Below, piece by piece: positions 1-32,170 of a stretch of DNA of 32,170 nucleotides (the first letter of the stretch is position 1; every line of letters starts with the position of its first letter). The notes below the pieces were generated by a model. It ran no database searches, had not been told where the DNA came from, and saw only the letters and a program-made list of their open reading frames with translations. The translations under genes were made by a program, and so were the position numbers. The stretch is taken from positions 1-32,170 of IMG/VR virus record IMGVR_UViG_3300043774_000051, one strand, 5' to 3'. This DNA is from a virus. Taxonomy: Duplodnaviria > Caudoviricetes.

Positions 1-126
1 AAGAAAAAGCTATTTATTTGCTCGTGGTTTGTTGCTATTGTTTGCAACTCGGCAATCAACTGATTTAAAGTGACCTTCATATTTCTTTACAAATTGTTTT
101 AATTTCTCTACGTTACTTTTGTTTTT
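1..126. repeat. Terminal direct repeat, left copy (circular assembly overlap)
   Basis: Bases 1-126 are identical to 32040-32165; joining the ends puts the adaptor gene directly upstream of the 31685..32119 gene. Confidence 0.95.
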
Positions 127-144
127 GCTTCCTTCTTTTCTCAT
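10..144 (-). CDS. Small basic hypothetical protein (44 aa, MRKEGSKNKSNVEKLKQFVKKYEGHF...)
   Basis: Translated by hand. ATGA overlap with the stop of 141..731. The 3' half overlaps the next gene (ATG at 80/32119) out of frame. Confidence 0.45.
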   Translation of the reverse strand: MRKEGSKNKSNVEKLKQFVKKYEGHFKSVDCRVANNSNKPRANK

Positions 145-731
145 AACATCCACCTTCTTGGGTTATTGCCTTGATACTTTATTCTTGCAGGTATATCGTC
201 ACAATCAATATCACCACCCAAATACATACCATTTGAATAGTTTTTAGCGGTTGGATAAATTGTCGAGATGTCTGCATTGCCTTGATTTAAATAAGCAGGA
301 TATTTCATGTTATTAGCCATCAAAAACAATGTCACTCGCTCTGCATAATATTGCGCTCTATTGATAGCCTTATCCATTAAGTAACGAATATCGTTTAAAC
401 TTGCTTGCTGACTGAACTCTGAGGATTTAGTTGCTACGTTCTTATTCTGAAACTTGAAACTTAAATCTAACATAGACTCGTAGACGCAATATTTTATCAT
501 CGTTGGCTGAACGTATGACTGCAATAAAATGGTGTTATCTGCGCTTACGCTATTGCCACTTACTTGCGTAACTAATTCGTTGTATAAAGCAGTTCCCAAT
601 AATGGCAGGATATAAATGTTCTGAACCTCTTTGATTGTAGGTATCAAAAGTTTTGGGTCTACATTCTCACTAATAACACTCTCTTGCTTTAGTGCCGCTT
701 CCCCTATAAATAGTACTGTTGTGTTTAACAT
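141..731 (-). CDS. Putative head-tail adaptor / virion structural protein
   Basis: Directly downstream of the portal; helical 196 aa protein with an I..LLGT.LY motif seen in adaptor-like proteins of Bacteroidota phages. Confidence 0.6.
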   Translation of the reverse strand: MLNTTVLFIGEAALKQESVISENVDPKLLIPTIKEVQNIYILPLLGTALYNELVTQVSGNSVSADNTILLQSYVQPTMIKYCVYESMLDLSFKFQNKNVATKSSEFSQQASLNDIRYLMDKAINRAQYYAERVTLFLMANNMKYPAYLNQGNADISTIYPTAKNYSNGMYLGGDIDCDDIPARIKYQGNNPRRWML

Positions 732-732
732 C

Positions 733-2526
733 TTATTTCTTTTTAACTAATACGCTCGACCACTGATGGCGGCAAAATGGTAAATGAATATCTGTGCCTT
801 TGATTGTCTGCCATCCGCCTCTTTTTGTCCAAACATTTCTGTCAACTATTCCACTAATCTTGTCAATTTCTGCACGTGTATAAACCTTGTTTAAGTTTAA
901 TAACGCTCTGCAAAAATCTCGGTTCTTGTTATCTCTCGGACCAGTATATTTATACTTCACATTGAACTTTGATAACTCATCTGTCACCCTATCTAAAACG
1001 CTGCTTCTAGGTGGAACTGTCAATATGTTCCATGCACCCTCAGTAATTCCAAGTAATTTCTCACGCTTTAGTTTGTCTAACATATTGCCGACTGCGCCCC
1101 TAGTCATATCCATTATTTTGGCTATGTCTGTCTGAGAAATTAGCGGATTCTTTTTAACTATATCTAACAACTTTTTTTCTGCAGTTGTTGGCTCGTAAAT
1201 AGTAGCGAATAATTCCTTTTCGTTAAACTCTAAATGACTTTCAAACTCGTAATGGTCATCGCTAAAAGTTATCTTCCTAGATTCTATCTCATCGTATAAA
1301 TCCGCACTCTCGCCAAACTCTGAGAACACTCTTATTTCACGTTCCCAATCTTGGCTATTCATTTGCATTGGCTCGGCTTCTACTATTTCAGGTTCAGGTG
1401 GTAATCCTGCCATTTCTCTCATTTCTGGTCTAGTAGCTATCTGAATTAATGTCTGTTCAGTAAACGCAGGCTTGAACATTTCTAAAGGTTGAACTTCGAT
1501 TGTTGCGGTGCTGCCTGACTTATTAGCTAAGTAGTTGAATAGTTGCTCGAAATGCTGCTGAATTGGTCTAATGTAGTTTTGTTCAAATAACTTAAATGAA
1601 TCTATCATTTCTGCCCTGCCACCAAGTTGACCTTCCACTCTTATCCCGAAGAACATTGGTGAAGTTATCTTATGTGCAACAAATATTTCTTGCTGAACCT
1701 GCTCATTTAATAGGTTAAACTGCTTGTCTAATTCATTCGGTTGGATAGGGATAACAGTAGGTGCGTTGTCTACTCTATCACTAAAGTTTATAATCCATCT
1801 TCCTGCGTTATCTGTGCCTTTGTGGCGTCTGTTTAACCTGCGAACTAAGTCTTGTTTCTCATCCTCAGTTGGCTCGCCATTGTTAAAAGACAAAATACCA
1901 CCAAAAAAGAACTCATTGTGCAAGTTGCTTCTATGATAGTTGGCTATTTCTACGTCACACTCCACATAAGGAATCGCACCAATGTATTCAGGTAGCGGAT
2001 AAGTAGCAGTAGCAGGTCTGTAATCTCTGTAATAATAAATTTGTGCGCCTTGCTTCTTTTCAGGGTTAAATACTTTGTATGATTTCTGCTTACTTTTTGG
2101 GTCAGCCCAATCGTTTGAAAAATAAAACTCGGTGTTGTCTACATTTGAACGAATCTTTGAAAAGTCCATGTGATAAATCTCGGCTATTGATTCGCCAACT
2201 CTATCCCAAATAACTTGCAAAGCATAACCTCCATACAATAACTTGTCTAAAATGCACTTATTGAAAATCTCATCCAAAGAATCAAATCTATTAGCATTGG
2301 CAAATAAATCCCATACGCCTTCCATCTTCAAACCTGCTCCGTAAACGTAAGTTTGTTTACCTGTTAAAATAGCGTTATGTTTTGCTGACCTGTTAAATAA
2401 GTCTACAAGGTATAAAGGATAAAGATTATCCGAACCGAAGTTCACGTACTTTTTATTCTTTTCCTGATAAAACTCTGGCGTCTTGTACTTGTCTATGTCT
2501 TCGCCTGCAAACTGAACTCTACTCAT
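733..2526 (-). CDS. Portal protein with C-terminal winged-HTH and MuF-like (Cys/His) extension
   Basis: Portal-type motifs (FG.DNLYP.YL, S..HNAI, G..NAG, I..AH.ITSP.FFG), then an HTH-like segment and RDFC...CRHQW. Confidence 0.85.
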   Translation of the reverse strand: MSRVQFAGEDIDKYKTPEFYQEKNKKYVNFGSDNLYPLYLVDLFNRSAKHNAILTGKQTYVYGAGLKMEGVWDLFANANRFDSLDEIFNKCILDKLLYGGYALQVIWDRVGESIAEIYHMDFSKIRSNVDNTEFYFSNDWADPKSKQKSYKVFNPEKKQGAQIYYYRDYRPATATYPLPEYIGAIPYVECDVEIANYHRSNLHNEFFFGGILSFNNGEPTEDEKQDLVRRLNRRHKGTDNAGRWIINFSDRVDNAPTVIPIQPNELDKQFNLLNEQVQQEIFVAHKITSPMFFGIRVEGQLGGRAEMIDSFKLFEQNYIRPIQQHFEQLFNYLANKSGSTATIEVQPLEMFKPAFTEQTLIQIATRPEMREMAGLPPEPEIVEAEPMQMNSQDWEREIRVFSEFGESADLYDEIESRKITFSDDHYEFESHLEFNEKELFATIYEPTTAEKKLLDIVKKNPLISQTDIAKIMDMTRGAVGNMLDKLKREKLLGITEGAWNILTVPPRSSVLDRVTDELSKFNVKYKYTGPRDNKNRDFCRALLNLNKVYTRAEIDKISGIVDRNVWTKRGGWQTIKGTDIHLPFCRHQWSSVLVKKK

Positions 2527-2905
2527 AAATCTTGATTTGTGTTGTTGGTAATTCGTAAATCGTTAAATCTTGCTCAGAATAACCATACTGAACGTTTCCG
2601 ACTTCTAATATTATAGCACCCTCAGGCGGTGTTAAACTTGGTGTTGATAGTTGGTAAACTTGGTAAGAATATAAGCCCTCAATAGGTAGGTTAAATTCGC
2701 CTGCGTTATTGTTAGGGTTGGTCTTAATAGTCCAAGTAAATTTATTGTAACGCTCCTTGTATTGTGATACATCTGAGGCAATAAAATAAACAGTTGCATT
2801 TGTCTGAATAGAACTAAGGGCAAATAAAAAGATAGGGTTACTTATTGTCACCTTTTCTGTAAGTGTTAAGATTACGTTGTTTGCCCCTTGATTTAGTATC
2901 ACCAT
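2519..2905 (-). CDS. Hypothetical virion protein (beta-rich; possible head closure)
   Basis: 128 aa ORF between the tail tube and portal genes, overlapping the portal start, preceded by the late motif. Confidence 0.55.
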   Translation of the reverse strand: MVILNQGANNVILTLTEKVTISNPIFLFALSSIQTNATVYFIASDVSQYKERYNKFTWTIKTNPNNNAGEFNLPIEGLYSYQVYQLSTPSLTPPEGAIILEVGNVQYGYSEQDLTIYELPTTQIKIYE

Positions 2906-2910
2906 AATTA

Positions 2911-2918
2911 TAAATATA
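2911..2918 (-). promoter_or_regulatory. Putative late promoter motif TATATTTA-N5-ATG
   Basis: Ends exactly 5 nt before the ATG at 2905; same spacing at five other late genes. Confidence 0.65.
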
Positions 2919-2936
2919 CTTTAGCCTAAATATAAT

Positions 2937-2964
2937 AAAAAAGGCTACCATATAGGCAGCCTTT
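2937..2964 (-). terminator. Intrinsic terminator after the tail tube gene
   Basis: Minus strand AAAGGCTGCC-TATAT-GGTAGCCTTT hairpin running into a T tract. Confidence 0.8.
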
Positions 2965-2986
2965 CTTATACAACTAACATCGAAAA

Positions 2987-3499
2987 CTAACTAACTATCG
3001 TGAATGAAGTGATAGCTGAAACTTGGTCCATTGGATTTTTCTCCATACCTGTTAAAGCTAATTGATAACCTTGAAATTCGCCCATAGCTGCACCACTCAT
3101 CGCAGTACCGCCTGAACACTCTAACCCATAAGTTTCGCCCAACATAAAGAAAGTGCCATCGTGTGTTTCCACGATTACTACGTTTCTTCTTTTAGCTATT
3201 GTAGCTAATTTGTTGCGGGTTGCTTGGGTTAATTTAGTAAATTCTAAACTCAATAATTGGGTGTAGAATAATGTACCTACTTCTGCATTTGAATTAATAG
3301 TCTCGGTAAAGTTATTTTTACCTTGTGGTAATAATTCATAAGCATAGAAAGAGATACCGCTTACACTTGTAATAACTCCCGAAGCGTTTGTTCCTAATGT
3401 CATAGCACTAGGTTCAGCGTTTCCAAAGTATACTTTCTTTATACCACCGATTGCATCTTTACAATCTAATGTATATCCTGATGTGATTGCACAACTCAT
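2987..3499 (-). CDS. Major tail (tube) protein
   Basis: 170 aa, directly after the capsid gene; MSC.IT.G....CKD.IGGIKK start and G...G...GY.L.LTG.E end typical of tube proteins in this phage group. Confidence 0.7.
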   Translation of the reverse strand: MSCAITSGYTLDCKDAIGGIKKVYFGNAEPSAMTLGTNASGVITSVSGISFYAYELLPQGKNNFTETINSNAEVGTLFYTQLLSLEFTKLTQATRNKLATIAKRRNVVIVETHDGTFFMLGETYGLECSGGTAMSGAAMGEFQGYQLALTGMEKNPMDQVSAITSFTIVS

Positions 3500-3517
3500 T
3501 TTTTATCTCCTTTTTGT

Positions 3518-3550
3518 TAAAAAATATAAGGGGGCTATTACACCCCCTAT
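3518..3550 (-). terminator. Hairpin / partial terminator after the major capsid gene
   Basis: GGGGGT-GTAATA-GCCCCC stem followed by TTATATTTTTT on the minus strand. Confidence 0.65.
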
Positions 3551-3553
3551 GAA

Positions 3554-4504
3554 CTAAGCCAATGTGAACTTAACGATTTCTTCAGGGAATGCAATCTGCA
3601 CACCTGCTTTGAACGCTACGTTGTAACGAACCTCCATTGCTTCTTTAGCGTAGAAGATTTCGAAGTTATCTTCTTCTCCTAACAAGTCAGTTCCGAAGAA
3701 AATGTTTGACAACTGAGCAGCGTAGATTCTGTTTGTGTTATTCAAACCATTTAAAGCTACTACTGTTAAGTTAGTGCCAGGAATAACGATTTCAAAATTA
3801 CTTGAACTAGAATCGGTATTGTAATGGAATAAATTCGCATTAGTTAAAGCCATTTGGTAAGTTCTGAATGTGTTCATTCCTACCATGATTTTAACATCTG
3901 CTTTACCTAACAACTCAACAGGTAATGCTCTGTAAACACCTTGCATGATTGCAATTACGTTGTTTACAGTGATACCACCTGAAACGCTGTAAGGTGCGCC
4001 TGTCATGAATCCACTTACGTTTGCTTCGATAACTCCAGATGCTGCATCAATGATTTTAATTAAACCATCAAAACGAGCCAATGCTTGGTTACCACTTGCG
4101 GTGTTACCTTGCCATACACCTGTCTCTAATTGCTCAGCGATTAAGCCTGTTTTGTACTCACCATACTTTTGCTCGAAAGGAATAGAATCATCCTTTGAAC
4201 CTCTAGGCAAAGTTAACTGAAGATATTTTGTGTTTAAGTCTTTAGGGCATAATGCCTCTTGAACTTTGATTGCAGCAACAGTAAGAGTACGACCTGAGAA
4301 GGTAGTAGTTCCACTAGCTGACCATCCGCAAGAATCTGCTTGGAATACTGCATCAGTATCCATTGTGTTTACTTGCTGAGTAGATTTAACTCCAATTTGT
4401 GGAGTAAATAAGCTAATTGACTTAGCACCGAAAAGGGCTTTAGTTAATAGCTGGGTTTCGTTTGCTTTAGTATATGCTGCTAAAGCGGTTACATTAAATG
4501 CCAT
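3554..4504 (-). CDS. Major capsid protein
   Basis: 316 aa, follows the scaffold gene and precedes a hairpin; LCPKDL, E...WQG and FDGLIK motifs. Confidence 0.85.
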   Translation of the reverse strand: MAFNVTALAAYTKANETQLLTKALFGAKSISLFTPQIGVKSTQQVNTMDTDAVFQADSCGWSASGTTTFSGRTLTVAAIKVQEALCPKDLNTKYLQLTLPRGSKDDSIPFEQKYGEYKTGLIAEQLETGVWQGNTASGNQALARFDGLIKIIDAASGVIEANVSGFMTGAPYSVSGGITVNNVIAIMQGVYRALPVELLGKADVKIMVGMNTFRTYQMALTNANLFHYNTDSSSSNFEIVIPGTNLTVVALNGLNNTNRIYAAQLSNIFFGTDLLGEEDNFEIFYAKEAMEVRYNVAFKAGVQIAFPEEIVKFTLA

Positions 4505-4510
4505 AATTTT

Positions 4511-5134
4511 TTATTTTGTTTTTAAATTTTTAAGTGCTTCTGCAAAATCGTTTAACTTCTCGTCTTGTTGTTCTTTTGATACTTTCATAGAACTGAATAG
4601 TCCACTTTTCTCGGCAGGTTCTTCGCTTGGGGACTTAGCTATTTTGTCTACTAAATCAACTAATTGAACAAATGCTTCTTTGTGGTTGTTGATTGCGCTC
4701 ATGGCTTCCTCAACCTTTTCTTCCATTTTAGTTTCGCCCATCTTCTTTTCTAACATTTCAATCTTAGTCATACACTCTTTAAGCATACTAACAACTGATT
4801 TCATGTCGTAGTCTTCTGATTCAATTTCGGCTTCAACCTCTGCATCTTCTGCTAATTCAATTTCAATTTCTTCTTCTTCTTCTTTAGCAGGTTCGATGTT
4901 AATAACTTTACCATCGGCAACAGTTACAATCTCGCCACTTTCTAAAGTGTGGTCTCCATCTGGTGCAGGTATTTTACCTTCTTCACTTACCACCATTAAG
5001 TCCGCTCCTAGTAATTCACCATCCCAAGTTACGATTGTAACTCCATCGGCTAACTTAGCCTCTTTAAATTCTTGCTCAGGCTTTTCCATACCTAAAGCAA
5101 TCTTGATTCTTTTAATAGCTTCTTGTGCTTCCAT
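4511..5134 (-). CDS. Capsid scaffolding protein
   Basis: Very acidic 207 aa protein with L.DG...APDG.H.LE.G..V.V.DG.V motif and a coiled coil, immediately upstream of the capsid gene. Confidence 0.7.
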   Translation of the reverse strand: MEAQEAIKRIKIALGMEKPEQEFKEAKLADGVTIVTWDGELLGADLMVVSEEGKIPAPDGDHTLESGEIVTVADGKVINIEPAKEEEEEIEIELAEDAEVEAEIESEDYDMKSVVSMLKECMTKIEMLEKKMGETKMEEKVEEAMSAINNHKEAFVQLVDLVDKIAKSPSEEPAEKSGLFSSMKVSKEQQDEKLNDFAEALKNLKTK

Positions 5135-5139
5135 AAATG

Positions 5140-5147
5140 TAAATATT
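5140..5147 (-). promoter_or_regulatory. Putative late promoter motif AATATTTA-N5-ATG
   Basis: Ends 5 nt before the ATG at 5134. Confidence 0.65.
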
Positions 5148-5168
5148 TGTTTTTTTTATTGTTTTAAT

Positions 5169-6053
5169 TTATCGTACTTTTTCTAGTATTGCTAGTATCT
5201 CATCTAGCTGCTTATTAGCGTGGCTAATCTTCTTTTCAATAAACTCTCCTTCAACTGAAAAGCCGTTAAATACACCTGTCTTGATATAATCATCCCACAC
5301 TTTGTCATTGTCTACTTTGCAGGATATAAACCAACTGCCTTCACTTAGTTCCTCAAATCCCATTGGCGTTTTAATTCCACGCTCAGAGTCTATAATCATG
5401 GATTCGATTAAGTACACACCATCCGCTAAAAGGTTCTTGCGGTGCATGATATTGAAGTTATTAGAATATTGATTTCTAAAAAACTTCTCTACCACGCTTT
5501 TAATAGTTTCCGCTTTGAACATTACATAATATTCTGAACCATCTTTGCGCCTTCTGTAAATCGGTAGGTTTGCAACCATCGCAGGTCCGCTTATGATTCT
5601 CTTTTCTTTGTCTGCCGTGAACTTAAACTCAGTCTTTTTATCTATTTGGCTTAACTTTCTTTGCGCCCACTCAACTCCTTCATCTCCGCCCCAAGCTAAC
5701 CACATCAACCTGCCGCATCCATCACCTAATTCCTTTTGCGAGTTTTGTCTGTGGCGTTCAAATGCTGCCATTCGTGCAATGGTTTCTCTCGTGATTGCTT
5801 CTCCATTAGCTAACTGATTGGCTCTTGCTTTACCTACTGCTGTCCCACAATCGCCCCATCCGTTTTCCTCTGCATATCTCAAAGCTATTTTAGCGTTTTC
5901 TTTGGCTGCCTCTGGATAGTCTGAGTAGCTATCTTGAAAGTTTTGGAACGCTTGCCAATTCTTTTTTATCGCAGGGTCATCTACTAGCGCAATAAAGTCA
6001 ACTCCTGATTCATCCTCTAGGTCAATAAATAGTTCGTATAATGGTAACTCCAT
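5169..6053 (-). CDS. XkdF-like putative prohead protease with an inserted helical domain
   Basis: IALVD.PAI N-terminus, EKRII.GPAM, N.NIMH, G.W and G.F.GFSVEG motifs; upstream of the scaffold and capsid genes. Confidence 0.75.
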   Translation of the reverse strand: MELPLYELFIDLEDESGVDFIALVDDPAIKKNWQAFQNFQDSYSDYPEAAKENAKIALRYAEENGWGDCGTAVGKARANQLANGEAITRETIARMAAFERHRQNSQKELGDGCGRLMWLAWGGDEGVEWAQRKLSQIDKKTEFKFTADKEKRIISGPAMVANLPIYRRRKDGSEYYVMFKAETIKSVVEKFFRNQYSNNFNIMHRKNLLADGVYLIESMIIDSERGIKTPMGFEELSEGSWFISCKVDNDKVWDDYIKTGVFNGFSVEGEFIEKKISHANKQLDEILAILEKVR

Positions 6054-6058
6054 GTTTG

Positions 6059-6066
6059 TAAATATT
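6059..6066 (-). promoter_or_regulatory. Putative late promoter motif AATATTTA-N5-ATG
   Basis: Ends 5 nt before the ATG at 6053. Confidence 0.65.
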
Positions 6067-6082
6067 ATTTTGATTGTTTATT

Positions 6083-7765
6083 TTAACCTATCGTAGCCTT
6101 TGCTTGGATGCTGCTTACTCTATTTTGCGAAGTAGTTATATCGGATTCAGTAACGAATACTCGAACCATGCCGCCCTCGTTTGTGGTTCTTAATGGGTCT
6201 TCGTTGCCTAACATTGTGAATCCACTTGAAGGTCTAGTAGTAGGTAGGTTCATTGATGGCATACTACCACCACCGCCACCGCCTGCACCGCCTGAGTTTG
6301 GAACTTTTACTGCTAAAATATTTCTAACTGCTGCGAATCCTTGTAAACCTATTGCTATTGAAGATGCTATTGCCAATGGTGTATTTGCTGCGTTTGCTGC
6401 CAATGTTTTTGCAATAGCTGTGTAAGTTGCGATTGTCGCACTTGCTACTGCCAATGCTTTTCCTGCTGCTGTGTCCTTACCTGCTATTTCTGCTGCTGAA
6501 CCTAAAATTGAACTATAAGCATCTAATAAAGCAACCTTTGCATCCTTTTCTTTTTGTGCAATAGCTACTGATGCTGCTGCTGTTTCTTCATCGGATAATT
6601 GTTTCTTTTTATTTAATTCAATTAATGCTGCAACTCGTTCTTCTTCTGATAAGGTTTCATCGGCTGCAATACTTCTTAAGTCTGCTATGTGTGCGGCATA
6701 TTGTTCTCTATCTGATTCATTTAATGATGCTGTTCTAGCCCTATCGTTTTCTAATTGCTTGGCTTGTTGCTCATCGTATTCTTTGGCTCGGTCTGCTCTA
6801 TCCTTGCTTTCGGCTTCTTCTCTTTTCTTTTCATCCTCTTTAATTTTTAATCTTTCGGCTGCTCTTTTTTCTTCCTCCGCTTTTATCTTTTCTTCCCTTG
6901 CTGCTTGTGCGTTTTCTATCTTAATTTTTCTCTCATCTAAAGCACCTTCTTCACCTTTTCTTTTTTCGTAGTTTTGTTGTAATTTAGATAAAGCCCCATC
7001 CAACTCATTTGATAGGTTGCCTAAACTTTCAATGCTTGCACCATTTTGAATAGCTAAAATTTGCTTATAAGTTGCTCCGTAACCTTTTGCCTTTTCGACT
7101 AGCATCGAGGTTTCAAATTTAGATATTTGTTTAAGTTGCTCAATTTGCAAACCTTGTAATCTAGTTGCCTCCTTTATTAAATCATTTGCTTCCTTGTCGC
7201 TAATGCTTTTATTCTTAGCTTGTTTTAATAACTTATCAATCTGAACTTCGTAATCTGTTTGCTTTAAGTTTAAGGCATCAATGTTATCTTCATAAGTTCT
7301 TTGCATTTGAGAGGCTCTTTCCATCGCTTCTGCTTGTTCCCCTATTGCCTCAGTTGTAAATCCTGTGCCACTTGCAAAACTAAACATTGCACTTTGAAGC
7401 CCTCTAAACGCTCCACTTAAATAAGCTATTTTATCACCTATGTAATCGGTAATAGGTGCAAAGTCTTTAAATATGGCTACAAGTCCTGCCACCGCAACCG
7501 ATACTGCTGCAAATATTACGCCTAGTGGATTAGCTAATAAAGTAGTGGTTAATGTTCTAACTGTTCCAATTAAAGTTTTAACTCCACCTGCAGCCTGCCC
7601 CATAACGCCGGGCATTTGTGAACTTGCATCGAGCATATTGTCGGTTTCTTGTTTCGCTTTCTTGACCGATTTCTCATACTCTTTAAATTCTTTTGTGCCT
7701 TCTTGCAAGCCTTCCTTAGCACCTGTTATGTCAATGCCAAGTCTTAATAAAATATCTTTTACCAT
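6083..7765 (-). CDS. Tail tape measure protein (short, 560 aa)
   Basis: Ala/Glu/Lys-rich coiled coil, hydrophobic ANPLG segment, Ala-rich C-terminal region and V.V.ESDIT..Q end. Confidence 0.75.
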   Translation of the reverse strand: MVKDILLRLGIDITGAKEGLQEGTKEFKEYEKSVKKAKQETDNMLDASSQMPGVMGQAAGGVKTLIGTVRTLTTTLLANPLGVIFAAVSVAVAGLVAIFKDFAPITDYIGDKIAYLSGAFRGLQSAMFSFASGTGFTTEAIGEQAEAMERASQMQRTYEDNIDALNLKQTDYEVQIDKLLKQAKNKSISDKEANDLIKEATRLQGLQIEQLKQISKFETSMLVEKAKGYGATYKQILAIQNGASIESLGNLSNELDGALSKLQQNYEKRKGEEGALDERKIKIENAQAAREEKIKAEEEKRAAERLKIKEDEKKREEAESKDRADRAKEYDEQQAKQLENDRARTASLNESDREQYAAHIADLRSIAADETLSEEERVAALIELNKKKQLSDEETAAASVAIAQKEKDAKVALLDAYSSILGSAAEIAGKDTAAGKALAVASATIATYTAIAKTLAANAANTPLAIASSIAIGLQGFAAVRNILAVKVPNSGGAGGGGGGSMPSMNLPTTRPSSGFTMLGNEDPLRTTNEGGMVRVFVTESDITTSQNRVSSIQAKATIG

Positions 7766-7857
7766 TATTTAATTTTTTTAATTACGTCTATTAACTTCTT
7801 GTCACCTAGTTGAACTATCTTATAAATCAACTCAAAATTCTTTATGTATTCTAGCAT
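7765..7857 (-). CDS. Micro-ORF, 30 aa (MLEYIKNFELIYKIVQLGDKKLIDVIKKIK)
   Basis: Translated by hand; fills the whole gap, with TAATG stop/start overlaps at both ends. Confidence 0.7.
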   Translation of the reverse strand: MLEYIKNFELIYKIVQLGDKKLIDVIKKIK

Positions 7858-10511
7858 TATCCGCCTCCTGTGTTTACTGTGTTTAATATTTGCCAATTCC
7901 CTTTGTAAGCTACAAACCAAACGCAATGGTGATTTTGTAAGTTGTAACTTGCACCGCCATTAACTAGGTTAGCTTCATTTATTGGGTATATCCTTATTGA
8001 GCCACCATGAATATTCTTAACGATTATTATAGGGTCACCTGTTAATGGTTGAATAGTTTCCGCATTTGGCAAATAAACATCTCCATTAGTTTCAATAAAG
8101 TTTATATCACTACCGAATTGCAAAAACATTATAGATGCAGTTTGCTCTTTAGTTCTAAATTGAGTTCTTGCCTGCGAGTCAAAATAGTCTGTATTGTCCG
8201 CCCTAACATACATTGGCATTTCTTCATCTGCTATAACTCCACCACTTCCACCATTACCTGTGCCTGATACCAACGTAAACGCAGGTGCAGTTTTAAGTTT
8301 CAATAGTTCAATCTCTACCAAGCCATCTGAGTTCAAATCGTGCTTAATAGTGTATAGCCTATAATACTGCTTATTGAGTAAGTAAATCTTTCTAAAACTT
8401 AGTGCATTAAACTCAACTTCATTTAGCTGAAACTTAGCCGTGATAATTTTGGAATCCTTATCGGTAATTTCTTCAATAGTTTTTTTCCAATATCTATTAA
8501 ATAAGTTACCATTCGTGTAGGCAGTTGAACCAATTCCGTAATTAATGGCTTTAGGTTGTGCAAATCCTAAATCAAACGTAGGTGCTGAGGTGCTGTCTAA
8601 CATTCCTGCATAAGGGAATCCAACTATAATAAATGAAGTTCCACTTAGTTTAGTTTTTATTTGCCATCCTTGACTAGTTGCAACTAAGCCGCCATAGATT
8701 AGCATTCTTATATTGTAGCTTGGTAGTTCGCTATTCCCGCTATTTGGGTCTAGTTTCCTAATCTTGGTAAATATTCTGTCATGATATCCGTTTGAGTTGG
8801 CTAATGGTGAAGGGCTGAATCCAATCTCTACTATATTGGTTTGGGTTAAAAAGTCATTTTGAACTGCATATTTTTTAGTACTATACACCTCTCCAAATAG
8901 TTCCTGATATTTAGTGTTGTATTCGTCTTTATCCTCTTTGTACTTTAAAACCAAATCCCTAAAGTCAAGAACTCCCATCGGATTAATCATAACCTCGCTG
9001 CTTACGTCTAAGTTATTTGTAATGTCCACAACATCCGAAGTGTAGAAATCATCTCTAGGCTCAATGATTAATTTGTTTGCGTCTATTGTATCTGGGATTG
9101 CATAAAGATTAAACGCCCTAAACAACCAAGTTAAAAAATCCTTTTGCTTTATCTCTCTTGGTAAAACTGAACTAATATTTATAATGTCACCCTCAGTATA
9201 TTTACTGCTTGGTGAGTTTCTAAAAACTCCGTTTTGCAATATATCTACTTTAACAAATGATGGATTAAGAGTTGAAAACCATATAAAATCAATGTAAAGT
9301 TCATCGCCTGAATCTGTGTCTATTTCCTTGCTAGTAATAAATAAAGGTAGTGTAAGAGTTCCACTTGAAACAAGTCCGCCAGCATTAAAGTTTAATTGCA
9401 TTGTGCCTATTGTTGTGGCTATACCACCCCTCTTACGTATTATATCAAAACCTACTGCAATGGTAGTTCCTGCTGCAAAAGTTCCGCCTGATATATTTGT
9501 GACTTTTATATTAGCCTCAAAACTAACAATCATTTGTGATGCAGTTGTTGTATTTACATCTACTTTGTCGGTTGAAATATCTACGCTTACGGGGTCTGTA
9601 TCTTGTACGATTGTGTCAAAGTTATATCTTTTTATATCGCTTAACCCTCCACTTGTCCTTGTGGTTGTATAAGATACATCGTTTGAATTTTCTACAATAA
9701 AAGTTCTATCATTTACAATGCTTTCGCTTGATGTGAAACTACCACCTGTAAAAGGAACTATTAACTTTTTGAATATTAGCGAATCAAAGAATCTTGAATC
9801 GTAACGATAGCCTGCTGCACTAAATATCTTATCAACTATTTGTTTAATATAAATTGCAGGATACATAGTCTTTTCAAGTTCGTACTCTAACTCAGATGCT
9901 ACGTTATTTACTATCGTGCTAAGTCCGTTATCAATTAAGGGATAAACGTAACCTTCGCCCGTTGGGCTTCCACTTAAAAAGTTTACATAGCTTGAGCCAT
10001 TTTTAATAATGCTAGTTGCCCAACTATTGGTGACGTTGTTAATAGTCCAAGCGTGGTTATATTCTGACAAGTCAATTTCTGACAACTTTTTATCGCCTAA
10101 GTCTTGGAATAGGTTTGCAAGTTTGCCAATAATAACCAACTCAAACTCGGCTTCTTGGTCGTTTACAGGTATCTGAGTTAGCTGCAAATTACCACGCATT
10201 AAGATTATACCACTACGAATTATTAATGCCTCAGACTTCAAGTTTACGTTAAAGTCAGGATTAAAGTTAGTTGCAGTTCTATTACTTGTCGACCTGTTTA
10301 AGTCTTGGATGTTTGAAAAGATTGCTCTATTGTTTGCCGTTGCAGGAACTTTGATAGGTAGCGTGTAGTCACTCTTTCTTTTTTCAGGTTCTTTAATATC
10401 AATAATTGACTTATTAACAGGAATAGGGATGTTATCGTACAAGTCTAAAATGAAAGTTTTGACAACTTGCCCATTTAAGTATTGAAGTATTTTTATTTCG
10501 GTTTGCATCAT
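7857..10511 (-). CDS. Large tail tip / baseplate hub protein
   Basis: 884 aa, beta-rich; LDLY....I...KSI.DI and YVYPLID.G motifs; lies in the tail module. Confidence 0.7.
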   Translation of the reverse strand: MMQTEIKILQYLNGQVVKTFILDLYDNIPIPVNKSIIDIKEPEKRKSDYTLPIKVPATANNRAIFSNIQDLNRSTSNRTATNFNPDFNVNLKSEALIIRSGIILMRGNLQLTQIPVNDQEAEFELVIIGKLANLFQDLGDKKLSEIDLSEYNHAWTINNVTNSWATSIIKNGSSYVNFLSGSPTGEGYVYPLIDNGLSTIVNNVASELEYELEKTMYPAIYIKQIVDKIFSAAGYRYDSRFFDSLIFKKLIVPFTGGSFTSSESIVNDRTFIVENSNDVSYTTTRTSGGLSDIKRYNFDTIVQDTDPVSVDISTDKVDVNTTTASQMIVSFEANIKVTNISGGTFAAGTTIAVGFDIIRKRGGIATTIGTMQLNFNAGGLVSSGTLTLPLFITSKEIDTDSGDELYIDFIWFSTLNPSFVKVDILQNGVFRNSPSSKYTEGDIINISSVLPREIKQKDFLTWLFRAFNLYAIPDTIDANKLIIEPRDDFYTSDVVDITNNLDVSSEVMINPMGVLDFRDLVLKYKEDKDEYNTKYQELFGEVYSTKKYAVQNDFLTQTNIVEIGFSPSPLANSNGYHDRIFTKIRKLDPNSGNSELPSYNIRMLIYGGLVATSQGWQIKTKLSGTSFIIVGFPYAGMLDSTSAPTFDLGFAQPKAINYGIGSTAYTNGNLFNRYWKKTIEEITDKDSKIITAKFQLNEVEFNALSFRKIYLLNKQYYRLYTIKHDLNSDGLVEIELLKLKTAPAFTLVSGTGNGGSGGVIADEEMPMYVRADNTDYFDSQARTQFRTKEQTASIMFLQFGSDINFIETNGDVYLPNAETIQPLTGDPIIIVKNIHGGSIRIYPINEANLVNGGASYNLQNHHCVWFVAYKGNWQILNTVNTGGG

Positions 10512-11689
10512 AGCGATTGTCTGTAATTATCGAATGAATACTCAATGCTGATTTGAAGGTTTGGAATCTGTCTGCCTTGCTCATACTTACGTTTGACGTA
10601 ATTGTTTGCCACTATGTTAACAGGCACGTAACTTGTCGCACTCGTTTCCAACATAACCACTGGGCTAACTACTAGCTGCTCAAGTGCTGCTGATTCTGCA
10701 TCGGTCAATAAGTCTGAGTTAAGTGTAATCCGTTCAGTTAGCTTGGTGAAGTATTTTGTTTTGAGTCTGTCTGTTTTCTGGTAGCCTAATGCCTGAACCT
10801 TTTTATATTCTTTGTTTTCTATCTCCACGCTTTCTGTGCTTACCATTGTAAAGTTAAACGCATCAAATCCACCCAATGAGTTTAGCCAATGCAAACGATA
10901 CACCTCGTAATTTGCGCATGAACTATCTACATCTATGGTTTTAGTAAATACTAATTCATCGCTGCTATTCTTTATGTCCACTCTGTAATATGCTGCACCT
11001 GCAATAGATACACCCATAAAAGTCAAGAACGATTCGCCAATGTTTAACGATACGATTCCTGTTGCTGCCGTGTAAGTTGAATAAGAACTCGAATCTATTG
11101 AACTACCTGCACTATTGTAAACATTTACATCTACTATAAATATCTCATTGCTTAAATCAAAAAAGGTAAGGAATCTTTGTTGACCTATTCTAATCTTTTC
11201 TCTGTATGAGTTATCGTTTAAGCTAACTTTATTAGTTGTCTTTAATTGTTTGCCAGGACTAAATGCAGTTTTAGTCCAATCTAAGAAGTCAAAGATTGCA
11301 TTGCTGCCTAGCTTAGGGCTGCCACTTGTTCCAAACTGAGCTAGGTTAGGATAGATAACAGGCACTCCACTTGCATTATCGTATATCTCGCCTAGTTGCA
11401 ACCAATACCTAGCTTGTGAATTAACGCAAGGCACTATATCGGTAGAGTTGAATCCGCCAAAATCAAAGGTAACGTAGTTCTTAACTATGTCTGCCACGTT
11501 TATTTGAACAGTTCCCACTAGCGGTTGCTTAGGTAAAGTCAATCTAGTTACAGGATTGCTTTGTCCGCTTACGTTTACATCGCATAAGAACTGGTAATTA
11601 GGCTGCGTGCTATTACCACCACTTACACCTATCACTATTTCATTAAATAAGTTTTGCCAATTATTAGGGCTTTCTATTATTGTTATCAT
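10508..11689 (-). CDS. Minor tail protein (distal-tail-like)
   Basis: 393 aa with WLN.LGGFD.FNF and L..L..SP.V motifs; ATGA-coupled to both neighbours. Confidence 0.6.
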   Translation of the reverse strand: MITIIESPNNWQNLFNEIVIGVSGGNSTQPNYQFLCDVNVSGQSNPVTRLTLPKQPLVGTVQINVADIVKNYVTFDFGGFNSTDIVPCVNSQARYWLQLGEIYDNASGVPVIYPNLAQFGTSGSPKLGSNAIFDFLDWTKTAFSPGKQLKTTNKVSLNDNSYREKIRIGQQRFLTFFDLSNEIFIVDVNVYNSAGSSIDSSSYSTYTAATGIVSLNIGESFLTFMGVSIAGAAYYRVDIKNSSDELVFTKTIDVDSSCANYEVYRLHWLNSLGGFDAFNFTMVSTESVEIENKEYKKVQALGYQKTDRLKTKYFTKLTERITLNSDLLTDAESAALEQLVVSPVVMLETSATSYVPVNIVANNYVKRKYEQGRQIPNLQISIEYSFDNYRQSL

Positions 11690-12306
11690 CTTGTCAAGTT
11701 TATCTCTACACTTACTATTATTTGTTTACCGAATTTCTCAGCTATTGCGTTGCTCATTCTTGTAACCTCTGAATCACTAATGGCGGTGTCTATAAAATAG
11801 GTCGGCTTTATTCCGTTCTGCTTTATTCCAAACGCTATCGCTGTGGCTCGTTTTCTTTTCTCATCTATCTGAGCCTTTGCCCTTGCTCTTTTAGTTAGGT
11901 TTCTAGTTTGGCTGTATCTTGAATCTAGCGGAATACCTTTTTTAGTTATCCACCTCATTAAGTTGTCGACCATTGGCTTGCTTGGGAATCTAGTCCTAAA
12001 ACTATAAATTGAGCCATGCTTAGTTCTTAAACCATTTACACCACTATTTACAAAGAAGGCATAATCATTACCTTCGATTGCTACATAGTATTCATTCCCT
12101 GCCACGCTTACAGGCATAGCAACAATAGACTGCTTCAACTCTGAATCCCTTAAGTCGACTTGGTCTAGGTTACTCTTTAACGCCTCGCTTAGTTCATTAG
12201 CCACGTTAAACAATGACCGCCCAATAAAGGTGTCAAACTTAATATTTTCAATAGGAACGTAATCTTCACCTATTGAACCAAGTAGTGCCTCATAGTTTAC
12301 GCTCAT
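11686..12306 (-). CDS. Putative neck / tail completion protein
   Basis: Basic protein with Y..FVN.GV.G, L..W...KGI and I...GIKPT.F motifs resembling gp10-like completion proteins. Confidence 0.55.
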   Translation of the reverse strand: MSVNYEALLGSIGEDYVPIENIKFDTFIGRSLFNVANELSEALKSNLDQVDLRDSELKQSIVAMPVSVAGNEYYVAIEGNDYAFFVNSGVNGLRTKHGSIYSFRTRFPSKPMVDNLMRWITKKGIPLDSRYSQTRNLTKRARAKAQIDEKRKRATAIAFGIKQNGIKPTYFIDTAISDSEVTRMSNAIAEKFGKQIIVSVEINLTR

Positions 12307-12517
12307 TGTCTTCTCTATCTATTTGGTAACATATTAAGTTTAAAAATTCAATCACATTCATTTTAAAGAAGTATTCCCACTTTGTAGCATCTCTATTTGC
12401 GAGGTTATCGATTGTAACGATGTAGCCCCATTTGGATTCAAATCCTTTACTATCGCCTCCACTTCCGCCTCCAAAGAGGTTCTTATATGAATAGATAATT
12501 CGTGTAAGACCTTGCAA
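12290..12517 (-). CDS. -1 frame extension of the tail assembly chaperone (GT-like product)
   Basis: The ORF begins inside a T9 run (12516-12524) in the -1 frame of 12358..12993, has no good independent start, and ends overlapping the next gene. Confidence 0.7.
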   Translation of the reverse strand: MQGLTRIIYSYKNLFGGGSGGDSKGFESKWGYIVTIDNLANRDATKWEYFFKMNVIEFLNLICYQIDREDNERKL

Positions 12518-12993
12518 AAAAAAACCAGAAGAGGTTGTGCATCTTTCATTGTCATCTTCTCAAACACTAGGTCGCTTATCTCTTTGTGTGCTTTGCCATC
12601 GTATGCCGCTACCTTTCCAAATCGCCAAGTCATAGGCTTTAGGAATACCGCTATAAACTTGTGAAGTTCCTTTTCTGCTACCTTGCTAAATGCTGAGGCA
12701 TCAATAAATTGGTCGGTGGTTATCTTCATTATATCCGTGTCAACTGCAAACCACTTACCGCTAATCTTTATTTTTTTTTTAATCTTGTAACCGCTCAAGT
12801 TATCTTCAATCGCTTTTAAACGCTCCACGTAATCCATAAAGATAGTATGAGGCAAAGCCTTAATTGATTCGATTGGTTGCCTTAAAACGATTGAAACACG
12901 CCTCTGCAAGTATTCTAATTCACTTTCGTATGGCATCTGTGCCAATGTGCTAACGTATTCCTTGATGGTTATTTCTTTGAACTCCCGCTCCAT
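12358..12993 (-). CDS. Tail assembly chaperone (G-like product)
   Basis: Contains the slippery run GTT TTT TTT TGC near its 3' end; first gene of the tail operon. Confidence 0.65.
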   Translation of the reverse strand: MEREFKEITIKEYVSTLAQMPYESELEYLQRRVSIVLRQPIESIKALPHTIFMDYVERLKAIEDNLSGYKIKKKIKISGKWFAVDTDIMKITTDQFIDASAFSKVAEKELHKFIAVFLKPMTWRFGKVAAYDGKAHKEISDLVFEKMTMKDAQPLLVFFCKVLHELSIHIRTSLEAEVEAIVKDLNPNGATSLQSITSQIEMLQSGNTSLK

Positions 12994-12998
12994 AGTAT

Positions 12999-13006
12999 TA
13001 AATATA
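12999..13006 (-). promoter_or_regulatory. Putative late promoter motif TATATTTA-N5-ATG
   Basis: Ends 5 nt before the ATG at 12993. Confidence 0.65.
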
Positions 13007-13045
13007 TTATTTTAGTTTTGTGTAATTGTTTTTTTAACTTGTTGA

Positions 13046-14209
13046 TTATGCTCGCATTATGGTATACTTGCCAGAGTTTTTTTCTTGAAGTTTCATTAGT
13101 GCAAGATAACGTGCGCTGTCTATTAAGTGATTATTAAAGTCGATTGGTTCGTTTAGCGTGTGACCTGCTTTGTCTATTTTCCACTTGTAAGTTCTAAACT
13201 CTCTAAGTAGATTTGAACCGATTAAGTTTAGCTTGTAACGCCTTAGAATATCGATTGAATTAATAATCGAATCCTTTCCTTTTGCAGTTGGTTTAATATT
13301 GTAACCTAAACGATACACTTCTTCAATACTTTTAGGCTCGGCACTATCTGCAAATATCTCATCCCTACGTTCTACACCAATGTTCCTTAACTTGTCTGCT
13401 ACGTCTTGGTTAGTTAGTCCACGCTCGTAAAGTTCTTCACGAATGTATAGTTCTTGGTTATACTTGTAAAACGAAACTACTGCCGTAGGGTCATTGCTAA
13501 AACCCCAATCTAAACCATAACCGATAAAGGTTGCATCTTGTGGCACTTGGTAGCCCTCTGTAAAGTTATTAAAGACTAAACCTTTTAGCTGCCCTCTTTG
13601 CCCTAATCCAAATATTTTCCAATACTCAGGGTCGGCACTCTCTAATTGCTCAATCTCTTTTTTAAGTGATTCGGGTAAATGTGGGTTATCCTTGTAGGTA
13701 GTGATTAATAGTTTTGCATCCTCTCTAGGAATCACTTGCTCATAAATCCAATGTTCAAAGTCCGATGGGTTATAATCGATAATTACTTTGCCTGTTGTCC
13801 TTAGTAGCAACTGTCTCCAATCTTCAAGTTCTAACTCGTTGGCTTCATTGGCAAATAGGATATCACGCTTACGCCCTCTTATCTTGCTTGCATCGTCTAC
13901 ACTAAAGAACTCGATTAGGTTGTCATTAAGCAGGTAAGTGTTCTCAGTCTTGTTGTGGTTAGCCTCTGAGTATAGTTCAGCCTCCTTTAGTATATCGAAG
14001 AAGTCACGCATTGAACTTGCCTTTAACGCAGGCAAAGTTTTACGCACTATTGAATAGGTTAGTCCTGTATGCTCTACGCAGGTTCTAACAATCCATTGCA
14101 AGGCTGAATAGGTCTTTCCACTTCTACTCCCACCTTGAAGGATTGCTATTCTTTTTCGGTCTACCTTAAACGTATTATCAATATGAACTAAGTTAGGATT
14201 AAACCTCAT
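13046..14209 (-). CDS. terL: Terminase large subunit (PBSX/Terminase_3-like)
   Basis: Walker A GGSRSGKT, Walker B-like LFANEANE, DYNP, TYKDNP, nuclease motifs GLDWGFSNDP, ADSAEP and NHLIDSARY. Confidence 0.95.
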   Translation of the reverse strand: MRFNPNLVHIDNTFKVDRKRIAILQGGSRSGKTYSALQWIVRTCVEHTGLTYSIVRKTLPALKASSMRDFFDILKEAELYSEANHNKTENTYLLNDNLIEFFSVDDASKIRGRKRDILFANEANELELEDWRQLLLRTTGKVIIDYNPSDFEHWIYEQVIPREDAKLLITTYKDNPHLPESLKKEIEQLESADPEYWKIFGLGQRGQLKGLVFNNFTEGYQVPQDATFIGYGLDWGFSNDPTAVVSFYKYNQELYIREELYERGLTNQDVADKLRNIGVERRDEIFADSAEPKSIEEVYRLGYNIKPTAKGKDSIINSIDILRRYKLNLIGSNLLREFRTYKWKIDKAGHTLNEPIDFNNHLIDSARYLALMKLQEKNSGKYTIMRA

Positions 14210-14636
14210 TGTTCTCGATAGGTGCTTTTAACCATTCAGGCATTTTATTAATGTTAATGTTTTGCTCGTTCTGAACCTTCTCTGTCAATCCATTTAGTCG
14301 CTGAGTTATGCTTGCGTTATACTGCCCAACCATGCCGCCTTGAATTTGGTCATCCTTGATAGCTTTGCGTATGCGTGAGCAGATAGTTTGATAATCGGTG
14401 TACCTTTGTTCAGTATTTGCAAAATATTGGCTTAAATCGCTTATAATGCCGTTATCGTAACAATAGCACTCAAACCCATCTAAAGTAAGAGGTCTTTCCA
14501 ATAGTTCATAATCGCTTACTCCATCCTTACCTACAAAAACGTGCTTCTTTCTTGGATTACTTTTAACCTCATTCTTATAAGCCTCAAAGTGTTCCCACAT
14601 CTTCTCTGGCGTTTCTATGTATTTATTCTTTCCCAT
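14199..14636 (-). CDS. terS: Terminase small subunit (P22 gp3-like); start revised to 14636
   Basis: TPE.MW..FE.Y, RPLTL.GF and YNA.I..RL.GL motifs; overlaps the terL start. The internal ATG at 14636 avoids overlap with the upstream gene and carries the late motif. Confidence 0.85.
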   Translation of the reverse strand: MGKNKYIETPEKMWEHFEAYKNEVKSNPRKKHVFVGKDGVSDYELLERPLTLDGFECYCYDNGIISDLSQYFANTEQRYTDYQTICSRIRKAIKDDQIQGGMVGQYNASITQRLNGLTEKVQNEQNININKMPEWLKAPIENNEV

Positions 14637-14641
14637 ATCTA

Positions 14642-14649
14642 TAAATATA
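14642..14649 (-). promoter_or_regulatory. Putative late promoter motif TATATTTA-N5-ATG
   Basis: Ends 5 nt before the ATG at 14636. Confidence 0.6.
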
Positions 14650-15708
14650 TTATTTGCTCGATATAATACTTTCATAGTATTCCATTCGATACTTACGCCA
14701 TAACGCTTCATTGCTATTTTGCATCACATCTTCTTTTAGTTGACTGCCTAAGTCTTTTCTTAACTCAGGGTTCTCAATCAATCTACGCATTGCTTTGTAC
14801 CAATCTTTTTTACCTGCCACTAAACAATTCTTGCCGTGTTTGCTCATCCATTGATACGATTCAACATCCGAAACGATTACACCTAAACCGAATGCACCCA
14901 TCTCGAGCATCTTTAATTCAGACTTTGCTCTATTGAACTCGTTGTATCTTAAAGGAATCAATCCGATGTCCATTAAATTATACGCCTGTGCATAGCTGTA
15001 CACATCTGCTGCGTTTATCCTTCCGTAATTGTTATCGTCTAGTATGTAGTTTGAAGTAAAAATCTTTTCGTACTTGTGCCAAATCGAATCACCATCATAG
15101 AAGCCAGCAAGCATAAACTTGTAATCCTTGTAAGGACTTTTATTTAAAGATAGGATTTCGCCTTCTATAAGTTGCAAATCTTCTAGGTGAGTTACTGAAC
15201 CACTCCACCCAATGTTAACCAACTCGGACTTTATTGCTGCAATCTCTGGGTTAGGTATGAATTGAGGCTGTTCAAAGTCGATAGTGTTTGGGAAGACTTC
15301 TACGTTCTTGTTGAACTGCGACACCACATATTTAAGGTAAGGAGTAGTTACCATTATAGCATCTGCTTGGGTAAAGTTGTAAATCAATGCCTCAGCCCTA
15401 TGGTTTAGCTTCCACTCTTTTTTTAAAACGTGGCTATCGCTTAATTGGTAATGGTCATCCGTATCTATTATAACGGGTATGCCTAATCGTTTTAGAATCT
15501 TCCATACGTTTTCCTCGTTGCCTATTCTAGATATTGACCTGCTCGCAATAATTAAATCGAATTGCGATAGCTGCGATTCAGGAACGTGGTCTATACTCGC
15601 CATCTGACTGACATCGTGTCCTTGCAAGTGCATCTTAGAATGAGGAACGATTAAGCGATGGTATTCGCCACCCATTATTTTTTGACCTGTTACTAATAGT
15701 ATTCTCAT
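14650..15708 (-). CDS. Glycosyltransferase (GT-B fold, GT4-like)
   Basis: YHRL..P, IDTDD, AD.I.VTT..L, V.PN, IGW.GS.TH..DL, DIGLIPL....FNR.KSELK.LE and VIVSDV..Y motifs. Confidence 0.85.
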   Translation of the reverse strand: MRILLVTGQKIMGGEYHRLIVPHSKMHLQGHDVSQMASIDHVPESQLSQFDLIIASRSISRIGNEENVWKILKRLGIPVIIDTDDHYQLSDSHVLKKEWKLNHRAEALIYNFTQADAIMVTTPYLKYVVSQFNKNVEVFPNTIDFEQPQFIPNPEIAAIKSELVNIGWSGSVTHLEDLQLIEGEILSLNKSPYKDYKFMLAGFYDGDSIWHKYEKIFTSNYILDDNNYGRINAADVYSYAQAYNLMDIGLIPLRYNEFNRAKSELKMLEMGAFGLGVIVSDVESYQWMSKHGKNCLVAGKKDWYKAMRRLIENPELRKDLGSQLKEDVMQNSNEALWRKYRMEYYESIISSK

Positions 15709-16460
15709 TTTATTGCATTAATTAATCCTTCAGTATTCCATAACTCAAAGTATTCTCCACCCGCAGGTATTACGTTGGGCGCATAGTAGCATACCTCTAA
15801 TGCTCGCTTACACTTTAACGATTCAGCTATTGCAAAGTTCATAGATTGATTCCCGATAAATAGTTTTGAGTTGTTTATTATCCTTGCTAAGTCTAAGAAG
15901 TTTTCTACTGCTAGGTATTTGCAGTTAACTTTTTGACTGAATATAGAATACTCAGCAGTTGAACCTGTGAAGTAAATCGTTTCCTTAAAGTCATTTAAAA
16001 TAGTGTAATCAATGTTTGGGTTTTGATAGCGTTCAGTTCTATTTACCACTATGTAATCATTTAACATAGTATCAATGTGCAATATCCGCTCTGAGTAATC
16101 CACATTCGTTAACTCAGGAAACGCTAAAGCATACCATCGTTTTATATCGTAGGCAGCTAGGTTCATTCCTATACTCCTGAACTTGTCTAGGTCGTAATCT
16201 ACTTTCTGATTCCTATAAGGTAACACATCGTAAATAAAGTCAAATTCCATTAGTAAAGGTCTGAGCATCTTGTAAGCGTAATCGTTCAGCATCACATCTC
16301 CGTAAGCGTGTTTAAACGCAGGGTTCGTACCTAAGTTAGGTGCGTTAATGTTAACGTATAGAATCGCCTCTTTGCCGTGTATCTCGCAGGCTTTCTGAAT
16401 GGCAGGCATAGAGTAGAGTATATCTCCACTTGCTCCCGAATGTTTAAATTTTAGATTCAT
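15705..16460 (-). CDS. Glycosyltransferase family 9-like protein (start revised to 16460)
   Basis: HSG..GDILY..PAI N-terminus and L.LARII....LFIGNQS...AIAE.L motif resemble GT9 heptosyltransferase-like enzymes. Confidence 0.7.
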   Translation of the reverse strand: MNLKFKHSGASGDILYSMPAIQKACEIHGKEAILYVNINAPNLGTNPAFKHAYGDVMLNDYAYKMLRPLLMEFDFIYDVLPYRNQKVDYDLDKFRSIGMNLAAYDIKRWYALAFPELTNVDYSERILHIDTMLNDYIVVNRTERYQNPNIDYTILNDFKETIYFTGSTAEYSIFSQKVNCKYLAVENFLDLARIINNSKLFIGNQSMNFAIAESLKCKRALEVCYYAPNVIPAGGEYFELWNTEGLINAIK

Positions 16461-16668
16461 AGTCTTCAAATGCGTTAAATACTTTGTGAATTAATTCGTT
16501 CTGGCAGTTACCGCAATGAATGTTTGCAGTTACATATCCGAACAAATCTTTGTGCGCTTGTTGAAATGCTAATATCTCTAAACCGCTCCACTTCATAGCG
16601 TGATTGGTTTTAAACGTCAACCATCTTTCTTTAAATGGTTTTAATCTTTCGTATTGTTCTTGGTTCAT
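16444..16668 (-). CDS. Hypothetical protein with CxxC motif
   Basis: 74 aa, HCGNC; coupled to its neighbours. Confidence 0.6.
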   Translation of the reverse strand: MNQEQYERLKPFKERWLTFKTNHAMKWSGLEILAFQQAHKDLFGYVTANIHCGNCQNELIHKVFNAFEDYESKI

Positions 16669-16925
16669 ACGTTTAGGTATTTAGAAATAAAAGCACTCAT
16701 AACGCTACTAGCGCACCCAATCATAAAAGAATCAACAAATCCATTGCTTGAATACAAAGAGTAGCTTAAACCGCCCCAAAATGCCATACAGAATGAACAT
16801 CCAAAGGGTTTAGGTAACTGCTCCCCAAAAAGTTTGCCGTATACGTTGGTTAAGAAATCACTCGCACCAATCCCGAAGGATGCACTAAGTGTTGTAAGAG
16901 TCAGAAAAGTTTTTAAATCTGTCAT
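16665..16925 (-). CDS. Small membrane protein with CxxC (DUF1360-like)
   Basis: Hydrophobic segments and KPF.CSFCM.FW motif; the ATG at 16925 is preferred over the TTG at 16934. Confidence 0.6.
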   Translation of the reverse strand: MTDLKTFLTLTTLSASFGIGASDFLTNVYGKLFGEQLPKPFGCSFCMAFWGGLSYSLYSSNGFVDSFMIGCASSVMSAFISKYLNV

Positions 16926-17436
16926 AATTTTCAAGTTTTAGTTTTTTAATTGTTTTTTGTATCGTGTATTGGACTGCTCCATATTTAATGCCAGTCATTA
17001 CTGATATCTTCCTGAACTCGCCAATGTCAATGTATAACTTCAATAATGTTTGGTCATACCAATCTAAAGAATCAATCTTGTCTTTTACTTCTTGTGTGAA
17101 ACTTTGAAATACATCCTCCCTATTTTCTAGTTCAGGGTCTAAGTCACCTTCCAATCCAATCAACAAGTCTATGCTCTCGGTTTGGTCGTTGTGCCTATAC
17201 TTGCGGTAAAATGGCGAGTGCTTCGAGTTCCAAGAGTTGTGTGCTATCTTTACGAATAAGAACTTTAAATACTTTTTTTCTTTTGCCTCAAGTATTTTCT
17301 CATCAGGCATATCCAAAAGATTAATAATAACCTCGTGAAACAAGTCTTCAAATAAAGCAGGTGAGGCTATGTTCCTGCATACATTTCGGTAAGCAGAGTC
17401 TTTGTAGATAGCCTCTATGATTTGTGCTTTATTCAT
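16885..17436 (-). CDS. ECF-type sigma-70-like factor (candidate late transcription regulator)
   Basis: EDL.HEV...L region-2-like motif and a region-4 HTH (L.WYDQTLLKLY...FRKIS..TGI....V..TI). Confidence 0.75.
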   Translation of the reverse strand: MNKAQIIEAIYKDSAYRNVCRNIASPALFEDLFHEVIINLLDMPDEKILEAKEKKYLKFLFVKIAHNSWNSKHSPFYRKYRHNDQTESIDLLIGLEGDLDPELENREDVFQSFTQEVKDKIDSLDWYDQTLLKLYIDIGEFRKISVMTGIKYGAVQYTIQKTIKKLKLENYDRFKNFSDSYNT

Positions 17437-17449
17437 TAGTAGTGTATTA

Positions 17450-17479
17450 CAAAAGTATAAATAAATATTTAATATGTAA
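17450..17479 (-). promoter_or_regulatory. Bacteroidota-type promoter for the sigma gene
   Basis: -7 box TACTTTTG at 17450-17457; TTA (near-match to TTG) 19 nt upstream. Confidence 0.6.
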
Positions 17480-17480
17480 C

Positions 17481-17726
17481 TTATTTAATTTTTTCAGCCT
17501 TATCCACATAAGCAGTAAACCCCATTCTGTTTAGTTCTTCAATCCTAAATTTTTGTAATGGCTTTAGCGTGTCGGTGTATTCTTTGCATTCAATGAAAAC
17601 ACATTTACCATCCTTTAGACACATTAAGTCTGGGATGCCGTTCTTATTTGTTTTGATAAGATTAACCACATACCATCCATCTGCCTCCATTTTCTTTATT
17701 ATCTTTGATTGGTGTTTTGATGCCAT
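17481..17726 (-). CDS. VRR-NUC domain nuclease
   Basis: G.PDL...FIECK...L.PLQ..R...L...GF PD-(D/E)xK motif. Confidence 0.9.
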   Translation of the reverse strand: MASKHQSKIIKKMEADGWYVVNLIKTNKNGIPDLMCLKDGKCVFIECKEYTDTLKPLQKFRIEELNRMGFTAYVDKAEKIK

Positions 17727-18925
17727 TTTTTAAAAGTTTGAAGTGTAAAGTCTTTCTTATTCATTACTGCTTTATAAATTTGATGTTCTATACCTTTATG
17801 AGAAAATATCCAATAGATATTACTTTTAACTCTATCCTTAGTAGTCATCCTATCCCTACTCTGCCAATAACTTACTGCGCTAAAATCAATGTTGTAATAA
17901 ACAATCGCACTCGCTGCACTTAGGTTTATCCCTTCCCTGCCACTAACTATCTGCAAGGCTATGTTTTTATCTGTGGTATTAAACTCATGTATATTATCTG
18001 TTACATCAATATGCCGTTTGATTGCTTCAAGTTCAGCAATGAACTTATAAAATATGGCTATCTTTTGATTCTTAAACTTTTGTGCTATGAATTTAGACTT
18101 TGTTTCATCGAATACAAACCTACTACCATCTTCAAACTTTATTGTGCCGCTGTATAGTTGGTGTAACTTCTGCATTTCCTTTACTGCCGTATCTGCAAGC
18201 ACTACTCCATTCTTACCTTCAACCACCTTATCCTTCTTTAGCTTGTCAATTACATTGTAAGTACTTGGCTGCATTATAACCGTACACACCTGCTCCACTA
18301 TTTCGCTAACAAATCCCGCTTCGCCCTGTGTTTTAGTTAATATTATCGGTTCAATGTAAGGTCTTATCTTATCGTAACTAACATCGCTATAATCATTACA
18401 AGTGCCGTATGATGTATATTTTAGTTTAGGCTTACCAAATGATTCAAACCACCTATAAAAGTTCTTATAATCTTTAAATGGGCTGCAACTGCTCACCCAT
18501 AGTTGATGAAATATCTGAGCATTGGATTCAGGCATAAGCGTTCCACTCATTAAAATAACATCGCATCCATTTAAGCAAACATTAGCCGCCTCTTTAATCT
18601 TTTTGTTTGGCTTTGGGAACGCTCCTAGTCCGTGAGATTCATCAAATATTACTAAGTCATACTCTGCTTTGTATTTACTTAGTTGCTCGTAATTAATAAC
18701 TGTTAACTTATTGCAATGTTCAGCCGTTTGATAGTCTGATTCAATACTGCTTATCGCTTTCTTTTTAGTGACAAATAAAGTATTTCGATAATCACTTGCA
18801 ATAGCCAAAGCAATATGTGTTTTGCCTGTTCTAACTTCAAAGTTTAATATTAATATGCCATTGGCTTTTAATATCTCATTGCCGTTATTCACAGCCGTTT
18901 GTTGATAATCTCTTAATTCAAACAT
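17699..18925 (-). CDS. SF2 helicase
   Basis: LRDYQ Q-motif, EVRTGKT, DESH, MSGT, SGREGINL and QSRDR motifs. Confidence 0.85.
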   Translation of the reverse strand: MFELRDYQQTAVNNGNEILKANGILILNFEVRTGKTHIALAIASDYRNTLFVTKKKAISSIESDYQTAEHCNKLTVINYEQLSKYKAEYDLVIFDESHGLGAFPKPNKKIKEAANVCLNGCDVILMSGTLMPESNAQIFHQLWVSSCSPFKDYKNFYRWFESFGKPKLKYTSYGTCNDYSDVSYDKIRPYIEPIILTKTQGEAGFVSEIVEQVCTVIMQPSTYNVIDKLKKDKVVEGKNGVVLADTAVKEMQKLHQLYSGTIKFEDGSRFVFDETKSKFIAQKFKNQKIAIFYKFIAELEAIKRHIDVTDNIHEFNTTDKNIALQIVSGREGINLSAASAIVYYNIDFSAVSYWQSRDRMTTKDRVKSNIYWIFSHKGIEHQIYKAVMNKKDFTLQTFKKWHQNTNQR

Positions 18926-18927
18926 AA

Positions 18928-21306
18928 TTAAAAAGGAACTTCGGTTTTAAACATTGGCTCAATAATATCTTTTGAAAGTTGAAACCATCTACCATCAACG
19001 CTATTCCCTTCAATGTATTTCGCATCAGTAAATATGGCATAGAGTTCTAACCACTTCTTAAACTTCTTTTGGCTAAGAAACTTTTTAAAATCTGGAAACT
19101 CATTAACAAAATCTTCAAATATTTTACCCTTGTAAAGCCTTTCGTTTAATTTAATGTTTCCTTCTTTGGTCCATTCAAAAAACTCGTGTGCAGTTTCAAC
19201 AATAAACTTTCTAGTCAAAAGGTTTCCAAACTCATTATTAACTAAACCATTCTTTAAATAGTACTGCAAGCAGTTAACCATATAAGCATCAAACCTCGCC
19301 CATTCTTCATCAGCCCAATCATCAAATAATAAATGCCCGAAATGGTCTAAAGGTGTATTGTTTGAATTAAAGTAGCTGCTCATTTCAACCTCAAACTTCC
19401 TACGTTCAAATGAACCACCTACACCGCCTACCGTATAGTTAGTAGTAATTAATATTTTAGGACTTTTTTGGATTGGTAACTTAATTGCATCCTGACCTTT
19501 ATATTCAATGGTAATCCCCTCAGTAATTAAACTAAATAATGATTCAAAAGTAAAGTTCTTTTTAACGTCATCAAATACCAGTACTTGACAATCGGTGCTT
19601 ACTGTCTGATATGGGAAAGTTTTTGTAAACTCAAAGGACTTACCATCAATCATGCTAACCTTTTTCATCTTAGAGATGGCATTCCAGAACACACCCTTGC
19701 CGCTTCCGCCATTAGGATTCTCGCTTATTGTTTCATCATTGAAAATAATAGCCTTGTTATTTGCTGAGGTCTTAAAAGTGTGCAATAGATAACCAATAAC
19801 TGATTTAAAAGTATTATATCTATCTCTATTCTTACCGCTAATCAGCCAAATAAACTCCCTAAATATTGCCTCGTGATGGTCGGTGTCTGTGTAGGTTCTA
19901 TTAATAATTTGATTCTTCCAAACGTATCCATCTAAATTTAGATAGTCTATCTTTTCAGTCTTGTTATCGGTAATCTTCAGGGCTAAGTTTTCATAATAAA
20001 TAAAGCACTCTGTTTGAGTGTCTTCTTTCATTTTAATATCTGCCGACTTTAGAAAGGATAAATAGTTTGGAGTAAAGAACTGAGGGTTGCCTGCAATGTA
20101 ATCGTAAGGCTTAATCCCTATTTTATCATTAGCAAGTAAGTATTCTAAAACAAAATCCTTTATTCTTTTCTCATTAGTTTCCTCAATAAAATTACCTTGT
20201 CTTTTTATGAATGTATAAGTATTACCGCCAGCAGGATAATACTTCATAAAGTTTTCTTGCTCCAACCATTTCTTAAATTTTAATGGACTTAAAGAAATTT
20301 TACCCTTATCGGATACATTCCAAAAGTCATCCACCTCCATCGATTCCTTAACCCTCTCAATCGTTTCTATTTCGTGTGGATTAGATGCTCTTTCTAGGTT
20401 AGTCTTGATTTGTTCAATTCGTTTGCCACTTAATATTTGTTTTTGAATATGTGACTTGGTGTTGCTATCTTCAAAAAACTTTGTGCTAAAGGTATTTTTA
20501 CCACGCTTGTAGGCACTATTGACTAGGTCTTGTATCTCATTGCCATTAAAATCTTTTTCAGCAAATTTAAGCAGGTGATTAGATGAAGTTATTTGACTAA
20601 TGCCGAAATCATTTAAACTCATTGCAAATTTGAAAAGATTACTATTCCTTTCTCCATTTGCCATACTATACTTTTTATTGAACCAAGTAGTTAGCCTATC
20701 AATAATTTGTGATTCAGATTTTAAAGGAACTACCACATCACTATAAGTTGAACCAATCTCTGTGTATTCTTCTACCTCAATAGTATCGTATTCTATTGCA
20801 TCGGGATTATAATATAGTTCAGGGTCATAACTTTCATAACAAAACCTGCTTATATCCTTTGTCGACTTATCAAAATAAGGGCTGTCAATCTCAGCCATAA
20901 AAGCATTAAAGTAACCTTTGAAGTTTTCAGCATCCTTTGGAATCTTAACTAATGCTTTTAATCCGCTACCAGATGGTGAAATGAATACAGAAAAAATATA
21001 AGGTAAATTTATTAATCGCTGCTTAGTTTCATTTAATATTTCCATATCTGGGAACTTATCAAAATCAACAATCATCAAACCGCTAGGTTCTAAAATGTTT
21101 TTATTTGCTCTATGGCTAAAAGTTCCATTGAAACAAACGCCAGGCAACTGCTTCTTATATTTATCTTCTTTGGTTAATCTAAACTTTTCTACAAGTTCTT
21201 TGGAGTTACCTTCGATAATTCGCTGTAAGCAAATTTCTACTGCCCTATGAAAAGGGTTAGAGGCATCCTGTGCGCTCTTAAATACTGATACTAATATTTT
21301 ACTCAT
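18928..21306 (-). CDS. Primase-helicase (BT4734/VirE-N-like domain + PriCT-like + P-loop ATPase)
   Basis: K..LP.V.F.GTF, SG.M.VDFD, F.SPSG.GLK and D.SR.CY.SYDP motifs; GERN..LF; Walker A GGSGKG, Walker B VFDD, ITTN. Confidence 0.85.
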   Translation of the reverse strand: MSKILVSVFKSAQDASNPFHRAVEICLQRIIEGNSKELVEKFRLTKEDKYKKQLPGVCFNGTFSHRANKNILEPSGLMIVDFDKFPDMEILNETKQRLINLPYIFSVFISPSGSGLKALVKIPKDAENFKGYFNAFMAEIDSPYFDKSTKDISRFCYESYDPELYYNPDAIEYDTIEVEEYTEIGSTYSDVVVPLKSESQIIDRLTTWFNKKYSMANGERNSNLFKFAMSLNDFGISQITSSNHLLKFAEKDFNGNEIQDLVNSAYKRGKNTFSTKFFEDSNTKSHIQKQILSGKRIEQIKTNLERASNPHEIETIERVKESMEVDDFWNVSDKGKISLSPLKFKKWLEQENFMKYYPAGGNTYTFIKRQGNFIEETNEKRIKDFVLEYLLANDKIGIKPYDYIAGNPQFFTPNYLSFLKSADIKMKEDTQTECFIYYENLALKITDNKTEKIDYLNLDGYVWKNQIINRTYTDTDHHEAIFREFIWLISGKNRDRYNTFKSVIGYLLHTFKTSANNKAIIFNDETISENPNGGSGKGVFWNAISKMKKVSMIDGKSFEFTKTFPYQTVSTDCQVLVFDDVKKNFTFESLFSLITEGITIEYKGQDAIKLPIQKSPKILITTNYTVGGVGGSFERRKFEVEMSSYFNSNNTPLDHFGHLLFDDWADEEWARFDAYMVNCLQYYLKNGLVNNEFGNLLTRKFIVETAHEFFEWTKEGNIKLNERLYKGKIFEDFVNEFPDFKKFLSQKKFKKWLELYAIFTDAKYIEGNSVDGRWFQLSKDIIEPMFKTEVPF

Positions 21307-21394
21307 ACTTTGAATGTTTTAGTTGAATGACTTAAAAAATATCGGGGAAGGGTCATTCAAACCTTTTAGACAGCCGCCGCTGAAACCCGATTTT
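21307..21394 (-). ncRNA. Candidate structured leader RNA / attenuator
   Basis: Nested stems ATCGGG/CCCGAT, CAGC/GCTG and AAGG/CCTT followed by a T6 tract; the loop TTTGAATGAC is complementary to two downstream sites. Confidence 0.5.
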
Positions 21395-21400
21395 ATAGAA

Positions 21401-21408
21401 CAAAACTA
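21401..21408 (-). promoter_or_regulatory. Bacteroidota -7 promoter box upstream of the primase-helicase leader
   Basis: TAGTTTTG fits TAnnTTTG; no clear -33 element at canonical spacing. Confidence 0.55.
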
Positions 21409-21458
21409 CATCTATTTATTAAAACTAATACCATTGTGCAAATCTTTTTATTAATTAT

Positions 21459-21636
21459 TACAGATAATACACATTGAAAATACACATTGTAAATTTAAAA
21501 GCCTAGTGTTTTCAAGCATCCTGACAGATAGTACACATTTTTGCCATTTTTCAGAAACTTTTGGAAAAACTTTTGCCTTTATCATTTCTATAATGGATGA
21601 ACTAGCCAAAAAATGTGTAAACCTGTATTATCTGTA
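21459..21636. repeat. Iteron-like direct and inverted repeats; putative replication origin
   Basis: TACACATT at 21468, 21481 and 21532, inverted at 21612; ACAGATA(A/G)TACACATT twice; 13-bp inverted pair at 21459-21471 and 21624-21636. Confidence 0.6.
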
Positions 21637-21638
21637 TT

Positions 21639-21920
21639 TCATAACTTCTTTAATTCCTCATCCAAATTATCTAAAATAACCCAGCAGTTTTCTTCTAGTT
21701 CATGCCAATCTTTACTTTTAAACTGAGGTGAAGCTAACAAGGTTCGTTCAATAGTATTGCAGAAATGGCTAATTTTTGGCTTCGTGTCTTTTACCAAATT
21801 AATGAACTCTTTATTATCAATCCTATCCTTAAATGCGTATATTGTTTTCAGGGCTTGATTAGCTGCGTTCAAGGTCATGTATGCCATTAATAAGTTTTGT
21901 GATAATTCTCGGTCTGTCAT
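21639..21920 (-). CDS. Hypothetical protein
   Basis: 93 aa ORF, ATGA-coupled to the DnaA-C gene. Confidence 0.6.
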   Translation of the reverse strand: MTDRELSQNLLMAYMTLNAANQALKTIYAFKDRIDNKEFINLVKDTKPKISHFCNTIERTLLASPQFKSKDWHELEENCWVILDNLDEELKKL

Positions 21921-22261
21921 AACATCGTTTCAATTTTTTTAATCCTATCAACAAATAACATATCCTTGTAATCCAAGTAATTCTGAATCTTGGTTCGAGC
22001 GTTCATTATAGTTGTGTGGTCACGCCCGCCTAATCTTAAACCGATTGATTGTAGACTAGCATAAGTATGTTTGCAAGCTAAATAAGCAATGCAATGCCTC
22101 CACCACATTATCTCTCTCTTTCGGTTGTTGGATGTTAGTTCCTTTTCTGAGTAGCCGCTTACTTTAGTAACCGCCCAAATGATTCCGTCAAGTGTAATCT
22201 TGTGTTTATTAACTCCGTGAACTCGAACATAGAAGTTTGGTTTGCTTATTAGTAGTGTCAT
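21917..22261 (-). CDS. Stand-alone DnaA C-terminal (domain IV) DNA-binding protein
   Basis: R.REI...RH...YL and SL..IG..LGGRDHTTI signature. The AAA+ domain is absent, so this is not a true dnaA. Confidence 0.85.
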   Translation of the reverse strand: MTLLISKPNFYVRVHGVNKHKITLDGIIWAVTKVSGYSEKELTSNNRKREIMWWRHCIAYLACKHTYASLQSIGLRLGGRDHTTIMNARTKIQNYLDYKDMLFVDRIKKIETML

Positions 22262-22551
22262 TTAATTCGTTTCCCGTCTACAAATTTTCTATTATGTAAA
22301 TCAATTAACTTCATTGCCATTGCTTGCTCAATGTCGGATATGTTAAATCCGTTTAAATGTGCTACTTTAAATAGTAGTAGGAAACAATCTGCTAGTTCCT
22401 CTGCTTGATTTTCCCTATCCTTTAGGACCATTGCATCTCGCAGTTCCCAAATCTCATCAGACCTTAGTTTCATTAGTACATTTAAGTAGTACTCTTGTCC
22501 AAATGTAGCCTCGCTCCATTGGATGTATTCGTTAATCAAAAGTTGGTTCAT
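22258..22551 (-). CDS. MazG-like (dATP/dGTP-type) nucleotide pyrophosphohydrolase
   Basis: WS..TFG, KL..DEI.EL, EELAD and AM..K......RK motifs; ATG at 22551 preferred. Confidence 0.75.
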   Translation of the reverse strand: MNQLLINEYIQWSEATFGQEYYLNVLMKLRSDEIWELRDAMVLKDRENQAEELADCFLLLFKVAHLNGFNISDIEQAMAMKLIDLHNRKFVDGKRIK

Positions 22552-22601
22552 TGTGTTTAATTTATGGCAGTAAGCAGTCACCCACTTACCGCCTTGTTAA
22601 T

Positions 22602-22862
22602 TTAGATTTTCCAAGCTTTAACCGATGTAAACCACTTGCCATTGTATTCTCTTGATTCGATATTAATCGAACAAGTAATGGTGTGACCGATTGAATAATC
22701 TTGCAGCCTGCTAATAGCCTTCTCGCTTACCTCAACTGCAATTAACTTTGGATAAGTTTCTGCCGTTTCTACAATAATAGTTTGTTTTTGCCATGCCTTG
22801 CCTGACTTGCTCTCTCCTGATTCTAATGGTAGAATCTGTTTAAGTGTTCCCTGAATTTCCAT
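22602..22862 (-). CDS. DUF3127 family SSB-like protein
   Basis: MEI.G, G.SK.GK.W.KQ, YPK and ESREYNGKWFT.V.AWKI motifs. Confidence 0.9.
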   Translation of the reverse strand: MEIQGTLKQILPLESGESKSGKAWQKQTIIVETAETYPKLIAVEVSEKAISRLQDYSIGHTITCSINIESREYNGKWFTSVKAWKI

Positions 22863-22873
22863 TTGTTTATTTT

Positions 22874-23551
22874 TTAAAGTGTATTAATTAATTTAAGCAT
22901 CATTTCATGCGCTATTTCTACTTTAGCTAGTATTTGGTCTATTCTCTCCTGATTACGTTCTATTTCGATTAAATGATAGCTACGTTTGGAATCCTTAAAG
23001 CGTGGGTCGTAACTCATAAAGTAACAAGAATCAGAATCGCATAGGTATAAGTTAGTTTGTATCTGGTCGTAATACTTTGGCAGTTCGCTCTGAAAGTTCT
23101 TAGCGTTAACAAATGCCTTGTAATAAAGATGCGTGTCGCTATTAGGGCATTTAATTTCTACTATCTTCCTTTGGCTTGTTAAAATCATATCAGGAGTTCC
23201 ACCTAGCTTGCCATTAGTAAAGAATACAAAGCCACCTGATGAAGTGTAAATCACATCTTCGCTAGCAGGGTTCAAGTTCAATAACTCGCATAGTCTAAAC
23301 GCTGCCTCAGGTTCGTTTTCCTTTCCCCAATCCATTTCAGAATTATAGAACTTAGGCTTAGGACTATCAAAATAGGCTGCTACCTTTTCTAGTAGATAGG
23401 TAATCGCTCCATCACTTAGCAATCTTCCCTCTGCTTGTGCCTTTTTAGTTGGTTCAGCCATTAGTCTGTTAACTTCTGATGCCGTGAATTGGTCTTTCCT
23501 GTGGTGTAACCAATTTCTTTCGGTTTCAAATACGAATCTTTTAATTTCCAT
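22874..23551 (-). CDS. YqaJ/lambda-exonuclease-like protein
   Basis: W...R....TAS, M.WG...EP.A, G.TPD, EIKCP, YY.Q.Q and F.SYDPR motifs. Confidence 0.9.
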   Translation of the reverse strand: MEIKRFVFETERNWLHHRKDQFTASEVNRLMAEPTKKAQAEGRLLSDGAITYLLEKVAAYFDSPKPKFYNSEMDWGKENEPEAAFRLCELLNLNPASEDVIYTSSGGFVFFTNGKLGGTPDMILTSQRKIVEIKCPNSDTHLYYKAFVNAKNFQSELPKYYDQIQTNLYLCDSDSCYFMSYDPRFKDSKRSYHLIEIERNQERIDQILAKVEIAHEMMLKLINTL

Positions 23552-24083
23552 TTAGCTTCTCCTTATTGTTACCGAACTTTTCTGCTAGGTCTTTGTCTGG
23601 TTGGTATTGAATTACATCCTTACGATTCAAGTCTGCACCAAATAACTTACCGATATGGTCGGCTGCATCCTTCACGGCTATTGTTTTAGCTATTGGAAAC
23701 GCCATTGATAACGCTCCATTGTTGATGTTTTGCAAGTCGGCAGGGCTAGTGTCCTTCTTAGTTTGTAATTGTGCCGCACCTATGCCATCAAATTGCATCA
23801 CTTCTCCGTTGGTTGGGTTTTTTATTGTAAGCCTAACTGTCACCCATACGCCATTGAATGCCGTACCTTGACCTGTAATCTGTATTTGATAGGTCTTAAA
23901 GATTCTAGTGAGTAAATACTCCACCTTATCAATCGGCAGGTATTTGTATCCCCTTATGAAAGGATGCTCTTTAACCCATTTAGTTGGTGGTGGTTGGTTA
24001 AGTAATAGGTTTAGCTGGTCGTTCTTGTACGCTAACTCAATATCCTGAGTTAAGTCTGCGAGTGTTGGTAGTTTGTTTTCCAT
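23541..24083 (-). CDS. Single-strand annealing protein (Sak/Rad52-like)
   Basis: YLPI..VE..L, V.VRL, DG.GA and A...A.K.AA...G..FG.DL motifs; next to the exonuclease and SSB genes. Confidence 0.7.
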   Translation of the reverse strand: MENKLPTLADLTQDIELAYKNDQLNLLLNQPPPTKWVKEHPFIRGYKYLPIDKVEYLLTRIFKTYQIQITGQGTAFNGVWVTVRLTIKNPTNGEVMQFDGIGAAQLQTKKDTSPADLQNINNGALSMAFPIAKTIAVKDAADHIGKLFGADLNRKDVIQYQPDKDLAEKFGNNKEKLNGN

Positions 24084-24269
24084 TTAGATAGTGTTTGGGT
24101 GGTCTGATTTTGACTCAGATATTAGTTGCCCTGCCTGTTCCATTCCATCTATTTTAGCAGACTTTATAAGAAGGTCAATGTTACCTGTTAAAGTGCTTAA
24201 TGGAATGTTGCTGCCGCTTTCAATAATCATCTTGATTAAAACGGCTTTGATTGATTCTGTGTTAGTCAT
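24084..24269 (-). CDS. Hypothetical protein (start revised to 24269, 61 aa)
   Basis: The internal ATG overlaps the upstream stop region and removes a long overlap. Confidence 0.55.
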   Translation of the reverse strand: MTNTESIKAVLIKMIIESGSNIPLSTLTGNIDLLIKSAKIDGMEQAGQLISESKSDHPNTI

Positions 24270-24507
24270 TGTTGTTAGTAAAAGTTTGTTTGTAATAATC
24301 TGCTCCTCCTTCAAAATCAAAACCTTCATCTCTTTTTGAGTTCCAAATGTTAGATTCGCCAGCATCAAATGCATTGGTAATGGTTGATTTTTCTAGTGGT
24401 AAATACTTTTTCTCAATTACTGAGGATAGTTGCTCGGGTAAGAATGTGAGCGCAGTTGAATTTTGGATGTAGTCCAATAGTTCTTGCATTGGTGTTGTGT
24501 TGCTCAT
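24262..24507 (-). CDS. Hypothetical early protein
   Basis: 81 aa with EK..I..AF..G...A.YY.QTF pattern; first gene after a consensus promoter. Confidence 0.7.
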   Translation of the reverse strand: MSNTTPMQELLDYIQNSTALTFLPEQLSSVIEKKYLPLEKSTITNAFDAGESNIWNSKRDEGFDFEGGADYYKQTFTNNND

Positions 24508-24527
24508 GTTGTTGTTAATAGTGTGTG

Positions 24528-24557
24528 CAAATATAATTGTTTAGTTGTATTATGCAA
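24528..24557 (-). promoter_or_regulatory. Bacteroidota housekeeping-type promoter
   Basis: TTG (24555-24557), 19-nt spacer, TATATTTG (24528-24535). Confidence 0.8.
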
Positions 24558-24575
24558 TAATTATTTTACTATTTA

Positions 24576-24815
24576 TTAGAAATAAGTAGAACCAAGTTTG
24601 TCTAAATAGTTTAACTGGTTTATTTCGTTCTGTCTTATCGCCCAAGCAGCGTCTATTTTATCCGCTAGTTCGGGATGTAACACTACCGCTTTGATTTTCT
24701 TAAGTGCTTCTATTGCAGTCGGGCAATTAGCCTCGTAAACTCTATCTATCAAGTCCGATTCAACGTAATCTAGTAGGGCTTGGTGCTTTTTAGCGTCATC
24801 AATTATGTACATCAT
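24576..24815 (-). CDS. Hypothetical protein
   Basis: 79 aa ORF in the tightly packed early operon. Confidence 0.6.
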   Translation of the reverse strand: MMYIIDDAKKHQALLDYVESDLIDRVYEANCPTAIEALKKIKAVVLHPELADKIDAAWAIRQNEINQLNYLDKLGSTYF

Positions 24816-25032
24816 TTTTCTTGTTATAAAAGCTAGTTAATAGTGTTTCGTATTTTGTGGCTTCAAGGCTTGCTTCGTGCCAATCTTCTTTAATCTTGGT
24901 GAGTAGCGTGAAGTCATCGTTAGTGCTATTGCGTGAATTGCAAACTTTAATCTGCTTTCCGTACTTATTGTAAAGTCTGATAGTCTTCTCAGTTGACTTC
25001 TTAATGTTGGTAAGAATTTCCGTGCGTGTCAT
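24799..25032 (-). CDS. Hypothetical protein
   Basis: 77 aa ORF in the early operon. Confidence 0.6.
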   Translation of the reverse strand: MTRTEILTNIKKSTEKTIRLYNKYGKQIKVCNSRNSTNDDFTLLTKIKEDWHEASLEATKYETLLTSFYNKKNDVHN

Positions 25033-25035
25033 GGC

Positions 25036-25224
25036 TTAGTTATTATTCATGTTTTGCAATAGTTCCCGATAACTTACTTTGCCTTTCTCGCCTCTCATAT
25101 ACTTGCAGGCTCTGAAAAGTTGATTCCTTGTCATGCCGTTGCGTTTAATGAAGTCTTGCTTTTCTTTCCTAGCTTCCTTGCCAACTATTAAGGCAAGCAG
25201 CGTGATTGTAAATAGCCACATCAT
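25036..25224 (-). CDS. Small protein with an N-terminal hydrophobic anchor
   Basis: MMWLFTITLLALIVG followed by a basic tail. Confidence 0.6.
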   Translation of the reverse strand: MMWLFTITLLALIVGKEARKEKQDFIKRNGMTRNQLFRACKYMRGEKGKVSYRELLQNMNNN

Positions 25225-25406
25225 ATTTGCTCCTTTTTTAAAAGCATCTCAATAGCCTCGTTGTGTAGGTCAGCGATTGATACGATTGGTTCAGCATCTG
25301 CTTTGATTTTGTTGCGCCTAACTTGTAGGGCTTGCAGCCTATTTGGTAGGTCTACATTGAGTAGCGTTGTTGCCACTTTACGTTTTGGTTTAGTTATGTT
25401 TGCCAT
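25221..25406 (-). CDS. Possible ribbon-helix-helix DNA-binding protein
   Basis: Basic N-terminus, beta strand (ATTLL), helix, then SIADLHNEAIEMLLK. Confidence 0.5.
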   Translation of the reverse strand: MANITKPKRKVATTLLNVDLPNRLQALQVRRNKIKADAEPIVSIADLHNEAIEMLLKKEQI

Positions 25407-25407
25407 T

Positions 25408-25530
25408 TTATAAGTATGTTATTGTGTTTTCTTTCTTAGTCTTCTTAGATGCTTTGTTGTTTGCTTCAACGTAGCTGCAAAATATGCTGGTTAAAATAGC
25501 CATGCAAGTGAGTGTGATTAGTGTTGCCAT
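25408..25530 (-). CDS. Micro-ORF, 40 aa, single hydrophobic helix (MATLITLTCMAILTSIFCSYVEANNK...)
   Basis: Translated by hand; fills the gap between 25534 and 25406. Confidence 0.6.
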   Translation of the reverse strand: MATLITLTCMAILTSIFCSYVEANNKASKKTKKENTITYL

Positions 25531-25533
25531 TGG

Positions 25534-25785
25534 TTAACGTTGTTGAATTTGCAATACCTCAAAATTAACATCACCATTGAAAGGGCATTTGCCTTTGTAC
25601 TTTTCTTGCCACCTATTATTTATCTCGTCACAAGTGCTTGCTAAGTTAGTTTCACTTGGCATTAAATGAGTAGTTGTATATGGCTTTTGATTTACTCCAA
25701 GCCAAACTCTTTGGGCTTTATAGGTTACAAAAAATTGACCTACTACTTTGGTGTTATCACCTCTTTTTGAAATTATTGTTGTCAT
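25534..25785 (-). CDS. Hypothetical early protein
   Basis: 83 aa with an A-rich leader (AACAATG). Confidence 0.65.
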   Translation of the reverse strand: MTTIISKRGDNTKVVGQFFVTYKAQRVWLGVNQKPYTTTHLMPSETNLASTCDEINNRWQEKYKGKCPFNGDVNFEVLQIQQR

Positions 25786-25801
25786 TGTTATTTGATTTAG
25801 T

Positions 25802-25817
25802 GGGGGATTGCTCCCCC
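25802..25817 (-). other. GNRA-tetraloop hairpin between early genes
   Basis: GGGGGA-GCAA-TCCCCC on the minus strand, with no T tract. Confidence 0.7.
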
Positions 25818-25824
25818 TTGTTAG

Positions 25825-26046
25825 TTAGTTAAATTTAATTTGATTTAAGCCTACACCATAAGTAAGTTCATACCTTGCAACTTCTTTTGAATCTTTTGTT
25901 ATGGTAGCCCATAAACTTTCTTTAGTTGCTCTGTATTCGTATTGCTTAGCAAGTTTCATTTCGATAAAGTCAGGCGATACATTTAAATCTGTTTTGATGC
26001 TGTTGTAGCAGTAAGAACCTTCGTAAAAATTAATTGTAGTTGTCAT
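25825..26046 (-). CDS. Hypothetical early protein
   Basis: 73 aa; first gene after a consensus promoter. Confidence 0.65.
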   Translation of the reverse strand: MTTTINFYEGSYCYNSIKTDLNVSPDFIEMKLAKQYEYRATKESLWATITKDSKEVARYELTYGVGLNQIKFN

Positions 26047-26069
26047 TGTTTTGATTGTTAATTGTAGGA

Positions 26070-26100
26070 CAAAAGTAAAATAATTATTTAACTATGCAAA
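26070..26100 (-). promoter_or_regulatory. Bacteroidota housekeeping-type promoter (start of early region)
   Basis: TTTG (26097-26100), 19-nt spacer, TACTTTTG (26070-26077). Confidence 0.8.
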
Positions 26101-26142
26101 ATAAATATTTATGTATTGCGTAACTAACTGAAAAACAAAGGA

Positions 26143-26523
26143 TTATTTTTTTATAGTAAGGACTAAAACTGCTCCAAATAACGCAGCGAATAGTAACCAA
26201 TACCACTTAAAAGGATGCGGTTTGGGTTGAAGTGTAGGTATTTTGTAGGATTTGGTGATATAAATTGTGTCGCCAATGCAAGTTCCCTCTATGTAGGTAG
26301 TATCGTTTACTCGGTAATACTTGATTTGCAGCCTATCTTTTATGATAGTGACAGTATCGCCCTTGTAAACGAATGCTGTGTCTTTGCGGATAGTTTCGGT
26401 GCGTATAGTATCGTGCAACGTTACCTCTAATGTGTCGGTTGTGCAGAATTTCTCAATAGCACGTTTCTTTGTATAGCAACTTACCAGCGTAGTAAGGGCT
26501 AATAATATGTATAAATTTTTCAT
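26143..26523 (-). CDS. Putative unimolecular spanin
   Basis: Lipoprotein signal with lipobox LVSC, beta-rich DT-repeat middle, and C-terminal TM WYWLLFAALFGAVLVLTI-KK. Confidence 0.7.
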   Translation of the reverse strand: MKNLYILLALTTLVSCYTKKRAIEKFCTTDTLEVTLHDTIRTETIRKDTAFVYKGDTVTIIKDRLQIKYYRVNDTTYIEGTCIGDTIYITKSYKIPTLQPKPHPFKWYWLLFAALFGAVLVLTIKK

Positions 26524-26783
26524 TATTTAATAGTCTTTAATCCCCACATAAGATTTACCCAAAGCATTTCTTTTCTAGCTTGAACGTGAGTAATCTTTAA
26601 TTTCTTAGATAAATACTTTACGCCAAGTTCAATCCATTCGTGATTTTGCTCTAAAGTCATCGTGTATTCATTATACCAAGCATCTTGCCTGCCAACAACA
26701 TCTTCATAAGACACATTATGTTTGCTAATGGAAAACATTAGATTGATTAAATCAATAATAGCTTGTTTGCGCTTCTCGTTCAT
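26523..26783 (-). CDS. Hypothetical protein
   Basis: 86 aa, Trp-rich, coupled to both neighbours. Confidence 0.6.
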   Translation of the reverse strand: MNEKRKQAIIDLINLMFSISKHNVSYEDVVGRQDAWYNEYTMTLEQNHEWIELGVKYLSKKLKITHVQARKEMLWVNLMWGLKTIK

Positions 26784-27787
26784 CGTATCTTCTTATTGAT
26801 TATCTTCTTATTGTTAACCTCAAAGTCGCCCGTTTTAGGGTCTTTTGTAACGATTGCAAAGCCTTGATTGTGTTTAGATACTTGTGGGTTATAGTCTGGA
26901 GTTATCGTTGTCATTGCACCAATAGAAAAGCATCCTAATACGTTGCCATTCATATCCGACTCCATATGCTCAGAGGTTCTATGAACGTGGCTTATAAGTG
27001 TTGATGTGTTTGTTTTGGTAAACACTCCCCTTGCAGGGCTAACAGGTGCGAATATGCCCTTTACAATGTGGTGTCCGTGTGCAATGTTTAGTTTGCCAAA
27101 CTTCATAAACCTGTAATCTTGAACGTAATCTATTTTCATGTCTTCTAGCATCAATAACTTTTCTAACTTATTATTCAGATAAAGTTCAGGTGCTTGCCTT
27201 ATAACGTAATCTTCAATTCTCTTGTCGTGATTACCTGCATGAAATACTATTTTCACATCCATTACTTTTAGCATCCAAGCTAACAAGTTCTTAACTCCTT
27301 CAATCTGCTCCATTACTCGCATCTCGTTTGGTTTACTAACGAATCTTGATATGGTGTTGAAGTCTAAGCTATCTCCGTTTATAATTATGCAGTCTACGCC
27401 CTCATTAAAGCCGTATTCTAACGCTAAAGTTAAAGAGTCAATGTCTGTATAGGGATAATGAAAATCACCGACTACAAGTGCCTTATTATGGTTCTCTCCA
27501 AATATGTAAGGTGTTTTGTCTTCTTGGGTTCTTAGGTCTAAATCGTACTTAGCACGTTCAGCGTTTAACTTTTCTAGGAAGATTGGAATTTTATCTGCTA
27601 TTTGTTTGTATTTTTGTTGTCCAGATTTGCCTTGAACGTATCTGATAGAAGCCCTTGCATCCTCCAAGTCTTTAAACAACATTGGATATTTATTTAAAAG
27701 AACTTTTGCAAGCGTTCTATTTGTAGTAATTGTTGGGTTCTCCAACATTACCTCCTTAGTCAATTCTGATTTAGTCTTCTTCTTCAT
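26780..27787 (-). CDS. Calcineurin-like metallophosphoesterase
   Basis: GDFH, NGDSLD, GNHD, HGH and SHVH metal-binding motifs. Confidence 0.9.
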   Translation of the reverse strand: MKKKTKSELTKEVMLENPTITTNRTLAKVLLNKYPMLFKDLEDARASIRYVQGKSGQQKYKQIADKIPIFLEKLNAERAKYDLDLRTQEDKTPYIFGENHNKALVVGDFHYPYTDIDSLTLALEYGFNEGVDCIIINGDSLDFNTISRFVSKPNEMRVMEQIEGVKNLLAWMLKVMDVKIVFHAGNHDKRIEDYVIRQAPELYLNNKLEKLLMLEDMKIDYVQDYRFMKFGKLNIAHGHHIVKGIFAPVSPARGVFTKTNTSTLISHVHRTSEHMESDMNGNVLGCFSIGAMTTITPDYNPQVSKHNQGFAIVTKDPKTGDFEVNNKKIINKKIR

Positions 27788-28001
27788 GGGTTACGTCAAA
27801 TATTTCTGCGTGAATTTCCGAAATGTAATAGTCTAAAACGTCTAAAGCCTTGCGTTTGATTCTGTTCTTTTGCTCCTGCCCTTTCTTGTCGTATGGGTCA
27901 ACGTATTCAATGGCAGTTAAAGCAGAATGGCATTGATTAATTACCTCAGCCCTTGTGTCGTAATCTTCGTAGAATAATTCTTCCGCTTCTTCTTCTTCCA
28001 T
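27771..28001 (-). CDS. Small acidic hypothetical protein
   Basis: 76 aa with Glu-rich termini. Confidence 0.6.
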   Translation of the reverse strand: MEEEEAEELFYEDYDTRAEVINQCHSALTAIEYVDPYDKKGQEQKNRIKRKALDVLDYYISEIHAEIFDVTHEEED

Positions 28002-28002
28002 T

Positions 28003-28341
28003 CTACCTAATCAAAGTATAATAAATAGAAAACAATGCGCCCCAAACGATATACATAGCAAGTGCATACCAAGTAAACCCAAATATCACAATCAAAAAAG
28101 AAAGTATCATTATCATTTTTGCAAACTTGTACAACTCGGTAAACATCACTAGAACTGTGCCTGCTAATAATTCAGCTAACCAATCGGGAATAAACTGAGC
28201 CATCCAATCTGCAAAGGCGTGTTTTGTTTTCCATCCATCACGGCTAAACCACATTCCATATTTTGCAAACGAATCATTGCTCATTATGGCATCCATAACT
28301 GCGTTAGAGGCGATTGTAAGTACTAGTAGGAAGTAAATCAT
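28003..28341 (-). CDS. Multi-pass membrane protein
   Basis: 112 aa with 3-4 hydrophobic segments; ATGA-coupled to the holin. Confidence 0.65.
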   Translation of the reverse strand: MIYFLLVLTIASNAVMDAIMSNDSFAKYGMWFSRDGWKTKHAFADWMAQFIPDWLAELLAGTVLVMFTELYKFAKMIMILSFLIVIFGFTWYALAMYIVWGALFSIYYTLIR

Positions 28342-28718
28342 TCTGATTGAGATTTGCGTTGTAAGAATCCAAATAAGTTTTTAAGTAAATCAATGCCTGT
28401 AATTGCTTCAATGTTTTCTCTCATAGATTGCAACTCGCTTAAAGCAATCATTGCTATTACAGGCTTAACAAGTGGAATCTGGTCACCAAAATAAACCTCA
28501 CATAATCTAACTGCTGCGATTGCAACTAAGTAAGAAGATGCAGTATAAAACTTTTTAACCATTGCTCGGCTGCTTAATGTTCCTAGTTTATGGCTCTTTA
28601 TAATGCCTGTAATCCAATCGAACATAACCAAACCTCCCACAAGCAATAGAGAGGTTAAAATAGGGGTTAAATAGGCTAATAAGCCCGTTGTCAAATAGAC
28701 TAAGTATTTGTCTTTCAT
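28338..28718 (-). CDS. Holin (Phage_holin_4-like)
   Basis: Hydrophobic helices, DWITGI.K, SS..M and E..S..EN motifs; follows the endolysin. Confidence 0.85.
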   Translation of the reverse strand: MKDKYLVYLTTGLLAYLTPILTSLLLVGGLVMFDWITGIIKSHKLGTLSSRAMVKKFYTASSYLVAIAAVRLCEVYFGDQIPLVKPVIAMIALSELQSMRENIEAITGIDLLKNLFGFLQRKSQSE

Positions 28719-28719
28719 T

Positions 28720-29184
28720 TTACTTTGAGTAAGGGATATAAGTAGTTTTTCCGTTTACTTTCTTAGCAACCAATATTTGTTTACGTTGTGACCTATTTGC
28801 AGCGAAAGAAACGTGAACCCAGTCTGGATTAGTATCTGTTCCAAACTCCCAAATCATTTGGTCAAAATTTAAGTTTTCTTTAATGTAGTTAAATATCTGA
28901 GCGTTGGTAATGTCAGTTCCATCCATATCAATATCAATCGCTTCACCTGAGCAATGTTGGCTGGACAAACTTCCACTGATAGCCTTGTTGAGCTCTGCGC
29001 TTCTGTAACCTGAACTAATTATAATAGGTTTGCCAAAGTGTTCTCTGATTGGTTGAAATATATTTGCAGCTAACTTTTTAAAGTTTTCGATATGCTCTGG
29101 TGTTGGCATATTGCTTATGCCTCTACGTTTTGCGGTTTCGCTTCTAGTAACTTCGGCTAATGAAAGATTTGTACTTAATTGCAT
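28720..29184 (-). CDS. Endolysin, peptidase M15A family
   Basis: S.TA.R.GI.N.P, SSGYRS..LN, SQH..GEA.DID, FDQ.IWE and WVHVS motifs. Confidence 0.9.
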   Translation of the reverse strand: MQLSTNLSLAEVTRSETAKRRGISNMPTPEHIENFKKLAANIFQPIREHFGKPIIISSGYRSAELNKAISGSLSSQHCSGEAIDIDMDGTDITNAQIFNYIKENLNFDQMIWEFGTDTNPDWVHVSFAANRSQRKQILVAKKVNGKTTYIPYSK

Positions 29185-29187
29185 ATT

Positions 29188-29934
29188 TTATTTAGGTTGA
29201 TTATCTGAGGTTGCGTATTTGATACCCATAATAGTTCCGACTATTGAGAATGCGTTAGTTAATAATACACTAAACATATTACTCCAAGTTGAGCCGATTA
29301 TCTGAGTATCTTTATTTGAAAGAATAGCGAATGAATACATAATAGTTGTAATGAAGCCCACGCTCATTATGACAAATAAAGCACTTTTCACAATCACTTT
29401 TATAAGTTCGTTTTGGCTTTTCTTAATACTTGCGTCTAGGTCGTTTAAAGCCGCATCCTTTTCTATTTCAATCGCTTCTTTTAGCTTGTTTGAGTTCTCT
29501 AATTCTGCTTGTAAAGTTGCGGATAATTCATCAATCTTTTTTTTACTTACAACCATCTGAGAAATATCGGTTGCAATCTTCATTATTTTAGTGATGTTTC
29601 CGTCTTCATCAAAGATTGGGTTATAGGTAGCCTGCAAATAAATTGGGCTACCATCAATCTTCTTTCTTTCAAACTCTCCTTCGAAGAACTTTCCGCTTCT
29701 TAGAACCTCCCAAAACTTTACATATTCATCCGACTTACCATACTCGTAATCAACAAAGATAGAGTGATGCTTGCCAATTAGCTTGTCATGCTCATCTTCT
29801 TGAAAGCCCATAGCCTTTAAAAAGATTGCATTCACGCCAAGAATAAAGCCGTTAAGGTCAAAGTAAATAATAGCATTGCTGCGATTAATTGCTTCTAGTC
29901 TGCTTAAAAGTTCTTCTTTAGGTAAGTTTCTCAT
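29188..29934 (-). CDS. PAS domain / coiled coil / 2-TM membrane protein
   Basis: aa ~13-125 form a chemoreceptor-type PAS/PAC domain (AINRS, GKHHSIF, EY..FW..L..G, YNPI.D..G...K..K.ATDI); aa ~126-178 coiled coil; hydrophobic helices at ~184-205 and ~220-238. Confidence 0.9.
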   Translation of the reverse strand: MRNLPKEELLSRLEAINRSNAIIYFDLNGFILGVNAIFLKAMGFQEDEHDKLIGKHHSIFVDYEYGKSDEYVKFWEVLRSGKFFEGEFERKKIDGSPIYLQATYNPIFDEDGNITKIMKIATDISQMVVSKKKIDELSATLQAELENSNKLKEAIEIEKDAALNDLDASIKKSQNELIKVIVKSALFVIMSVGFITTIMYSFAILSNKDTQIIGSTWSNMFSVLLTNAFSIVGTIMGIKYATSDNQPK

Positions 29935-29935
29935 T

Positions 29936-30100
29936 TTACTTTACTACTTCTGCTTCTTCAGCACCTGATTCTTTGATTTGTGATTCAAACTCAGTTTTTA
30001 ATTTTAAGATTAAATCAATAGAATGTTTAGCAGGTAATTCAGCCAAACCTGAAAGAATCATCTGAGCCTCTTGCTCGCTTACGTTAATTGTTAGTTTCAT
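29936..30100 (-). CDS. Small protein, 54 aa (MKLTINVSEQEAQMILSGLAELPAK...), possible fibre chaperone
   Basis: Translated by hand; fills the gap and stops 1 nt before the PAS gene ATG. Confidence 0.7.
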   Translation of the reverse strand: MKLTINVSEQEAQMILSGLAELPAKHSIDLILKLKTEFESQIKESGAEEAEVVK

Positions 30101-30112
30101 GTGTGTTTTGGT

Positions 30113-30400
30113 TTATGGTATAATTGTAAATGTTACTTCTGGATAGTCGGCTTCTAAACCAGCTAATACTGCGTTTTGAATTTCCTCGAATGAAGGATTA
30201 GCTAAAGTGTACTCATAAGTTCCAATTTGAGCAACTGGGTTAAAACTTTCGGTTTCGCCTTGCGTTACAATTTTACCTACTTGAGCAACTCCAATAGTAG
30301 GCACAAACTTTGAACCTGAGTTCATGTAAACGTTGATTAATGGATTTGCATATTCCGTAACTCCATTTGAATCTTTGATGATTCCTAAACTTTGTATCAT
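30113..30400 (-). CDS. Hypothetical protein (possible tail fibre chaperone)
   Basis: 95 aa, directly downstream of the fibre gene. Confidence 0.55.
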   Translation of the reverse strand: MIQSLGIIKDSNGVTEYANPLINVYMNSGSKFVPTIGVAQVGKIVTQGETESFNPVAQIGTYEYTLANPSFEEIQNAVLAGLEADYPEVTFTIIP

Positions 30401-30422
30401 TTTTATATTTATTAAATTGTTT

Positions 30423-31238
30423 TTATTTAGCTACCCAACCTGTATTACCTGTTCCACTTTCTTTAACGTAAAAAGAAGTTCCTGCGCCACCGTCTGACCT
30501 CATAAATATAGAACCTACTGGAGCAGCAACTGCGCCTTCTGGAGTTCCAGCCCCTTGACAAACTGCTGGCTTTGATGTTGTGCCAAAGTGTATTTTAGAA
30601 AAATCATTTGCTGAATCATTTTGCAAAAGCATTTCACCATCATTTGGATTTTTAATCCTTAATCCACCACCTACTTTTACACCATTTGAACCACTAGCAA
30701 AACTAGCGTAACTTGCAAAAAAACCATCTATTCCAGTACAATTACCATCATTGTCAACTTTAAATCGAGTAGCAGTTCCTGCTCCATTTTGCAATAAAAT
30801 AATATCATTAGTCCCGTCACCCCTTACATGAAGTCTTGCGGTTGCGGCGGTTGTAGATTGCCCGATTGCAAATCCTGAAGTTGTAAGATTCATTAATGGT
30901 GTGCTTGGACCATTTATTGAAAAAAATAATCCAGTATTAGCGTTTAAATAAGTTTCACCGCTTCCCGATAATAAAGAAAAATTTGTAACATTTTTTACTG
31001 CAATTTTATTATCCCATATCCCCGAATAAACTCCACCAGTAGAATAAGGACCAAAAAAAAGCCCGCTTGTATCTGCAAAGGTCATTGCTAGATTTGTAGT
31101 ACTCAACTGCAACGGACTTGCATTCCCGTCACCATCCGTAACCGCTTGCAAAGTTCCCGACAAGTTGCCATTTAAGGTATTTAAGTTTAAAATACCTTTA
31201 TAATTTGTGCCAATGTTTTGACCTAATAAATTTGCCAT
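30423..31238 (-). CDS. Tail fibre / receptor-binding protein
   Basis: Gly/Thr/Asn-rich; V.DG.GN.SPL.LST N-terminus, A.LHV.G repeat unit, and C-terminal GTPEG.V.APVGS.F.R.DGGAGT..YVKE.GTGNTGW.AK. Confidence 0.75.
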   Translation of the reverse strand: MANLLGQNIGTNYKGILNLNTLNGNLSGTLQAVTDGDGNASPLQLSTTNLAMTFADTSGLFFGPYSTGGVYSGIWDNKIAVKNVTNFSLLSGSGETYLNANTGLFFSINGPSTPLMNLTTSGFAIGQSTTAATARLHVRGDGTNDIILLQNGAGTATRFKVDNDGNCTGIDGFFASYASFASGSNGVKVGGGLRIKNPNDGEMLLQNDSANDFSKIHFGTTSKPAVCQGAGTPEGAVAAPVGSIFMRSDGGAGTSFYVKESGTGNTGWVAK

Positions 31239-31254
31239 ATTTTTATTTTATTAA

Positions 31255-31380
31255 TTATCCCCAAGTTTCAGTTGTGGATGTTCCCCAATTTTGTGCCGTT
31301 GCTGTTCCCCAATTAAATGAAACAACTATTCCGCTTTCTGTAACCCTTAAAAAAGGTATGCCGATTCCAAAGCCTAGCAT
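31255..31380 (-). CDS. Micro-ORF, 41 aa, with WG repeats (MLGFGIGIPF...NWGTATAQNWGTSTTETWG)
   Basis: Translated by hand; starts 2 nt after the upstream stop; three WG units at 8-residue spacing. Confidence 0.7.
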   Translation of the reverse strand: MLGFGIGIPFLRVTESGIVVSFNWGTATAQNWGTSTTETWG

Positions 31381-31382
31381 AA

Positions 31383-31655
31383 TTATACCTCCCTGTATCC
31401 GTAACCAATAACTGAACCACTTGCAGGAGTTACATTTGCTATCGGGTCACCATTAAACATTGGAATCACTATTCCTGCGCTTAAAGTCTTACCTGATAAA
31501 CCATACTCGGTGATTAAGTTTTGACCTCCAGCAGTTGTTAAAGTGCTTAAAACGCAACTTGCATTAACTACTAAGCAGTAGAATCTATTTCCTGTACTTG
31601 CAGAATCAATGAACTTAATGCCATTGCCGCCTAAAATCTTGTTTGAATCTGTCAT
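31383..31655 (-). CDS. Small beta-rich virion-associated protein
   Basis: 90 aa ending in SGSVIGY; preceded by the late motif; heads the fibre cluster. Confidence 0.6.
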   Translation of the reverse strand: MTDSNKILGGNGIKFIDSASTGNRFYCLVVNASCVLSTLTTAGGQNLITEYGLSGKTLSAGIVIPMFNGDPIANVTPASGSVIGYGYREV

Positions 31656-31660
31656 ATTGT

Positions 31661-31668
31661 TAAATATT
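31661..31668 (-). promoter_or_regulatory. Putative late promoter motif AATATTTA-N5-ATG
   Basis: Ends 5 nt before the ATG at 31655. Confidence 0.65.
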
Positions 31669-31684
31669 ATTTTTTTATTTTATA

Positions 31685-32119
31685 CTAATTTGAAGGCACT
31701 GCACATTCGTTGTAAGTGCTTGGAATATTTATGGTAATGTTCGCAGTCCATCCGCTTACCTCATCGCCTTGTGAATCGCTGAATGGGTTTAAACTGATTG
31801 AATCTTGTATTAAATACACCTTACTTGGGTCACGAAGTTTGATAATTATGTCTTCAATTATTTGCAAGCAATCGCTCAACACATCGTTCTCGTTTGATAG
31901 GTCTTTTTTAACAATGTCCATTACCATAATTTGCAAGTTAACTGCAATCACTTTATAAGTAAAATTTGAAGGCGTTACATCAGCATAAAATACAGGATAC
32001 TGCATAGGAGATTCAGTTCCTAAGTCCGCAATGTCACCAAAGAAAAAGCTATTTATTTGCTCGTGGTTTGTTGCTATTGTTTGCAACTCGGCAATCAACT
32101 GATTTAAAGTGACCTTCAT
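31685..32119 (-). CDS. Putative tail terminator protein
   Basis: 144 aa acidic protein with H.QI..F..G, YP, MD, VLSD...I..D and PF......V.GW motifs; follows the adaptor gene across the circular junction. Confidence 0.6.
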   Translation of the reverse strand: MKVTLNQLIAELQTIATNHEQINSFFFGDIADLGTESPMQYPVFYADVTPSNFTYKVIAVNLQIMVMDIVKKDLSNENDVLSDCLQIIEDIIIKLRDPSKVYLIQDSISLNPFSDSQGDEVSGWTANITINIPSTYNECAVPSN

Positions 32120-32165
32120 ATTTCTTTACAAATTGTTTTAATTTCTCTACGTTACTTTTGTTTTT
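32040..32165. repeat. Terminal direct repeat, right copy
   Basis: Identical to 1-126; the last 5 nt (actgc) differ from 127-131 (gcttc). Confidence 0.95.
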
Positions 32166-32170
32166 ACTGC

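Follow-up and report, generated by a model that had tools for sequence, protein, structure and literature searches.

Background

By the moment at which it lyses its host, a phage fixes its burst size and also how fast microbes turn over. This moment is considered to depend mainly on the accumulation of holin, superinfection being the best-known adjustable input. Phage T4 has, besides the antiholin RI, a further signal-dependent antiholin, RIII. RI delays lysis by holin T from the periplasm, in a signal-dependent manner (PMC11413866). In vibriophage VP882, VqmA-Phage, composed of a PAS and an HTH domain, binds DPO and controls the lysogeny-lysis switch at the level of transcription (PMC7790227, PMC8284805), so that PAS sensors encoded by phages have a precedent. 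Finally, the pinholin of phage 21 (S21) is a protein of two transmembrane (TM) helices with GxxxG motifs that acts on the proton motive force, the loss of which triggers holins, and a cytoplasmic load on its TM1 turns it inhibitory (10.64898/2025.12.04.692442). By function, a holin is recognised by lysis that depends on an endolysin and that energy poisons bring on early, and an antiholin of the T4 type by its binding to the cognate holin and a delay of lysis.

We describe here a viral protein, called below the sensor-hairpin protein, that has something in common with each of these systems. It is encoded in a linear virus record of 32,170 nucleotides (the window, i.e. the whole stretch of DNA analysed), 95% complete, in which Pfam and PHROGs recognise terminase, portal, tape measure and primase genes. 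Like T4 RI, it is an accessory and dispensable phage protein, proposed to shift lysis time at the membrane in response to a signal; RI, however, is periplasmic and answers superinfection, whereas the present protein has a cytoplasmic sensor, of cofactor type, joined to a two-TM hairpin of its own, and no sequence or fold likeness between the two was found. Like VqmA of VP882, it is a phage-encoded PAS sensor that would tune lysis to a cue inside the host, but it has no DNA-binding domain, ends in a membrane hairpin and belongs to a late cassette. With S21, to which it shows no homology, it shares two TM helices, a (predicted) N-in/C-in topology and GxxxG; TM1 of S21 must leave the membrane and S21 has a SAR endolysin as partner, whereas TM1 of the hairpin is tied to about 175 cytoplasmic residues. 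The FAD-PAS redox sensors AerC, Aer, MmoS and NifL, as well as BdlA and McpS, have the same PAS subtype, the same key tryptophan and the same succession of PAS domain and signalling helix, but in our protein a virus-associated hairpin stands in place of an MCP, kinase or cyclase output. In the literature covered (titles and the first part of abstracts, with few subscription papers), we found no late cassette in which a cofactor sensor of the cytoplasm, or a phosphorelay, has a dedicated membrane hairpin as its end point. By the comparisons made here, the protein falls outside the holin profiles, the LOV domains, the chemoreceptors and the VqmA type, and its putative function is proposed to be like that of an accessory lysis regulator.

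Results and discussion

Architecture of the protein and of its cassette

The initial annotation had described a protein of 248 aa with a PAS domain, a coiled coil and two C-terminal hydrophobic helices, devoid of kinase, MCP, GGDEF or DNA-binding output, and our analyses agree with this description (Table 1). Matches to PAS_9, PAS_3, PAS and PAS_4 over residues 19-126 exceed the Pfam cut-offs, and Pfam finds no domain besides PAS, hence no MCP, kinase or cyclase output. In the AlphaFold2 model (pLDDT 70.6, pTM 0.41), the PAS domain is followed by a single unbroken helix (residues 125-206) that continues into TM1, by a turn of three residues and by a second helix (210-242), and Kyte-Doolittle hydropathy in windows of 19 residues supports two TM segments, with peaks of 2.21 (start 177) and 1.76 (start 220). 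Hydropathy, flanking lysines and G233-xxx-G237 point to the two-TM, N-in/C-in feature of class II holins and pinholins, the topology being a prediction; the approximately 175 residues ahead of TM1 are unlike the very short N-terminus of the pinholin type. The C-terminus is a membrane hairpin and not an HTH DNA-binding domain as in VqmA.

Table 1. Features of the window, and viral loci with a GAF domain fused to the same hairpin
Feature	Position	Strand	Remarks
Sensor-hairpin gene, 248 aa	29188..29934	(-)	PAS, long helix and two TM helices; predicted N-in/C-in
PAS domain, aa 22-126	29557..29871	(-)	Pfam; FAD-type tryptophan W75; flavin binding predicted
Helical linker, aa 125-172	29419..29562	(-)	Likely coiled coil; PAS-to-TM2 spacing fixed
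TM1, about aa 177-204	29323..29406	(-)	Runs on from linker helix in model; hydropathy
TM2, aa 217-238	29221..29286	(-)	Nearly invariant; stripe of polar/small residues and GxxxG
M15A endolysin, 154 aa	28720..29184	(-)	Peptidase_M15_3, E 6e-21; PHROGs endolysin
Phage_holin_4_1 family holin candidate, 126 aa	28338..28718	(-)	Pfam E 6e-9; PHROGs holin
Hydrophobic protein, 112 aa	28003..28341	(-)	No known family
Calcineurin-like metallophosphoesterase	26780..27787	(-)	Frequent neighbour of such cassettes
Candidate unimolecular spanin	26143..26523	(-)	Lipoprotein-like signal with Cys16; hydrophobic C-terminus
GAF-hairpin fusions	L258:1969-2994, L259:3501-4544, L260:3504-4592		Input independent of PAS fusion

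The sensor gene ends 3 nt before the M15 endolysin gene, which itself ends 1 nt before the holin gene, both gaps being as first noted. The endolysin, which has no N-terminal TM, is gained or lost jointly with the sensor gene in close relatives; the holin-4-1 gene is retained by relatives with and without the sensor gene, and the 112-aa hydrophobic protein is present in sensor-bearing relatives and missing from loci L175 and L176. The product of the last window gene listed in Table 1, possibly a unimolecular spanin by its sequence features, has no match in Pfam or to any other family. A Shine-Dalgarno core precedes only 2 of the 46 minus-strand ORFs of the window, and 32 of the 46 have A at -3, a combination typical of Bacteroidota, to which the host of this phage would belong. 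Scans for promoters and terminators gave chance level only.

Several other observations were made in the window. Among near-identical relatives (L001-L010), the tail-fibre-like genes just upstream of the sensor gene (29936-31238) vary, and the sensor-endolysin-holin block remains 95-100% identical despite this variation. A portal-like protein (733-2526) shows a weak winged-helix/MarR match at residues 450-492, and a glycosyltransferase gene adjoining the small terminase and a gene for an ECF-like sigma factor were noted at 14650-15708 and 16885-17436.

Linkage to endolysin genes and optional presence

Of 154 related viral loci, the best 80 were examined, and in 78 of them an endolysin gene lies at most three genes away. 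By comparison, about 13% of the genes of the window (6/47) are found within three genes of its lysin, which confirms that the linkage of the sensor gene to lysis genes is far above chance. The two exceptions are L009, where the contig ends, and L055, a PAS fusion with no recognised lysin. These 80 loci comprise 28 neighbourhood types and three lysin families (M15, GH19 and lysozyme). When every fetched locus is counted, without dereplication by contig, a lysin lies within three genes of 90 of 92 PAS fusions, and after clustering at 85% identity, all 16 clusters with 1.5 kb on both sides have an endolysin within this distance. Proximity of homologues to endolysins, proposed earlier as a check, is kept in the PAS fusions.

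In the reverse direction, we started from the endolysin and took the best 80 of 588 loci, 53 of which have full flanks. The hairpin is present in 17 of these 53, and another holin candidate accompanies the endolysin in 16 of the 17 loci with hairpin and in 35 of the 36 without. With the holin as the criterion of selection, 11 loci were obtained, of which 7 carry the sensor gene and 4 lack it. In L175 and L176 the flanking genes are those of the window, but one finds a holin and an amidase-type lysin, and no sensor gene. Because the hairpin occurs in this fraction of loci only, with another holin candidate almost always there, and because L175 and L176 do without it, we conclude that the lysis cassette is complete by itself and that the sensor gene is added to it optionally.

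Small two-TM proteins, of the type encoded at L117:4904-5143, adjoin endolysins in 58/80 PAS loci and in 31/80 loci of the relay form described below; they give no significant family match and are likely an unnamed holin family.

These data bear on the hypothesis that the sensor-hairpin protein is itself a signal-gated holin releasing the endolysin. Its predicted two-TM, N-in/C-in topology and GxxxG recall the pinholin of phage 21 (10.64898/2025.12.04.692442), and in L051, L054, L235, L289, L318, L319 and L328 the lysin directly follows the hairpin, with no further holin candidate among the listed genes. However, holins of large phages may be encoded elsewhere, and another holin candidate is present in the window as in 16/17 of the endolysin-selected loci with hairpin. 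No holin family matches either: the view of the initial annotation that the hairpin is holin/antiholin-like found no support in Pfam, PHROGs and NCBIfam, in which neither holin profiles nor any other family match the hairpin, and HHalign against the neighbouring holin candidates gave probabilities of 4.9% and 1.2%, with no homology detected. Fold searches with the relay-type model (best Z 9.9) retrieved only generic helical bundles and one uncharacterised phage protein and were little informative; no homology to a holin or a channel was found in these comparisons. We regard a holin function of the protein itself as quite improbable.

Interchangeable inputs to the same hairpin

The initial annotation had overlooked a larger family, in which the same hairpin also comes after a GAF domain or after a relay of kinase and receiver. 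The relay form came to light when a variant hairpin served as query (best 80 of 316 loci). It consists of a histidine kinase, a stand-alone receiver and a third protein, in which a small N-domain without known family precedes the hairpin. Of 198 relay-type loci, 194 have a receiver gene upstream, and neither receiver nor kinase occurs in any of the 92 PAS-fusion loci. In 129 phage kinases selected on their H-box, the N, G1 and G2 boxes are kept in 120, 128 and 120, respectively; receiver and H-box counts in this set are circular, since these motifs served for selection, and were set aside. Tandem-PAS fusions to the hairpin have 369-375 aa, and the GAF fusion forms a cluster of 7 members from four sources, including three viral contigs, two of which have a GH19 lysin within three genes. 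In the hairpin tree (a quick tree with midpoint root), PAS-fused hairpins are one group (SH-aLRT 93) within the more diverse relay type. Taken together, these forms show that the same hairpin is an output module with interchangeable inputs, namely PAS, tandem PAS, GAF and a kinase-receiver relay.

Sensorless two-TM forms at holin positions had also been proposed as something to look for, and none of holin size was found. The first short matches were fragments, and the 'sensorless' type P0227 corresponds to the C-terminal part of relay proteins of 181-218 aa, the N-domain being in frame in 76/80 loci, whereas in the four others a contig end cuts the gene. P0372, which would be a second PAS-type fusion, is on a single contig and was not found among 80 viral loci; we did not count it.

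Other genes accompany some of these hairpins. In L156 (3169-3747), and also in L158, a gene for a rhodopsin-like protein of 192 aa (Bac_rhodopsin of Pfam, E 3.8e-12, with the lysine motif of the last helix kept) lies between the receiver region and a relay-type hairpin, and is possibly a light input to the latter. A 62-aa two-TM protein without Pfam family precedes the phage histidine kinase in 30/80 relay loci (e.g. L093:1888-2076), and a 176-aa soluble protein, also without Pfam family, directly follows the relay-type hairpin in 51/80 (e.g. L093:4330-4860), possibly as a further component of the relay. In L051-L054, a polyphosphate kinase 2 gene adjoins the tandem-PAS hairpin on the opposite strand.

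The association with lysins is looser in the relay form. Among 49 relay clusters, 16 have a lysin within three genes and 24 have one anywhere in the fetched DNA, counts that are lower bounds because only four lysin profiles and flanks of 1.5-6 kb were used. Many relay-type hairpins sit among unrelated genes, and near many of the relay loci no holin candidate is seen. One may thus consider that the hairpin is a sensor-controlled effector acting on a conserved host membrane protein, or that it does some other late membrane job (superinfection exclusion, host-energy control), its place among lysis genes being explained because late membrane genes cluster there. The 25 of 49 relay clusters without recognised lysin nearby agree with this hypothesis, and so do the dispensability of the sensor gene, seen in L175/L176 and in endolysin-selected loci, and the invariance of TM2 across very different phages, in loci of 26% to 66% G+C. 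On the other hand, in 16/16 clusters of PAS fusions a lysin stays at a distance of at most three genes despite changing flanks and changing lysin families, and in the large-phage relay loci L235, L272, L289, L318, L319 and L328 the lysin comes directly after the hairpin. We think that this hypothesis is unlikely, while deserving serious attention.

Linker register and conservation of TM2

All 61 distinct PAS-fusion proteins have 109 aa between PAS and TM2, and in 58 relay proteins the spacing takes the values 88, 95, 102 or 123 aa. These are all heptad steps, which argues for a coiled coil whose register is kept; we infer that this linker carries the signal. A stretch of 32 residues over TM2 is identical in 80/80 loci, encoded by 49 DNA versions with a mean difference of 18 in 96 bases, these counts being from best hits selected on a pattern, with more variation in the most distant members. 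In a wider alignment of 89 rows, W217, N219, L224-N227, F229-I231, G233, T234 and G237 are conserved at 90% or more. N219, S222, T226, S230, G233, T234 and G237 share one face of the TM2 helix, and this polar face also fits tight helix packing with no pore.

The proposal of the initial annotation can be put in an antiholin version, in which the hairpin would bind the phage holin directly and the PAS domain would decide whether the holin is restrained. The addition of the hairpin to another holin candidate in 16/17 cases is in favour of it, and RI and RIII of T4 are signal-dependent precedents, as is, in another way, the inhibitory phage 21 pinholin with its loaded TM1. However, holin candidates next to the hairpin belong to unrelated families, the commonest having a mean column identity of 35%, and the unchanged TM2 must then bind holin-4-1 in some phages and the unrelated, variable small two-TM family in others; the many relay loci devoid of a nearby holin candidate add to the difficulty. 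A holin-binding site in so constant a TM2 beside such variable holins therefore seems unlikely; from sequence comparison, self-assembly or a conserved host partner would suit it better than a holin partner. We consider the antiholin version improbable.

Selection and extent of the family

Over 42 colinear genes, pN/pS is highest in the linker (0.19), equal in the PAS domain and TM1 (0.11 each) and lowest in TM2 (0.06), where the non-zero pN corresponds to serine codon switches (owing to the saturation of synonymous sites, dN/dS by Jukes-Cantor could not be used). Purifying selection on the PAS domain is supported by these values.

Residues 126-248 match 4,687 of 4,754 candidate clusters (90% identity; proteins of 136-434 aa). 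A profile of the hairpin retrieves 117 distant representatives among 1.84 billion, and since the longest has 371 aa, there is no kinase, MCP or cyclase fusion of the hairpin among them; some resemble assembly chimeras and were left out of our claims about architecture. When 185,579 cellular genomes were scanned with a pattern, 8 loci were obtained, all of them from metagenome bins bearing seven unrelated labels and mostly on phage-like contigs, with endolysins in L161, L162 and L164, a lysozyme in L163, T4-type topoisomerase genes in L165 and a tail-related gene in L168, the two other loci being L166 and L167. A profile search of 400 further genomes from the phylum of the Flavobacteriales bin of L161 gave no match, nor did the cultured phages and the plasmids searched, and PADLOC has no match for the protein of the window. 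The ESM Atlas yielded three all-virus clusters, all below 0.9, which we take as leads only. The C-terminal part thus defines a large unnamed family that is apparently restricted to viruses. As a side observation, L163, L164 and L162 carry many small genes starting with a hydrophobic helix, unlike modules of tailed phages, and have a tandem-PAS hairpin beside the lysin.

One might contend that this gene is a truncated bacterial sensor or a neutral relic, since its PAS domain is 41-53% identical to those of chemoreceptors. Yet no hairpin-bearing representative exceeds 371 aa or is a kinase, chemoreceptor or cyclase, pN/pS is low (0.06-0.19) in all regions with synonymous sites near saturation, and 0/400 of the further genomes of the phylum concerned have a match. 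This explanation is largely refuted and we find it hardly credible.

The PAS domain and its putative cofactor

The PAS fold is also recognised by structure, with Foldseek matches to LOV, MmoS and NifL PAS domains, and the only solved relatives by sequence are MmoS and Aer. W75 aligns with the F-alpha tryptophan of MmoS and Aer; it is invariant in 47/47 rows and present in every row of the alignment with chemoreceptor PAS domains. This tryptophan is the key FAD residue of FAD-PAS domains, and the sole key one (bioRxiv 10.1101/2023.04.23.537977), and both PAS domains of BdlA are predicted FAD binders (PMC8694187). Flavin binding is accordingly a prediction of the alignment for the PAS domain of the window, in which R90 occupies the position of an Asn in MmoS. 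We take this Asn to be a flavin contact. There is no cysteine in the 248 residues, hence none to bond flavin as in LOV, and the domain is not a LOV domain.

The initial annotation assigned this domain to the soluble-chemoreceptor type and supposed that it was captured from a chemoreceptor. The assignment is upheld by 41-53% identity to bacterial MCP PAS domains (120 best of 609). Direct capture is not, since an origin via phage-encoded kinases, whose PAS domains (54) are 36-52% identical, is not rejected (common origin, p-AU 0.71, with three distant rows dropped). The fused PAS domains form one group (SH-aLRT 92); these are quick trees of 86-115 columns, which do not indicate a donor.

A possible mechanism

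We propose that the PAS domain, with its predicted flavin, would read the redox state of the host, that the signal would pass along the long helix and switch the hairpin, and that the latter would self-assemble in the inner membrane, presumably affecting the proton motive force. Such assembly would shift the time at which the resident holin fires, in one direction or the other (lysis may come earlier or later), which would make the gene an optional device for lysis timing. Flavin binding, transfer of the signal by the helix, self-assembly and whatever consequences these have for the proton motive force and for lysis are all inferred. That the gene has a role in lysis of some kind seems to us rather probable; that it is a flavin-redox-driven effector of lysis timing, acting by its own assembly in the inner membrane, is a plausible proposal that we make tentatively. 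The linkage to endolysins, the status of add-on, the contrast in receivers between relay and PAS forms, the fixed register, the conservation of TM2 and the FAD-type sensor are in favour of this lysis-timing proposal; against it are the proximity of a lysin in only 16/49 relay clusters, the lysin-less L055, the lack of homology to holins and channels, and R90 in place of Asn. A redox sensor would also be partly redundant, because holins already respond to membrane energy. Extended to the whole family, the proposal becomes that of a virus-specific output hairpin, driven by a relay or by sensors (flavin PAS, tandem PAS, GAF and perhaps the rhodopsin-like neighbour), forming a sensor-gated pore that times lysis by the redox or energy state of the host; we put this forward more tentatively still.

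Conclusion

If the lysis-timing proposal is true, a compact gene present in about one third of the cassettes with this type of endolysin would let lytic phages time lysis by the physiology of their host, and swappable sensors would drive one conserved membrane output. As a single small gene is involved, the proposal is directly open to experiment, and a membrane switch gated by a sensor would be useful as a tool. Should the target be something other than lysis, we are still dealing with a large uncharacterised family of viral signalling proteins, of which the collection searched contains no cultured member.
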